Shown here in pieces: positions 1-60,240 of a DNA stretch of 60,240 nucleotides. A model generated the notes under the pieces. It searched no databases and was not told where the DNA came from. It saw only the letters and a list, made by a program, of their open reading frames with translations. The translations under genes were made by a program, and so were the position numbers. This DNA is from Myxococcota bacterium (GTDB lineage Bacteria; Myxococcota_A; UBA9160; PR03), in contig JBFIML010000026.1 of NCBI GenBank assembly GCA_041611735.1, positions 1 through 60,240 on the forward strand, written 5' to 3'. Within the stretch, counting starts at the first letter, position 1. Every line of letters begins with the position of its first letter.

Positions 1-186
1 CTCCGCCTCCGGCGGAGGCACGATGCCGAGGCCGCGCTCCAGCAGGGTGCGCAGCTCCTCCCAGCGCCGCAGCTCCGAGACCGACAGGGGCGGCTGCTCG
101 TGTCGGCGCCGACGATTGAGGGGCAGGAACTCCCGGACCAGCTGCGCCACGCTCGGGAGCCGGGGCCCGCCTGCACCGGCCGTCAT
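1..186 (-). CDS. Hypothetical protein, N-terminal part only (runs off the window edge)
   Basis: ATG at 186 directly abuts the stop of the quinone oxidoreductase. Frame is open to the edge: MTAGAGGPRLPSVAQLVREFLPLNRRRRHEQPPLSVSELRRWEELRTLLE... Confidence 0.55.
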   Translation of the reverse strand, partial: MTAGAGGPRLPSVAQLVREFLPLNRRRRHEQPPLSVSELRRWEELRTLLERGLGIVPPPEAE

Positions 187-1167
187 CTACGCGACCCGCA
201 GCACGATCTTTCCGAAGTGGCCGCTCGCCTTCATGAGCCGGTGCGCCTCGGCCGCCCGGTCCAGCGGAAGCACCCGGTCGATCACGGGGCGCAGCGTGCC
301 CGCCTCGAGGTCCGGACCGAAGCGGCGCCAGAAGCCGGCCACGATGGCCTCCTTCTCCGCCGTGGGCCGGCTGCGCAGGGTGGAGCCGATCACGGACAGA
401 CGGCGGACCAGGAGCGGCCCGAGACCGAGCTCCGCCCTGGCGCCGCCCATCAGGCCGATCAGCACCAGACGCCCGCCCACGGCGAGGACCCGCAGGTTGC
501 GTTCGAGATACGGGGCGCCGATGGCGTCCAACACCACGTCCACGCCGCGACCCCCGGTCACCTCGTGGACCGTCTCCACGAAGTCGGCCTCCCGGTAGTT
601 GACCGCCCGGTCGGCTCCCAGGGCTTCGCAGCGACGGCACTTGTCCTCGGAGCCGGCAGTGACCACGACCGTGGCGCCGACCCGGCGGGCGAGCTGGATG
701 GCCGCCGTGCCTACCCCGCTGCCGCCCCCGTGCACCAGGGCGGCGCCGCCCTCGGCCAGACCACCCAGCTCGAAGAGGTTCAGCCAGGCGGTGAGGAAGA
801 CCTCCGGGATCGCGGCGGCCTCCTCCAGGGACAGCCGCTCCGGCACCGGCATGGCGCAGCCTGCCGCAACGACCGCCTGCTCCGCGTAGCCCCCGCCCGC
901 CAGGAGCGCCATGGCCCGCTCTCCGGGCTTCCAGCCGCGTACGTCGGCTGCCACCTCGAGGACGGTTCCGGCGCACTCCAGGCCGAGCAGGGGCGAGGCC
1001 CCGGGCGGCGGCGGGTAGCGCCCCTGGCGCTGCAGCAGGTCGGCACGGTTGAGCGCCGTGGCGGCGACGGCGATGCGCAGCTCGCCGGGGCCGAGCTCCG
1101 GCTCCGGCGCCTCCCCGACGCGCAGCACCGTCTCGTCGCCCGGCTCGTCGACCAGGACCCCCTTCAC
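187..1167 (-). CDS. NAD(P)H-quinone oxidoreductase (zeta-crystallin/PIG3-like MDR family)
   Basis: 326 aa; NRADLLQRQGRYPPPPGASPLLGLE, HGGGSGVG nucleotide-binding loop, C-terminal GHFGKIVL. Confidence 0.92.
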   Translation of the reverse strand: MKGVLVDEPGDETVLRVGEAPEPELGPGELRIAVAATALNRADLLQRQGRYPPPPGASPLLGLECAGTVLEVAADVRGWKPGERAMALLAGGGYAEQAVVAAGCAMPVPERLSLEEAAAIPEVFLTAWLNLFELGGLAEGGAALVHGGGSGVGTAAIQLARRVGATVVVTAGSEDKCRRCEALGADRAVNYREADFVETVHEVTGGRGVDVVLDAIGAPYLERNLRVLAVGGRLVLIGLMGGARAELGLGPLLVRRLSVIGSTLRSRPTAEKEAIVAGFWRRFGPDLEAGTLRPVIDRVLPLDRAAEAHRLMKASGHFGKIVLRVA

Positions 1168-1205
1168 GCCGCGCAGCGTATCACGTCACTACGTGGCGTC
1201 CCGCC

Positions 1206-1234
1206 TTGCCTCCCCCATCGTCCGAGCGTAGGTT
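1206..1234 (+). promoter_or_regulatory. Putative sigma70 promoter of rnpB
   Basis: TTGCCT-17 nt-TAGGTT ending about 10 nt upstream of the RNase P RNA P1 helix. Confidence 0.55.
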
Positions 1235-1243
1235 TGAGTGGAC

Positions 1244-1679
1244 CGGAGGTGGACGGAGGATCGCCGGCGGACACAGACCGTCCGCGGGAGGAAAGTCCGG
1301 GCTCCGCAGGGCAGGGAGGTCGCTAACGGCGACCCGGGGTGACCCGAGGGAAAGTGCCACAGAAACCACACCGCCGATGGCCGGGGATCCCGGGCGTTCG
1401 GGTGAGAACGCCCGGGGGAGGCACAGGCAAGGGTGAAATCGTGGGGCAAGAGCCCACGCGCGACGGCCGGGCGACCGGCGGCGGGGCAAACCCCTCCCGG
1501 AGCAAGCTCGAATAGGGATGTCGTCGAGGGTGGCCCGCCCGAAGCGTCCCGTTCGCGGGATTCCGGCATCCGGGTGAGGGTGCTCGAGCGGCGCAGCAAT
1601 GCGTCGCCTAGACGAATGATCCTCGCCGTCGTCGGGGCGACCCGGCGCCGGAACAGAACCCGGCTTACAGTCCACTCCG
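1244..1679 (+). ncRNA. rnpB: RNase P RNA, bacterial type A
   Basis: Hallmarks GAGGAAAGTCCGGGCTCC, GAAAGTGCCACAGAAA, GGGTGAAA, GGCAAACCC, CTAGACGAATGA, ACAGAACCCGGCTTA. 5' CGGAG(G)TGGAC pairs with 3' GTCCACTCCG. Confidence 0.97.
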
Positions 1680-1766
1680 CAGGCGGCGCGCGGCGTCGCC
1701 CGGACCCGGGGGCCGAAGCGGCGCCACGCCCCCGGGGCTCCGGTTCCTCTCGCGCCGGAAGCCCGT

Positions 1767-2681
1767 ATGCACGTCGAGACCCCGCTTCCCCTGGACGACT
1801 GGCGGGCCGTGGAGCCCGCCGCGCGCGCCGCCGAGGCGGCGGGCTTCGACGGCCTGACGGTCTCGGAGATCGACCACGACCCCTTCGTGCCCCTGGCGCT
1901 GGCCGCGTTGGTCACCGAGCGGGTGCGGCTCGGCACCGCGATCGTCGTGGCCTTCCCACGCAGTCCGACGGTGCTGGCCCACCAGGCCTGGGACCTGCAC
2001 GCGCATTCACGGGGGCGTTTCGTACTGGGACTCGGCACCCAGGTGAAGGGTCACAACGAACGCCGCTACGGGGTACCCTGGACCGCCCCGGTACCGCGCC
2101 TGCGCGAGTACGTGCAGGCGCTGCGGGCCCTCTGGCGCTGCTGGGAGAAGCGCGAACCGCTGCGCGTGGAGGGTGAGCACTACCGGCTCTCGCTCATGAC
2201 CCCGGAGTTCTCGCCGGCCCCATCGGGCCTGCCTCCGATCCCCATCGCGATCGCCGCCGTTGGCCCGGACATGCTGCGCCTGTCCGGCCGGGTGTGCGAC
2301 GGCGTGCGCCTGCACGGCTTCTGCACGCGCCGCTACCTGGAGGAGGTCGCCCTGCCCCGCATCCGCAACGGGCTGGACCGGGCAGGCCGCAAGCGCAGCC
2401 ACTTCGAGGTGTGGGGCGGCGGCTTCGTAGCCACGGGACGCGACGCCGCAGAGGTGGCCCGCGCCCTCGAATGGGTGCGCTACCGGGTGGCCTTCTACGG
2501 CTCCACACGCACCTACCTCCCGGTGCTCGAGCTGCACGGCTGGCAGGACCTGGGCGCCAGGCTGCACCGGCTCTCCGTCGCGGGACGCTGGCGCGAGATG
2601 GCCGCAGGGGTGCCGGACGACGTGCTGCACGAGTTCGTGGCCGCGGCGCCCTACCCGGAGCTCGCCGCGGCGTGGCCGTGA
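1767..2681 (+). CDS. LLM-class (probably F420-dependent) oxidoreductase, possibly C-terminally shortened
   Basis: 304 aa; EIDHDPF, GTAIVVAFPRSP, GRFVLGLGTQVKGHNERRYG, FYGSTRTY. Confidence 0.85.
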   Translation: MHVETPLPLDDWRAVEPAARAAEAAGFDGLTVSEIDHDPFVPLALAALVTERVRLGTAIVVAFPRSPTVLAHQAWDLHAHSRGRFVLGLGTQVKGHNERRYGVPWTAPVPRLREYVQALRALWRCWEKREPLRVEGEHYRLSLMTPEFSPAPSGLPPIPIAIAAVGPDMLRLSGRVCDGVRLHGFCTRRYLEEVALPRIRNGLDRAGRKRSHFEVWGGGFVATGRDAAEVARALEWVRYRVAFYGSTRTYLPVLELHGWQDLGARLHRLSVAGRWREMAAGVPDDVLHEFVAAAPYPELAAAWP

Positions 2682-2682
2682 C

Positions 2683-3753
2683 TCAGGCGCTCCCGGCCGG
2701 GTAGGCGTAGCAGCGCAGCCGCCGGCGCCGCGCGACGTCGTAGCCGCGCCACTTGCTCTTCGGCAGCTCGCCGGGACGCACCCGATCGAAGCCCTGCCGC
2801 TCGAAGAAGGCCCCCACGCGCTCCGACGTCGTGCACGCGAACACGCGGCGCAGCCCCAGCTCCCGGGCCCGCTCCAGGGCGAAGGCCATCAGGTCGCGCC
2901 CGATCCCCTCACCCAGGAAGCGGGTCAGCGTATACAGGGAGGCGATCTCGCCGGCCCGCGCGCGCCCATGGACCAGCAGCGCCGCGATCCCCGCCAGGTG
3001 GCGCCCCTCCACGAAGGCACCGAAGCCGCTGGCCAGCACGCGGTCCACCTCGGCCGCAGGGCGCGGGGCCAGGAAGCCCTCGGCCACGCCGCGGGCGAAG
3101 AGATCGTGGGCGGCGTCGAAGTCGTCGATGCCCAGGCGCCGCACCGTGGCGTAGCGTTGCAGGGTGAAGAGGGTGCCGGATCCCGCGTAGGTGAAGAGCT
3201 CCTGGTCGAGGCCTTCCAGGGTGCACACGTTGACGGCCGCGATGCCCCCGATGAGCAGCGCCTCCACCTCCCGCAGCAGCGCGCGGCGCGGGTGCCCTCC
3301 GCTCAGCAGGGCGCGCAGGCCCTCCCGGTGCACGAAGGAGCGGCGCCGGCCGCGGCGGTCCAGGAGACCCCCACCCGGGTCGATCCATACCAGCTTCGAC
3401 ACCTGGAGACGCAGGGCGATCTCCCGGCAGGTGCGTGCGAAGGGACGTCCGGGGCGCACGAGGACACCGAGGCGCGGCGTCTGGCGCAGCGCCCGCCATA
3501 CCGACGCCTCGAAGCTCGGGGTGGTGGCCGGGAGCACCGTGGCCGCGGCCTCCGCCAGCGCCGCGCGTCCCGTGGAGACGACCACCACCCGGCTGCCGTG
3601 CTCCGCCAGCTCGCGGACCACCGCCCCGAGCCCGTGCCCACGCTGCAGGACGCGACCCATCCCGGCGATGATCAGGGTGCGGCCGCGGAACTCCTGGAGG
3701 TAGAAGCCCCGCTCCGAGAACGGAACCGGAGACGGCACGGCGGCTCGGCCCAT
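2683..3753 (-). CDS. Amino-acid N-acetyltransferase, ArgA/NAGS-like (degenerate AAK domain + GNAT domain)
   Basis: FYLQEFRGRTL start, ELFTYAGSGTLF linker, GEIASLY...GEGIG, FACTT...FFERQGF; 356 aa. Confidence 0.78.
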   Translation of the reverse strand: MGRAAVPSPVPFSERGFYLQEFRGRTLIIAGMGRVLQRGHGLGAVVRELAEHGSRVVVVSTGRAALAEAAATVLPATTPSFEASVWRALRQTPRLGVLVRPGRPFARTCREIALRLQVSKLVWIDPGGGLLDRRGRRRSFVHREGLRALLSGGHPRRALLREVEALLIGGIAAVNVCTLEGLDQELFTYAGSGTLFTLQRYATVRRLGIDDFDAAHDLFARGVAEGFLAPRPAAEVDRVLASGFGAFVEGRHLAGIAALLVHGRARAGEIASLYTLTRFLGEGIGRDLMAFALERARELGLRRVFACTTSERVGAFFERQGFDRVRPGELPKSKWRGYDVARRRRLRCYAYPAGSA

Positions 3754-3836
3754 GGGCCGAGCAGTGTCGCGGATCCCCCCGCGAACGCACGGGTCGGCTT
3801 GGAGGAACGGCGTGCAGTGGGTATCGTGCGACGCCC

Positions 3837-5606
3837 ATGGAGTGGCAGGGGTGGCTGACCCTCGGCGTCCTCGTTCTCGTGATCGCCGGCATGGTGCGGG
3901 AGATCGCGGGCCCCGATCTGGTCATGATGGCGGGCCTGCTGGTGCTGGGGACCGCCGGCGTGCTCACGCCCAAGGAGACCTTCTCCGGCTTCGCGAACCC
4001 GGTGGTGGCCACGGTGGGAGCGCTCTTCGTCCTGGGCGCGGCCATGCGGGAGACCGGCGTGATGGAACGCGTGGTCGGATTCCTGTTCGGCCGCTCCCGG
4101 AGCGCCCGATCGGAGCTGGTGCGGCTGTGCCCGTCCCTGGCCGCCATGTCGGCCTTCCTGAACAACGCGACGATCGTCGCCATGATCACGCCGGTGGTGA
4201 TCGACTGGGCACGCCGGCACCACGTCTCGCCGAGCCGCTTCCTGATCCCGATCAGCTATTCCACGATCCTCGGTGGCACGCTCACCCTGATGGGGACCAG
4301 CACGGTGCTCACGGTGGCCGGCCTGGTGCTGGATGCGGACATGGAGCCGCTCCAGTTCTTCGAGCTGACTCCGGTGGGGATTCCCATCTGCCTGACCGGA
4401 GTGATCTACCTGCTGCTGGCGGGCCCCCGGCTCCTGCCGGCACGCAAGGAGCCCTCGGAGCAGCTCGGCGAACGGCGGCGCGAGTACACCACGGGGATGA
4501 TCGTCGAGGCGGACTCCCCCCTGGTGGGGAGCTCCGTGGAGGGCGCCGGCCTGCGCCACCTGCCGGGCCTGTTCCTGGTGGAGATCGACCGGGCGAGCCG
4601 CGTGATCACGCCGGTGGCGCCGGATGAATCCATCCTGGCCGGCGACCGGCTCGTCTTCGCGGGCGCGGTCTCCACCATCGTGGACCTGCAGCGCTTTCGG
4701 GGCCTGGTGCCGGCCTCCGACGCCGACGAGCCCTCCCCCACCGACGCGGGGCGCCGGCTGGTGGAAGCGGTGATCTCCCACTCGTCGCCGCTCGTGAACC
4801 GCAGCGTGCGCGACGCCAACTTCCGCACCGTGTACGACGCGGCGGTGATCGCCGTGCACCGCAACGGGGAGCGCGTGGGCGGCAAGATCGGCGAGATCGT
4901 GCTGCATCCGGGCGACACCCTGCTGCTGCAGACGGGTCCCGGCTTCCTGCGCGCCCACGGCAACAGCGCGGACTTCTACCTGGTCAGCGAGGTTCACGGG
5001 GGCCAACGGCCGCGCTTCGAGAAGTCCTGGCTCGCGGTCTCGGTCCTGGCGGCCATGGTGGCCCTGGTGGCCAGCGGCGTGACGCCGATCTCCCTGGCGG
5101 CCCTGGTGGCTGCGGGCGTCCTGGTGGCGACGCGCTGCATCTCGGGGACCCTGGCCCGGCGTAGCGTCCAATGGCAGATCCTGGTGGTGATCGGCGCCGG
5201 GCTCGGCATCGCCCTGGCCATGCAGAAGACGGGCGCGGCCCGGGCCGTGGCGCACGTGCTGGTGGAGGCGGCCGGGCCCGCGGGCCCCCTGGCCAGCCTG
5301 GCGGTGGTCTACGGGGTCACGCTCCTGTTGGCCGAGTTCCTCCAGCACAACGCAGCGGCCGCCATGATGTTCCCGGTGGCGGTGGCGAGCGCCGCGGAGC
5401 TCGGCGTGGAGCCGCGCGGGTTCGTGCTGGCGGTGGCGATCGCGGCGTCCTGCTCCTTCGCGGTCCCGGTGAGCTACCAGACGCACCTGATCGTCTACGG
5501 GCCGGGTGGCTATCGCTTCACGGACTTCGTGCGGGTCGGGCTTCCGCTGGATCTGCTCTGCGCGGCGGTCGCCCTGTTGCTGATCCCCCGCTTCTGGCCC
5601 CTTTGA
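3837..5606 (+). CDS. SLC13/DASS family permease with two TrkA-C (RCK_C) domains
   Basis: 589 aa; SAFLNNAT, GGTLTLMGTST, two soluble RCK_C repeats, PVSYQTHLIVYGPGGYRFTDF. Confidence 0.92.
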   Translation: MEWQGWLTLGVLVLVIAGMVREIAGPDLVMMAGLLVLGTAGVLTPKETFSGFANPVVATVGALFVLGAAMRETGVMERVVGFLFGRSRSARSELVRLCPSLAAMSAFLNNATIVAMITPVVIDWARRHHVSPSRFLIPISYSTILGGTLTLMGTSTVLTVAGLVLDADMEPLQFFELTPVGIPICLTGVIYLLLAGPRLLPARKEPSEQLGERRREYTTGMIVEADSPLVGSSVEGAGLRHLPGLFLVEIDRASRVITPVAPDESILAGDRLVFAGAVSTIVDLQRFRGLVPASDADEPSPTDAGRRLVEAVISHSSPLVNRSVRDANFRTVYDAAVIAVHRNGERVGGKIGEIVLHPGDTLLLQTGPGFLRAHGNSADFYLVSEVHGGQRPRFEKSWLAVSVLAAMVALVASGVTPISLAALVAAGVLVATRCISGTLARRSVQWQILVVIGAGLGIALAMQKTGAARAVAHVLVEAAGPAGPLASLAVVYGVTLLLAEFLQHNAAAAMMFPVAVASAAELGVEPRGFVLAVAIAASCSFAVPVSYQTHLIVYGPGGYRFTDFVRVGLPLDLLCAAVALLLIPRFWPL

Positions 5607-5949
5607 GCAGGCCGCGAGGACCGCGATCTCCCCGCGGGGAATCCTCTCGTCCCCGGACCCGCAAAAAAGGTTTGCGCCGGCCCCTCCCCCTGGTGCATGA
5701 TCCCGAGCTACCCGGGTGCCCCCCCGAATCACTGGCGGCCCGTCGGCCTCCGACCCCGAACGGTCCGTAGCGCACCGCATCGCGGCGGTCGGCGTGGCCG
5801 GCGAGCGCCCCAGGTCACTTTGGCGAGGCCGGGAAGTCGGTGATGCCGCTCGCGAACCTCCCGGGGGAGGCGGACGATGAAACCGGGGATGCCCGAGTGG
5901 TATCGAACCTGGTTTGAGGGGTCGCGGGCGGACTCCTCGAGGTGAGGGC

Positions 5950-7329
5950 GTGAAGTTCGACGATCGCAGAACCCCGAGCAGCGGCGAGGATCGCCCGCGC
6001 GGAGTCACCGGAGCCGCGCCGGCAGTCGCCAGCGAGGAGCTCGATCCGGGACGGGAGCGCCGGCCCCTGGAGTCGTATTTCCAGGAGATCGGGGGCACGC
6101 GCACCCTGCGCCGGGAAGAGGAAGTGCTGCTCGCCAAGGAGCTCGAGGCGGCCACCGCCCAGCTTCGCGCGGCCCTGTACGTGATCCCGAGCTCCGCGCG
6201 CCACGTGGTGGAGCGTTGGGACGCCCTGCGCGCCCTCTCCCACACCGGCGCCAAGCTCTCCGAGTCCGTGGGAGACGAGGAGACCGGCGAGATCGCCGCC
6301 CGGGTGGAGCGCGCCGTGAAGCGGCTGCGCAAGCTGGGCGAGGAGCGCGAGCGGAAGCAGCGCCACGGGGCCGTGCTGCGCACCCTGGAGGAGGTAGACC
6401 GGCGCATGGCCCGCGAGCTGGACTCCGCCCAGCTCTCCCTGGCGGTCCTGGCGGAGCTGCGCGATCGAACCCTGCGGCTTGCCGCCCGCATGAGTCGGGC
6501 CAAGCGGGGAACTCGCCGGCTTCGTGAGCTGGAGTCCCAGGCGAACCTGCCCAAGGCCATGATGCTGGAACGGGCCCGGGCGGTACGCGAGGCCCAGGAG
6601 CGCATGACGGCGGTGAAGAATCGCTTCATCGAGCACAACCTGAAGCTCGTGGTCGCGATCGCCAAGGACTACCGGAACCTGGGTCTCTCCTTCCCCGACC
6701 TGATCCAGGAGGGCAACCTGGGCCTGATCCGGGCGGTGGAGAAGTTCGACCACCGGCGCGGCTTCAAGTTCTCGACCTATGCCGTGTGGTGGATCCGGCA
6801 GGCCCTGGTGCGTGCGATCCAGAACCACTCGCGGACCATCCGCCTGCCCTCGCACGTCCACGACCGGCTGCAGCGCAGCCAGCGCGTGCGCGCGGAGCTC
6901 ACCGGCAAGCTCGGGCGGGATCCCAGCGCCGCGGAGCTGGCCCCCGCTCTCGGCACGGACGTGGACGCTCTCGAGTCCCTGGATCGGCTCTCGCGGGAGG
7001 CGATCTCCCTGGAGTCGCACGTGGCGGGCACGGAGAAGCGGCTCGGGGAGTTCGTGGCCGATGCGGCCGCATCCACCCCGGACTCCGGCATCGACGGCGA
7101 CCGCGTGCGCTCCGGCGTCGGGCAGCTCATGTCGAACCTCTCGGACCGCGAGCGCCTGATCCTGCGCCTGCGCTACGGCCTGGGCGGCGAAGAGGAGCAC
7201 ACCCTGGAGCAGATCGGCCAGTCCTTGGGCCTCTCCCGGGAGCGGGTGCGACAGCTGGAGGCGCGGGCGCTCAAGAAGCTGCGCGAGACGGCTCCGGCCC
7301 AGCGCCTGCACCCGATCCTGGAGCCCTGA
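5950..7329 (+). CDS. RNA polymerase sigma-70 factor, RpoD/RpoS-like, lacking region 1.1
   Basis: Region 1.2 [16 protein letters not shown]; region 2 [41 protein letters not shown]; region 4 [18 protein letters not shown] start after GAGGTGAGG. Confidence 0.93.
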
Positions 7330-7423
7330 GGCCCTCGCCCCGCCTCGCGGCGCGGCAGCTTGCCGCCCTGCCAGCGGCGTGTCTCGGCGCCCGCCCTTCC
7401 CACGCCAGCCCTGGGTCCGGGCA

Positions 7424-8209
7424 CTAGGGCACCCAGAGGGTCCAGAGCAGTCCCAGGGCGCCGAGACCCCAGACGTAGTATGCGAAGCGGTGGAAGTGGC
7501 GCGTGCGCAGCAGGCGCACGAACAGCACCAGCGCGCCGAGTCCGACCCCCAGCGCCATCGCCGTCCCGAGCGCGGCGTCCACCAGCACCGCATTGCTGGC
7601 GGCGAGCACCTCGGGCACCTCGAGGGCCATGGCACCCCCCACGGCGGCCACGGACAGCAGGAAGGAGAACTCCGCGGCGGCCCCGGGGGCCACCCCCAGC
7701 GCCAGGGCCGTGGTAACCGTGGCCCCGCTGCGGGAGATACCGGGCAGGATCGCGAGCGCCTGGGACCAGCCGATCCACCAGGCCGCCCACCAGCTCGGGA
7801 CCGGGGCGTGCGCGACGGGAAGCGTGCCGCGCGTGCTCCACAGCATCCAGCCCGTGGCGAGCAGCCCCCAGGCGGCCACCCGCGGATCCTCGAACTGGGC
7901 CTCCAGGAAGCTGCGCCCGCCCAGACCCACGGCCGCGGCCGGCAGGGTGGCGAGGCCGAGCTTGCCGACGTAGACGAGAGCCTCGCGCTGGCCCCGCAGG
8001 CCTCCCGCCGCCAGGCTCGCCAGCCGGCGGCGGTAGAAGATCACCACCGCCACCAGGGTCCCGCCGTGCAGGGCCACCTCGAAGAGGATCCCGGGCGAGG
8101 CGACGCCGAGCATGGCGCCGACCAGCACCAGATGTCCCGAGCTCGAGACCGGCAGGAACTCGGTGAGGCCCTGGAGCGCGCCCAGCAGCAACGCCTCGAG
8201 CGGACCCAT
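7424..8209 (-). CDS. uppP: Undecaprenyl-diphosphate phosphatase
   Basis: QGLTEFLPVSSSGHL and PGISRSGAT signature motifs. Confidence 0.93.
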   Translation of the reverse strand: MGPLEALLLGALQGLTEFLPVSSSGHLVLVGAMLGVASPGILFEVALHGGTLVAVVIFYRRRLASLAAGGLRGQREALVYVGKLGLATLPAAAVGLGGRSFLEAQFEDPRVAAWGLLATGWMLWSTRGTLPVAHAPVPSWWAAWWIGWSQALAILPGISRSGATVTTALALGVAPGAAAEFSFLLSVAAVGGAMALEVPEVLAASNAVLVDAALGTAMALGVGLGALVLFVRLLRTRHFHRFAYYVWGLGALGLLWTLWVP

Positions 8210-8263
8210 GCGCCCCCCATCCGGAGGCCGCCGGGCGAAGCCTCCTCACCCCGGCCGGGCAGG

Positions 8264-9019
8264 CTAGCGTGGAACGCCCCGGCCGCCGCGCCCTTCCCCG
8301 CTGGCGAAGCGCGCGGCTCCGCGCCGCCCCACCCCGACCGTCGGCCCGCCGAGGCGACGCTCCAGGGCGAGGCCCTCTTGGAGGGGCAGTCCGAAGCCGC
8401 GGATCGCCGCCTCGCGGTCGGCGAGCAGCGTCTCCTGCGGGAAGCCCGCCAGCTGCTCGGCCCAGCCGAGGGCCTGCTCGAGGGCCCGCCCGCGCTCCAC
8501 CACCGCGTTCACCAGCCCGAAGGCGAGCGCCTCTCGCGCGTCCACAGGACGCCCCAGCAGGATCATCTCCAGGGCCCGTCCGAGCCCGACGACGCGCGGC
8601 AGCCGCTGGGTGCCTCCGTCCACCAGCGGCACCCCGAAGCGCCGTTCGAAGCAGCCGAAGACGGCGCTCTCGTCGGCCACCCGCAGGTCGCACCAGAGTG
8701 CGAGCTCGAGACCGCCCGCCACGCAGTAGCCGGACACCGCAGCAATGGTGGGCTTGGGCGAGTGGAGACGCGTGATGCCGAGCGGGCCCTCGGGCCGGTC
8801 GCTGAGGCTGTCGAACGCCTTCAGGTCCGCCCCGGCGCAGAAGGCCCGCTCGTCGCCGGTCAGGATCAGCGTTCGCGCCTCCGCGTCGGCGCAGAAGAGG
8901 TCGAAGCTCTCGCGCAGAGCCGTGGCCATGGCGGCGTCCACGGCGTTGCGTCGCTCGGGGCGAGCGAGCCGCACCACCAAGGCGGTACCGTGACGCTCGA
9001 CGCGGACCGGTCCGCTCAC
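8264..9019 (-). CDS. Crotonase/enoyl-CoA hydratase family protein
   Basis: AFCAGADLK, AGGLELALWCDLR, FGVPLVDGGTQRL; GTG start overlaps the RND stop (GTGA). Confidence 0.9.
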   Translation of the reverse strand: MSGPVRVERHGTALVVRLARPERRNAVDAAMATALRESFDLFCADAEARTLILTGDERAFCAGADLKAFDSLSDRPEGPLGITRLHSPKPTIAAVSGYCVAGGLELALWCDLRVADESAVFGCFERRFGVPLVDGGTQRLPRVVGLGRALEMILLGRPVDAREALAFGLVNAVVERGRALEQALGWAEQLAGFPQETLLADREAAIRGFGLPLQEGLALERRLGGPTVGVGRRGAARFASGEGRGGRGVPR

Positions 9020-12000
9020 GGCGACGCCGCGGGCAGCGACGAGGAGGCCGCCGCGGGCACTGCGCGCGCGCCGGGCGACAGGCGCTCCTGGAGCCCCTCC
9101 ACGAGCACCCACGTGGCGGGGACGACGAAGATGGTGAAGAGCGTCGAGAAGAACATGCCGCCTACCACGGCGACGCCGAGCGGCGCGCGGGCCTCGCCAC
9201 CCGCTCCGAGGGCGAGGGCGATGGGGAGGATGCCGACGATCGTGGACAGGGCCGTCATGAGCACCGGACGGAAGCGGACGCGGGCGGCCTCGAAGCCGGC
9301 CTCGAGCACCGAGGCGCCCCGGGCCCGCAGCTGGTTCGAGAACTCGACGATCAGGATCGAGTTCTTGGTGACGAGGCCCACCAGCATCACGAGCCCGATC
9401 TGGCTGAACAGGTTCAGGGTGTGGCCGGTCAGGCGCAATGTCAACAGGGCTCCGGTGAAGGAGAGCGCCACGGCCACCAGGATCACCAGCGGATCCACGA
9501 AGCTCTCGAACTGGCCCGCCAGCACCAGATAGATGATCAGCACCGCCAGCAGGTAGGCGAACAGCAGCGCGTTGCGCGACTCGAAGAACTCCTCCGCCTC
9601 GCCGGAGAAGGCGACCCGGTAGCCGCTTTCCAGCGGCACCACCTCCTCGGCCAGGTCGCGCATGCGGGTGAGCGCCACGCCCTGGTCCGCCCCCTCCACG
9701 AGGTTGGCGGTCACGCTGGCGGCCCGCATGCGGTCGAAGTGTGGAATGCCACGAGGGGTCGTGGTGTCCCGCACCGTGACCACCGAGGCGAGCGGGATCA
9801 GCTCCCCGCCCGCCCCGTGCACGTACAGACCCAGCAGGTCGCTGGGATTCGAGCGGGCGCCGCGCCCCAGCTGGACCATCACCTTGTAGGTCTCGCCCTC
9901 CAGCTTGAAGGTGGAGAGGTCACTACCCCCGAGCAGGATCTGCAGCGTCGTGGCCACTTCGCGGACCGAGACCCCGAGGTCGCTGGCCCGATCGCGATCC
10001 ACGGAAACCTCGAGTTGCGGCTTGTTGAGCAGGAGGTCGCTGCGCAGGTTGAGCAGCCCCGGGATCTCCTCGCCGGCACGGCGCACCAGCTCGTCGGCGG
10101 ACACGGCGAGATCCGCCACGGAGGGTCCCTGGATCACCACCGACACCGGGGCGGCCCCGAAGCTGCGCCCGAGGGCCGGGGGGGCGGTGGGGAAGGCCTC
10201 GAGACCCGGCACGGCCCACAGCTCTCGGGACAGCTCCTCGACCACGTCCTGGGTGGAGCGATCGCGCTCCTCCCAGGGCGAGAGCGAGCAGAACAGGGCT
10301 CCCTCGTTCACGACCCCGGGTGTCCCGATCCCGAGCGCCACCACGGAGAAGCGCTTCTCCACCTCGGGCACCTCGGCCACCAGGGTTTCGACCTGACGCT
10401 GGTAGCGATCCGTGTAGTCGATGGTGCTGCCCTCCGGCGCCCGGGTGAACACGAGCAGGGTGCCCCGGTCGGCATTCGGGACGAACTCGCTCGGGATCCA
10501 CCCGAAGCCGAGCATGGCGAGACCCAGCAGGAACCAGGCGGCGCCGGCCAGGACCACCGCCCGCCGGTGGGCCAGGGCCGACCGCAGTCCGCGGCCATAG
10601 GCCGCCGCGAGGCGCTCGAACATCCGGGCCAGCATCCCCTTCAGGCCAAGCTCCTCCGGCTGCCGACGCAGCACCCGCGCCGCCAGGGCCGGCGAGAGCG
10701 TGAGGGCCACGAAGCCCGAGATCGCCACCGAAACCGCCACCGTGACCCCGAACTCGCGGAACAGCCGTCCGGTCGTGTCGTAGAGGAAGGCCAGAGGCAG
10801 GAAGACGGCGATCACCGCGATCGTCGCCGCCACCACGGCGAAGGAGATCTCCTGCATGCCCCGGTGGGCCGCCTCCCGGGGCGCTGTGCCCTGCTCCACC
10901 CAGCGGGTGACGTTCTCGAGCACGACGATCGCGTCGTCCACCACCAGGCCGATGGCCAGGGTGAGTCCCATGAGCGTGAGGGTATTGATCGAGAAGCCGG
11001 CAAAGTAGAGCACCGTGAGGGTGCCGACGATCGAGATCGGGATCGCCGTGGCCGGGATCAAGGTGGAGCGGAAGCGTCGCAGGAACAGATAGATGACGAT
11101 CACCACGAGCAGGACGGCCTCGAACAGCGTCTGCGTCACGTCCCGAATCGCCTGTCGGATGTAGACCGACGAGTCGAAGGCGATGGTGAGCTCGACGCCT
11201 TCCGGGAGCTGGCGCCGAATCGCTTCGAGCTCGGCCTTCACGGCGTCGACGGTGGCCAGCGTGTTCGCCTGGGAGAGCTTGACGATCCCGAGCCCGATGG
11301 CCGGCTCGCCGTTGAAGCGCACCAGCTTGCGCTCGTCCTCGGGACCCACCTCGACGCGAGCCACGTCGCCGAGGCGCACCGGCTCGCCGTCCACCTTGGC
11401 GACGATCATCGCCTCGAAGGAACGGGCCGTGCGCAGCTCGCCCAGCGTCTGCACCGTGAACTCGCGTCCTGCACTCTCGATGCGGCCGGAGGGGATGTCC
11501 ACGTTCTCGCGGGTGAGCGCCGTGGCGACGTCGGCCACCGTGAGGCCGTGGGCGGTCAGGCGATCGTTCTGCACCCAGACCCGCATCGACATGCGCCGCT
11601 CGCCACCGATCAGCACGTTGGCGACGCCGGCCAGGTTGGCAAGCCGGTCCTGGATGCGCGTCTCGGCGATCTTCGTGAGCCCGATCTGGTCGTAGTCCGA
11701 ACCCGAGAGTGCAATCCACAGCACCGGGCGCGCGTCCGCATCGCGCTTGGCGACGGTCGGCTCCTCCACCTCCTCGGGAAGCAGCCGCTTGGCCCGGGCG
11801 ACCCGGTCGCGCACGTCGTTGGCGGCCTGATCCGCATCCCGGGAGAGCTCGAACTCGATGGTGACGTCCGAGACCTGCTCCCGGCTCAGGGAGGTGACGT
11901 GGCGAATGCCCTCGACACCGATGATCTGGTCTTCGAGGGGCTGGGTGACCGATGTCTCCACCACCTCGGGCGCCGCTCCCGGGTAGACGGTCGTGACGGA

Positions 12001-12135
12001 CACCACGGGCGGATCGACGTTGGGCAGCTCCCGGTTCGGAAGCCGGCTGAGCGAGATGGCCCCGAACAGGAAGATCACCAGCGACATCACCGTGGCGAGC
12101 ACCGGCCGCTCGATGCAGACGTCCGACAGCCTCAT
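9016..12135 (-). CDS. RND efflux transporter permease (AcrB/AcrD/AcrF family)
   Basis: True start MRLSDVCIERPV; IGLVVDDAIVVLEN, GLVTKNSILIVEF, RFRPVLMT; about 1039 aa. Confidence 0.95.
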   Translation of the reverse strand: MRLSDVCIERPVLATVMSLVIFLFGAISLSRLPNRELPNVDPPVVSVTTVYPGAAPEVVETSVTQPLEDQIIGVEGIRHVTSLSREQVSDVTIEFELSRDADQAANDVRDRVARAKRLLPEEVEEPTVAKRDADARPVLWIALSGSDYDQIGLTKIAETRIQDRLANLAGVANVLIGGERRMSMRVWVQNDRLTAHGLTVADVATALTRENVDIPSGRIESAGREFTVQTLGELRTARSFEAMIVAKVDGEPVRLGDVARVEVGPEDERKLVRFNGEPAIGLGIVKLSQANTLATVDAVKAELEAIRRQLPEGVELTIAFDSSVYIRQAIRDVTQTLFEAVLLVVIVIYLFLRRFRSTLIPATAIPISIVGTLTVLYFAGFSINTLTLMGLTLAIGLVVDDAIVVLENVTRWVEQGTAPREAAHRGMQEISFAVVAATIAVIAVFLPLAFLYDTTGRLFREFGVTVAVSVAISGFVALTLSPALAARVLRRQPEELGLKGMLARMFERLAAAYGRGLRSALAHRRAVVLAGAAWFLLGLAMLGFGWIPSEFVPNADRGTLLVFTRAPEGSTIDYTDRYQRQVETLVAEVPEVEKRFSVVALGIGTPGVVNEGALFCSLSPWEERDRSTQDVVEELSRELWAVPGLEAFPTAPPALGRSFGAAPVSVVIQGPSVADLAVSADELVRRAGEEIPGLLNLRSDLLLNKPQLEVSVDRDRASDLGVSVREVATTLQILLGGSDLSTFKLEGETYKVMVQLGRGARSNPSDLLGLYVHGAGGELIPLASVVTVRDTTTPRGIPHFDRMRAASVTANLVEGADQGVALTRMRDLAEEVVPLESGYRVAFSGEAEEFFESRNALLFAYLLAVLIIYLVLAGQFESFVDPLVILVAVALSFTGALLTLRLTGHTLNLFSQIGLVMLVGLVTKNSILIVEFSNQLRARGASVLEAGFEAARVRFRPVLMTALSTIVGILPIALALGAGGEARAPLGVAVVGGMFFSTLFTIFVVPATWVLVEGLQERLSPGARAVPAAASSSLPAASP

Positions 12136-13283
12136 CGGCCGCCTCCGCCCAGGGAGCCGTCCGGCGGCAGGCCCGCCCCGCCGTCCTCCGCGGCCCGTGC
12201 CGGGACGGGCTCCACCCGGGCGCCCGCGTCCACCTTGTGGGTGCCCGCCGACACCACTCGCTCGCCGGGGTGCAGCCCGGAGACGACCTCCACCCGGCCG
12301 TCCCGATGCACGCCGAGCTCGACGCGGACCCGCTCCGCCACGTCGCCATCGTCCAGGCGCCACACGAAGGAGCCGCTGCCGTCGAGCACCACCGACTCCT
12401 CGGGCACGAGCAGCGCCTGGCGTTGGCCGAGCTTCATGCCCACGCGCGCGAACATGCCCGGGCGCAGCCGGCCCTCCGCGTTGGCCAGCCGGCCCTTCAG
12501 CGCCAGGCGCCGATTGGCCGAGTCGAGGCTCGGGGCCACGAAGAAGATGCGGCCTTCGAAGGTCTGTTCCGGAAACGGGGCCACCCGCACCGTCACCGGA
12601 GCGTCCGCGCGCGCCTCCGGGACCACCTGCTCGGGCACCGTGAAGACGACCTGGAGGGGATCGATCGCGTCCACGCGAACCAGGGACGTGTCGGTCGTCA
12701 CCCGCTCGCCGGGGGAGACGAGCCGCGCGCCGGCCACCCCGTCGAAGGGCGCCGCGATGCGCGTCCGCTCGAGCTCCACGCGCTCGAGCTGCGTGCGCGC
12801 TCGCGCCACCGCGAGCTCCGCCGCCGCGCGCTCGAGCTGGACCGCCGCCGCGGCGTTCTGGCGCGCCAGCCGGAGCGTGCGGCCGTGCTCGTCCCGGGCC
12901 AGGGCCAGACGGGCCTGCGCTTCGCGGAGCCGCGCGACCTGCTCCGCGTCGCGCAAGCGGAAGAGCACGTCGCCCTTCGCCACCGCCTGGCCCTCGAGGA
13001 ACTCCACCGCCGCGATCACGCCAGCGATCTCGGGCTTGAGGACGACGGACTCGTCGGCGCGCAGTTCGCCCACCAGCTCGATCTCCACCTGCAGGGGCTC
13101 GGCCCGCACGGTGACCACGCCCACCACCGGCACGCGGCGTCCCTCGCCGTCGCCAGGCGCCTCGCTGCGTCGGCACTTGGTCGATGCCACGAGGGACAGG
13201 ACGCAGAGCACGCCGGCCAGGGCCGCACGTCCGCCTGCAAGAAACCTCGGCGGGGTTCGCAGGCTGCGGCGCGAGGGAGACAT
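12132..13283 (-). CDS. RND efflux periplasmic adaptor (membrane fusion protein)
   Basis: FLEGQAVAKGDVL lipoyl-like half, IAAPFDG, LRPGMF, GLHPGERVV; stop overlaps the permease ATG. Confidence 0.9.
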   Translation of the reverse strand: MSPSRRSLRTPPRFLAGGRAALAGVLCVLSLVASTKCRRSEAPGDGEGRRVPVVGVVTVRAEPLQVEIELVGELRADESVVLKPEIAGVIAAVEFLEGQAVAKGDVLFRLRDAEQVARLREAQARLALARDEHGRTLRLARQNAAAAVQLERAAAELAVARARTQLERVELERTRIAAPFDGVAGARLVSPGERVTTDTSLVRVDAIDPLQVVFTVPEQVVPEARADAPVTVRVAPFPEQTFEGRIFFVAPSLDSANRRLALKGRLANAEGRLRPGMFARVGMKLGQRQALLVPEESVVLDGSGSFVWRLDDGDVAERVRVELGVHRDGRVEVVSGLHPGERVVSAGTHKVDAGARVEPVPARAAEDGGAGLPPDGSLGGGGR

Positions 13284-13407
13284 CGTTGGGATGCTATCGA
13301 AGCCCCCGTCGCCGCGGTAGAAGTTGCGGGACGCTGTGGGCGCGGCGCGGTATGCTGCCGACCGCTCGCACGCCCGCCCGGGCGTCCGACCAGCTGGGAG
13401 CCCATCT

Positions 13408-14019
13408 TTGGAGATCGTGTGTCTCGACCTCGAGGGAGTGCTCGTCCCGGAGATCTGGATCGGCGTGGCGGAGCGCAGCGGGATCGCCGAGCTCCGCCTC
13501 ACCACGCGGGACGTCCCGGACTACGACGCCTTGATGCGCCGCCGCCTCGAGATCCTGGCCCGACACGGCCTGGGTCTGCCGGACATCCAGCAGGTGATCT
13601 CCGGCCTCGAGCCGCTCCCGGGGGCTCCCGCGTGTCTCGCCTGGCTGCGCGAACGCTTCCAGGTGGTGATCCTCTCCGACACGTTCTACGAGTTCGCCCG
13701 GCCCCTCATGCAACGCCTGGGCTGGCCCACCCTGTTCTGTCACCGGCTGCGGGTGGCTTCCGACGGCCGCATCGTCGACTACCAGCTGCGGCAGCGCGAC
13801 GCCAAGCGCCGCGCCGTGCGCGCCCTGCGCGATCTGGACTTCCGGGTGGTGGCGGCGGGCGACTCCTACAACGACACCAGCATGCTCAGCGAGGCCCACG
13901 CGGGCATCCTGTTCCGCCCGCCGGACAACGTGGTGGCGGAGTTCCCCCAGTTCCCGGTGACTCGCGAGTACCCCGAGCTGCAGGCGCAGATCCTGCGGGC
14001 GGCGCACAGGGCGGAGTGA
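13408..14019 (+). CDS. thrH: Phosphoserine phosphatase/homoserine phosphotransferase (HAD family)
   Basis: [37 protein letters not shown] start after GGGAG. Confidence 0.92.
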
Positions 14020-14462
14020 GCGGCGCCGGTCGGACGCGCGCAGCCTCGATCCTGCTCTGCTTCGTCTCCGGCCTCGCCTGCGGGCCGTCGCAGGCACCCG
14101 GGCCGGGGGGCGCCGACGAGGCCGGCGCCCAGCCGGACGCCGTTGCCCTCGCCGCCCAGGGGGACCCGACGCAAGGCGAGCTCCTATACGGCACCTACTG
14201 CGCGTCCTGTCACGGGGCGCGCGGCGCGGGCGACGGACCGGTGGCGGCGGGACTCGACCCGAAGCCGGCCCGTCACGACGACGGCCCCTCCATGAACCGG
14301 CTCTCGGACGATCACCTGTTCCGGGTGATCCGCGACGGCGGCGCCGCGGTCGGCAAGTCCCCGCTCATGGCGCCCTGGGGCGAGATGCTGTCGGACCCGC
14401 AGATCCGGGACCTGGTCGCCTACGTCCGCTCGCTGGCGAGCCCCGCCGCGCCCGGATCCTGA
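14016..14462 (+). CDS. Monoheme cytochrome c, probable lipoprotein
   Basis: Hydrophobic leader with GLAC lipobox-like site, CASCH heme motif, distal Met in [11 protein letters not shown] overlaps thrH stop. Confidence 0.85.
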
Positions 14463-15256
14463 GCCGGCCGCACGTCCCGGCAGCCGGCCCGCTTGAACAT
14501 GGGATGGCCGCCGGGCTGGTAGGTGAGCACCAGGGCCCGGCGCGGCTTCGAGGAGCGGTTCGGCTCCGAGCCGTGCACCGTGTGCGGGCCGAAGAAGAGC
14601 AGGCTCCCGGCCGGCATGACGGCCGGCACCTGGTCTCCCAGGTCGAAGGCTCCGGGATCCGTGAAGAGGGGCCCCAGCACGCCCTCCCCCGTCAGGCCGG
14701 GCAGCAGCCCGCGCCGATGGCTGCCGCGGATCACCCGCAGGCAGCCATTCTCCTCGGTGGCGTCGTCGAGAGCCAGCAGCACGTTGGGACAACGACCCAC
14801 GTGGGCGCAGGAGAACACCCAGTAGGGGGAGTCCTGGTGCCAGCGGAAGCGCGACCCCTCCCGCGGCCGTTTGAAGTTGAGCTTGTCCGTATACAGGGCG
14901 ATGCGCTCGGCGCCCACCAGATCCCGCATGGGCTCGGCCAGGCGCGGGTCGTCGATCAGCGCCTCGAAGCGCGCGTCCAGGTGATGAAAGGGTTCGACGA
15001 CGCGCAGGGTGCGGGAGCGAAAGCGGTGCTCGAACTGGATCGTGGCGCCCGCGGCCTCCACGTAGCGCTTGCCATCGATGCAGTAGGCGTCCCCCTCGAG
15101 CTCCGCCGCCTGGCGGGCACGCGCATGGGCCCGTTCCGACGCCTCGCGCAGCACGACCAGCTCCGCGGAAGCAAACGCTTCCCGTCGCACGAAGAAGCCG
15201 TCTTCCTGCCACGCGCGCCGCTCGGCGGACGAGAGCCTCAGGGTCCCGATGGCGAT
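14420..15256 (-). CDS. Phytanoyl-CoA dioxygenase (PhyH) family Fe(II)/2OG enzyme; start codon uncertain
   Basis: WQEDGFFV, WHQD facial-triad motif, NGCLRVIRGSH, HGSEPN..R. Confidence 0.85.
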   Translation of the reverse strand: MAIGTLRLSSAERRAWQEDGFFVRREAFASAELVVLREASERAHARARQAAELEGDAYCIDGKRYVEAAGATIQFEHRFRSRTLRVVEPFHHLDARFEALIDDPRLAEPMRDLVGAERIALYTDKLNFKRPREGSRFRWHQDSPYWVFSCAHVGRCPNVLLALDDATEENGCLRVIRGSHRRGLLPGLTGEGVLGPLFTDPGAFDLGDQVPAVMPAGSLLFFGPHTVHGSEPNRSSKPRRALVLTYQPGGHPMFKRAGCRDVRPAQDPGAAGLASERT

Positions 15257-15308
15257 GGAGGCGCCTCCGATCCCCTCCCGCGTCGGGCTCGGAGGGGGAG
15301 GCGCAATG

Positions 15309-16022
15309 TTAGGGTCTCCGCCGGACACCGCGAGGCCGCCTGGCCGAGCCGCGGGCGCTGGCCGCGCGCCCCGGCATCGGGCCAGCCAGCGGAAGCAGGA
15401 GCTCCAGGCGGGTCCCGCCCCGGCGAGGGCGGACGACGAGTCGTCCGCCCCACTGGCGTAGCACCCGTTCCGCCGCACGGACCGCCAGGGCGGTGCCGGG
15501 AGGAAGCTCGGACGACGGCTTCCTTCGAGCTTCGCCCGGCTCGCGATGCTCCACCACGAATGCGACGCGGCGGGCTCGCGCGTCCGGGACGATCGAGAGC
15601 CGCACGGGCCGGCTCTCCTCGGAGCGCTCCTCCGTGCGCAGCACGAGGGCGAGCAGCAGCGCGTGGAGGAGTGCAGGGTCCGCGGAGACGTCGGGCACGC
15701 GCGGGGCCCGGCGTAGGATCAGCTCGGGTCCGAACCCGCTCAGGCTCTCGATCTCCTGTACCAGCGCTTCCAACACGCTCGCCGGCGATGCCCGTGCCCG
15801 CGACCGCCGACTCGGGGCCAGCAGGGGTCGCACCTGGGCGAGCAGGGCCGCGGCCTGGGTCGTAACCGCCTCCACGGCCCGGGAGGCCTGGAGCCGCTCG
15901 CCCCGGCCGCGGGCCTGGGCGGCCCAGTACGCCGACAGGCGGGCGGCGGCCAGGTGATTGCCCACCTGGTGACAGATGGCCAGCACCAGATCCGCCGGAG
16001 CTCTGGGACCGAGACCGCTCAT
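15309..16022 (-). CDS. Sensor-less histidine kinase-like protein (DHp + degenerate HATPase)
   Basis: H-box-like ICHQVGNHL; N-, G1- and G2-box equivalents are degenerate (GTALAV..WGGRL..GGTR). Confidence 0.65.
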   Translation of the reverse strand: MSGLGPRAPADLVLAICHQVGNHLAAARLSAYWAAQARGRGERLQASRAVEAVTTQAAALLAQVRPLLAPSRRSRARASPASVLEALVQEIESLSGFGPELILRRAPRVPDVSADPALLHALLLALVLRTEERSEESRPVRLSIVPDARARRVAFVVEHREPGEARRKPSSELPPGTALAVRAAERVLRQWGGRLVVRPRRGGTRLELLLPLAGPMPGRAASARGSARRPRGVRRRP

Positions 16023-16029
16023 GGCACCC

Positions 16030-16051
16030 AGACTGATTGGATAGCCAGTCT
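16030..16051. promoter_or_regulatory. Inverted repeat AGACTG-N10-CAGTCT, putative operator
   Basis: AT-rich palindrome 7 nt upstream of the ATG of 15309..16022. Confidence 0.4.
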
Positions 16052-16094
16052 CCGCGCTCCGTCGACCTCGACCCCGCGGGACGCAGCGCGGACC

Positions 16095-17378
16095 TCAGCC
16101 TGCCGTCTCCTCGCGCAGCGCTTCCCGGAACTCCTCCATGCAGACTCCCAGCCCTCGCTCCCGGGCCCGCTCCGCCGCAAAGCCGATCAGGTGGCCCTCC
16201 AGGGCTGCGCGCCCCGAGGCGCGCAGCTCGCCCGGGGCTCCGCGGCTCAGGGCGTCGGTCAGGTGGTCCAGCAGCCCCCGGTCGCCCCCGAAGTGGCCCA
16301 GCGGCGAGGCCTCGAAACGCTCGCGCACGACGGCCAGGGACCCGGGCCGCGTGAGCTCGAGGACGCCCCGGTGCAGCAGCCCGCGCAGCTCCCCCCGGCT
16401 GCCGGTCACGCGCAGGGTGCGCTCCTCGTGGGTCGCATGGCCGTGCAGGCCGAAGCTGGCGGTGAGCCCCCCCTCGAACTCGACGGCCACCACCTGGTGA
16501 TCCGCCACGTCGTTGTCGCAGCGGTACACGCAGCGCCCGTAGGGCCCGTGCTCCAGCGCGCGCCGGCGCGCCGCCCGCGAGGGATCCGGGGAGACGTCGC
16601 TCCAGGGCCAGCCGCGCGCGACCTCCTCGGGCGGATCCAGGTAGAAGCGCACCGCATCGTAGGGGCAGCTTGCCCGAACGGGGCAGCCGTCGGTGCAGCG
16701 CTCCGGCGCTCCGGGCGGGGCGTTCGCCGCGCGGTAGTGGCCGAGTCCACCGAACGATGCCACGCGCCGGGCGGGCCGGTCCGCGAACCAGGCCAGGAGA
16801 TCCAGGTCGTGGCAGGACTTGGCGAGCAACACGGGCGCCGCCCGGGCGCGGTTGCGGAACTTTCCGCGCACGTAGGAGTGGGTCATGTGCCAGTGGGCGA
16901 CGTGTTCACGCAGATCGATGCAGAGCAGCTCACCGAGCTCTTCGCTCGCGAGGATCTCGCGCACCCGCTCGTAGAAGGGCGCGTAGCGCAGCACGTGACC
17001 CACCTGGAGCGCACGCCCGGCGCGCTCCGATGCCTCCACCACGCGCACACACTCGCCCGGCGTGGGGGCCATGGGCTTCTCGAGCAACAGGTGATAGCCG
17101 CGCCCCAGGGCCGCCAGGGCCGGCTCCACGTGCAGGGTATCGCCGCTGGCCACGACGGCGAGCGGGGCCAGGGCCGGGCCCGCGAGCAGCGGCTTCCAGT
17201 CGTCGAAGACCCGGTCCGGCGGGAGACCGTGCTCCTCGGCCATGGCGCTCGCGCGGCCCGGATCGGGTTCCGACAGCGCCACGATGCGCAGGCGGTCCGG
17301 GCGATCGAGGGCGTAGCGCCCGTACGTGAAGCGGCCGCGCAGCCCTGCTCCGATCACCACCGCTGTCAGCGCCGCCAT
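16095..17378 (-). CDS. Gfo/Idh/MocA family oxidoreductase
   Basis: [31 protein letters not shown], Cys-rich C..CP...CPY insert. Confidence 0.9.
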
Positions 17379-17418
17379 GCGCTTTCTCCCCGAGACCGAC
17401 CGGTATACTACCCTCTCC

Positions 17419-17796
17419 ATGGCCGAACCCGAGCTCGACCCGGTCGTGAGCGCGCTGCGCATCGGCTCCTACACGCGCCACGTCCTGTTGTGCGTCAACG
17501 GAGACTGCGCACCCGCCGAGCAGGCGCTCGAGTCCTGGGCATTCCTGAAGCAGCGTCTCCAGGAACTGGGGCTGGTGCGCGTGCGCGGCGGCGTCTACCG
17601 CACCAAGGTGGGCTGTCTGCAGATCTGTCGAGAAGGCCCGATCGCAGTGGTCTACCCGGAAGGCACCTGGTACCGGCGCTGCACGCCCCAGGCGCTGGAG
17701 CGCATCATCCAGGAGCACGTGATCGGCGGGCGCCCGGTGGAGGATCTGTGCTTCGCCCGCAATCCGCTCCCGCTCGTGCCGATCGAGGAAGGGTGA
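17419..17796 (+). CDS. Thioredoxin-like [2Fe-2S] ferredoxin
   Basis: HVLLC....C and [21 protein letters not shown] motifs. Confidence 0.88.
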
Positions 17797-18602
17797 GACC
17801 CGCCTTCCTGCACGGTCGCGACCACACCGCCCTGGGCGCCGTCTCCACCGTCGCCGAGGGCTGCGCGGCCATCGCCCTCTCCCGCGGCGGCGCCCCGAAG
17901 CTCTATCCCCATCACGACCCCAACGAGGACGCGGCGCTGTTCGTCGTGGGCGGAGCCGGGGTCCTGCTGGCGGTGGCAGATGGGCATTCGGGCCACGAGG
18001 CGGCCGTGGCGGCCCTGACGCACCTGGCGGCGGAGCACGCAGGAAGTTGGACCGAGGGGAGCGCCCGTGCGCCGCGGGGCTGGCGGGGGTCGTTGCTCGA
18101 AGCCCTGGCCGGAGCCAACGACGCGATCCTGGCGCTTGCGTGCCGCGGCGAGGGCCGGGCGGCGCGCACGACCCTCGCCGTGGCGCTGGTGCGACCCGCC
18201 GAGGACCTGCTGGCGTGGGCCTCGATCGGCGACAGCCATCTGTTCCGGGCCAGCGGCGCGACCGTGGCCGATCTGGCCGGTCCCCGTGCGGGCGGGGCCT
18301 TCTTCCTCGGGCACGGCGCCGAGAGTCCCGCCTCCCTGGCCCGCAAGGCGCTGATCGAGACGCTGCCCCTCACCGGCGTGCGGGCGGTGGTGCTGGCAAC
18401 GGACGGACTCTCGGAGGTGGGCGTGGGCGTCCCGGACCCGGAGGCGGCCGTGGCCGATGCCCTGGCGTCCTGCAGCCCGGCGCCCGAGGCGCTGCGTCCC
18501 CGGGACCTGGCCCGTGCGGTGGTGGAGACGGCCCTGGAAGCCCAGCAGCGCCAGGCAGCGGGGGACAACGTGGCAGCGGCGGTGGCCTGGCTGGAGCCCT
18601 GA
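17793..18602 (+). CDS. PP2C/PPM-family phosphatase domain protein
   Basis: NEDA, VADGH.G, IGDS, LATDGL, GDN motifs; GTG overlaps ferredoxin stop. Confidence 0.82.
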
Positions 18603-18611
18603 CGCCCTGGC

Positions 18612-19733
18612 TCAGAGGGCGGCCAGGAGGGTCGCCACCCGCTCGCCGATGGCCAGGGCGGCGGTCAGCCCCGGGGACTCGATGCCGATCAGGCTCACGA
18701 GACCCGGCAGACCCGCGTCCGACTCCTCGGCGACGACGAAGTCCCGGAACGCCTCGCCCGGCGCTGCCAGGCGAGGACGCACCCCCGCGTAATCCGGGCT
18801 GAGCCACGAGGTCTGCACCCGGGGCAGGTAGCGTCGCACCGCCGCGCCGAAGCGCTCCGCCTTGGCGGGGTCCACGTCGTAGCGGGGTCGGTCCACGTAC
18901 TCGGCATCCGGCCCGAAGCGGATGCGGCCGCCCAGGTCCACGGTGGCGTGGATGCCCAGCCCGGCAGCGGCAGGCACGGGGTAGACGAGCCGGCTGAGAC
19001 GCAGCGGCGCGCCGGGCGCCAGGGCGAAGTAGTCCCCCTTGCAGGGGTGGATGCGGTAGCCGCAGGCATCCGGGTCGAGCCCCGCCAGGGCGGCCACCCG
19101 GTCCGATTCGAGGCCGGCGGCATTCACCACCGCCGCGGCGATCAGTCTGGCAGGCGCCCCATCGGCGTCGCCCACGCCCAGGCGCCACAGCCCGCCCACC
19201 AGGGAAAGCTCCCGCACCTCCGCGCGCAGGACCAGGGTCGCGCCGCGGGCCTCCGCCTCGGCGGCCAGGGAGGCGCACAAGGCGTGCCCGTCCACCACCC
19301 CCGAGCTGGGGGAGAACAGCGCGGCCCGGGCCCGCAACTCCGGCTCCAGGCGGCGCGCCCCGGGCTCGTCCAGGATCTCCAGGTCGGGTGCACCGTTGCA
19401 CGTGCCACGCCGGCACAGCTCCTCCAGGACCGGGAGCTCCGAGGGGTCCGTGGCCACGACGAGCTTGCCGCAGCGGCGGTGGGGAATGCCGAGCCGCGCG
19501 CAACGGGCATAGAGCGCCTCGCGGCCGGCCACGCACAGCTCCGCCTTGAGCGAACCCGGCGGGTAGTAGAGGCCAGCGTGGATCACCTCGCTGTTGCGGC
19601 TCGTGACCTCGCGGCCGAGCCCGTCGTGACGCTCGATCACCACCACCGCGCGGCCGCGGCGGGCGACGGCCGCCGCGGCGGCCAGTCCGACCACGCCGCC
19701 ACCGATCACCACGACGTCGGCCTCGGTCTTCAC
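18612..19733 (-). CDS. FAD-dependent oxidoreductase, L-2-hydroxyglutarate oxidase (LhgO)-like
   Basis: IGGGVVG, TSRNSEVIHAGLYY, FGPDAE, GIESPGLTA. Confidence 0.88.
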   Translation of the reverse strand: MKTEADVVVIGGGVVGLAAAAAVARRGRAVVVIERHDGLGREVTSRNSEVIHAGLYYPPGSLKAELCVAGREALYARCARLGIPHRRCGKLVVATDPSELPVLEELCRRGTCNGAPDLEILDEPGARRLEPELRARAALFSPSSGVVDGHALCASLAAEAEARGATLVLRAEVRELSLVGGLWRLGVGDADGAPARLIAAAVVNAAGLESDRVAALAGLDPDACGYRIHPCKGDYFALAPGAPLRLSRLVYPVPAAAGLGIHATVDLGGRIRFGPDAEYVDRPRYDVDPAKAERFGAAVRRYLPRVQTSWLSPDYAGVRPRLAAPGEAFRDFVVAEESDAGLPGLVSLIGIESPGLTAALAIGERVATLLAAL

Positions 19734-19770
19734 GGGGCGGCCCCACCACGGGGAAGCGGAGCGGAAGGCA

Positions 19771-20706
19771 TCAGAAGCTTGCGCCGAACTCCCGTTCGAA
19801 GCGCTCGCGCAGCGCGGCGACGTTCGCGGATACGCTCTGGGTGCCTTCCTGCTCCACCGTGAGGGAGCCGAGCAGGCTTCCCAGGCGGCCGGCGGTCTCG
19901 AAGGGCAGCCCGCGGGCACGCCCGTAGAGCAGGCCTGCCCGGTACGCATCGCCGCACCCGGTCGGGTCCACCACCCGGGCCGCCGCCACCGGGGGAATCT
20001 CGATGCTCCGCCCTGCTTCGTGGATGGTGGAGCCGTGGGCGCCGCGGGTCACCACCACGGCGCCCGCACGCCGAGCGATCGCAGCCTCGTCGAGACGGGT
20101 CCGCTCCAGCGTGAGCGCCCACTCGTAGTCGTTCACCACGTAGATGGCGGCCCCGTCCAGCAGCTCGAGCAGCTCCTTGCCTTCCAGGGTGGGAAGCTGC
20201 TGTCCCGGATCGATCACCACCGGGACCCCGCGCTCCTTCAGGTCGCGGGCGTACTGCTGCATGGCGCGCTTGCCGTTGGGCGCCACGATGGCCAGGTCCA
20301 CCGGCCCGTCGACCCCGTCGAGCGGGGCCTCGTGGGCACGCTCCATGGCTCCGGCGTGGAAGGCGGTGATCTGGTTGTCGTCCAGGTCCGTGGTGATGAA
20401 GCCCTGGGCGGTGTTCTCGTCCTCCAGGATGCGGATCCAGTCCCGGCGGATGGCATGCCGCTCGAGCCAGTCCGCGTAGGGCCCGAAGTCGTGGCCCGCG
20501 GTGGCGAGCAGGATCGGATCCTCGCCGAGCATCCGCAGGTTGTAGGCGATGTTGCCGGCGGTCCCCCCGAAGTGACGCCGTAGCCGGGGGACCGGGAAGC
20601 AGACGTTCAGGATGTGAAGCCGGTCCGGGAGGATGTGGTTCCGGAAGCGGTCCGGGAACACCATGATGTGATCGATGGCCAGGGAGCCGGTCACCAGGAT
20701 CGACAT
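19771..20706 (-). CDS. PfkB family carbohydrate/nucleoside kinase (adenosine kinase-like)
   Basis: GSLAIDHIM, GGTAGNIAY, DPTGCGDAYRAG. Confidence 0.9.
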   Translation of the reverse strand: MSILVTGSLAIDHIMVFPDRFRNHILPDRLHILNVCFPVPRLRRHFGGTAGNIAYNLRMLGEDPILLATAGHDFGPYADWLERHAIRRDWIRILEDENTAQGFITTDLDDNQITAFHAGAMERAHEAPLDGVDGPVDLAIVAPNGKRAMQQYARDLKERGVPVVIDPGQQLPTLEGKELLELLDGAAIYVVNDYEWALTLERTRLDEAAIARRAGAVVVTRGAHGSTIHEAGRSIEIPPVAAARVVDPTGCGDAYRAGLLYGRARGLPFETAGRLGSLLGSLTVEQEGTQSVSANVAALRERFEREFGASF

Positions 20707-20779
20707 GGGGACCTCCGATCGCCGAGTCTGGCCATCTGGCGCGCCAGCGTCAACCGGCCAGGTGATAGACTAGGGGGCC

Positions 20780-21646
20780 ATGCGCATCGCCGACATGTAC
20801 CGCCGCGGAAGCCCCGTGGTCTCCTTCGAGTTCTTCCCGCCCAAGACGGAGACGGGCTATGCGGCCCTGTTCCGCACCATCGCGGACCTCAAGCGGCTCG
20901 ATCCCTCCTTCGTGTCCGTCACCTGGGGCGCGGGCGGCTCCACCCGGCGTCGCACCATCGAGCTCGTGACCCGCATCCAGCAGGAGATCGGCATCACGGC
21001 CATGGCCCACTTCACGTGCGTGGGCTCCACCGCGGAGGATCTGGCGGAGAGCCTGGACCGCATGGAGCAGGCCGCGGTGGAGAACGTGCTCGCCCTGCGC
21101 GGCGACCCGCCCCGGGACCAGACCCGCTTCCAGCCCGTGCCCGGGGGCTTCTCCTACGCGAACGAGCTGGTCGCCTTCATCAAGAGCCGCTGGGGCTTCT
21201 GCGTGGGCGGCGCCTGCTACCCCGAGACCCATCCGGAGGCCCCCAGCCCCGAGGAGGACCTGCGCAGCCTGGTGCGCAAGGTGCAGAGCGGAGCCGAGTT
21301 CCTGATCACCCAGCTCTTCTTCGACAACCGCGACTTCTTCGCCTTCCGGGAGCGAGCCCGCAGCGCGGGCATCCAGGTACCGATCGTGCCGGGCATCATG
21401 CCCGTGACGAGCCACGCCAACATCAAGCGCATGGCTTCCCTGTGTGGCGCCCGCATCCCGGACGCCCTCGAGGACCGCCTCGCCGCGGCCGGAGACGACC
21501 CGGACCGCACCCTCGAAGTCGGGATCGCCTGGGCCACGCGGCAGTGCCGGGAGCTGTGGGCGGACGGCGTGCCGGGCTTCCACTTCTACACGCTCAACAA
21601 GTCGCCGGCGACGCGCCGGGTCTACGAGAGCCTGTTTCGCCCATGA
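20780..21646 (+). CDS. metF: 5,10-methylenetetrahydrofolate reductase
   Basis: SFEFFPPK, VTWGAGG, ALRGDPP, ITQLFFD, HFYTLN. Confidence 0.96.
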   Translation: MRIADMYRRGSPVVSFEFFPPKTETGYAALFRTIADLKRLDPSFVSVTWGAGGSTRRRTIELVTRIQQEIGITAMAHFTCVGSTAEDLAESLDRMEQAAVENVLALRGDPPRDQTRFQPVPGGFSYANELVAFIKSRWGFCVGGACYPETHPEAPSPEEDLRSLVRKVQSGAEFLITQLFFDNRDFFAFRERARSAGIQVPIVPGIMPVTSHANIKRMASLCGARIPDALEDRLAAAGDDPDRTLEVGIAWATRQCRELWADGVPGFHFYTLNKSPATRRVYESLFRP

Positions 21647-22272
21647 GTGGGACCCGCCGCATCGTGAACGTGGCCGTACTGCTCTCGGGGGAAGGCACCA
21701 GTCTCGAGAACCTGTGCGAGCGCATCGACGCGGGCGAGGTGCCGGCGCGGGTCGTCGTCGTGATCGCATCTCGCGAGAACGCGGGCGGCCTGGAGCGGGC
21801 CCGGCGTCGTGGCATCCCGGCCGTGGCCGTCCCCCGCAAGCGCCACCCGGACGTGCATGCCTTCAACGACGCCCTGCATGCCGAGTTGGCTCGTCACCCG
21901 GTGGACCTGGTGGCGCTGCTGGGCTTCCTGTCGATCTTCGAGCTGCGCGGCAAGTTCGAGGGTCGCACCCTGAACGTACACCCCGCCTTGATCCCCGCCT
22001 TCTCCGGCCGGGGCTTCTACGGCCGTCGCGTGCACGAGGCCGTGCTGGAGACGGGCGTCAAGCTGACCGGCGCCACGGTGCACTTCGCCGACGAGCGCTA
22101 CGACCACGGCCCCATCATCTTGCAGGAAGCGGTGCCCGTGTGCGACGACGACACTCCGGACACACTCGCAGCGCGGGTGCAGGCGCTCGAGCGCCGGCTG
22201 GTCCCGGAGGCGATCCGGTTGTTCGCCGAGGGACGCCTCGTGGTGGAAGGCCGCCGCGTCAGGATCCCGTAG
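21643..22272 (+). CDS. purN: Phosphoribosylglycinamide formyltransferase
   Basis: [26 protein letters not shown]...YDHGPII; ATGA overlap with metF. Confidence 0.94.
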
Positions 22273-22654
22273 GACTTCGCTCGATCAGCTCGATCTTGTA
22301 GCCGTTCGGGTCCTCCAGGAAGGCGATCACCGTGGTGCCGTGCTTCATGGGGCCGGGCTCGCGCACGATCTTGCCGCCCGCACGACGGATGCGCTCGCAG
22401 GTGGCGTGCATGTCGTCCACGCCGACGGCCACGTGTCCGAAGGCGTTCCCGAGCTCGTAGTCGTGGACGTCCCAGTTGTGGGTGAGCTCGAGCACGGCCG
22501 TCTCGGACTCGTCGCCGTACCCCACGAAGGCCAGGGTGAAGCGGCCGCCCGGGTAGTCCTTCTTGCGCAGCAGCTTCATGCCGAGCACGTCGCAGTAGAA
22601 GCGCAGCGACGCGTCCAGGTCCATCACGCGCAGCATGGTGTGGAGCAGACGCAC
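22259..22654 (-). CDS. gloA: Lactoylglutathione lyase (glyoxalase I)
   Basis: [31 protein letters not shown]. Confidence 0.95.
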
Positions 22655-22702
22655 GCCGGCAGTCTAGGCCAGGGCACGGCGGGTCGCGGCGCCGGACCCG
22701 GG

Positions 22703-22732
22703 TTGACAGCCATGCGAAGAAAAAGCGAAAAT
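22703..22732 (+). promoter_or_regulatory. imuA promoter with operator-like 21-mer ATGCGAAGAAAAAGCGAAAAT
   Basis: TTGACA (22703-22708), 18 nt, GAAAAT. The 21-mer is 18/21 identical to the one upstream of dnaE2. Confidence 0.75.
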
Positions 22733-22737
22733 AAGGC

Positions 22738-23634
22738 GTGCCCCCGGGTCCCCACCCCCCTGCCGTGCCGGCCCGTGCGCCCGGAAGGGCGCCCGGGCCG
22801 GCGCGGGCCGAGCGGCTCGCAGCCCTGGTGCGCGACCTGGGGGATCGGATCCGCCCGGGAGGCCCCCGGGAGGAGACGCCGGGACGTCTGCCCACGGGGA
22901 TCCCCGACCTGGACCGTCTGCTGGCGGGAGGGCTCCCCCGCGGACGTCTCGCGGAGATCACCGGCGGCCCCGGCTCGGGCCGCACCGCCCTCGCCCTCAC
23001 GCTGCTCTCCGAGGCGACCCGTGGCGGAGAGACGGTGGCCGTGGTGGACGCCGCCGACGCCTTCGACCCGGTTTCGGCCACCGCGGCAGGGGTCGAGCTC
23101 CCCCGGGTGCTCTGGGTGCGCGCTCCGGGCTTGCGCGAGGCCCTGCGCAGCAGCGAACGCCTGCTCGAGGCCCGCGGCTTCGCCCTGGTGCTGCTGGACC
23201 TGTGCGGAGAGGGCCTCGGCCCGCGCGCGCGGGCGAGCGCCCGCGCGCGCAGCGAGGCGCAGCCGAGCGAAGTCCTCCGGCCGGGAGCCTCCGCGCCGCG
23301 CGGCAGTCCCGACCCGCGTCGCCTCGCAAGCCGGCGCCTTGCGCCGGCGCGCAGCGAGGCGCAGCCGAGCGAAGCTCCCTCGGTCTGGATGCGCCTGGCA
23401 CGACGCGCTCGAGCGACCGGCACGGTGCTCGTGCTCCTCACTCCCGTCCGTCGGGTCGCCACCTGCGCCGCCGTCGCGATCGAGATGCAGGCGGAGCCAG
23501 CGCGTTTCGTCGGACCGCCGGACTGGCTCGACGGTCTGGACGCGCGGCTGGTCCTGACGCGCAGCCGCTGCGGCCCGATCGGAGGCGAGACCGTGCTGCA
23601 GCTCCGCAGCGACCTCGCCAAGGACGCGACGTAG
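22738..23634 (+). CDS. imuA: ImuA (RecA-like mutasome accessory protein) with internal insertion
   Basis: PTGIPDLDRLLAGGLPRGRLAEITGGPGSGRT (Walker A K to R), VDAADAFDP, LVLLDL; directly upstream of imuB. Confidence 0.85.
   Translation: MPPGPHPPAVPARAPGRAPGPARAERLAALVRDLGDRIRPGGPREETPGRLPTGIPDLDRLLAGGLPRGRLAEITGGPGSGRTALALTLLSEATRGGETVAVVDAADAFDPVSATAAGVELPRVLWVRAPGLREALRSSERLLEARGFALVLLDLCGEGLGPRARASARARSEAQPSEVLRPGASAPRGSPDPRRLASRRLAPARSEAQPSEAPSVWMRLARRARATGTVLVLLTPVRRVATCAAVAIEMQAEPARFVGPPDWLDGLDARLVLTRSRCGPIGGETVLQLRSDLAKDAT
23245..23374 (+). repeat. Two identical 28-bp direct repeats inside imuA (23245-23272 and 23347-23374)
   Basis: GCGCGCAGCGAGGCGCAGCCGAGCGAAG twice, 102 nt apart, both encoding ARSEAQPSE. 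Confidence 0.9.
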
Positions 23635-23649
23635 CGCCCGGGGGACGCG

Positions 23650-25176
23650 GTGGTGCGCATCGGGTGCCTGCTGGTTCCCGACCTCCCCCTGGTGGCGGAG
23701 CTGCGGGCCCATCCGGAGCTCGACGGGCTTCCCCTGGCCGTGCTCTCGGAGCCCGGAGCCCGCGCCACGGTGCTGGCCGCCTCGCCAGAGGCCGTACGCG
23801 CCGGTGTGCACCCGGGCCAGTCCCTACTCCATGCGCGCGCCGTGTGCGCCGAGCTGCGGGTGCGCACGGCCTCTCCCGCCCTGGAACGGGCGGCGCAACG
23901 GGCGTTGCTCGACGTGGCACTCTCCGCGTCGCCGCGCGCCGCCGCGTCGCCGTCCGGCACCGGAGCCCACGGCGGCGAGGCGAGCGTCCTGCTCGACGCC
24001 GCAGGGGGGACCACACTCTTCGGCTCCGAAGCAGGGCTCGCCGGCGCGCTCACCGCCCGGGGCGCCGCCGTGGGTCTTCCGGCCGTGGCTAGCGTGGCCT
24101 CCTCACGCTTCCTCGCACGGCTCGCGGCCCGGTGTCTGGCCATCGAAGCGGAGCGCGGCAGCGTACGCGTCCTGACGCCAGACCAGGAGGCCGACTTCCT
24201 GGCGCCGCTTCCCGTCGATCTGCTCGATCCCGACGACGCACTCGCCGAGGCGCTCACTCGCCTCGGAATCCATCGCCTCGGCCAGCTGCTGGCGCTCCCC
24301 CGTCGGGCCCTCGCGACACGCCTGGGCCCGGGCGTGCAACGCCTCGTGGCCCGCTTGCGCGGCGAGGAGCACGAGCCCCTGCTGCCCCCTCCGCGCGACC
24401 GGCGTCTCAGCGAGGCGATCGAGCTGGAGGCTCCGGTGGAGCGCCTGGAGCCGCTCGCCTTCGTGCTGCGCGGCCTGCTGGCGCGGCTGCTGGCGCGCCT
24501 CAGCCTGCGGAGCCTCGCCTGCGGCGAGCTCGACCTCACCCTTGCGCTCGCCGACGGCGGCCGCGAGACACGCCGGCTCGGCCTGGCCGCCCCCACCCTG
24601 GACGCCCGCGTCCTGCTGCGACGCCTGCGCTTCGCCCTCGAGAGCGCCCCACCGCCCGCCGCCGTCGAGGGTGTGGGGCTCGCCACCGAGGGACAACCGC
24701 TGCGCGGCGATCAGCTCGACCTGTTCCGTCCGGCGGGCCCGGCTCCCGCCGAGCTCGATGCCCTGCTCGCCGAGCTCGAGGCGCTCTGCGGTCCCGGCCG
24801 CGTGGGGTCGCCGCGCGTCGCCGACGACCTGCGTCCCGACGCCTTCGACATGGGTGGGTTTCGGCCCGCTGCGGGGTGCTTGGCAACGCTACCGAGCGAT
24901 CCTCCCGGGCCGCGGCTGGCCGCCCGGGCTCTGCGCCCCCCGGTTCCCGCCGAGGTGCGGCTCCGTTCCGGGCGTCCCCGCTGGCTCCGGAGCGCCGTGG
25001 CCAACGGCGAGGTGGTGCACTGTGCGGGGCCCTGGCGCACCGCGGGCGGCTGGTGGTGCGCCGAAACGGGCTTCGACTTCGACCACTTCGACGTGCAGAC
25101 GAGCGACGGACTGCTCGTCCGGCTCCGCTGCGACCGCCGGCGGCACGCCTGGCAGGTGGACGCCGTCTACGACTGA
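23650..25176 (+). CDS. imuB: ImuB (inactive Y-family polymerase homolog)
   Basis: Y-family fold without the DxD catalytic motif, QLDLF beta-clamp motif, C-terminal GPWR..GGWW..D.FDV...YD. Confidence 0.88.
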   Translation: MVRIGCLLVPDLPLVAELRAHPELDGLPLAVLSEPGARATVLAASPEAVRAGVHPGQSLLHARAVCAELRVRTASPALERAAQRALLDVALSASPRAAASPSGTGAHGGEASVLLDAAGGTTLFGSEAGLAGALTARGAAVGLPAVASVASSRFLARLAARCLAIEAERGSVRVLTPDQEADFLAPLPVDLLDPDDALAEALTRLGIHRLGQLLALPRRALATRLGPGVQRLVARLRGEEHEPLLPPPRDRRLSEAIELEAPVERLEPLAFVLRGLLARLLARLSLRSLACGELDLTLALADGGRETRRLGLAAPTLDARVLLRRLRFALESAPPPAAVEGVGLATEGQPLRGDQLDLFRPAGPAPAELDALLAELEALCGPGRVGSPRVADDLRPDAFDMGGFRPAAGCLATLPSDPPGPRLAARALRPPVPAEVRLRSGRPRWLRSAVANGEVVHCAGPWRTAGGWWCAETGFDFDHFDVQTSDGLLVRLRCDRRRHAWQVDAVYD

Positions 25177-25216
25177 CCCTTGCCCTCCGCGCGTGACGTC
25201 GCTAAAAGCAGGAGCC

Positions 25217-25837
25217 ATGGCCCACCCCTCCCGCCTGATCAAGCGCCGCCGCCGCGCGGCCGACGACCCGCGCCTGCTCTTCTTCCGCAGCTTCCTGAGA
25301 AGCCCCAAGGAGGTCGGCTCCATCATCCCGAGCTCGCGCTTCCTGGAGCGACGCGTGGTCCGCAGCGCGGAGGTCGGAAGCGCCCGCAGCCTGGTGGAGC
25401 TGGGACCCGGCACGGGCGGCACGACCCGCGCCCTGCTCTCCGCCATGGCGCCGGACGCACGCCTGCTCTCCATCGAGATCAACCCGCGGCTCTCGAGCCT
25501 GGTGCGCACCCGCAACCCGGATCCGCGTCTCCTGGTGTACACCGGGAGCGCCGAGGACATCGCCAAGGCACTGACGGAGACGGGCCTCCCGGCCCCCGAC
25601 GTGGTGCTGTCGGGCATCCCCTTCTCGACGCTCCCGCGCCTGGTGGCCCTCGACATCCTGCGTGCGGTGCGCGACGTGCTCGTGCCCGGCGGGCGCTTCG
25701 TGGCCTATCAGGTGCGCGACCGCGTGGCCGTACTCGGACGACAGGTGTTCGGCCGCCCGAGCACCGAGACGGAGCTGCGCAACGTCCCCCCCATGCGGGT
25801 CTACCGCTTCGAGAAGCCCGCCGCCGAGCGGGTCTAG
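25217..25837 (+). CDS. Class I SAM-dependent methyltransferase (phospholipid N-methyltransferase-like)
   Basis: GSIIPSSRFL, VELGPGTGG, VLSGIPF, GGRFVAYQ; AGGAG SD. Confidence 0.85.
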   Translation: MAHPSRLIKRRRRAADDPRLLFFRSFLRSPKEVGSIIPSSRFLERRVVRSAEVGSARSLVELGPGTGGTTRALLSAMAPDARLLSIEINPRLSSLVRTRNPDPRLLVYTGSAEDIAKALTETGLPAPDVVLSGIPFSTLPRLVALDILRAVRDVLVPGGRFVAYQVRDRVAVLGRQVFGRPSTETELRNVPPMRVYRFEKPAAERV

Positions 25838-27087
25838 CCCGGCTCTTCGTCGCGCTCCCGCTCGTCCCCGCGCTTGTTCTGCCAAGTGAGGCCCGCGCGC
25901 GCCGGTTCGCGGGCTCCGGCGCGGACCACCGCCTCCCCGCCGAAGCGGGCTGCGATCGCGTCGAGGGCGCGGTTCAGGCGCGAACGGCGGGCCGCCTCGC
26001 CGGGGGCAGCGAAGAGCCCGAGCTGGCCGCGCCCCACCCGGACGAGTCCGGTCACGCCCACACCAAGCAGGCGCACGGGCTCCTGCGGGACCTGCTCGAG
26101 CAGGTCGCACGCCGCCTCGCCGATGCGTCCGCCGTCCTCGGTGGGCTCCGCCAGGGTCCGGCGACGCGTGAGGAGCGGATGGCCCCGCCGTCCCGCTCCA
26201 CGCCGCCCACCGAGCTTCACCTTGACCACCACGGTCTGTGCGGTCAGACCGGCACGGCGTAGCCGTCGTGCCACCGCGTCCGCGTGCGCGAGTAGGGTCG
26301 CCCGCAGCCGTTCGGGGTCGCTCACGTCCTCCTCGAACGTGTTCTCCTCGCTGAGCGAGACCGGATCCCGGTCCGGCTCCACCGGGCGCCGGTCCTCGCC
26401 CCGGGCGAGACGCGCCAGCTCGAACCCCAGGCTCCCGAGCAGCGCCCCGAGCCGCTCCGGCTCCGCCCGGGCGAGGTCACCCAGCGTGGCGAAGCCTGCC
26501 CCGCGCAGACGCGCCTCGGCCACGGGTCCCACGCCCCACAACCGGCCCACGGGCAGCGGATCCAGAAAGGCGCGCGTCGCCTCCGGCGGCACCTCGACCA
26601 GGCCATCGGGCTTCGCGGCCTGGCTGGCGAGCTTTGCCACCATCTTGTTGGCGGCGATCCCCACCGAGACGGGCAGATCGAGCTCCCGTCTCGCCATCGC
26701 GCGCAGGCGCACGCCCACTTCTCGCGCAGGGCCGAACAGCCTTTGCGTCCCGGTGAGGTCCAGGAAGGCCTCGTCGAGGGAGAGTCCCTCCACGCGCGGC
26801 GTGAAGCGCCGGAAGATCTCGAAGAGGCGTCTCGACTCCCGCGTGTACTTCCTCATGTCGCCGCGCAGGAACACGCCCTCGGGACAGCGGCGCCGCGCCT
26901 GGGCCGTCGGCATGGCGGAGTGCACTCCGTAGCGACGCGCCTCGTAGCTGGCGGCCGACACCACGCCCCGATCCGAGAGGCCTCCCACGATCACGGGCCG
27001 GCCCCGCAGCTCGGGGCGATCCCGCTGCTCTATGGACGCGTAGAAGGCGTCCATGTCGGCGTGCAGGATGACACGGGGAGCCGACAC
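25834..27087 (-). CDS. dinB: DNA polymerase IV
   Basis: HADMDAFYASIE, SYEAR, LSLDEAFLD, KPDG, QLGLF clamp motif. Confidence 0.95.
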   Translation of the reverse strand: MSAPRVILHADMDAFYASIEQRDRPELRGRPVIVGGLSDRGVVSAASYEARRYGVHSAMPTAQARRRCPEGVFLRGDMRKYTRESRRLFEIFRRFTPRVEGLSLDEAFLDLTGTQRLFGPAREVGVRLRAMARRELDLPVSVGIAANKMVAKLASQAAKPDGLVEVPPEATRAFLDPLPVGRLWGVGPVAEARLRGAGFATLGDLARAEPERLGALLGSLGFELARLARGEDRRPVEPDRDPVSLSEENTFEEDVSDPERLRATLLAHADAVARRLRRAGLTAQTVVVKVKLGGRRGAGRRGHPLLTRRRTLAEPTEDGGRIGEAACDLLEQVPQEPVRLLGVGVTGLVRVGRGQLGLFAAPGEAARRSRLNRALDAIAARFGGEAVVRAGAREPARAGLTWQNKRGDERERDEEPG

Positions 27088-27176
27088 CTGAGCCCTCGTC
27101 GCGTGCGCGTCACCGCCGCGCTGCGAGAGAGCCTATGCTTTCCCGAGGCCCCGAACAACGGGCCGAGGGAGTCGCG

Positions 27177-28229
27177 ATGGATCGGGAGGTCGTGCGCGCG
27201 TTCATGGAGCGATTCATGGACATGACCACCCACGCCGCCCTGCTCGGCGTGGTCGGCGCCGCGGACCGGGCGGGCCTGTTCCGTGCGCTGCAGGGCGCGG
27301 GAGCCCTGCCCTTGGAGGCGATCGCGGCGCGCAGCGGCCTGGACCCGCGCTACCTGCGCGAGGCGCTGGCGGCGCTGGCCGCCGGCGGCTTCCTGCGCTT
27401 CGACCCGGACGCCGCGACCTATGCCCTGCCCGACGAGCACGCCGTCTGCCTCGCCGACGAGTCGAGTCCCTGGTGCCTGGTGGGCTGGACGCAGATCCTC
27501 GGCGCCCTCTACCGGGCCGTCCCAGCGGTGTCGCGCGCCTTCCGGGAGGGAGGCGGCGTCTCCTACGAGCAGTTCGGCGAGGACATGGTGGAGGGCATCG
27601 ATCGTGCCAACGGCCCCGGCACGCGGATCCTGCTCACCCGCCGCTGGCTGCCGGCCATGCCGCAGATGGTGGAGACGCTCGAGCGGGGCGGCCGCGTGGC
27701 GGACGTGGGCTGCGGCTCCGGGACGGCGGCGCTGGCCCTGGCCCAGGCCTTCCCCCGCTCCGTCGTGACGGGCTACGACGTGGACCTGCGCTCCATCGAA
27801 CGGGCCCGGGCGGCGGCCTCCGAAACCGGCCTCGCCAACGTACGCTTCGAACGGGTGGCCGCCGAGTCCCTGCCCACCCGCCCGGGCTTCGACCTGGTGC
27901 TGGCCTTCGACGTGATCCACGACCTCGTGAATCCGCGCGCCGCCCTACGCCGCATCCGGCTCTCCCTGCGGCCCGCGGGCAGCTTCCTCCTGGTGGAGCC
28001 GGCGGCGGGCGACAGCCTGGAGGAGAACCTGGATGCCCACGGCGCTCTCCTGTACGCCCTGAGCACGCTGCACTGCACCACCGTCTCCCTGGCCCACGGC
28101 GGCGAGGGGCTCGGCGCAGCCTGGGGACCGAAGCGGGCGGAGGCGCTCTGCCGCCAGGCGGGCTTCACGCGCTTCCGCCGCCTCGCCATCGAGAATCCCT
28201 TCCACGCCTTCTACGAGGTCGCAGCCTAG
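27177..28229 (+). CDS. Class I SAM-dependent methyltransferase with N-terminal winged helix (Rv2258c-like)
   Basis: RYLREAL wHTH, VADVGCGSG, FDVIHD, HCTTVSLAHGGEGLG. Confidence 0.85.
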   Translation: MDREVVRAFMERFMDMTTHAALLGVVGAADRAGLFRALQGAGALPLEAIAARSGLDPRYLREALAALAAGGFLRFDPDAATYALPDEHAVCLADESSPWCLVGWTQILGALYRAVPAVSRAFREGGGVSYEQFGEDMVEGIDRANGPGTRILLTRRWLPAMPQMVETLERGGRVADVGCGSGTAALALAQAFPRSVVTGYDVDLRSIERARAAASETGLANVRFERVAAESLPTRPGFDLVLAFDVIHDLVNPRAALRRIRLSLRPAGSFLLVEPAAGDSLEENLDAHGALLYALSTLHCTTVSLAHGGEGLGAAWGPKRAEALCRQAGFTRFRRLAIENPFHAFYEVAA

Positions 28230-28287
28230 CGGCGAGGCTCCTGCCGCCCGCTGTGCCGCGGGATGCGTCGCGGTATGGTCCCGCGCC

Positions 28288-30105
28288 GTGAGTGGAGCTG
28301 CACCCAACGCCGCACGGGGGGCCGCCCCCGCCGCGGGCGTGCGCTGGGACCTCTCGGACCTGTATGCGGGTCCCGACGACCCGGCGCTCACCCGCGATCT
28401 GGAGCGCGCGCTCGACGCGGCCCGCGCCTTCGAAGCGCGCTATCGGGGACGGGTCGTGCATCTCGACGCGGCGGCGCTCGCCCGGGCCGTGGACGAGCTC
28501 GAAGCGCTCGAGGAGCCGGTCCACAAGGCGGCCTCCTACGCGAACCTCCTGTTCTCCGCGGACACGGGCGCCCCACGCCATGGCGCGTTGCTCCAGCACG
28601 TCCAGGAGCAGAGCAGCGAGATCCGCAACCGGCTGCTCTTCTTCGAGCTCGACTGGGTGGGTCTCGACGAGGAGCGTGCCCGGCGACTGCTGGCGGACCC
28701 GGCCCTGGCACGCCGCCGTCACTTCCTGACGCTGCTGCGCCGCTACCGGCCCCACCGGCTCTCGGAGCCCGAGGAGCGCATCCTCGAAGCGGCGGCGAAC
28801 ACGGGCCCTCGAGCCTTCGGCCGCCTCTTCGACGAGAGTCTGGCGGCCCTGCGCTTCCGCGTGGAGCGGAACGGACAGGTGGAGGAGCTCGGCGAAGAGG
28901 AGGTGCTCGCGGGCCTGTACGAGCCCGAGCGGGCCGTGCGGCGCGCCGCCGCCGCCGGCCTCACCCGGGGCCTGCGCGAGAACGCGCGGCTGCTGGCCTT
29001 CGTCTTCAACGTGCTGGTGCAGGACAAGGCGTTCCGGGACCGTGTGCGCCGCCACACGGATCCCATGGCGGAGCGCCACCTGGCCAATCAGATCGCGCCC
29101 GCCAGCGTGGAGGCGTTGCTCACCAGCTGCGAACGCCGCTTTGGGCTGGTGGCCCGCTACTACCGGCTCAAGGCCCGGCTGCTCGGCCTCGCCCGCCTCG
29201 AGGACTACGACCGCTACGCCCCCGTGGCGGCGCCGGGCGGCTCCCGCTCCTTCGCGGCGGCGCGCCAGCTCGTGCTGGAGGCGTACGCCGAGTTCTCCCC
29301 GGAGATGGCCCACATCGCGCACCGCTTCTTCGAGGCGAACTGGATCGATGCGGAGCTGCGGCCCGGCAAACGGGGGGGCGCCTTCGCGTCTTCCACGGTG
29401 CCGAGCGTCCATCCCTACGTGCTCCTCAACTACACCGGGAACCTGCGCGACGTCATGACCCTCGCCCACGAGCTGGGCCACGGCGTCCACCAGTATCTGG
29501 CCCGGGAACGGGGTCTCTTCGAGCAGGACAGCCCGCTCACCACCGCCGAGACGGCGAGCGTGTTCGGCGAAATGCTGGTGTTCCGGCGCCTGCTGGCCCA
29601 GGAGCGGGATCCGGCGGTCCGTCTCGGCCTGCTGTGCGGCAAGCTCGAGGACGCCTTCGCCACCGTGTTCCGGCAGGTCGTGATGACCCGCTTCGAGCAG
29701 CGCCTCCACGCGGCGCGCCGGGAGGAGGGGGCGCTCGCGCTGGAGCGGGTGAACGAGCTCTGGCTCCAGGCGAACCGTCCCATGTTCGGGGACTCGGTCC
29801 GGCTCAGCGACGACTATGGCTGGTGGTGGCTCTACGTCCCGCACTTCGTCCACAGCCCGTTCTACTGCTACGCCTACGCCTTCGGCGAGCTGCTGGTCCT
29901 GGCCCTGCTGCAGCGCTACGACGAGGAGGGCGCCGCCTTCGTACCGCGCTACCTGGAGCTGCTGCGCGCGGGCGGTTCCGCCCCGCCCCAGGAGCTGGTG
30001 GGCCGTGCCGGGCTCGACGTGGCCGATCCGGCCTTCTGGGAGCGCGGCCTCTCGCTCCTGGAGGGAATGGTGGAGGAGGCGGAGGGGTTGGCGGCGGCGC
30101 GTTGA
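28288..30105 (+). CDS. M3 family oligoendopeptidase F
   Basis: WDLSDLY, GKRGGAF, HELGH zinc motif, AETAS, HF..PFYCYAY. Confidence 0.93.
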   Translation: MSGAAPNAARGAAPAAGVRWDLSDLYAGPDDPALTRDLERALDAARAFEARYRGRVVHLDAAALARAVDELEALEEPVHKAASYANLLFSADTGAPRHGALLQHVQEQSSEIRNRLLFFELDWVGLDEERARRLLADPALARRRHFLTLLRRYRPHRLSEPEERILEAAANTGPRAFGRLFDESLAALRFRVERNGQVEELGEEEVLAGLYEPERAVRRAAAAGLTRGLRENARLLAFVFNVLVQDKAFRDRVRRHTDPMAERHLANQIAPASVEALLTSCERRFGLVARYYRLKARLLGLARLEDYDRYAPVAAPGGSRSFAAARQLVLEAYAEFSPEMAHIAHRFFEANWIDAELRPGKRGGAFASSTVPSVHPYVLLNYTGNLRDVMTLAHELGHGVHQYLARERGLFEQDSPLTTAETASVFGEMLVFRRLLAQERDPAVRLGLLCGKLEDAFATVFRQVVMTRFEQRLHAARREEGALALERVNELWLQANRPMFGDSVRLSDDYGWWWLYVPHFVHSPFYCYAYAFGELLVLALLQRYDEEGAAFVPRYLELLRAGGSAPPQELVGRAGLDVADPAFWERGLSLLEGMVEEAEGLAAAR

Positions 30106-30126
30106 GCCGCGTCGCCGCCGGGCGGC

Positions 30127-31476
30127 TCACCCGGGCGGCCGAGCCAGGAACGCCTGGCGGGCGTCGCTGCGCAGGGTGTCCAGGTCCCCCGGACGTACCG
30201 GCTGTCCGTTCACTTCCAGGCGCCCCGCATCGTAGCGGACGTGCGTCGCGTAGTTTCCCTCCTCCAGCACGAGCAAACCGCGCTCCACGAGGCTCGCCAG
30301 GCGTCGACGCGCCTCGGCCCGGCTGTCCACGCTGGTCGGGTCGGTTTCCCGCAACCCTTCGGCGAACTCCTGCTCCAGCAGGACCACCGGCACGCGGGCC
30401 CGGGCGTCGGCGACGAGCGCCGTGGGCGAGAGCATGGACAGCGCGTCGCCCTCGTCGAGCTGCACGGACCCTTCGAACTCCACGGGACCCTCGACGGTGG
30501 CGAAGGCGCCCCGCAGCTCGAACTCCGCGTTGGCGAGCAGCTTGGGGATCGCGGCCAGGATCTCGAGCCGGGCCGTCAGCGCCCCCGCGTCGTCGGAGGC
30601 GGACTCGCTGGCCCGGGCTCCCTCCACGAGACGTGCCAGGGACGCTGCATCGAGCTGGCGCAGGGCCAGCTCGAGCGAGCCACCCGCGTGCGCGACCTCG
30701 CCCCGGACGAGCGCCCGGTAGGAAAGGGACGCGAGCGAGTCGACGCTCCCGTCGTGCAGGGTCTGGCTCTGCTCGAGCTCGAGTCCGTCGACGCGGAAGG
30801 CGCGCGTGTCTTCGGAGGCCTCCACGGCCAGGGTCGCCATGCGCAGGCGGAGCTCGCCCAGGGGCAACCCGTGGCGGCTCTCCCGGTATTCGAAGTGCGC
30901 CTGGACTCCGTGGGCGCTCACGCCTGCCTCGGGGCCACCGACGTGGAGCAGCGACGCGACCAGCTCGCCGGCCAGACGCCGGGACGGGGCTTCGAAGCGA
31001 AGCGTCCCCCGGACGTCCTCCCAGGCCAGGGCGGGTGTGGGGACCGCCGCGTCCCAGGGCAGCGAGACGAAGCGGGTCGTGGCGCGGCCGGCCGCATCGA
31101 TCACCGTCTCCGCCCGCAGCAGGGGCAGCCCGCCTTCGGGCAGCTGCGCGATCGCCTCGCTGTGGACGACGGCGAGCACGGGGCCCGCCCGCCAATCACC
31201 CCACGCGATCGGGCCGGGGGCGATGTGGTCGCGGATCTCCAGGACCACCGCCTCGCCGGGCGCATCCGTCTGCGGGGGCAGCCGGAGGCGGGTGGTCGCC
31301 TCGGCGCGCAGCCAGCCGCGCCGGTAGCTGCCCTCGACGGCCAGGGGAGCGAGGGCCTGGCCCAGCCAGGCCTGCCAGGCTCCATGGGCACGCTCGGCGC
31401 GCCGGGCGCCCCAGCACCAGGCGCCAGCCGTCGCGGCGAGGGCCGCCACCAGCAGCGGGACGACGAGCTTGCGCAC
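30127..31476 (-). CDS. YdgA/DUF945 family protein
   Basis: N-terminal anchor ending WCWG, SYRRGWL, I..GP, C-terminal GRLEVNGQP. Confidence 0.7.
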   Translation of the reverse strand: MRKLVVPLLVAALAATAGAWCWGARRAERAHGAWQAWLGQALAPLAVEGSYRRGWLRAEATTRLRLPPQTDAPGEAVVLEIRDHIAPGPIAWGDWRAGPVLAVVHSEAIAQLPEGGLPLLRAETVIDAAGRATTRFVSLPWDAAVPTPALAWEDVRGTLRFEAPSRRLAGELVASLLHVGGPEAGVSAHGVQAHFEYRESRHGLPLGELRLRMATLAVEASEDTRAFRVDGLELEQSQTLHDGSVDSLASLSYRALVRGEVAHAGGSLELALRQLDAASLARLVEGARASESASDDAGALTARLEILAAIPKLLANAEFELRGAFATVEGPVEFEGSVQLDEGDALSMLSPTALVADARARVPVVLLEQEFAEGLRETDPTSVDSRAEARRRLASLVERGLLVLEEGNYATHVRYDAGRLEVNGQPVRPGDLDTLRSDARQAFLARPPG

Positions 31477-31582
31477 GGAGTCTCCCGTGAACCTCCGGGG
31501 CGGCGCCCCGCCGCGGGGCCGACGGCAGCGGGCCTCCGCCCGGGGAGGCGAATCGGCCCCCGGGCCCAGCGGCTTGAGGCCG

Positions 31583-32929
31583 TCAGGCGGCGGGCCGCCC
31601 CGCCTCCGCGCCACCCGTCAGGTGGCGACCGATCTCGGTGGCGGCGCGCATCCCGCTCGTCACGGCCATCTCGAGCCAGGGACCGAGCAGGTAGTCGCCG
31701 GCGAAGGCCAGGCGGGGCGATCGCTCGCGGCGGGCCTGGAAGGCGCGCAGGCGTGCCAGCGTGCCCGGCTCGAAGTGGGGGAGCAGCGGGTCCCAGCGCT
31801 GCACCAGGAACTCGCTCGGGGACACGCGTCCCACGGGCGTGCGAGCGAGGGCATCGAGGGCGTCCTCCGCCACCGCCGCATCCGGCGCCCACCACAGACG
31901 GTTCGACGCCTCGGCCGTGAGGGTCAACTGCAGCAGGGCCGTACCGGGGGGAGCGACGCCGGCCGTGCGGTGTCCCACCAGCAGGGAGCGCAGATCCAGA
32001 ACGCTGCGGCGCCGGAAGCCCACCGCGTGGCCGGGCAGGGACGGGGGCTCCTTGTCGAGCAGGAGCGCCACCACGATGCCGCGGCCGTAACGCACCCCCT
32101 CGAAGAAGGCGCGCTCGCCCGGCGTCAGGCCGGGACACAGGGGCGGCACCCGCACGCCGGGCACGGCCACCACCGCGGCGTCGGCCAGCAGCCTCCCCTC
32201 CCCGGCGTGGGTGCGATACAGCACGCGAGCCCCGTCGGGCGCCGTCTCCACCCGGATCGCCTCGCAGCCGGTGCGCACGGAGACCCGTTCGGCGAGCACC
32301 CGGGGCAGGAGCCCCATCCCGCCCTCGAACGCGAGGCGCGGCGCCCCATCCCCGAGCGCCCCCAGCGCGGCCAGCGCGAACGAAGCGGAAAGGTCCTCGG
32401 GCGGCGTGTCGAGCAGCGCGGCAAAGCGCGGCTGGATCAGCTCCTCGAGCGCCTCCCGCCCCGCCGTGCGCTGCAGCAGCCGCGCCAGATTCTCGCGGTC
32501 GAGGGACGCGGCAAGCTCGGGCCGGTAGGCATCCAGGCGACGCCCGCCCCGCAGCCGCTCCAGCTCGAGACGCCACAGCCGGACGCGGGCGCCTCGGGAG
32601 AGTGCCCGGGCACCCAGCCAGGCGCGTCGGGGGCCGAGCACGACGGGCTCGAAGCCGGTCCGGGCGACCCGGGCCACGTCACTGCGGGCAAGGGGGCGCA
32701 GGCGGGCACCCAGCCCGAGGGCGTCGGCGAGGCGACGCACGTTGCGGTGCCCGGCGGACACCGAAGAGGCCCCGGTGTCGACGGCGAACTCGCCGCGGGC
32801 TTCGGTGCGCACGCGGCCACCCGCCCGCGTCTCCCGCTCCAGCACCTCCACCTGGTGACCGGCCCGCACCAGGCGCCAGGCGCAGGTCAGGCCCGCGACG
32901 CCGGCTCCCACCACCACCACCGACGCCAC
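31583..32929 (-). CDS. FAD-dependent oxidoreductase (HemY/amine-oxidase-like)
   Basis: VVGAGVAGL, E...AGGR, DTGA, FAGDY...EMAVTSG. Confidence 0.82.
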   Translation of the reverse strand: MASVVVVGAGVAGLTCAWRLVRAGHQVEVLERETRAGGRVRTEARGEFAVDTGASSVSAGHRNVRRLADALGLGARLRPLARSDVARVARTGFEPVVLGPRRAWLGARALSRGARVRLWRLELERLRGGRRLDAYRPELAASLDRENLARLLQRTAGREALEELIQPRFAALLDTPPEDLSASFALAALGALGDGAPRLAFEGGMGLLPRVLAERVSVRTGCEAIRVETAPDGARVLYRTHAGEGRLLADAAVVAVPGVRVPPLCPGLTPGERAFFEGVRYGRGIVVALLLDKEPPSLPGHAVGFRRRSVLDLRSLLVGHRTAGVAPPGTALLQLTLTAEASNRLWWAPDAAVAEDALDALARTPVGRVSPSEFLVQRWDPLLPHFEPGTLARLRAFQARRERSPRLAFAGDYLLGPWLEMAVTSGMRAATEIGRHLTGGAEAGRPAA

Positions 32930-32931
32930 GG

Positions 32932-33321
32932 CTAGCCGACCTTGCGGGGCCCGAGCACGTCCTCGAGGGCCCGCACGAGCGCGGCGGGTGCGAAAGGCTT
33001 GCGCAGGAAGATGCCGTCGCCCTCGGCCAGCTCGCGCTCGAGCTCCGGCGCGAGCGACGTCCCGCTGGTGAGCACGACGCCCACCCCCGGCCGCCGGCGG
33101 CGGATGGCGCGCAGCGCCTCGCCCGCCCCGGCGGGTGGCATGTTCGCGTCGAGAAGCACCACGTCCACGTCGGGCCGCTCGTCCACGGCGCGGACGGCCT
33201 CGTCGCCGTCGGCGGCGGTCAGGACCTCGAAGCCCTGGGGCGCCAGGATCCGGGCGGTGAGCTTGCGGAGCAGGGGTTCGTCGTCGCCCACGAGGACCGT
33301 GGCACGCGGGGGGGGCGGCAT
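32932..33321 (-). CDS. Single-domain response regulator (CheY-like)
   Basis: VLVGDDE, LLDANMP phospho-Asp, TSG, LRKPF. Confidence 0.9.
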   Translation of the reverse strand: MPPPPRATVLVGDDEPLLRKLTARILAPQGFEVLTAADGDEAVRAVDERPDVDVVLLDANMPPAGAGEALRAIRRRRPGVGVVLTSGTSLAPELERELAEGDGIFLRKPFAPAALVRALEDVLGPRKVG

Positions 33322-33361
33322 GGCGGGGATCATACTCCCGGAGCGGGGAGGCGCCGAATGC

Positions 33362-33390
33362 TTGCCGGAATGCGAATAAAAGACGAAAAT
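33362..33390 (+). promoter_or_regulatory. dnaE2 promoter with operator-like 21-mer ATGCGAATAAAAGACGAAAAT
   Basis: TTGCCG (33362-33367), 17 nt, GAAAAT; near-copy of the imuA upstream element. Confidence 0.75.
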
Positions 33391-33401
33391 CGGCCTTCAT
33401 C

Positions 33402-36400
33402 GTGTCGGACTACATCGAGCTGCGGGCGAGCAGCGCCTTCTCGTTCCTGGAGGCCGCGTCCAACCCCGAGGACCTGGTCGACCGCGCGGCGGAGCTCGGC
33501 CATTCCGCCCTGGCCCTGGCCGATCGCGACGGCCTCTACGGAATCCCCCGCTTGCACCAGGCGGCCCGGCGCGCCGGCCTGCGTGCTCTCGTCGGCGCGC
33601 GCCTCCGGGTGACCGGCCGGCCCACTGGAGAGCTCCTCTTTCTCGTCGAGTCGCAACGCGGGTACCGGAACCTCTCGCGACTCCTCACCCGCGCCCAGGC
33701 CCGCGGCGCCAAGGGCCAGGCATGGGCCACGTGGGAGGAGGTGGAGGAGCACGCCGCGGGCCTCACGGTTCTCCTGCACGGCGACGCGCGCCTGGCCCCC
33801 GGCCTCCTCGACCGGGCCCTGGGCCTCTTCGGGCGTCACCTGTGGGTGGACGTCGCGCGCCACTTCGACCGTGTCGCCGAAGCGCAGGCGCGTCGCGCCG
33901 TCGCCCTGGCCGAGGCCCGGGGCGTCCCGATCGTGGCGACCAACGACGTGCGGCACGCGACGCCCGAAGGCCGTCGCCTCCTCGACGTCTTCACCTGTCT
34001 GCGCGAGAAGACGACGCTCGACCGCGCCGGGCGACGACTCTCCCCCAACGCCGAGCGGCATCTCCACGCACCCCGGGTCATGGCGGCGCGATTCGCCGAC
34101 CATCCGGAGTGGGTGCGGGCCACGCGCAGCGTCGCCGAGCGCTGCGCCTTCACGCTCGCCGACCTGGGCTACCGCTTCCCCACCTTCCCGGTGCCTGCCG
34201 ACGAGACCCAGAACTCCTGGCTGCGGCGCCTCGTCGCCGCCGGCGCCCGGGAGCGTTACGGCCCCGCCCCGTCGGCGCGGGTGCGCGCCCAGCTCGAGCG
34301 CGAGCTCGCCGTGATCGAGAAGCTCGACCTGGCCGGCTACTTCCTGATCGTGCACGACATCGCCCGCTTCGCCCGCGAGCAGCGCATGCTCGCCCAGGGG
34401 CGCGGCTCCGCCGCCAACAGCGCCGTCTGCTACGCACTGGGCATCACGGCCGTGGATCCGGTGGGGATGGAGCTCCTGTTCGAGCGCTTCCTCTCCGAGG
34501 AGCGCGGCGAGTGGCCCGACATCGATCTCGACCTTCCCTCCGGAGAGCCCCGTGAGCGGGTGATCCAGTACGTCTTCGACCGCTACGGATCGCACGGCGC
34601 CGCCATGACCGCGGTGGTCATCACCTACCGCTCACGCCTCGCCGTGCGCGAGATGGGCAAGGTGCTCGGTCTCGAGGCCGGCGCGATCGACCGGCTCGCC
34701 CGCGTGCTCTCGGCCCTGGGCCACCGGGAGGGAGCGGACGACCTGCGTGGCCTGCTCCGCCAGGGCGGCGTCGACCCCGACGCCCCGCGCGTAGCGATGC
34801 TCCTCGAGCTGGCGGAGCGCGTGCAGGGCCTGCCGCGCCATCTGGGCCAGCACACCGGCGGCATCGTGATCGCAGCGGGACGCCTCGACGAGGTGGTGCC
34901 GATCGAGCCCGCCTCCATGCCGAACCGCCGCGTGATCCAGTGGGACAAGGACGACTGCGCCGATCTCGGGATCATCAAGATCGACCTGCTCGGTCTCGGC
35001 ATGCTCCGGGCGTTGGAGGAGACGATCCGCCTCGCCGGCGAGAACCAGGGCGTGGCTCTCGACCTGGCCGGGCTCCCGGCCGACGACCCGGCGACCTACG
35101 CCATGATCCAGCGCGCCGACACCATGGGGGTCTTCCAGATCGAGAGCCGGGCCCAGATGGCCACGCTGCCCCGCATGAAGCCAGCACGCTTCTACGACCT
35201 CGTGGTGGAGGTCGCCATCATCCGCCCGGGCCCGATCGTGGGCCAGATGGTGCACCCCTATCTGCGGCGGCGCGCCGGGCGCGAGCCCGTCGTCTACCCC
35301 CACCCCTCCCTCGAGCCGATCCTGCGCCGCACGCTGGGGGTCCCGCTCTTCCAGGAGCAGCTGCTGCGCATCGCCATGACGGCCGCGGGCTTCTCCGGCG
35401 GCGAGGCCGAGGAGCTGCGCCGCGCCATGGGCTTCAAGCGTTCCCGCGAGCGGATGGCGCGCCTCGAAGCGCGCCTGCGCCAGGGCATGACGGCGCGTGG
35501 CCTCGTGGGCGAGGTGCAGGACCGGATCGTCCTCGGCATCACCTCCTTCGCCCTCTACGGCTTTCCGGAGTCCCACGCCGCGAGCTTCGCCCTGATCGCC
35601 TACGCCTCGGCGTATCTGAAGGCCCACCATCCGGCGGCCTTCCTGGCCGGGCTCCTGAACGCCTGGCCCATGGGCTTCTACGCGCCGGCCTCCTTGGTGA
35701 AGGACACCCAGCGCCACGGCGTCGTCGTGCTCCCCATCGATGCGACCCGCTCCGACTGGAAGTGCACCCTGGAGCCCTGGCCCCCAGAGCGCGGCCGGGA
35801 GGGTTCGCGAGCAGCCATCCGGTCGGCGCAACCGGCGCTGCGGCTCGGGCTGCGCTTCGTGGCCGGGCTGCGCGAGGCGGCCGGGCAGGCCATCGAGGCC
35901 GAGCGCCGTCGCGCTCCCTTTGCCAGCGCCGCCGACCTGGCGCGCCGCGCGCGCCTGCGCCGCGCCGAGCTCACGACCCTGGCCGAGCTCGGTGCCCTCG
36001 CCTCCCTCGACCCGGCGGGGCACACCCGGCGCGCGGCGCTCTGGCAGGTCACCGCCCTCGAGCGCGACCCCCGCTCGCTCTTCGCAGGCGTCCCACCCTC
36101 CGCCGGACCCTCACCGCTCCCGGAGATGACTCCCCTCGAAGAGACCCTGGCCGACTACCGGACCAGCGGCATCACCACCGGGTGTCAGGTGATGGCCCAC
36201 CTGCGCCCGCGGCTGCGGGCGCGAGGCGTGCGTAGCGCAGCGGAGCTCCGGGCGATCCCGGACGGCCGCTTCGTGCGGACGGCGGGGCATGCCATCGTCC
36301 GCCAGCGACCGGGCTCCGCCAAGGGCTTCTGCTTCCTCACCCTGGAGGACGAGACCGGCACCTCGAACGCCGTCCTGACGCCCGACACCTACCGCCGCTT

Positions 36401-36542
36401 CCGCGTGCCCCTCCACGCCGCGGCACTCCTCGAGGTGGCGGGGCCGCTCCAGAACGTGGAGGGCGTGATCCACGTGCGGGTGCGGGAGCTGGTACCGCTG
36501 CACCCGCGTCGGGACCTGCCCCCCTCCCACGACTACCGCTGA
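33402..36542 (+). CDS. dnaE2: Error-prone DNA polymerase III alpha (DnaE2/ImuC)
   Basis: 1046 aa; degenerate PHP start, GRGSAANS, PDIDLD, KIDLLGL, YGFPESHA, C-terminal SHDYR (variant of the DnaE2 SRDF motif). Confidence 0.95.
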   Translation: MSDYIELRASSAFSFLEAASNPEDLVDRAAELGHSALALADRDGLYGIPRLHQAARRAGLRALVGARLRVTGRPTGELLFLVESQRGYRNLSRLLTRAQARGAKGQAWATWEEVEEHAAGLTVLLHGDARLAPGLLDRALGLFGRHLWVDVARHFDRVAEAQARRAVALAEARGVPIVATNDVRHATPEGRRLLDVFTCLREKTTLDRAGRRLSPNAERHLHAPRVMAARFADHPEWVRATRSVAERCAFTLADLGYRFPTFPVPADETQNSWLRRLVAAGARERYGPAPSARVRAQLERELAVIEKLDLAGYFLIVHDIARFAREQRMLAQGRGSAANSAVCYALGITAVDPVGMELLFERFLSEERGEWPDIDLDLPSGEPRERVIQYVFDRYGSHGAAMTAVVITYRSRLAVREMGKVLGLEAGAIDRLARVLSALGHREGADDLRGLLRQGGVDPDAPRVAMLLELAERVQGLPRHLGQHTGGIVIAAGRLDEVVPIEPASMPNRRVIQWDKDDCADLGIIKIDLLGLGMLRALEETIRLAGENQGVALDLAGLPADDPATYAMIQRADTMGVFQIESRAQMATLPRMKPARFYDLVVEVAIIRPGPIVGQMVHPYLRRRAGREPVVYPHPSLEPILRRTLGVPLFQEQLLRIAMTAAGFSGGEAEELRRAMGFKRSRERMARLEARLRQGMTARGLVGEVQDRIVLGITSFALYGFPESHAASFALIAYASAYLKAHHPAAFLAGLLNAWPMGFYAPASLVKDTQRHGVVVLPIDATRSDWKCTLEPWPPERGREGSRAAIRSAQPALRLGLRFVAGLREAAGQAIEAERRRAPFASAADLARRARLRRAELTTLAELGALASLDPAGHTRRAALWQVTALERDPRSLFAGVPPSAGPSPLPEMTPLEETLADYRTSGITTGCQVMAHLRPRLRARGVRSAAELRAIPDGRFVRTAGHAIVRQRPGSAKGFCFLTLEDETGTSNAVLTPDTYRRFRVPLHAAALLEVAGPLQNVEGVIHVRVRELVPLHPRRDLPPSHDYR

Positions 36543-36557
36543 AGCGCGCTTTTGCGC

Positions 36558-36587
36558 TTGACACGGCCCGCCCCAGCGTCCCAGGAT
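36558..36587 (+). promoter_or_regulatory. Putative sigma70 promoter of the lipoprotein pair
   Basis: TTGACA-18 nt-CAGGAT right after the dnaE2 stop. Confidence 0.45.
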
Positions 36588-36613
36588 CGTCCCGCCATCG
36601 GGAGAAGGCTCGC

Positions 36614-36916
36614 ATGTATCTCTCACTTCGCAGCCTGGCCGCCGGTCTCGTGTGCTTCGCATCGCTCGCCCTGGGCTGTGTCTACATGAACGTGACCGCA
36701 CCCCTCGACACCAACCTCGACGAAACGCAGCTCGGCAGGCGGATCGGGAAGTCGGAGGCCCAGAGCCTGCTCGGACTCGTGGCCTGGGGAGACGCCGGCA
36801 CGCAGGCGGCTGCCCGCAACGGCGGCATCACCACCCTCCACCACGCGGACCGGGAGATCTTCTCGATCCTGGGCTTCGTCTACACGCGCCAACGCACCGT
36901 GGTCTACGGCGACTAG
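36614..36916 (+). CDS. Small lipoprotein, TRL-like family
   Basis: Lipobox LALGC; G.SEAQSLLGLVAWGDAG..AAA..GGIT..HHAD...SILGFVY....VVYG pattern. Confidence 0.75.
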   Translation: MYLSLRSLAAGLVCFASLALGCVYMNVTAPLDTNLDETQLGRRIGKSEAQSLLGLVAWGDAGTQAAARNGGITTLHHADREIFSILGFVYTRQRTVVYGD

Positions 36917-36918
36917 CG

Positions 36919-37236
36919 ATGACGAGCCTGCGACGACTGGCGACCACCCTCACTCTGGCGGCCCCGCTGCTGGCCACGGGCTGTCTCTCCGGAGCGATCT
37001 ATACCCACGTGACGGTGCCCCTCGACGTGGATCTGGGTCGCACCCCCGTTCATCGCGCCGAGGCCCGAGACTCCTGGAACACGCTCCAGTACTACGTCCG
37101 CCTGGACTGGGGGAGCGATGGGCTCGGGGACGTGGCCAAGCGCTACGGCTTCACCCGGATCCACTACGCCGACCTGGAGACGCTGAGCGTGCTCGGCATC
37201 TGGCGGCAACAGTGGGCGCGTGTCTACGGCGAGTAG
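36919..37236 (+). CDS. Small lipoprotein, TRL-like paralog
   Basis: Lipobox LATGC; IYTHVTVPLD..WG..G...AK..G.T.IHYAD....SVLGI......VYG parallels the upstream gene. Confidence 0.7.
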   Translation: MTSLRRLATTLTLAAPLLATGCLSGAIYTHVTVPLDVDLGRTPVHRAEARDSWNTLQYYVRLDWGSDGLGDVAKRYGFTRIHYADLETLSVLGIWRQQWARVYGE

Positions 37237-37267
37237 AGCGCACGGCCCCGGCCCGTCCTCCCGCCCC

Positions 37268-38581
37268 TCACTCCTGCCACAGCCGCCGCCACCAGGGCTC
37301 CGGGTCCGCCCCCCCGCCCAGGGCCAGGCGCGTGCGGATCTCCGCCAGGTTCCAGCCCGTGAGCGAGGCGAGGGTGCGGGCCTGGCGCTCCCCGCGCTCC
37401 TCGAGCTGGCGGCGATAGGCCTCCGCCTCCGGACAGCGGGTCGGGCCGGTCCACGGGTGGCGCAGCACGTAGCGGCCCTGGAAGTTGGCGCGATCGCCGG
37501 TTTCGTGGAAACGCAGGTCGTCCGGGAAGTGCTCGGCGTCGTAGCGCACGTGCAGCCGCGTCAGGAACACGTTCGGCGCGCTCCCGCGCGAGGCGTCACC
37601 TCCCAGCCAGAAGACGCCGAGCTCGCGCAGCTCGCCGGGCGAGAGCGGGTCCGCGGCGCACGGGTCGCACCAGGCCATGTCCCAGGCGTACTCCAGGAAG
37701 ACGGCCCGCATGGACTCGCGTCGCACCTGCTCGGCGAACAGGTCGCGGTAGAAGGACGCGAACTCGTCCTTCACGAAGAGCGGGACCTCCGCGTCCGAGG
37801 GGAGCCGGACGGTGCGGTAGTTGGTGGTCTCCACGCGGCCAGTCCGCGTGAGCGCGTAGATCAGGAGATCCTGGGGCCCGTCGGCGTTGACGGTGCCGAG
37901 GCGGATCGGGAGCATGAACTTGGGGCTCTCGTAGGCCACCTGGAGCGGCCGCAGGAAGCTGGTGCCGAGCCGGGCCTGCTGGTCCAGGTTGACGCGCGCC
38001 ACGAAGAAGCGCATGCCCTGCTTCAGGTAGCTAGCCACGATGGGCTCGGCGCCGTCGGGAATCCGATAGCCGGTCTCGCGCAGCCAGCGCAGCAGTCCGC
38101 GGCTCTCCGCCGCGGAGAGGATCAGGATGTCGTACTCGCCTACCGTGTAGCGGGCCTCGATGGTGACGCCGAGGCTGCGCGCGCGCGCCTCCTCGGGCGC
38201 GGCCGACTGCTTCGAGGCGTCTGCACGCCCCTCGAGCGTCATGCGCCGCGCACAGGGGTCGGAGTCGAAGTACTCGACCAGGCGTGGGGCGGAGTAGGCA
38301 TCCAGATGGTCCACCAGCGCCGGATCCGCCACGTGGATCTGCTCGCGCTGGATCCGGGTGGGCACGGGGATCACCACCGCGAACTCCGCCGGGTCTCCGC
38401 GATAGTCGTTGGCCATGGTGAGCACGGTCCGATCGCCATCGCGCACCAGTACGACGCGGGACGCCCGGTTGAATAGGCGCGCGTCGGCCCGCGCCACGTA
38501 GAAGCCACAGAAGGCCTGGGCGGGCTCAGGGGCCAGCAGACAACCGAGCAGGAACAGGACGAGGATGCGGAAGCGGGACAT
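37268..38581 (-). CDS. DUF2330 domain secreted protein
   Basis: Signal peptide ending AQA, FCGFYV, LTMANDYRG, YSAPRLVEYFD.DPC, LPIRLG, WCDPC, TRLH.RY. Confidence 0.82.
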   Translation of the reverse strand: MSRFRILVLFLLGCLLAPEPAQAFCGFYVARADARLFNRASRVVLVRDGDRTVLTMANDYRGDPAEFAVVIPVPTRIQREQIHVADPALVDHLDAYSAPRLVEYFDSDPCARRMTLEGRADASKQSAAPEEARARSLGVTIEARYTVGEYDILILSAAESRGLLRWLRETGYRIPDGAEPIVASYLKQGMRFFVARVNLDQQARLGTSFLRPLQVAYESPKFMLPIRLGTVNADGPQDLLIYALTRTGRVETTNYRTVRLPSDAEVPLFVKDEFASFYRDLFAEQVRRESMRAVFLEYAWDMAWCDPCAADPLSPGELRELGVFWLGGDASRGSAPNVFLTRLHVRYDAEHFPDDLRFHETGDRANFQGRYVLRHPWTGPTRCPEAEAYRRQLEERGERQARTLASLTGWNLAEIRTRLALGGGADPEPWWRRLWQE

Positions 38582-39413
38582 GGGATTCTCCTTTCGGTGC
38601 GAGGGTCGGCGAAGCAGGCCAGCGATAGGCCGGCCCGGGAAGCCAGCGGTCCAGCAGCGGCACCCAGGGCGCGCAGAGGACCAGCGCCCACAGCAGCCCG
38701 TGGGGGCGGTACAGCCCGAACTCGATGGCGGCGCCCAGGAGCGCCACGTTGGCGGCGAAGAGCAGGCGGCCCGGGCGCGAGGCCGGGGTCGTCTTCGGAT
38801 CCGAGATCATGAAGAAGGCGAACACCAGCAGCGCGCCGCTCTGGATCTGGCGCAGCGGGATGCTCCAGGGGTCGCCCAGCCACGCCGCGCGCCCGAAGAG
38901 CAGCGCCACCCAGCTGCCGAGCAGCGCCCCGGTGACGTCGGCGCGGGCGGCGCGATTCACGACGATTCCGCCCAGGCACGCCAGCGCGAAGGCGAACAGG
39001 GCCACGCTCCCCCATTGCCCCGGCGAGACCCACACGCGGTCGCTCGCCGCCATCATGACGCAGAGGCCGAAGTTGGTGGGGTTGAAGACGTGACGTCCGC
39101 GCACGCGGATCAGGAACTTGCTCGCGATGGTCAACACCGCCGTTGCAGCGGCCCACGGCCACGCGGCCGCGCGCAGCAGCAGACACAAGGAGAGACCCGA
39201 GATCAGGGCGCTGCGCGGATCGAAACCGCGCACGCCCCGCATGCGCTCGAAGACGAACTGCGTGGCGAGGGTGGTCGCCAGAACCAGGCTGGCCCGGCCG
39301 GGCTCGATCTGGAAGTCGAGCGCCAGCACTCCGTAGGCGAGGAGCGCAGCCAGCACGACGATCTGGTAGTGACGCGGATCGCGACGGCTTCGCACGGCGG
39401 CCCTCCGCTGCAC
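38526..39413 (-). CDS. RnfD/NqrB-like (UnbU-like) integral membrane protein
   Basis: DPRHYQI, SALISGLSL.LLLR, SKF......HVFNPTNFG, FFMISDPKTTP. Confidence 0.78.
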   Translation of the reverse strand: MQRRAAVRSRRDPRHYQIVVLAALLAYGVLALDFQIEPGRASLVLATTLATQFVFERMRGVRGFDPRSALISGLSLCLLLRAAAWPWAAATAVLTIASKFLIRVRGRHVFNPTNFGLCVMMAASDRVWVSPGQWGSVALFAFALACLGGIVVNRAARADVTGALLGSWVALLFGRAAWLGDPWSIPLRQIQSGALLVFAFFMISDPKTTPASRPGRLLFAANVALLGAAIEFGLYRPHGLLWALVLCAPWVPLLDRWLPGPAYRWPASPTLAPKGESHVPLPHPRPVPARLSAGP

Positions 39414-39439
39414 GCCCGGGTGCGTGGTTCCTGGGGGAT

Positions 39440-39466
39440 AGGTCTGCGGAGGTGGAAGAACGGATC
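39440..39466 (-). promoter_or_regulatory. Candidate ECF promoter GATCCG-N15-AGACCT
   Basis: Upstream of the RnfD-like/DUF2330 operon; same bipartite motif as 40076-40103. Confidence 0.55.
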
Positions 39467-39517
39467 ACGGGCGGGAGCGACGGATCGCGGAAGGCCCTGC
39501 GCTAGGCTTTTGCAAGG

Positions 39518-40159
39518 ATGTCCGGGGCGGCGGACGACTGGAACGCGGTCCTGGAGCGGTTGCTGGCCGGCGACCGCGAGGCCTTTGCACGTTTCAACCG
39601 CCTGCTGACCGGCTTCCTCGTCCAGCTGCGTGCCTACGACTTCCGCGAGGAGTGGGAGGACCTGCGGCAGGAGGTGCTGGCGGCGGTGCTCGGCAACCTG
39701 CGCGCCGGCCGCCTGCGCGATCCGCAAGCGCTCGTCGGCTACGTGCGCATCATCACCCGCAACAAGTTCGTGGATCGCCTGAAACACGACCTGCGCCACC
39801 CCGAGGGCCGGGCCCTGCCCTGGGACGAGGAGACGGCGCGCGCCGCACCCGCCCCGGCCGAGCCCGCCTGGCAGGCGACGCAACGCGCCCAGGTGTGGGC
39901 GGCAGTGGCGGCGCTCCCGGAGGAGGAGCGCCGGGTCGTGGAGGGCGTCTACCGGGACGGCGGAAGCTACGAGGAGGTGAGCCGCGCCACCGGCCTACCG
40001 CTGGGGACCTTGAAGCGCCGTCTGCGCGAGGCCGTGGCCACGCTGCGGACGCGGCTCGGGACGCCATCGGGAATCGATCCGGGTCCCTCCCTGGCGGAGA
40101 CCTCCCAGGAGGGAAGGTTCGCCAGCCCCGCGCGGCGCGGGGTCCGGGAGGAGCCGTGA
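39518..40159 (+). CDS. ECF sigma factor (group 4)
   Basis: GDREAF, EDLRQEV, RIITRNKFVD region 2; LPEEER..SYEEVS..GLPLGTLKRRL region 4. Confidence 0.9.
   Translation: MSGAADDWNAVLERLLAGDREAFARFNRLLTGFLVQLRAYDFREEWEDLRQEVLAAVLGNLRAGRLRDPQALVGYVRIITRNKFVDRLKHDLRHPEGRALPWDEETARAAPAPAEPAWQATQRAQVWAAVAALPEEERRVVEGVYRDGGSYEEVSRATGLPLGTLKRRLREAVATLRTRLGTPSGIDPGPSLAETSQEGRFASPARRGVREEP
40076..40103 (+). promoter_or_regulatory. Candidate internal ECF promoter GATCCG-N16-AGACCT for the anti-sigma
   Basis: Inside the ECF 3' tail, about 50 nt before the anti-sigma start. Confidence 0.5.
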
Positions 40160-41262
40160 GCTGCCAGCGCGCGCTCGAGATCGATCTGCTGGGCTTCCTC
40201 GATGACCCGCGCTCCTCCGAGCACGCAACCTTCCGCGACCACTACCCGCGCTGCCCGTGGTGCGCCGCGGAGGTGCGGGCCTGGAGCGAGCTGCGGCAGC
40301 AGCTCGCCGGCCCGGCGTCGGACCCGGAGCACCCGGCCCCGGAGCGGCTGGCGCGCTACGCCGCGGGGTCGGAAGCTCTGACCGCCACGGATCGCGCCGG
40401 CCTGGAGGCGCATCTGGCGGCCTGCGCCCCGTGCCGCGACGAGCTCGGCGGGCTGCGCCGCTTCGACCCCGCACGCTGGGCCGCCGCGGCACCCGCGCGG
40501 CCGGCCGGGCAGCGGGGCGGAGCGTCCTGGTTCGGGGCCCTGGGGCGGCTGCTCTGGCACCCGGCCTTCGCCTACGCCCTTGCCGGTCTGCTGCTCGTGC
40601 CGGCCGTCTACCGCACGCTGCGCCCGGCCGTGGTGTCCGAGCCGGCGCCGGTGATCGCCATGGCGGAGCGCGCTTCGGAGCCCGAAGGCGTCCTGGAAGG
40701 GGTTCTGGCCTCCGAGGGGCGTGAGGCCCCGGCGGCCAAGGCGAAGCCGGCGACGCAAGCCCCGGCCGCGGAGCGGCTGGAGCACTTCGCAACCGGGCGC
40801 GCCGACGCACCGCTCGGCGAGCCGCCGGCCCCCGAGGAGAAGCCGGAAGCGGAAGCCCTCGCGCAGGAGGCCCGCGACCTGGCCGGGCTCGCCGCCGCCC
40901 CCGCCGAGACCCGCAAGCGCGCCGCCGCCGACACCGTCTCGCCCGCCGAGCCGACGTTGGTGCTGCCCGAGTTGCGGCTGCGGGCCCAGGGAACCACGCG
41001 GGTGGTGGCCGGCGTGGCCCTGGCGGGTCTGCGCCTGCGCCTGCCCCTGCGCCTGCCCGACACCGGTCCCGTGGTGGTGCGCGTCGTCGAGATCCAGGGG
41101 GACCGGGAGGTCCGCCAGCGCAGCTTCGCCGCGCCGAGCATGGCGACCCTGCCGCTGGCGCTCCCGCCCGGCTGGCTGCGACCCGGCAGCTACCGGGTGG
41201 AGCTTCGCGTGGGCTCGACCGAGGCGCCCCCCCGGACCTTTCGCCTCGAAGTGGTTCCCTAG
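40156..41262 (+). CDS. Membrane-anchored anti-sigma factor with two zf-HC2 (ZAS) motifs
   Basis: HYPRCPWC and HLAACAPC (HxxxCxxC), one TM segment, Ala/Pro/Glu-rich linker, beta-rich C-terminus; GTGA overlap with ECF. Confidence 0.8.
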   Translation: MSCQRALEIDLLGFLDDPRSSEHATFRDHYPRCPWCAAEVRAWSELRQQLAGPASDPEHPAPERLARYAAGSEALTATDRAGLEAHLAACAPCRDELGGLRRFDPARWAAAAPARPAGQRGGASWFGALGRLLWHPAFAYALAGLLLVPAVYRTLRPAVVSEPAPVIAMAERASEPEGVLEGVLASEGREAPAAKAKPATQAPAAERLEHFATGRADAPLGEPPAPEEKPEAEALAQEARDLAGLAAAPAETRKRAAADTVSPAEPTLVLPELRLRAQGTTRVVAGVALAGLRLRLPLRLPDTGPVVVRVVEIQGDREVRQRSFAAPSMATLPLALPPGWLRPGSYRVELRVGSTEAPPRTFRLEVVP

Positions 41263-42260
41263 TGGGAGCCTGAATCGCGACTGGGCGCCACGTCCGGGCC
41301 GAGGGCGCGCAGTCCCGCCTCGCGACCCACCACGGGCCGGTAGCCGAGCTCGCGCCGGGCGAGGGTGTCGTCCACGCTGACCTCCTCGCCGATCAGGCGC
41401 ACGGCGGTGCGGGTGAGAGGCGGTGCGCCGCCCAGGCGGAGTGCGCGCCACACCAGCTCCCCGGCTGCGGCCACGCCCCGCGCCAGCCCACGCGGGAGGC
41501 TGCGCCCGCCGGGGTCGAGCCCCTGGCTGGCCAGCAGCGCGGTCAGGAAGGCGCGCATTTCGACGGGTTCCCCATCGGTGAGGAAGTAGATCGCCCCGGG
41601 GCGGCCCCGCTCCGCCGCCAGCACACAGCCCTCGGCCACGTTCGCCACGTGGCAGGTGGAGGTCGGGTAGCGACCCCCCGCGATCCAGACGAAGCGACCG
41701 CTGCGCACCGCCTCGGCGACCTTCGGGAGCAGCGAGGTGTCGCCGGCCCCCCAGACCAGGCGCGGCCGCACGATCACCGTGGCCAGGTCGGGACCATTGG
41801 CCGCCAGCACGCGCTCCTCCGCCAGGCCCTTGCTCCAGGGATACAGGCCCATGGGACGGCGCGGACGCGGGCGCGTCTCGTCCACTTGCACGATCGGGCC
41901 CCCGCCCACCAGCACCGCCTCGGTGCTCACGTGGACCAGCCGGCGCACCTCGGCGGCGCGGGCGGCCTCGAGCACGTGCTCGGTGCCCACCACGTTGACG
42001 CGCTGGAAGTCCTGCTTCGCTCCCCAATCCTCGACCTTGGCGGCGGCGTGGAAGACCCACGGGCAGCCGCGCATCCCCTCGCGCAGCCGCGCCGGGTCAT
42101 CGAGATCGCCTTCCACGGGCTCGGCGCCGGCGCGCCCTACGAGGCCGGCCGCCCCGGGCGAACGGGCCAGGGCGCGCACGGGGAAGTTCCGCTCGCGCAG
42201 GGCGGCGATCAGGTGCCGACCCACGAAGCCCGAGCCACCGGTCACGAAGGCGCTGGGCAC
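41259..42260 (-). CDS. NAD-dependent epimerase/dehydratase (3-beta-HSD-like extended SDR)
   Basis: VTGGSGFVG, HAAA, YPWSK catalytic YxxxK, RPRLVWGAGD. Confidence 0.88.
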   Translation of the reverse strand: MPSAFVTGGSGFVGRHLIAALRERNFPVRALARSPGAAGLVGRAGAEPVEGDLDDPARLREGMRGCPWVFHAAAKVEDWGAKQDFQRVNVVGTEHVLEAARAAEVRRLVHVSTEAVLVGGGPIVQVDETRPRPRRPMGLYPWSKGLAEERVLAANGPDLATVIVRPRLVWGAGDTSLLPKVAEAVRSGRFVWIAGGRYPTSTCHVANVAEGCVLAAERGRPGAIYFLTDGEPVEMRAFLTALLASQGLDPGGRSLPRGLARGVAAAGELVWRALRLGGAPPLTRTAVRLIGEEVSVDDTLARRELGYRPVVGREAGLRALGPDVAPSRDSGSH

Positions 42261-42264
42261 GGCC

Positions 42265-42576
42265 TCAGTGGGTGGCGCCCGCGTTGGCCGAGATCCGCCC
42301 GCGGATTGCCTGGACGAGCCGCACCGCGCTGAGCACGCCACCCGAGGCAAACACGGCGGCGAGCAGCCCGAAGGCCACGAGGGCCAGGGTCCGCTCGTCC
42401 TGCCAGGCATCCCGGCAGAGCTTCAGGAAGAAGGCGAGCAGTGCCACGTAGAGGGCCAGGGTCCCCAGCCACTCCACCACAACCCGGCGCCGCCCGGGCG
42501 CCGAGAACGAAACCACGAGCCAGGCCAGCGCCGCCGCGGCGGCGGCCGCCAGTGCGGTCACTCCGAGGACGCTCAT
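42265..42576 (-). CDS. Small hypothetical membrane protein (about 3 TM)
   Basis: GGAGG SD, three hydrophobic segments, stop 4 nt before the epimerase start. Confidence 0.6.
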   Translation of the reverse strand: MSVLGVTALAAAAAAALAWLVVSFSAPGRRRVVVEWLGTLALYVALLAFFLKLCRDAWQDERTLALVAFGLLAAVFASGGVLSAVRLVQAIRGRISANAGATH

Positions 42577-42647
42577 CGCAGCCTCCCGCGAACGACACGG
42601 AACGGGTACCACCCGGCGCAGCCGGGCTCAAGCGGTGGGGATTCTCT

Positions 42648-44063
42648 ATGCTCCGGCTTGTCTCGACGGATCACCCGATGCCCGACCTGCTCCGCACCCT
42701 GCGCTGCCGCAACGCCCACCGGCCGGGCGTGCTGGGACGCCTGGCCACCGCCGTCGGGGCCGCCGGCGCCAACCTGGGGGACATCCGCACGGTCTGGGTG
42801 GGCCCCGAGCACATCGTCCGCGACCTGGACATCCTCGTGGCCGACGAGGAGATGCTGCGGCGGACGGTCGGGTCGGTGAGCGCGGTGGACGGGGTGGACC
42901 TCCTCGACGTGATCGACGAGGTCCACGAGTTCCACCTGGACGGCAAGCTCGAGGTGCGCCCCACCCACCCGGTGCGCACGCTGCACGACCTGCGACGCGC
43001 CTACACCCCGGGCGTCGCCGAGGTGGCCCGCTCCATCCAGAAGCGGCCGGAGGACGCCTACCGCTACACGATCCGCGGCAAGACCGTGGCGATCGTGACC
43101 AACGGAACCCGCGTGCTCGGTCTGGGCAACGTGGGACCGCTGGCAGCCCTGCCGGTGATGGAGGGCAAGGCCGCGCTCCTGCATCAGTTCGTGGGGTTGT
43201 CGGCGTTCCCCCTGGTGCTCGACACCCGGGACGCCGACGCGTTCGTCGAGACCGTGCAGCGGGTCGCCCTCGGCTTCGCGGCGATCCAGCTGGAGGACAT
43301 CGAGTCGCCGGTCTGCTTCGAGGTCGAGCAGCGGCTGGTGGAAAGCCTCGAGATGCCCGTCCTGCACGATGACCAGCACGGCACCGCGGTGGCGGTGCTA
43401 GCCGCGGCGAGCAACGCCATGAGCCGGGCGGGGCTCGACCTGGACGGAGCGCGGGTGGGAGTGATCGGACTCGGCGCGGCGGGCACCGCCATCGCCCGCA
43501 TGCTGAGCGAGGTCACCGACCAGCCCGTGCTCGGCTTCGATCCGGCCCCCGACGCCATGGAGCGGCTGCGCAGCCTGGGCGGAGAAGCGACCGCGGGCCT
43601 CGAGGACCTGATGCGGCGCGCGGATCTCGTGGTGGCGGTCACGGGGCGGGCGGACCTGATTCCGGAGTCGCTGGTGCGGCGCGAGCAGGTGATCCTGGCC
43701 CTCACCAACCCCGATCCGGAGATCCACCCCGAGGCGGCACTCGCCGCCGGAGCCGCCTTCGCGGCGGACGGGCGCTCGGTCAACAACCTGCTCGGCTACC
43801 CGGGCATCCTGCGCGCGGCCATCGACTGTCGGGCGCGGCGCATCGTGCCCGCCATGTACGTGGCGGCGGCCGGGGCCATCGCCGAGCGGGCGCGCGAGAA
43901 CGAGCTGGTGCCGAACCCCCTGCGCCGGGACGTCCACCGGGCCGTGGCCCGAGCCGTGGCGGAGGCGGCCCAGAAGGCGGGGGTGGCCCGGACGCCGGTG
44001 CCCAGCGACTACCAGCTGGACGATCGTCGGCGCCGCGTCGAAGACGGGGCCCGGTCGGACTAG
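42648..44063 (+). CDS. NAD(P)-dependent malic enzyme with N-terminal ACT domain
   Basis: [49 protein letters not shown]. Confidence 0.9.
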
Positions 44064-46093
44064 GACTCGTCCCGATGCAGGTGCTCGAGGACCCGGGCGG
44101 CCAGCCGGTCCGGCGTGAAGCCGTACTCGTGGGCGAGCGCCGTGTAGGGGGCCGACGCCCCGAAGCGCTCGATCCCGTACACCAGGCCGCGCGGGCCCAC
44201 GAGTCCGCGCCAGCTCTCGCCGCGCGCCGCCTCCACCGCCACCACCGGCGTCCCGTCGTCGGGGACGAGGGCGCGCCGCTCGGACTCCGGGCGGGCGCGG
44301 AAGAGCTCGAGGCTCGGAACCGAGACCACCCGCGGCGCCACCCCCTCGGAGCGCAGCTTGCCCGCAGCCTCCAGGGCCAGGGGGACCTCGGAGCCGCTGG
44401 CGAGCAGCACCACGTCGGGTCGGCCCTCGGCCTCGGCCACCGTGTAGGCGCCCCCCCAGACCGCCTCGTGCCGGAACGGCACCTCGCGCCGCAGGGCGGG
44501 CACGGTCTGGCGCGTGAGCGCCAGGGCAACGGGGCCGCGGGCGCGCTCGGCGAACCAGGCCCAGGCCAGGGCCGTCTCCACCCCGTCCGCGGGCCGGAAG
44601 ACCGTGAGGCCCGGGATCGCACGCAGCGCATCCAGGTGCTCGATCGGCTGGTGGGTAGGACCGTCCTCGCCCAGGAAGATCGAGTCGTGGGTGAACACGA
44701 AGGCCACCCGCAGCCCCATCAGCGCCGCCAGCCGGATCGAGGGCCGCATGTAGTCGCTGAAGACCAGGAAGGTCCCGGCGAAGGGCACGAAGGTGCCGTC
44801 CAGGGCGATGCCGTTGTTCACCGCCGCCATGGCGTGCTCGCGCACGCCGAAGTGGAGGTTGCGGCCGGCGTAGGGATCGGCGCCGTCGCCCGCCGCGGGC
44901 CCCACGTCGCCGCCGTTCTCGATGCGCGTCAGGTTCGACTCGGCCAGGTCGGCGGAGCCGCCCACCAGGAAGGGGGCCAGGGCGGCCAGGCGCTGGATCA
45001 CGGTGCCGGAGTGCTTGCGGGTGGCGGCGTCCTGTCCCTCGAGGCCTTCGGCCAGGCTGCTCGCGACGCCCTCCACGCTTCGCGCCCGGTGCCGGTCCCA
45101 CGACGCCGCGAGATCCGGGTTCGCGCGACGCCACGCGGCGAGCCGCTCGTCGGCGGCGCGGCGCTCGGCCTGCTTGGCCCGGCGCCGCGACTCGAACCAA
45201 CCGCGCACGTCGTCCGGGATCCACAGCTCCGGCTCCAGGGGCCAGCCGAGCGACTGCTTGGTGAGGCGCGCCTCCTCGGCACCCAGGGGAGCCCCGTGCA
45301 CCTTGGCGGTGCCCGCCTTGTGAGGGCTCCCGAAGCCGATGACGGTGCGCAGGATCACGAGGGACGGTCGCTCGGCCTCGCCGCGCGCCGCCGCCAGGGC
45401 CCGCTCCAGGCCGTCCACGTCCTCCGCGTCGAGGCGCTGCACGTGCCAGCCCTGGGCCTCGAAGCGACGGCCCACGTCCTCGCCGAAGGCCAGGCGGGTG
45501 GGGCCGTCGATGGTGATGCGGTTGTCGTCGTAGAGGTAGATCAGGTTGCCCAGGCGCAGGTGCCCGGCCAGGGAGGCGGCCTCGCTGGCGACCCCTTCCA
45601 TCAGATCGCCGTCGCTCACCACGCCATAGACGAAGTGGTGGCCGGGCCCGTCGCCGTCCACCCCGAAGCGGGCGCGGGTCATGCGCGCCGCCAGCGCCAT
45701 GCCGACGCCGTTGGCGAAGCCCTGGCCCAGCGGGCCGGTGGTGGTCTCGACGCCCGGCGTGAGGCCGTACTCCGGGTGGCCCGGCGTGCGCGAGTGGAGC
45801 TGCCGGAAGCGGGCGATCTCCTCCAGCGGCAGGTCGTAGCCCCATAGGTGCAGCATGGCGTAGAGCAGCATCGAGGCGTGCCCGGCGGAGAGCACGAAGC
45901 GGTCGCGCAGCGGCCAGTGCGGATCGGTCGGATCGAAGCGCAGGTGGCCGTCCCACAACTCGAGCACGGGGCCCGCCAGCCCCATGGGCGCGCCGGGGTG
46001 ACCGGAGCGGGCGCGCTCCACCGCGTCCACCGCGAGGAAGCGGATCGTATTGGTGATGCGCTCCCGGAGCGCCGGGGCCAGATCTGTCGTCAT
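44060..46093 (-). CDS. tkt: Transketolase
   Basis: [38 protein letters not shown]. Confidence 0.96.
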
Positions 46094-46171
46094 CGCTCCT
46101 CCGTCGGAGGATCGGGCGGGGACGGAGGGACGATACCGTGTCGCAGCGGAGGCGGGAACTGCCGGAGAAGG

Positions 46172-46207
46172 CGGCGCCCGGAACGCCGTTTGACGCTCCG
46201 GGCGCCG
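46172..46207 (-). terminator. Stem-loop after the hsp20 pair (possible terminator)
   Basis: 11-bp stem CGGCGCCCGGA/TCCGGGCGCCG just after the stop; only a weak pyrimidine tract follows. Confidence 0.35.
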
Positions 46208-46212
46208 GCGCC

Positions 46213-46614
46213 TCAGGCGCCCTGGATCGGGATCCGACGGGGCCGCACCGCCTCCGCCTTGGGCAGCTCGAGCTCGAGGACGCCGTTCCGCATGCGCGCG
46301 CTGATCTTCGAGGCGTCGATGCGGTCCGAGAGCCGGAACTGCCGGTGGAAGCCCCCCAGGCGGTACTCGTTGTAGAGCGGCACCCAGTCGGCGGCCGGCT
46401 CCACGGCCAGGCTGGCGTCGATGGAGAGGACGTCGTCCTCGAGCCGCACCTTCACGTGTTCCTCGTCCACGCCCGGGAGGTCGGCGGTCAGCACGTAGGC
46501 GTCGCGCCGCTCCACGATGTCCACGTCGGGCCGGAAGAGCACACCCTCCCGGGTGGCCTCCCGCTCCACGGCCTGCTTCTCGCGCGTCTGGATCTCGCGG
46601 GTCTCGTCGACCAT
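46213..46614 (-). CDS. Hsp20/alpha-crystallin small heat-shock protein
   Basis: [23 protein letters not shown]. Confidence 0.92.
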
Positions 46615-46629
46615 GACTCTCCTCCTCCC

Positions 46630-47082
46630 TCAGCTCCGCGACACCGCAATCTGGCGGGGGCGATGGGCAGCAGCCTTCGGCAGGCGCAGCAGCAGCACGC
46701 CGTGGCGGTAGCTCGCCTCCGTCTTGTCGGCGTCCACCTCCAGGGGCAGCTCCACCACGCGCCGGAAGATGCCCGCCTGCCGCTCGCGCCGGTGCACGCC
46801 GGTCTCGGGCTGGTCGGGATACTCGATCCTGCGCTCCCCGCGCAGGGTCACGCGGCTGCCTTCGATGGAGACGTGCAGGTCCTCCTCGGGCACCCCGGGG
46901 ACCTCGGCGGTGAGAACGTAGCCGTCCTCGTTCTCGTACAGGTTCACGGGCGGGTAGACCTGGCCGCGCCCGGCCGTGCGTTCACGGTCCCAGCGTCGGA
47001 ACAGGCCCGCCACCTCGTCTCGCATCTGATCGAGCGGCCCGAACGGATCGCTCGGCCAGCGGGTCAAGCCGAACAGGTCCAT
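46630..47082 (-). CDS. Hsp20/alpha-crystallin small heat-shock protein
   Basis: [39 protein letters not shown]. Confidence 0.92.
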
Positions 47083-47228
47083 GGCAATTCCTCCTTGCAC
47101 GGATGTCTAAGCACGCGTCCGGGCGGGTCAAGCTGGGTCGGCGGCGGCGCGAGGCGACGGGGCGCGCGGATCGGCCTGCTCCCCACGGGGTGGGCGGGAA
47201 GACGAGCCCGGTCCCATACCATCGGGCG

Positions 47229-48485
47229 GTGCGACGCTTGCTCCTGCTCATGCCCCTTGGGCTGGTGGCAGGCCTGCTGGTCTCGGAGGGCCTGCTGCGG
47301 GCGGTCGCACCCCAGTGGTCCGATGCCTGGAAGATGTGGCGCATGGACCCCGTGTACGCGCGAGGGCTGCGGCCCGACGTGCGCGATGCGGTCGTTCATG
47401 GCCACTCGGGCGAGTTCGCCTTCCGCTTCTCGACCAACCGTCAGGGGCTGCGCATGGACCGGGAGGTGTCGCTGGAGCCGGCGCCGGGAACCCGACGCAT
47501 CCTGCTGGTGGGCGACTCCTTCACCTTCGGCTACGGCGTCGACCAGGGGGAGACCTTCGCGGACGTCCTGCAGGCGAGCGCGCACCGGACCGGGCAGCCC
47601 GTGGAGGTGGTGAACGCGGGCTTCGCCAGCGGGTTCACCCTGGACACGGAGTACCTCTTCACGCGCGAGGTCGGCGCGCACTGGCTTCCGCGAGACGTGG
47701 TAGTCGGCGTCTGCCTCTCCAACGACCTGGCCGACCTCGCCCTGACGCGCTGGCGCATGGCGGGCGAGCGGCTGATCGCCATCGAGAAGGGCAACGATTG
47801 GGTGCCCGTGTGGGTGAAGCGATCGGGGCTGGTGAATCTCGTCGTCAAGGGCGTCGTGCCGCGCCTGCGCGCCGACGGGCCGGGGAACGGAGAGGCTGCC
47901 GGGGCGCGGCAGAGTCCGTGCGTACTGCCGGCGCCGCGAGCCGCTACCCGGGCAGCCGGCAGCGCCGCTCCGGAGAGCCGGAATCCCCCCGTGAAAGCCG
48001 TCGCCGCGCTCTCACCTGCGGAGCGCGCCGCCTGGGTCATGCAGGCCTGGTCGCGCCACGCCTCCGCGTCGGGCTACGCGCTCACCCTCCTGCTGATTCC
48101 CGATGCCGAGGAGGTGCAGTGGCCGACCCGCTCGGACCTCCTGGCATCCCGCGCGCGCGTTCGCGAGGTCTTCGCCGATGCGGCGGGTCGGGCGGGCGTG
48201 CGTATCCTCGATCCCGTAGCGGCCATGCGAGCCCACGTATGCAGCGGTGAAGAGCCCCTCTACTTCGACAGCGATGGGCACTGGAACGCTGCCGGGCACC
48301 GCTTCGTGGGCGAGTGGCTGGCGAGTGAGCTCCTGGAGCGCGATTCCCGCGTGCCTCTGCGGGGGGCGACGTTCGGGGTCGAGACCCCGATCCAGGAAGA
48401 CCGCCTCTCGAAACCGGTCGGGGTCGGGGTGGTGGGATTCGAACCCACGACGCGGAACCCCCAAAGTTCCGGCTCTGGCCGCTGA
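47229..48485 (+). CDS. SGNH/GDSL hydrolase family exported protein
   Basis: N-terminal TM, VGDSFTFG block I, NAG, ND, DGHWN block V; C-terminal tail overlaps the tRNA in antisense. Confidence 0.8.
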   Translation: MRRLLLLMPLGLVAGLLVSEGLLRAVAPQWSDAWKMWRMDPVYARGLRPDVRDAVVHGHSGEFAFRFSTNRQGLRMDREVSLEPAPGTRRILLVGDSFTFGYGVDQGETFADVLQASAHRTGQPVEVVNAGFASGFTLDTEYLFTREVGAHWLPRDVVVGVCLSNDLADLALTRWRMAGERLIAIEKGNDWVPVWVKRSGLVNLVVKGVVPRLRADGPGNGEAAGARQSPCVLPAPRAATRAAGSAAPESRNPPVKAVAALSPAERAAWVMQAWSRHASASGYALTLLLIPDAEEVQWPTRSDLLASRARVREVFADAAGRAGVRILDPVAAMRAHVCSGEEPLYFDSDGHWNAAGHRFVGEWLASELLERDSRVPLRGATFGVETPIQEDRLSKPVGVGVVGFEPTTRNPQSSGSGR

Positions 48486-48496
48486 GCTACACCCCG
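48424..48496 (-). tRNA. tRNA-Pro(TGG), CCA not encoded
   Basis: Cloverleaf CGGGGTG TA GCTC AGCGGCCA GAGC C GGAAC TTTGGGG GTTCC GCGTC GTGGG TTCGAAT CCCAC CACCCCG A; C1:G72 and A73 are Pro identity elements. Confidence 0.88.
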
Positions 48497-48546
48497 ATGC
48501 CCGGGAGGGTAGCCGACGCCGCCGTGTGGGGGATGGCGACGCGGGC

Positions 48547-49212
48547 TCAGGTGAGGCGGATCGGCGAGAGGGCCTTCTCGTCGAGCCAGCGCACCAGGTC
48601 GCGCAGCGCTTCGGGCCCGACCTCGTGACCCATCTCGTACTCGTGGCACGTCACCGCCACGCCGAAGGGAAGCAGCGCGTCTCGCGACTCCCGCGCCCGG
48701 GCCACGTCGATCATCGGATCCCGGGTTCCGTGCTGCACCAGCACCGGGCGTCCCTGGTGGGCCGCCTGGCGCGGGATGCTGCGGGCCAGGGCCTCGGGCA
48801 GCCACGAGGACAGGGCCGCCAGGCCGGCGAAGCGCTCGGGCTCGCGCAGGAAGAGGTCGTAGCCCATGACGCCGCCCTGGCTGAAGCCGAGCAGCACGAG
48901 CTTGCGCCGGTCCACCGGGTAGCGCTCCAGGGCCTGGTCCAGGAAGGCGCGCAGGGCGGCAGCCCCCTTGGCGAACTCCATGGGGTCCGGCGGCGAGCCG
49001 GGGGTGATCGGGAACCAGCCGTAGCCTTCCAGGCCGTCACCGATCGGCACGCGCCCGGGCCCCTGCGGACACAGCACCAGGGCCCGGCCCCCGTGCAGGA
49101 GGGGCGAGAGCCCGAGCAGGTCGTGGGCGCTGGCTCCCCAGCCGTGCAGGGCAACGAGGGTGGGGAACGGGCCGTCGCCCGCGGGGACATGGGCCGTGTG
49201 GAGCAGGTTCAC
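48547..49212 (-). CDS. Phospholipase/carboxylesterase (alpha/beta hydrolase)
   Basis: LHGWG, GFSQG nucleophile, HGTRD, MGH. Confidence 0.9.
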   Translation of the reverse strand: MNLLHTAHVPAGDGPFPTLVALHGWGASAHDLLGLSPLLHGGRALVLCPQGPGRVPIGDGLEGYGWFPITPGSPPDPMEFAKGAAALRAFLDQALERYPVDRRKLVLLGFSQGGVMGYDLFLREPERFAGLAALSSWLPEALARSIPRQAAHQGRPVLVQHGTRDPMIDVARARESRDALLPFGVAVTCHEYEMGHEVGPEALRDLVRWLDEKALSPIRLT

Positions 49213-49291
49213 GGCGGCGCAGCATAGGGCATGGGCCCGCGGGGGTGCCCGTGCTAACTGATGGGAGGGACTGCCCGGAGATCCTCCCCAC

Positions 49292-50701
49292 GTGCCTGCT
49301 GCCGGCAAGACGCTCCTCGACAAGGTCTGGGACGCGCACAGCGTGCGGGAGCTCCCGAGCGGCCAGACCCAGCTCCTGATCGGCCTGCACCTGATCCACG
49401 AGGTGACGAGCCCCCAGGCCTTCGCGGCGCTGCACGAGGCGCGGCTGCCGGTGCGCCTCCCGCAACGCACCTTCGCCACCGTGGACCACATCATCCCCAC
49501 GGACTCCCAGCGCCGCCCGCTCTCGGACCCCCTGGCCGAGGCCATGCTGCTCGAGCTCGAGAAGAACTGCGAGCGCCACGGCATCCGCTTCTTCGGCACG
49601 GCCAGCGGCAAGCAGGGCATCGTGCACGTGATCGGCCCGGAGCTCGGCCTGACGCAGCCCGGCCTGACGATCGCCTGCGGCGACAGCCACACCTCGACCC
49701 ACGGCGCCTTCGGAGCCGTGGCCTTCGGGATCGGGACCAGCCAGGTGCGCGACGTGCTGGCCACCCAGTGCCTGGCGGTGGCCCGGCCGCGCGTGCGGCG
49801 CATCGACGTGGTCGGCAAGCTCGCAGCCGGCGTCTACGCCAAGGACGTGATCCTCACCATCATCCGGCGCCTGGGGGTCAAGGGGGGCCTCGGCTTCGCC
49901 TACGAGTACGCTGGCCCGGTGGTGGACGCCTTCACCCTCGAGGAGCGCATGACGCTCTGCAACATGTCGATCGAGGGAGGCGCCCGGGTCGGCTACGTGA
50001 ACCCCGACGAGAGCACCTTCGACTTCCTGCGCGGGCGGGAGTTCGCGCCCCGGGGCGAGGCCTTCGAGCGGGCCGTCACCTGGTGGCGTTCGATGGCGAG
50101 CGACGCCGACGCAGCCTACGCGGACCGGGTCGCGATCGAGGGCGCCCGGCTGGCCCCGACGGTCACCTGGGGCATCCACCCCGGTCAGAGCGTCGGCGTG
50201 GACGAGCGCATCCCGCGCCTGGCGGAGCTCGCCGCCGAGGAGCGGGCCTCCGCCGAGGAGGCCCTGGCCCACATGGAGCTCCGGCCCGGGGAGCCCGTGG
50301 CCGGCACGAAGATCGACGTGGCCTTCATCGGCTCCTGCACGAACGGGCGCATCTCGGACCTGCGCGAGGCGTCGCGGGTGGCCAAGACGGGGCGCGTCGC
50401 GCCCGGTGTACGTGCGCTGGTGGTGCCCGGCTCCCAGGCCGTGGCGCGCCAGGCCGAGGCGGAGGGCCTTCCGGAGCTGTTCCGCGCCGCGGGCTTCGAG
50501 TGGCGCGAGGCGGGCTGCTCCATGTGCCTGGCCATGAACCCGGACAAGCTGGTGGGACGCGAGCTGTGCGCCTCTTCCAGTAACCGCAACTTCAAGGGGC
50601 GCCAGGGATCGCCCCGCGGACGCACGCTGCTCATGTCGCCGGCCATGGTGGCGGCGGCGGCCCTGGCCGGCCGGGTCCGCGACGTGCGGGAGGTGCTGTG
50701 A
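49292..50701 (+). CDS. leuC: 3-isopropylmalate dehydratase large subunit
   Basis: [40 protein letters not shown]. Confidence 0.97.
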
Positions 50702-51300
50702 AGCCGAGCGTCCGGAGCGTCCGAGGCCGTGGCTGCGTCCTGCGTGGCGACGACATCGACACCGATCGTGTCATCCCGGCGCGCTTCCTGCGCTGCGTCA
50801 CCTTCGAGGGTCTCGGCGAACACGCCTTCGCCGACGACCGCGCCCAGGCCAAGGGGAACCATGCCCTGGACGACGAACGCTTCACGGGCGCATCGATCCT
50901 GGTGGTGGGCCGCAACTTCGGCTGCGGCTCCTCCCGAGAGCACGCGCCCCAGGCGCTGCTCCGCTTCGGCTTTCACGCCTTCGTGGGCGAGTCCTTCGCG
51001 GAGATCTTCCTGGGCAACTGCACCGCCCTCGGCCTGCCCTGCGCCACGCTGCCGCGCGCCGAGCTCGAGCGCCTGATGGAGTCGGTGGAGCTCGAGCCGG
51101 ACCAGGAGCTGGTGCTCGACGTGGCGGCGGGGACGCTCACGACCGCGCGCCTCGGAAGCTTGCGGGTCGGGATTCCGGAAGGAAGCCGGCGTCAGCTGGT
51201 GGAGGGCACCTGGGACGCCACGGCGGTCCTGCTCGAGGCGGACGACGCCATCGAGGCGACGGCCCGGCGTCTGCCCTACCTCGGCGGGTTTCCCGGCTAG
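50698..51300 (+). CDS. leuD: 3-isopropylmalate dehydratase small subunit
   Basis: [25 protein letters not shown]; overlaps leuC stop. Confidence 0.96.
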
Positions 51301-51321
51301 CAGCCTGCCCCGAGACTGCTC

Positions 51322-51960
51322 CTAGACGCTCCGCCGCGCCAGGCCCGCCAGTCCGAAGGCCAGCAGCAGCGCGGTGGTGGGCTCGGGGATCGCCGTGGCC
51401 GGGCCCCCCAGCACGAGATCGAGCGGCTCGCCCCCGGGCGGCGTGGGGGCCCCGTCGCTGCGAACGATGCCCCCGATGACGGGATCCGCACCGATGGCGT
51501 CGGGCGCCAGCGGGAACCCGGACTCCGCTCCGAACAGGACCGCCGACGCCCCGCCCAGCAGGGAGCGGGCCACCATCGCCGACAGCGTGCTTCCCCCGAA
51601 TACGACGCTTCCGGTGCCCACCACGCTGGCGGCGGAGAGGTCGATCACGAACACCTGGGTCGCGCTGGCCAGCGGGTTGAAGAAGATCGCGAAGTCGCTG
51701 CGGGTGTCGGCGTCCGTATCCACCTGGAACCGCACGGCAACGTCGTCGAAGCTGGGGGGCGTCACGAAGCTCACGCCCAGGACGAGGGAGGTGCCGTCGA
51801 AGCCGGCGCTCACGGAGGCGATGTCGCGAGCGCCGGGACCCGACTCGCCCGGCGGGTCCAGCAGCACCGTCGTGGCGGCCGCCGGGTCGGCGAAGCCGAG
51901 GGCCAGGAGTCCGGCCAGGGCGATTGCGGAGAATCCGTGGCGACGCGGCGCAGCTTCCAC
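51322..51960 (-). CDS. PEP-CTERM sorting domain surface protein
   Basis: Signal peptide (..PAAA), beta-rich acidic body, C-terminal IPEPTTALLLAFGLAGLARR; GGAGGGAGG SD before GTG. Confidence 0.85.
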   Translation of the reverse strand: MEAAPRRHGFSAIALAGLLALGFADPAAATTVLLDPPGESGPGARDIASVSAGFDGTSLVLGVSFVTPPSFDDVAVRFQVDTDADTRSDFAIFFNPLASATQVFVIDLSAASVVGTGSVVFGGSTLSAMVARSLLGGASAVLFGAESGFPLAPDAIGADPVIGGIVRSDGAPTPPGGEPLDLVLGGPATAIPEPTTALLLAFGLAGLARRSV

Positions 51961-52094
51961 CGGTACCTCCCTCCGGCTCCTCATCGGCTTTCCGAGCGCA
52001 GCCCGTAAGCCTCTAGGTGGCCGACCCCCCCAGCAGGTGGCAAGTCGGGCCGCAGGAGAAGGGCCCGCGGGTCGAATCCGCGCCGGTGCAGGAG

Positions 52095-52871
52095 CTAGCG
52101 ATCCCCGAAGCGCGGATCGCGCTTCTCCAGGAAGGCGGTCATGCCCTCCTGGGCCTCCTCGCCCGCGAAGAGGCCGCCGAAGGCGCTCTGCTCCAGGGCG
52201 TGGGCCACCCGCACGTCGGCGTCCTGCCCCTCCTGGAGCAGGCGCTTGGCCAGGGCGACGGCCCGGGGGCCCTTGCGGGCGGCGCTGCGGACCGCCTCCA
52301 GCGCACCCTCCAGCAGCGCGTCGGGCTCGAACAGGCGGTTGGCGAGTCCGATGCGCAGCGCGGTCTCGGCGTCGATCGGCTCGCCGGTCAGCACCAGCTG
52401 CTTGGCCCAGGCGAGCCCCACGCGGCGCGGGAGCCGGCTGGTGCCGCCGAAGCCCGGGACGAGCCCCAGCTTCACCTCCGGCTGTCCGAAGCGGGCCCCG
52501 TGCGAGGCGTAGATCCAATCGCAGGAGCAGGCCAGCTCGAGGCCCCCGCCCAGGGCGAAGCCATTCACGGCCGCCAGCGTCGGAACCGGGAGCGCCTCCA
52601 GGGCGGCGAAGACCCGGTGGCCCAGCCGACTGAACGCCTCGGCGTCCGCCGGCGCGAACGCCCGCATCTCGCCAATGTCCGCTCCCGCAGCAAAGGCGCG
52701 TCCGGAGCTGGTCACGACCACGGCCCGCAGCGCGGCATCCCGGGCCAGCTCCTCGAGCCGTTGGAGCAGCGCCGTCAGCGTGGCGCGGTCGAGGGCGTTC
52801 AAGACGTCCGGCCGGTTGAGTTTCACCACGGCCACGCCGTCACGCCGCTCGCACAGGACGGGTTCGCCCAC
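52095..52871 (-). CDS. Enoyl-CoA hydratase
   Basis: AFAAGADI, GFALGGGLELA, FGQPEVKLG..PGFGGT. Confidence 0.92.
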   Translation of the reverse strand: MGEPVLCERRDGVAVVKLNRPDVLNALDRATLTALLQRLEELARDAALRAVVVTSSGRAFAAGADIGEMRAFAPADAEAFSRLGHRVFAALEALPVPTLAAVNGFALGGGLELACSCDWIYASHGARFGQPEVKLGLVPGFGGTSRLPRRVGLAWAKQLVLTGEPIDAETALRIGLANRLFEPDALLEGALEAVRSAARKGPRAVALAKRLLQEGQDADVRVAHALEQSAFGGLFAGEEAQEGMTAFLEKRDPRFGDR

Positions 52872-52977
52872 CTCGCACTCCTCTCCGGCGGCGCTCGACG
52901 CACCGCGGGCGCGGAGGCTATCACACGCCCGTCGCACGCCGCGTGGTAGAGTGCGGGCGACCGCAGGAGGGAGACGT

Positions 52978-53709
52978 GTGTCGGAACGCCGCTCGCTCGC
53001 CGCCACGCTGGCCGCGGGTCTCGGTCTGCTCGGGGCGGCCGGGGTGGGCCTCGGCCCGCTGGCCGCCCACACGGATCTCCTGAGCCCGTTCAGCGGCTTC
53101 CGCCTGTTCGGGTTCGCACTGCTCTCCGGCGCTGTCACGCTGGTGCTCGGTCTGATCGGTCTGGCCCGCACCACCGGCGAACGGCCCGGACGGGGCCGCG
53201 CCTGGCTCGGCCTCGGGCTGGGCCTCGGGCTCGTGGCGATGCTGCTCGTCCTCGCGCTCCCGGCCCGCGACCTGCCGCGCATCAACGACATCACCACGAG
53301 CCCCGACGACCCGCCGGCCTTCCGGGCCGCGGCCCAGCTCGATGCGAACCGCGGCCGCGACCTGAGCTACCCGGGCGAGGAGTTCGCCGTGCCACAGCGG
53401 GCGGCGTACCCGGATCTCGAGCCCATCCGCCTGGACGATTCGCCGGCGGCCGCCTTCGAAGCCGTCCGACGCGCGGCCGGCTCCCTGGGCTGGACGATCG
53501 TGGCCGCCGACCCGGACGCAGGCCGCCTCGAGGCCACCCATGTCTCGGCCCTCTTCCGCTTCGTGGACGACGTGGTCGTGCGCGTGCGGCCCGCGGACGG
53601 CGGCTCGCGGATCGACGTGCGCTCCAGGTCGCGCGACGGCCGGGGCGACGTGGGCGCCAACGCGGAGCGGATCCGCGCCTTCCGGGCGGCGCTCCTCAGG
53701 CAGGGCTAG
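52978..53709 (+). CDS. DUF1499 domain membrane protein
   Basis: 3 TM then INDITT..DPP, YPDLEP, FRFVDDVVVRV, RSRSRDGRGDVGAN..RI. Confidence 0.85.
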   Translation: MSERRSLAATLAAGLGLLGAAGVGLGPLAAHTDLLSPFSGFRLFGFALLSGAVTLVLGLIGLARTTGERPGRGRAWLGLGLGLGLVAMLLVLALPARDLPRINDITTSPDDPPAFRAAAQLDANRGRDLSYPGEEFAVPQRAAYPDLEPIRLDDSPAAAFEAVRRAAGSLGWTIVAADPDAGRLEATHVSALFRFVDDVVVRVRPADGGSRIDVRSRSRDGRGDVGANAERIRAFRAALLRQG

Positions 53710-55352
53710 TGGCCTCGGGGCAGGCCCCCCGGGCCGCCGAGCGCCTCCAGGGCGCGGGCCCGGGCCCAGCGGTAGTCCGCCTTCCCGCTCGGGGCGCGCA
53801 CCAGCTCCTCCACGAAGACGAAGGCCTTGGGCACCTTGTAGGGGGCCAGGTGCTCCCCGGCCGCTCTGCGCAGCTCCGTCTCGTCCACACGCACCCCGTC
53901 GCGCAGGCGCACCAGCGCCGTCACCTGCTGCCCCCAGCGCTCGTGAGGCGTACCGACCACCACCGCGTCGTAGACGGCCGGGTGGTGCTTGAGGGCGTGC
54001 TCCACCTCTTCGGCGAAGACCTTCTCGCCGCCCGTGTTGATGGTGACCGAATCGCGCCCCAGCAGCCGGATCGTCCCGTCCGCCTCGATCGTGGCGCGGT
54101 CGCCGGGCACTGCGTACCGGGTGCCGCCCAGCACCGGAAACGTGCGGGCGGTCTTCTCCGCATCCCGGTAGTAGCCGAGCGGGATCCAGCCGGTGCGGGC
54201 CAGCCAGCCGCGCTCGCCGGAGCCCGGCGCCAGGGGGCCCGAGAGGTCCTCGCGCAGCACCCCGTTGCCCGGCGCCACGGCAAAGTCGCCGGTGGTGGCC
54301 TTGCGGCCGGACTCCGAGTACTGGGAGGCCTGCGCCCCGCTCTCCGAGGAGCCGAGGGCGTCCAGGATGCGCAGGCCGGGAAGGCGGGACAGGAATTCGT
54401 CCTTCAGCCGGGCGGTGAGGATCGCCCCGCCCGAAGTCAGGAGCTTGAGGGACGAGAGGTCGTAGGAGCGCCGGGCGAGCTGGTCCGCCAACGGACGTCC
54501 AAAGGCGTCGCCCACGATGGTGAGCAGATTCACGCGCTCGCGCTCCACGGTGGACCAGATGTCGTGGGGATCGAGGCGACGCGTCTCGCTTTGCACGACG
54601 ACGGTCCCTCCCACGGACCACAGGTTGAACGCCACCCAGTGGGCTGCGCCGTGCATGAAGGGCGGCGCGGTCAGGCCGCGGATGCCGCCGGCCCGCGCCC
54701 GCACCACCAGCTCCTCCAGGTCGCGGGGCGGACTGGGGCCCGCCATGGCGGCCCAGAAGACGTCCTCCTGACGCCATAGGACGCCCTTGGGCATCCCCGT
54801 GGTGCCACCCGTGTAGAGGATGTAGAGGTCGTCGGGCGAGAGGTCGCGGGGCGGCTCGGGCTCCGCCGCGGCCAGCGCGTCCTCGTAGTCGAGCGCCCCC
54901 GGCAGGAGGGGGTTTCCGGATGCGTCCCCCACCTGGAGCCAGAGACGCACCCCGGGCAGGCGCTTGCGCAGTCGCTCGAGGCACGGCGCGAATTCGGCAT
55001 GGTAGACGATGGCCCGCGCCTCGGCGTTCTCGAACAGGTAGAGCAGCTCGTCGTCCACGTAGCGGTAGTTCACGTTGAAGGGCGCACAGCGCGCCTTGTA
55101 GGCGGCGAGCATGCCCTCCAGGTACTCGTTCCCGTTGTACAGATAGAGCGCCACGTGATCCTGGCCGCTCTCCCAATTGCGCAGCCCCTCCCGCTCCGTG
55201 TGGCAGCCGAGGCCGTGGCGACGCAGCACGTGGGCGAGACGCCGCGTGCGCTCCGTCACCTGGGTCCAGGTGAGGCGACGCTCCCGGAAGACCAGGCACT
55301 CGCGCTCCGGAACCGCCCCGGCGATGGCCTCGTGGATGGCGGCGAGGTTCAT
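53706..55352 (-). CDS. Acyl-CoA synthetase (AMP-binding, FadD19-like)
   Basis: NVNYRY, YTGGTTGMPKG, GD, GR...INTGGEKV, PSGK. Confidence 0.9.
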   Translation of the reverse strand: MNLAAIHEAIAGAVPERECLVFRERRLTWTQVTERTRRLAHVLRRHGLGCHTEREGLRNWESGQDHVALYLYNGNEYLEGMLAAYKARCAPFNVNYRYVDDELLYLFENAEARAIVYHAEFAPCLERLRKRLPGVRLWLQVGDASGNPLLPGALDYEDALAAAEPEPPRDLSPDDLYILYTGGTTGMPKGVLWRQEDVFWAAMAGPSPPRDLEELVVRARAGGIRGLTAPPFMHGAAHWVAFNLWSVGGTVVVQSETRRLDPHDIWSTVERERVNLLTIVGDAFGRPLADQLARRSYDLSSLKLLTSGGAILTARLKDEFLSRLPGLRILDALGSSESGAQASQYSESGRKATTGDFAVAPGNGVLREDLSGPLAPGSGERGWLARTGWIPLGYYRDAEKTARTFPVLGGTRYAVPGDRATIEADGTIRLLGRDSVTINTGGEKVFAEEVEHALKHHPAVYDAVVVGTPHERWGQQVTALVRLRDGVRVDETELRRAAGEHLAPYKVPKAFVFVEELVRAPSGKADYRWARARALEALGGPGGLPRGH

Positions 55353-56176
55353 CGGGGCGACCGTGTCCGACTCGCGCCCGCGAGGCGGACGAGGGCGAGG
55401 ACCGCATCCAGCGTCGCCTCCACCTGCCAATCGACGGAGAGGCCCGGGCCGAAACTCCAGCTCCCGTCCCCGGCCTGCTCGGCCAGCAGGCCCGGCACGA
55501 GCTCGCGGCCGTCCAGGCGGGCGCCCGGCAGCGCCTGCACGTCGCACAGGCAGAGCAGCCGCGCGGCATGCAGAGCGTCGATCCGCTTCTCCCGAAAGCC
55601 GCGTTCCAGGCCGCGCCCGCACCATTGCAGGGCCGCGTCGGCCAGATCATGGGGCGTGTTCACGAAGAAGCAGGTGAAGGCCGCCAGCGCGCCGAAGTCC
55701 CCGTGCTCGACCCGCTCCGGGCTCCAGTGCGCCGCGAGGAAGCCTCCGGCTGCGTCGAGCACGCGCGGCCGCACGTAGTCCGTGGCGGCCAGGTGTCCGG
55801 CCAACAGCCCCGTCAACACGAGCCGGGTGCGCTCGTCGTCCTCGGCCCGCGCGGCCCAGGACCCGTCCGCTGCCTGCACCGACGCCAGGTAGGCCACCGC
55901 CTCCTCCACCTCGGGGATGCGCAGGCAACGCAGCGACGCGAAGAGGGTCAGCACCTGGAGCGTCCCGGCCGGACCGGGCCGCCCGCTGTCGTGCTTGCCG
56001 AGGGTGGGGAAGGATCCATCCGGGGCCTGTCTGGAAGCGAGAGCACGCACCACCGCGTCCGCGGGCTGGCTACCGAGCAGGGCGTGCAGATGCGCCCGGG
56101 CCAGGGCGTCGCCCTCGACCTCCACGAAGCGGCGCGCTCGGGAGAGGGCGACCTCGACGCCGGGCCCCGCGCTCAT
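55349..56176 (-). CDS. Prenyltransferase/squalene-oxidase repeat (QW motif) protein
   Basis: Three QW-like motifs: QAPDGSF, QAADGSW, QAGDGSW. Confidence 0.65.
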   Translation of the reverse strand: MSAGPGVEVALSRARRFVEVEGDALARAHLHALLGSQPADAVVRALASRQAPDGSFPTLGKHDSGRPGPAGTLQVLTLFASLRCLRIPEVEEAVAYLASVQAADGSWAARAEDDERTRLVLTGLLAGHLAATDYVRPRVLDAAGGFLAAHWSPERVEHGDFGALAAFTCFFVNTPHDLADAALQWCGRGLERGFREKRIDALHAARLLCLCDVQALPGARLDGRELVPGLLAEQAGDGSWSFGPGLSVDWQVEATLDAVLALVRLAGASRTRSPR

Positions 56177-57342
56177 GCCCGCAGCACCAGGCCCGAGAGG
56201 TAACGGCCCTCGGGATGATCGATCGAGACGGGATGGTCGGCGGCGGCGCCGAGCTCGCGCAGGACTTGGAGCGGACGCCCGGCGTCCAGGGCGGCACCGA
56301 AGACGATCTTGCGCAGCAGGTCCGCGCCGATGTGGTGGGAGCAGGTGAAGGCGAACACGAGCGCGCCCGGATCGGCGCGCCGCAGGGCGAACAGCAGCAC
56401 GTCCTTGGCGGCGCGGGCCGCGCGGGGCACGTCGGCGCGCCGACGCGCGAGCGGCGGCGGATCCACCACCAGCAGGTCGAAACGATCGCCTGGCGTGCGC
56501 ACGAAACGGAAGGCGTCGCCCCCGACGAGGCGCAGGGGAACGGTGTCCGCCCAGGGCTCCAGGTTGCGCTCCGCCAGGCGCAGGGCCTCGGCAGACGATT
56601 CCACCAGCGTCAGAGCCCGGGCTCCGCCCCGTGCCGCCGCCGCCGCGAAGGCTCCGGTATAGGAGAAGAGGTCGAGCACGCGGCGTCCGGCGGCGAGGTT
56701 CTCCACCAGGTCTCGGGCGTCGCGCTGGTCGAGATAGAAGCCCGTCTTCTGGCCGTGCTCCAGGTCCACCCAGTAGACGCGTTCGCGCTCTCGGATCGCG
56801 AACGGGGCGCTGGGGGCCTCGCCCCAGAGCGGACCCTGGCGGGCCGCGAAGCCCTCCCGGCGTGCCGCCGGCGCGTCGGCCCGTTCGAAGCCATGGGCCG
56901 CACCGCTCGCCCCCCGCAGCGCCCGGACCACTAGCTCGCGCCGCGCGCTCATGCCGGCCGTGGAGAGCCGCAACACCAGCGCGTCCCCATAGCGGTCCGC
57001 CACCAGCCCGGGCAGGCCGTCACCCTCGGCATTCACCAGGCGCACGGCGTCGGTGGGGCCGATCAGGGGATCTCCGGCGCGGCGTGCCACCGAGGCCGCC
57101 ACGCTCGCGGCCAGGGCGTCGTCATCGAAGGAATCCTTTCCGAAGCCGAGCAGGCGCACGCGGATCTGGGAACGCGGCGAGTAGTGGCCGACACCAAGGG
57201 GTTCGCCGTCGGCGGAGAGCACGCGCACCCAGGCGCCGGGCTGCGGGTCGCCTTCGACCCGCGCCACGCTTCCCGACAGCACCCAGGGGTGCCGCCGCCG
57301 CACCGAGCGGTCCCGTTCCGGGGTGAGCACCACGTCCGCCAT
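56173..57342 (-). CDS. RlmI-like class I SAM-dependent rRNA methyltransferase
   Basis: PUA-like HPWV, EGDGLPGL, GQKTGFYLDQR, VLDLFSYTG, DPP, YL. Confidence 0.88.
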   Translation of the reverse strand: MADVVLTPERDRSVRRRHPWVLSGSVARVEGDPQPGAWVRVLSADGEPLGVGHYSPRSQIRVRLLGFGKDSFDDDALAASVAASVARRAGDPLIGPTDAVRLVNAEGDGLPGLVADRYGDALVLRLSTAGMSARRELVVRALRGASGAAHGFERADAPAARREGFAARQGPLWGEAPSAPFAIRERERVYWVDLEHGQKTGFYLDQRDARDLVENLAAGRRVLDLFSYTGAFAAAAARGGARALTLVESSAEALRLAERNLEPWADTVPLRLVGGDAFRFVRTPGDRFDLLVVDPPPLARRRADVPRAARAAKDVLLFALRRADPGALVFAFTCSHHIGADLLRKIVFGAALDAGRPLQVLRELGAAADHPVSIDHPEGRYLSGLVLRA

Positions 57343-57428
57343 GCCGGGACGATGGATCATCCGCCGGGGACCGTCCAGCAAGGGCCCTGTGGTGCCCGGC
57401 TGTGGGATAATCGGCTCCGGAGGCCGGC

Positions 57429-58148
57429 ATGGAGCTGCGGGTCGGGACGAGCGGCTACAGCTACGACGAGTGGAAGGGTTCCTTCTATCCGGATTCGCTT
57501 CCCGCCCGGGAGCGCCTGACCTTCTACGGGCGCCGGCTGCCCGCGGTGGAGATCAACAACACCTTCTATCGGCTTCCGCAGGCGAGCGTGCTCGAGTCCT
57601 GGGCGGAGCAGGTGCCCACGGCGTTCCGCTTCGTGCTCAAGGCATCACGGCGCATCACGCATCTCAAGCGGCTGCGCGGCGTGGAGGACGAGACGGGTTA
57701 CCTGCTGCGCACGGCGGAGACACTCGGCGAGCGGCTCGGCGCCCTGCTGTTCCAGCTTCCCCCCAACCTGAAGTGCGACCTCGGGCGCCTCGACGCATTC
57801 CTGGGCCTGCTCCCGGCCGGGGCGCGCGCCGCCTTCGAGTTCCGCCATCCATCCTGGATGGAGGAGCCGGTCTTCGAGCGCCTGCGCGCCCGCGACCTGG
57901 CCCTGGTGGGGGTGGACGCGGACGAGGCGGCGCCGCCCGAACTCGTCGACACGGCGAGCTGGGGCTACCTGCGCCTGCGGCGCTCCGACTACGAACCGCG
58001 GGATCTCGCCGCGTGGGCGACCCAGGTGCGCGCCCGGCCCTGGCGCGAGGTCTACGTCTTCTTCAAGCACGAGCAGGCCGGGGCGGGCCCGCGCCTGGCC
58101 GCGGCCTTCCTCGAGCTGGCGGGCGGGCGCCCCACCAAGCGCCGCTAG
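57429..58148 (+). CDS. DUF72 (YecE-like) protein
   Basis: GTSGYSY..W...FYP, VEINNTFY, LFQLPP, EFRH.SW, YLRL. Confidence 0.9.
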   Translation: MELRVGTSGYSYDEWKGSFYPDSLPARERLTFYGRRLPAVEINNTFYRLPQASVLESWAEQVPTAFRFVLKASRRITHLKRLRGVEDETGYLLRTAETLGERLGALLFQLPPNLKCDLGRLDAFLGLLPAGARAAFEFRHPSWMEEPVFERLRARDLALVGVDADEAAPPELVDTASWGYLRLRRSDYEPRDLAAWATQVRARPWREVYVFFKHEQAGAGPRLAAAFLELAGGRPTKRR

Positions 58149-58543
58149 TCATCCAGGGCGAAGCGCACGGGAACCTCGAGGCGACCGTGCACCCAGGGAA
58201 GCGGAGCCGCCCGGCGCACGCAGCGCTCCGCAGCGCGGTCGAGCAGCCAGTGACCCGAGGAGCCGGCCACCCGCACGCCCGCGGCCTCCCCGTCGCGGCG
58301 AACCTCGAACTGGATGCGGGTGGTTCCCTCGAGGCCCCGCGACCGCGCCAGGGACGGATACTCGAGGACCCGCTGGATGCGGCGCCGGATCTCCGCCAGC
58401 CGCGCCTCCACGCTCGGACCCCGGGCCACCGCATCGATGGGCTCCACCTCCGCCCGCACCGCCCGCGGCTCGGCGTGCGCGCCGGCCGTGAAGAGCGCCG
58501 CCAGCAAGGCGCCGGCCAGGATCCGCCCCGCCCGCCGTCTCAA
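58145..58543 (-). CDS. Short TonB C-terminal domain protein
   Basis: YPSLARSRGLEG, SSG..LLDRAA, VPVRFAL; TTG overlapping the receptor stop (start uncertain). Confidence 0.75.
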   Translation of the reverse strand: MRRRAGRILAGALLAALFTAGAHAEPRAVRAEVEPIDAVARGPSVEARLAEIRRRIQRVLEYPSLARSRGLEGTTRIQFEVRRDGEAAGVRVAGSSGHWLLDRAAERCVRRAAPLPWVHGRLEVPVRFALDD

Positions 58544-60240
58544 CGCTTCCACGTCACCGAGACCCCCGCCTCGTAGGTGCGATCCGCAGCCGGATTGAAG
58601 CCGAACACGCCGCGCGAGAAGGTGCCCTCGCCGGCAACCTCCGTGTACTTGCGGTCCAGGAGGTTGCGGACACGGAACAGGAACGCGAGCTCCACGTGCG
58701 CCCCGAGCGAAGGGCGGAAGGCGGCGTGGGCATCCCAGGTGGCGTACTTGCCCTCCCGGAAGAACTCGTTGCGCAGATCGTTGGCCACGAAACGGCTGCC
58801 CACCAGGTTTCCGTTCAAGCCGGCTTCCAGCGCCCAGGGAAGCTCTACACGGACGCCGACGCTGCCCCGGTGGCGCGGGGTCAGCGGGATGCGCTTGCCA
58901 TCCAGGCCAGTCAGGGAGTCCTGCTGGATGCGCGCATCGTCCAGGGTGTAGCTTCCGTAGAGATCGAGCCAGTCCAGGGGACGCACGCTCCAGGACGCCT
59001 CGAGACCGCGGTGCCGCACGCGGTCCAGGTTCACGTTCTGCGGGCTCGGGAAGCCGAAGGCGTCGATCTCGTGGTCGAACAGGATCTCGTCCTTCACGAC
59101 CATGTGGTAGACGGCCAGGTTCACCGCCACGCGATCGCTGCGCAGCTTGAGTCCGGCCTCGTAGGAGGTGGAGCGTTCCGGTCGAAGCTCCGGAGTGAAG
59201 CCGAAGAACCCGAAGGTCTCGTCGAAGTTCGGGAAGCGGACGCCGCGGGCGAAGGACGCGTACACCGAGACCGGTTGCCCGACCCGCCAGGTGACCGCCG
59301 CCTTGGGACTCCAGCGCTGGAAGGTGGAGTGGAACTGCCGGGTCGGCCCGGGCACCCGGGCGCGCGCCTGGTAGCGCGCGTGATCGAAGCGCAGCCCGGC
59401 CGACAGCAGCACGGACTCCGTCAGGCTGAACTCCTCCTGGAGGAAGCCCCCGTACAGGCGCCGGTGGGCGTCGGTCTCGTCCGGGAAGACCGTGGTGGCC
59501 GGGGGCGGCGGGTCGAGGTTCGTCTGCGCGAAGACGCTGTGGCGTTCCACCTCCTCCCGGAGCCAGTCGAAGCCCACGAGCAGCCGGTTGCGCCGCCCCG
59601 CGACCGGGAGGTCGATGCTCAGCTGCGCATTCACTCCCGTGGCGTCGGTCTCCGTCTCGGCCAGGAAATCGGTGACGACGAAGGGATCCTCGGTCTGGAC
59701 GCGCGCGTCGTCGTTGCGCAGGCGCTGGAAGGGTCGCACCTCGAGCACGACGTCCTCCGCGAGCACCGCTTCGAGCAGGCCCTGCACCCATCGCACGCGC
59801 GCGGCATTCCGATTCGCATCCGTGGCGGGATCCGCTCCGTCGCGGCCGAACCGCTCGATCTCCTCGCGGTCGAGCACCCCGGGGCGGTTGCGGTCGTCGC
59901 TGGTGTAGCCGCCCGCCAGCTCCAGGGCGAGGCGCTCCCCCACGTCCCAGCGCAGCTTCCCGTCCGCGTGACGCGCCCGGTAGTCGCTGCGGTCGCGAAA
60001 GCCATCGGTGCCGAAGCGATCCAGGAAGACCATGGCGCCCACCGGGCCGTGGCTGCCGCTGGCCAGCAGGCTTCCGCCGTCCCAGTCGTCGCTTCCGGTC
60101 CTTCCGCGCAGCGTGAATCGGGGTGGCCCCTCGGCGGGCCGCGTGAAGATCTGGATCACGCCGCCCACGGCGTTGTCGCCCCACACGGCGCTGGCGGGGC
60201 CGCGCACGATCTCGATGCGCTCGACGCGGTCGAGCTGCAC
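58540..60240 (-). CDS. TonB-dependent receptor (N-terminus outside the window)
   Basis: Plug end ERIEIVRGP.SA.WG.NA.GGVI, LRPERS..YE.G, NLLDRKY, terminal beta strand VSVTW. Confidence 0.93.
   Translation of the reverse strand: MQLDRVERIEIVRGPASAVWGDNAVGGVIQIFTRPAEGPPRFTLRGRTGSDDWDGGSLLASGSHGPVGAMVFLDRFGTDGFRDRSDYRARHADGKLRWDVGERLALELAGGYTSDDRNRPGVLDREEIERFGRDGADPATDANRNAARVRWVQGLLEAVLAEDVVLEVRPFQRLRNDDARVQTEDPFVVTDFLAETETDATGVNAQLSIDLPVAGRRNRLLVGFDWLREEVERHSVFAQTNLDPPPPATTVFPDETDAHRRLYGGFLQEEFSLTESVLLSAGLRFDHARYQARARVPGPTRQFHSTFQRWSPKAAVTWRVGQPVSVYASFARGVRFPNFDETFGFFGFTPELRPERSTSYEAGLKLRSDRVAVNLAVYHMVVKDEILFDHEIDAFGFPSPQNVNLDRVRHRGLEASWSVRPLDWLDLYGSYTLDDARIQQDSLTGLDGKRIPLTPRHRGSVGVRVELPWALEAGLNGNLVGSRFVANDLRNEFFREGKYATWDAHAAFRPSLGAHVELAFLFRVRNLLDRKYTEVAGEGTFSRGVFGFNPAADRTYEAGVSVTWKR

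Follow-up and report, generated by a model that had tools for sequence, protein, structure and literature searches.

The window, meaning the whole stretch of 60,240 nucleotides that was analysed, carries a mutasome in two halves: imuA and its operon partner imuB stand together, and dnaE2 (imuC) is parted from them by an insert of 8 kb (25180-33361) (Table 1). The insert holds dinB, a wHTH-methyltransferase gene, a 1075-aa ORF, an amine oxidase and a receiver-domain gene. No operator site was found for dinB, and none of the listed genome-wide matches of either matrix described below falls in the insert.

Table 1. Genes, promoter elements and candidate operators; positions are those of the window unless a contig is named.
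Feature	Position	Strand	Remarks
-35-like hexamer TTGACA, imuA-imuB promoter	22703-22708	+	18-nt spacer to GAAAAT
Candidate operator 1, ATGCGAAGAAAAAGCGAAAAT	22712-22732	+	before imuA-imuB; CGAA at 22715-18 and 22726-29
-10-like hexamer GAAAAT, imuA-imuB promoter	22727-32	+	last 6 nt of operator 1
imuA, RecA-fold accessory protein	22738-23634	+	Pfam PF00154, 1.7e-13
imuB, Y-family polymerase-like	23650-25176	+	Pfam PF00817, PF11799
dinB	25834-27087	-	insert between imuAB and dnaE2
wHTH-methyltransferase	27135-28229	+	insert
1075-aa ORF	28263-31490	+	insert; without Pfam match
Amine oxidase and receiver-domain gene	31583-33333	-	insert
-35-like hexamer TTGCCG, dnaE2 promoter	33362-33367	+	17-nt spacer to GAAAAT; read from sequence
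Candidate operator 2, ATGCGAATAAAAGACGAAAAT	33370-33390	+	before dnaE2; CGAA at 33373-76 and 33384-87
-10-like hexamer GAAAAT, dnaE2 promoter	33385-90	+	end of operator 2
dnaE2 (imuC), error-prone polymerase, DNA pol III alpha-type	33402-36542	+	PF07733, 6e-77, and further domains
Candidate operator at own lexA	G000:C107:1710-1733	-	2 nt before GTG start; different contig from imuA and dnaE2

Each half of the mutasome is preceded by a short repeat, and an earlier note on this DNA had set both copies between a TTG-type -35 and a GAAAAT -10-like hexamer. Both elements are present at both promoters, with small corrections to their positions and spacers, and each copy takes up the spacer of a sigma-70-like promoter together with its -10-like hexamer. 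TTGACA/GAAAAT (10 of 12 matches, 18-nt spacer) was the sole sigma-70-like site detected in 22400-33600. The GTG start codon of imuA lies 5 nt past its -10-like hexamer, so that the imuA mRNA is probably leaderless; the GTG of dnaE2 lies 11 nt past its own.

Sequence and rarity of the repeat

The two copies in the window are identical at 18 of 21 positions by my count, and their AT-richness is as the earlier note described it, the imuA copy having 33% G+C against 72.3% genome-wide. The CGAA words form a direct repeat with an 11-bp period in both copies, their coordinates agreeing with that proposal. The consensus, wGGCGAAAanAAGrCGAAArT, consists of head-to-tail G-R-CGAAA units at this 11-bp period with an A-rich spacer, and the units of the window copies read GAAG/GAAA and GAAT/GAAA.

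With at most one mismatch, CGAANNNNNNNCGAAAAT matches the window twice against 0.09 matches expected, a number reached in none of 100 shuffles, and the same two copies are its sole matches in the whole genome (4,086,371 bases, or 4.09 Mb, in 118 contigs at 72.3% G+C). The extended form CGAA-N7-CGAAAAT likewise has two occurrences genome-wide, both in the window, at imuA and dnaE2. The bare core CGAA-N7-CGAA, with 98 occurrences in the genome, is not rare by itself.

Scoring matrices give high scores to the same two positions. With a matrix built solely from imuA sites of other genomes, by which 8.2 M positions of the own genome were scored, the dnaE2 copy is the top-scoring position (38.2 bits) and the imuA copy the second (36.7 bits). 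A second, 22-nt matrix, whose scored site sets overlap partly with those from which it was built, gives 34.9 bits, again the genome's highest score, and 33.1 bits, respectively. The possibility, raised in the earlier note, that such a motif would be common in unrelated promoters was not borne out: the own genome has five matches of at least 20 bits and the reversed-genome control has one, of 22.4 bits.

The repeat in related genomes

Orthologues of imuA were found in 38 of 41 genomes of the order, and those of dnaE2, which are distinct from dnaE1 (about 35% identical), share 62-83% identity across it. The motif recurs upstream of these orthologues, as the earlier note supposed it might: the repeat scores at least 18 bits at 26 of 29 imuA loci of the order and at least 24 bits at 22 of 24 dnaE2 loci, with no scoring site at the remaining three and two. 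Its orientation at both genes is forward, and 19 of the 23 imuA loci on public contigs have the exact core. At imuA-like loci of two alphaproteobacterial MAGs, Verrucomicrobia and others (L026-L040), no readable box was seen at the weak match positions.

By my own arithmetic, imuAB and dnaE2 are split in 19 of 20 genomes that have both genes on one contig, the own genome included, and the insert between the halves runs from about 1.5 to 15 kb across relatives. In G009, the one relative in which imuA-imuB-dnaE2 is contiguous, dnaE2 lacks a site of its own. Such a split, its two promoters near-identical and on one strand, could be expected from a duplication, and with one genome retaining the unsplit form it might be supposed that the window copies are alike merely because a promoter was copied when dnaE2 left imuAB, and that they are a functionless relic. 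However, the inserts differ in length and the flanks are unlike, the positions of the repeat are kept across 12 families despite the divergence of DnaE2 given above, and the same words stand at lexA. A relic of copying was already disfavoured, and I consider its probability close to negligible.

The third copy in the own genome precedes its single lexA gene (181.7 bits, above the cut-off). This site ranks fifth genome-wide, with 18.1 bits on the first matrix and 21.3 bits on the second, scores that are within the range of the control, so its weight comes from position and conservation. Within 300 nt upstream of lexA, the repeat reaches at least 14.9 bits at 28 of 30 loci of the order, two to three of the 30 being without a scoring site; exact CGAA-N7-CGAA is found upstream of lexA at 29 of 30 loci in the order versus 1 of 30 in other Myxococcota, and the repeat is lacking in all 50 lexA loci examined from these other Myxococcota. 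All five members examined of the own family have the site 2-35 nt before the lexA start codon, and all three genomes of a second family in the same class carry it. A palindrome upstream of the own lexA was rejected as a LexA box; by the CIRCE consensus it is a CIRCE-type element of the divergent groES.

The lexA loci also bear on whether the repeat is a promoter alone, that is, a lineage-typical spacer and -10 for a housekeeping or alternative sigma factor, with no repressor involved. At the two mutasome genes this would account for a good deal: most loci of imuA orthologues have TTGAC in the corresponding place, TTGAC or TTGCC has an equal offset in 20 of the 22 dnaE2 orthologue sites that lie on the gene's strand, and the 3' end of the repeat is the only -10-like hexamer. 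At lexA, however, most copies (23 of 32) have the opposite orientation, TTGAC overlaps their first unit, and the offsets are different ones. Furthermore, at two Acidobacteriota imuA loci the repeat lies downstream of a separate -10 (TATGAT/TAAAAT), in some relatives it falls within pgpA codons, and there are just about 3-5 occurrences per genome. I therefore find it highly improbable that the repeat is a promoter and nothing else; with orientation and offset varying between lexA, imuA and dnaE2 loci, it behaves as an operator rather than as a promoter word.

LexA, its recognition helix and other LexA boxes

Aligned to E. coli LexA (3jso), the own LexA keeps the Ala-Gly cleavage site and the catalytic Ser and Lys positions, and it looks functional. 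Recognition helix and motif pair in three types: S(V/L)ATVHKH with CGAA-N7-CGAA, STNGVNDH with GTTCAG, and the alphaproteobacterial SKSGIHRL with GAAC-N7-GAAC. LexA loci from Micromonospora, Dormibacteria, Rokubacteria, Oscillospiraceae and Nitrospirae, fetched to set helix and box beside the Gram-positive types, were left out of this pairing because their start positions were too uncertain. In a LexA tree, 35 proteins of the class form one clade (SH-aLRT 96) that joins three Acidobacteriota-type LexAs (90) apart from 26 other Myxococcota LexAs (99), the root being two alphaproteobacterial LexAs on a long separate branch of which only the distance is informative. Acidobacteriota share both repeat and helix, the two lexA promoters fetched from them (Vicinamibacterales and Bryobacteraceae) carrying the repeat at 25.4 and 34.1 bits. 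One exception was seen, a LexA paralogue elsewhere in the phylum (G079) with the helix SLATVHRH and no scoring site.

The repeat is very probably the LexA (SOS) operator of this lineage, repressing both halves of the mutasome together with lexA. The earlier note's proposal, a site for a lineage-specific LexA or other damage regulator coordinating the separated halves, gains support from the lexA copies and from the co-variation of the motif with LexA helix and clade. A LexA dimer seated on the core promoters of imuA-imuB and dnaE2 would keep RNA polymerase off both; upon DNA damage, RecA-stimulated self-cleavage of LexA would free both promoters together, so that both halves would be made simultaneously despite the unrelated genes between them. 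The copy 2 nt before the start codon of lexA would provide autoregulation. The imuA-imuB-dnaE2 cassette is said to be controlled by LexA elsewhere, and here the same three genes would be under a LexA-type operator, but with the cassette split and dnaE2 having its own promoter and operator copy.

A different DNA-damage regulator, of the XRE-type DdiA-like or WYL/PafBC-like kind, might instead control lexA and the mutasome through these sites. Myxococcus xanthus offers a precedent: there, neither DnaE2 nor ImuB levels depend on LexA, and the XRE regulator DdiA, for which no binding site is known, activates dnaE2 (PMC12288472); non-LexA control of the mutasome thus exists in the phylum. The motif, moreover, is not directly before recA. 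Yet its distribution across phyla follows both the recognition helix and the clade of LexA, and it stands at lexA in 28-29 of 30 relatives, where other Myxococcota have the known LexA box. I regard another regulator as unlikely, and LexA remains the preferred binder.

That known box, CTRHAMRYBYGTTCAGS in M. xanthus (Campoy 2003, gel-shift probes, via PMC9705874), comes from the same phylum and likewise autoregulates lexA, but it is unlike the present repeat in both sequence and symmetry, and the helix STNGVNDH of other Myxococcota differs from SVATVHKH in this order. Of 30 other Myxococcota, 26 have GTTCAG/CTGAAC before lexA, as against 2 of 30 genomes of the order, and the GTTCAG half-site is in neither window promoter. 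In M. xanthus itself, no such box is reported at imuA or dnaE2 (PMC9705874).

The alphaproteobacterial box, given as GTTC-N7-GTTC in several sources (Caulobacter, da Rocha 2008 via PMC9578287 Table 1; PMC12700426; PMC8565304), is much closer. It too is a two-unit direct repeat, with the same 11-bp period and likewise an A/T-rich spacer, it shares the core TTC-N8-TTC, and it is found in SOS promoters including that of imuA-imuB-dnaE2. However, its conserved word is shifted by one base, every site here having TTCG (CGAA on the other strand). Among 54 sites, which were picked with a matrix favouring CGAA, GAA is followed by C in 9 first units and 1 second unit, whereas the C before it is invariant. 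The alphaproteobacterial lexA promoters that were fetched have GAAC-N7-GAAC and reach at most 9.3 bits on the present matrix, and the helix is SKSGIHRL rather than SVATVHKH. The claim of an alpha-like geometry with a different sequence therefore holds, but that of a new SOS-type operator holds only in part: the sequence matches neither the alphaproteobacterial nor the M. xanthus box, yet the repeat is a register-shifted version of the known direct-repeat type and not a wholly new operator class.

The LexA box of Acidobacterium capsulatum is reportedly GTTC-N7-GTTC as well. Here too an acidobacterial LexA goes with a box of the direct-repeat kind, and the Acidobacteriota LexAs that I fetched group with those of this class, but the word of the A. 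capsulatum box is GTTC and not TTCG; the two may be one site, described in registers that differ by one base.

Two further boxes share single features with the repeat. The Gram-positive Cheo box, CGAAC-N4-GTTCG (B. subtilis, S. aureus; PMC9578287 Table 1), has the half-site core CGAA in common with it, but its halves are inverted and 4 nt apart, where the present units point the same way and leave 7 nt between their CGAA words. The Balneolaeota motif TTACACATATTTTWTACATA, EMSA-confirmed (PMC7739468), is a direct repeat likewise found through lexA promoters and comparative genomics, but its sequence is unrelated. The searched literature, made up of the main text of papers open without subscription, yielded no description of TTCG-N7-TTCG / CGAA-N7-CGAA as a LexA motif.

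LexA is unusual among bacterial regulators in that its binding motif has changed repeatedly, and any further motif that can be paired with the LexA sequence recognising it is a clue to the way in which a dimeric repressor passes from inverted to direct repeats or back. In the present case motif, reading helix and LexA clade change together within one phylum, in clean natural contrast to the M. xanthus type. As the motif unites the half-site core of the Cheo box with the head-to-tail geometry of the alphaproteobacterial one, it could represent a surviving intermediate stage of the long-discussed switch of LexA from recognising palindromes to recognising direct repeats. A broader scenario is possible, though I offer it tentatively: CGAA-N7-CGAA would be the undescribed motif of one LexA lineage (helix S(V/L)ATVHKH) common to this uncultured, largely marine Myxococcota class and Acidobacteriota, lexA having passed between phyla and the promoters of imuAB, dnaE2 and lexA having been rewired to it, while other Myxococcota kept the M. 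xanthus-type box and passed the mutasome partly to DdiA.

Extent of the regulon

The earlier note had also looked to other repair genes for the motif. It stands at lexA, as described above, but no enrichment was found at recA, uvr or ruv in the own genome: there is no site within 5 kb of recA, nor within 300 or 1500 nt of recA at any locus in 30 relatives. A TGAA-N6-CGAA before the own recA was rejected as an operator, having the wrong period. Three other own-genome matches were rejected as regulon members: C72:4075 (24.1 bits) falls in a stretch of lower GC, within the 3' end of an ORF on the minus strand, C32:4057 (20.5/23.5 bits) coincides in part with the beginning of a small ORF rich in Lys and Arg, next to the 3' end of a tRNA, and C27:37397 is within a coding sequence.

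From these sites the own-genome regulon looks tiny, consisting of imuAB, dnaE2 and lexA but not recA. This would outline the SOS regulon of an uncultured Myxococcota class, which in the own genome amounts in essence to lexA and the error-prone polymerase system. Such a content fits the view, put forward in PMC7739468, that what is conserved at the core of the SOS response is translesion synthesis. For annotation, the matrix offers predictions of SOS genes in these MAGs and in many Acidobacteriota. The genomes of five relatives gave 42 pattern matches versus 9 in the reversed control, and their regulon looks SOS-like, the matches preceding imuA, dnaE2, lexA and genes for a radical-SAM protein, an Smr protein, a PD-(D/E)XK/DEAD helicase and HigB.

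Two copies of a probable LexA operator in a divided mutasome

The 21-mers that the earlier note had singled out ahead of imuA and dnaE2 lie where it placed them, agree at 18 of 21 positions and share an 11-bp period between their CGAA words; its framing of each by a TTG-type -35 element and a GAAAAT -10-like hexamer was likewise borne out (see table). Within 22400-33600, only the imuA site gives a sigma-70-like promoter match. Allowing at most one mismatch, the window contains two matches to CGAA-N7-CGAAAAT where 0.09 would be expected, and 0 of 100 shuffles reached two. Across the 4.09-Mb assembly (72.3% G+C) CGAA-N7-CGAAAAT is found twice, and the bare CGAA-N7-CGAA 98 times.

Features of the imuA-dnaE2 region (window coordinates)
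Feature	Position	Strand	Detail
Operator 1, imuA promoter	22712-22732	+	ATGCGAAGAAAAAGCGAAAAT
Operator 2, dnaE2 promoter	33370-33390	+	ATGCGAATAAAAGACGAAAAT
imuA -35-like TTGACA	22703-08	+	18-nt spacer to GAAAAT 22727-32
dnaE2 -35-like TTGCCG	33362-67	+	17-nt spacer to GAAAAT 33385-90
ImuA (RecA-like)	22738-23634		Pfam
ImuB	23650-25176		Pfam
dinB (Pol IV), full-length, between the mutasome halves	25834-27087	-	
DnaE2	33402-36542		Pfam

The GTG start of imuA stands 5 nt past its -10-like hexamer (22727-22740) and that of dnaE2 11 nt past (33385-33404), neither is preceded by a Shine-Dalgarno sequence, and the same close spacing without a Shine-Dalgarno recurs in many orthologues. From these features the imuA-imuB and dnaE2 transcripts are probably leaderless or nearly so.

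The 8 kb between ImuB and DnaE2 contain, by Pfam, dinB, a methyltransferase, an amine oxidase and a receiver gene, and the short upstream region of dinB is without an operator. By their coordinates, imuA and dnaE2 share both contig and strand in 20 genomes, this one included, their starts being 2.4 to ~18 kb apart. Only in the relative G009 are imuA, imuB and dnaE2 contiguous (G009:C81:25373-31001), and its dnaE2 belongs to the pair of dnaE2 loci that lack a site of their own; in the other 19 shared-contig genomes, again including this one, inserts of varying length split the cassette. Thus, the order as a rule has a split cassette and two operators.

Conservation at imuA, dnaE2 and lexA

The public genomes with the nearest imuA loci are MAGs labelled Myxococcota or Deltaproteobacteria. 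CGAA-N7-CGAA lies shortly upstream of imuA in 19 of 23 public loci inspected (L005-L027), nearly always 5-7 nt past TTGAC; among the exceptions, L010 carries a near variant and L017, L026 and L027 carry none. A 24-nt matrix built from the 19 foreign imuA sites ranks the window's dnaE2 (38.2 bits) and imuA (36.7 bits) sites as the top two of 8.2 M positions in the genome. Conservation upstream of orthologues, a check suggested by the earlier note, was found when 40 more genomes of the order were sampled. Of 29 imuA orthologue loci, 26 have a site scoring 18 bits or higher, and L262, L280 (16.3 bits) and L283 (192 nt of sequence only) do not. Among dnaE2 orthologues (62-83% identity), 24 loci reach the N-terminus, and in 22 of these a site of 24 bits or higher lies within ~90 nt upstream, the exceptions being L096 (9.9 bits) and L099 (9.2 bits).

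The genome has a single lexA (G000:C107:1737-2336), and GGCGAAAGGGAAGCGAAGAT stands immediately ahead of its GTG on the opposite strand. This is the genome's fifth-best match (18.1 bits with the 24-nt matrix, 21.3 bits with a 22-nt matrix), a score that alone is not decisive: the reversed-genome control has one match reaching 22.4 bits, and from a threshold of 20 bits upward five real matches stand against one control match. The repeat recurs 2-35 nt ahead of the lexA start in all five family members examined, and a second family of the same class has a lexA site in three of three genomes (28.6-31.5 bits). When the 250 nt upstream of lexA are searched on either strand for an exact CGAA-N7-CGAA, the order has it in 29 of 30 loci and other Myxococcota in 1 of 30. 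The enrichment at SOS genes proposed earlier held for lexA, where 28 of 30 loci of the order reach 14.9 bits or more in the 300 nt upstream (misses L054 and L058), but not for recA, the negative control, where 30 loci from the same genomes yield no site of 18 bits or higher within 1.5 kb.

Ahead of imuA and dnaE2 the repeat has the orientation of the gene and sits between TTGAC and the start. Of 32 lexA loci, 23 have it inverted, the usual form being TTGACTTTCGCC-N5-TTTCGCC, in which the -35 runs into the first unit. In the Acidobacteriota imuA loci L018 and L019 the repeat follows a -10 that is distinct from it. The repeat behaves as an operator rather than as a promoter word. Pooling 54 sites gives the consensus wGGCGAAAanAAGrCGAAArTc, in which CGAA is invariant partly by construction, the sites having been picked by a CGAA-favouring matrix. 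Outside the window, between the minus-strand groES and lexA, there is also an inverted repeat, TTGGCACTC-N9-GAGTGCCAA (L001:1329-1355, equal to G000:C107:1565-1591), which I take to resemble the CIRCE/HrcA heat-shock operator; the groES-lexA neighbourhood is found in family relatives as well.

Co-variation with LexA and relation to known boxes

Outside the class, lexA loci score at most 15.1 bits (30 from other orders) and at most 9.4 bits (a further 20 from other families). GTTCAG/CTGAAC is present in 26 of the 30 from other orders, and GTTCAG is the half-site of the M. xanthus box CTRHAMRYBYGTTCAGS, which PMC9705874 gives together with gel-shift probes. Class members share the predicted recognition helix S(V/L)ATVHKH. 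Its counterpart is STNGVNDH in other Myxococcota, SPNAAEEH in E. coli and SKSGIHRL in two alphaproteobacterial genomes; the alphaproteobacterial lexA promoters examined carry GAAC-N7-GAAC (at most 9.3 bits). The class-type helix also occurs in two Acidobacteriota (Vicinamibacterales and Bryobacteraceae) and an unclassified MAG. Upstream of their lexA genes stand TTCG-N7-TT(C/T)G, TTCT-N7-TTCG and TTCGCC-N5-TTCGCC (25.4, 34.1 and 14.5 bits, respectively), all inside TTGAC..TATAGT-type promoters.

A quick maximum-likelihood tree of 66 LexAs, rooted on only two alphaproteobacterial sequences, unites the 35 class proteins in one clade (SH-aLRT 96), joins that clade to the LexAs of the two Acidobacteriota and the unclassified MAG (90) and sets it apart from 26 other Myxococcota LexAs (99). 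One exception to the pairing of helix and motif is G079, from another Myxococcota family (L300), which has three lexA matches, one of them a paralogue with the class-like helix SLATVHRH and only degenerate TCG repeats in its TTGAAC/TATCCT promoter spacer.

On this comparative evidence the repeat is very probably the LexA operator of the lineage, and the LexA reading put forward in the earlier note is well supported. By occupying the spacer and -10, LexA would block access of RNA polymerase to the imuA and dnaE2 promoters, and its RecA-stimulated self-cleavage would free both, so that ImuA, ImuB and DnaE2 are proposed to appear together. The LexA of this genome, aligned to that of E. coli, retains the Ala-Gly site as well as both the Ser and the Lys position. 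To read a head-to-tail repeat, a dimer needs N-terminal domains on flexible tethers, as is assumed for the alphaproteobacterial box.

That box, GTTC-N7-GTTC (PMC9578287 Table 1; PMC12700426), has the geometry of the present motif but a different conserved word, GTTC rather than TTCG, just as had been noted at the outset. The Cheo box, CGAAC-N4-GTTCG (PMC9578287 Table 1), shares the half-site core, but the present units are arranged in tandem, head to tail. LexA motifs of the direct-repeat type have been described before, in Alphaproteobacteria, Acidobacterium capsulatum and Balneolaeota (PMC7739468). No published description of a TTCG-N7-TTCG/CGAA-N7-CGAA LexA motif was found in searches of the openly readable literature. 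In M. xanthus, according to PMC12288472, LexA does not repress the mutasome, and dnaE2 is DdiA-dependent.

Candidate sites beyond the mutasome and lexA

Judged from sequence, the only convincing members of the regulon in this genome are imuAB, dnaE2 and lexA. Other candidates, two of them high-scoring, lie outside the window. A site of 17.1 bits stands ~95 nt upstream of mraZ, beside TGGGA-type MraZ repeats (G000:C15:49846-49867, minus strand), and may link SOS to the cell-division operon; the mraZ loci of relatives reach 14 bits or more in 6 of 30, four of them at least 18 bits. Another (G000:C32:4036-4057, minus strand, 23.5 bits) covers the start of a small Lys/Arg-rich ORF by a tRNA 3' end, a region that may be an integrated element, and a third (G000:C72:4075-4098, plus strand, 24.1 bits) falls within an ORF, at its 3' end, in DNA of lower GC.

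There is no site within 5 kb of recA in this genome. Among relatives (loci L240-L259, L158 and L159), a site of at least 18 bits lies 2.0-2.7 kb upstream of recA in 12 of 20, at the head of the pgpA/cinA stretch. In G001, G012, G021, G029 and G009 it falls inside pgpA codons (e.g. those for IFVLFSP) and uses TTA and TTT, which are rare in these GC-rich relatives.

In five relatives SCGAA-N6-RCGAAAR has 42 matches versus 9 in the reversed control, and those with an A/T-rich spacer precede imuA, dnaE2, lexA, a radical-SAM protein, an Smr-domain protein, a PD-(D/E)XK plus DEAD helicase and a HigB toxin. The gene for this HigB-family toxin (L167, in G007) sits in a lower-GC stretch and follows a strong operator copy. 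A TTGACTTTCGC-type operator also immediately precedes a protein of ~490 aa without a Pfam match, present as three paralogous copies in G006 (L161, L168 and L171) and one in G001 (L163).
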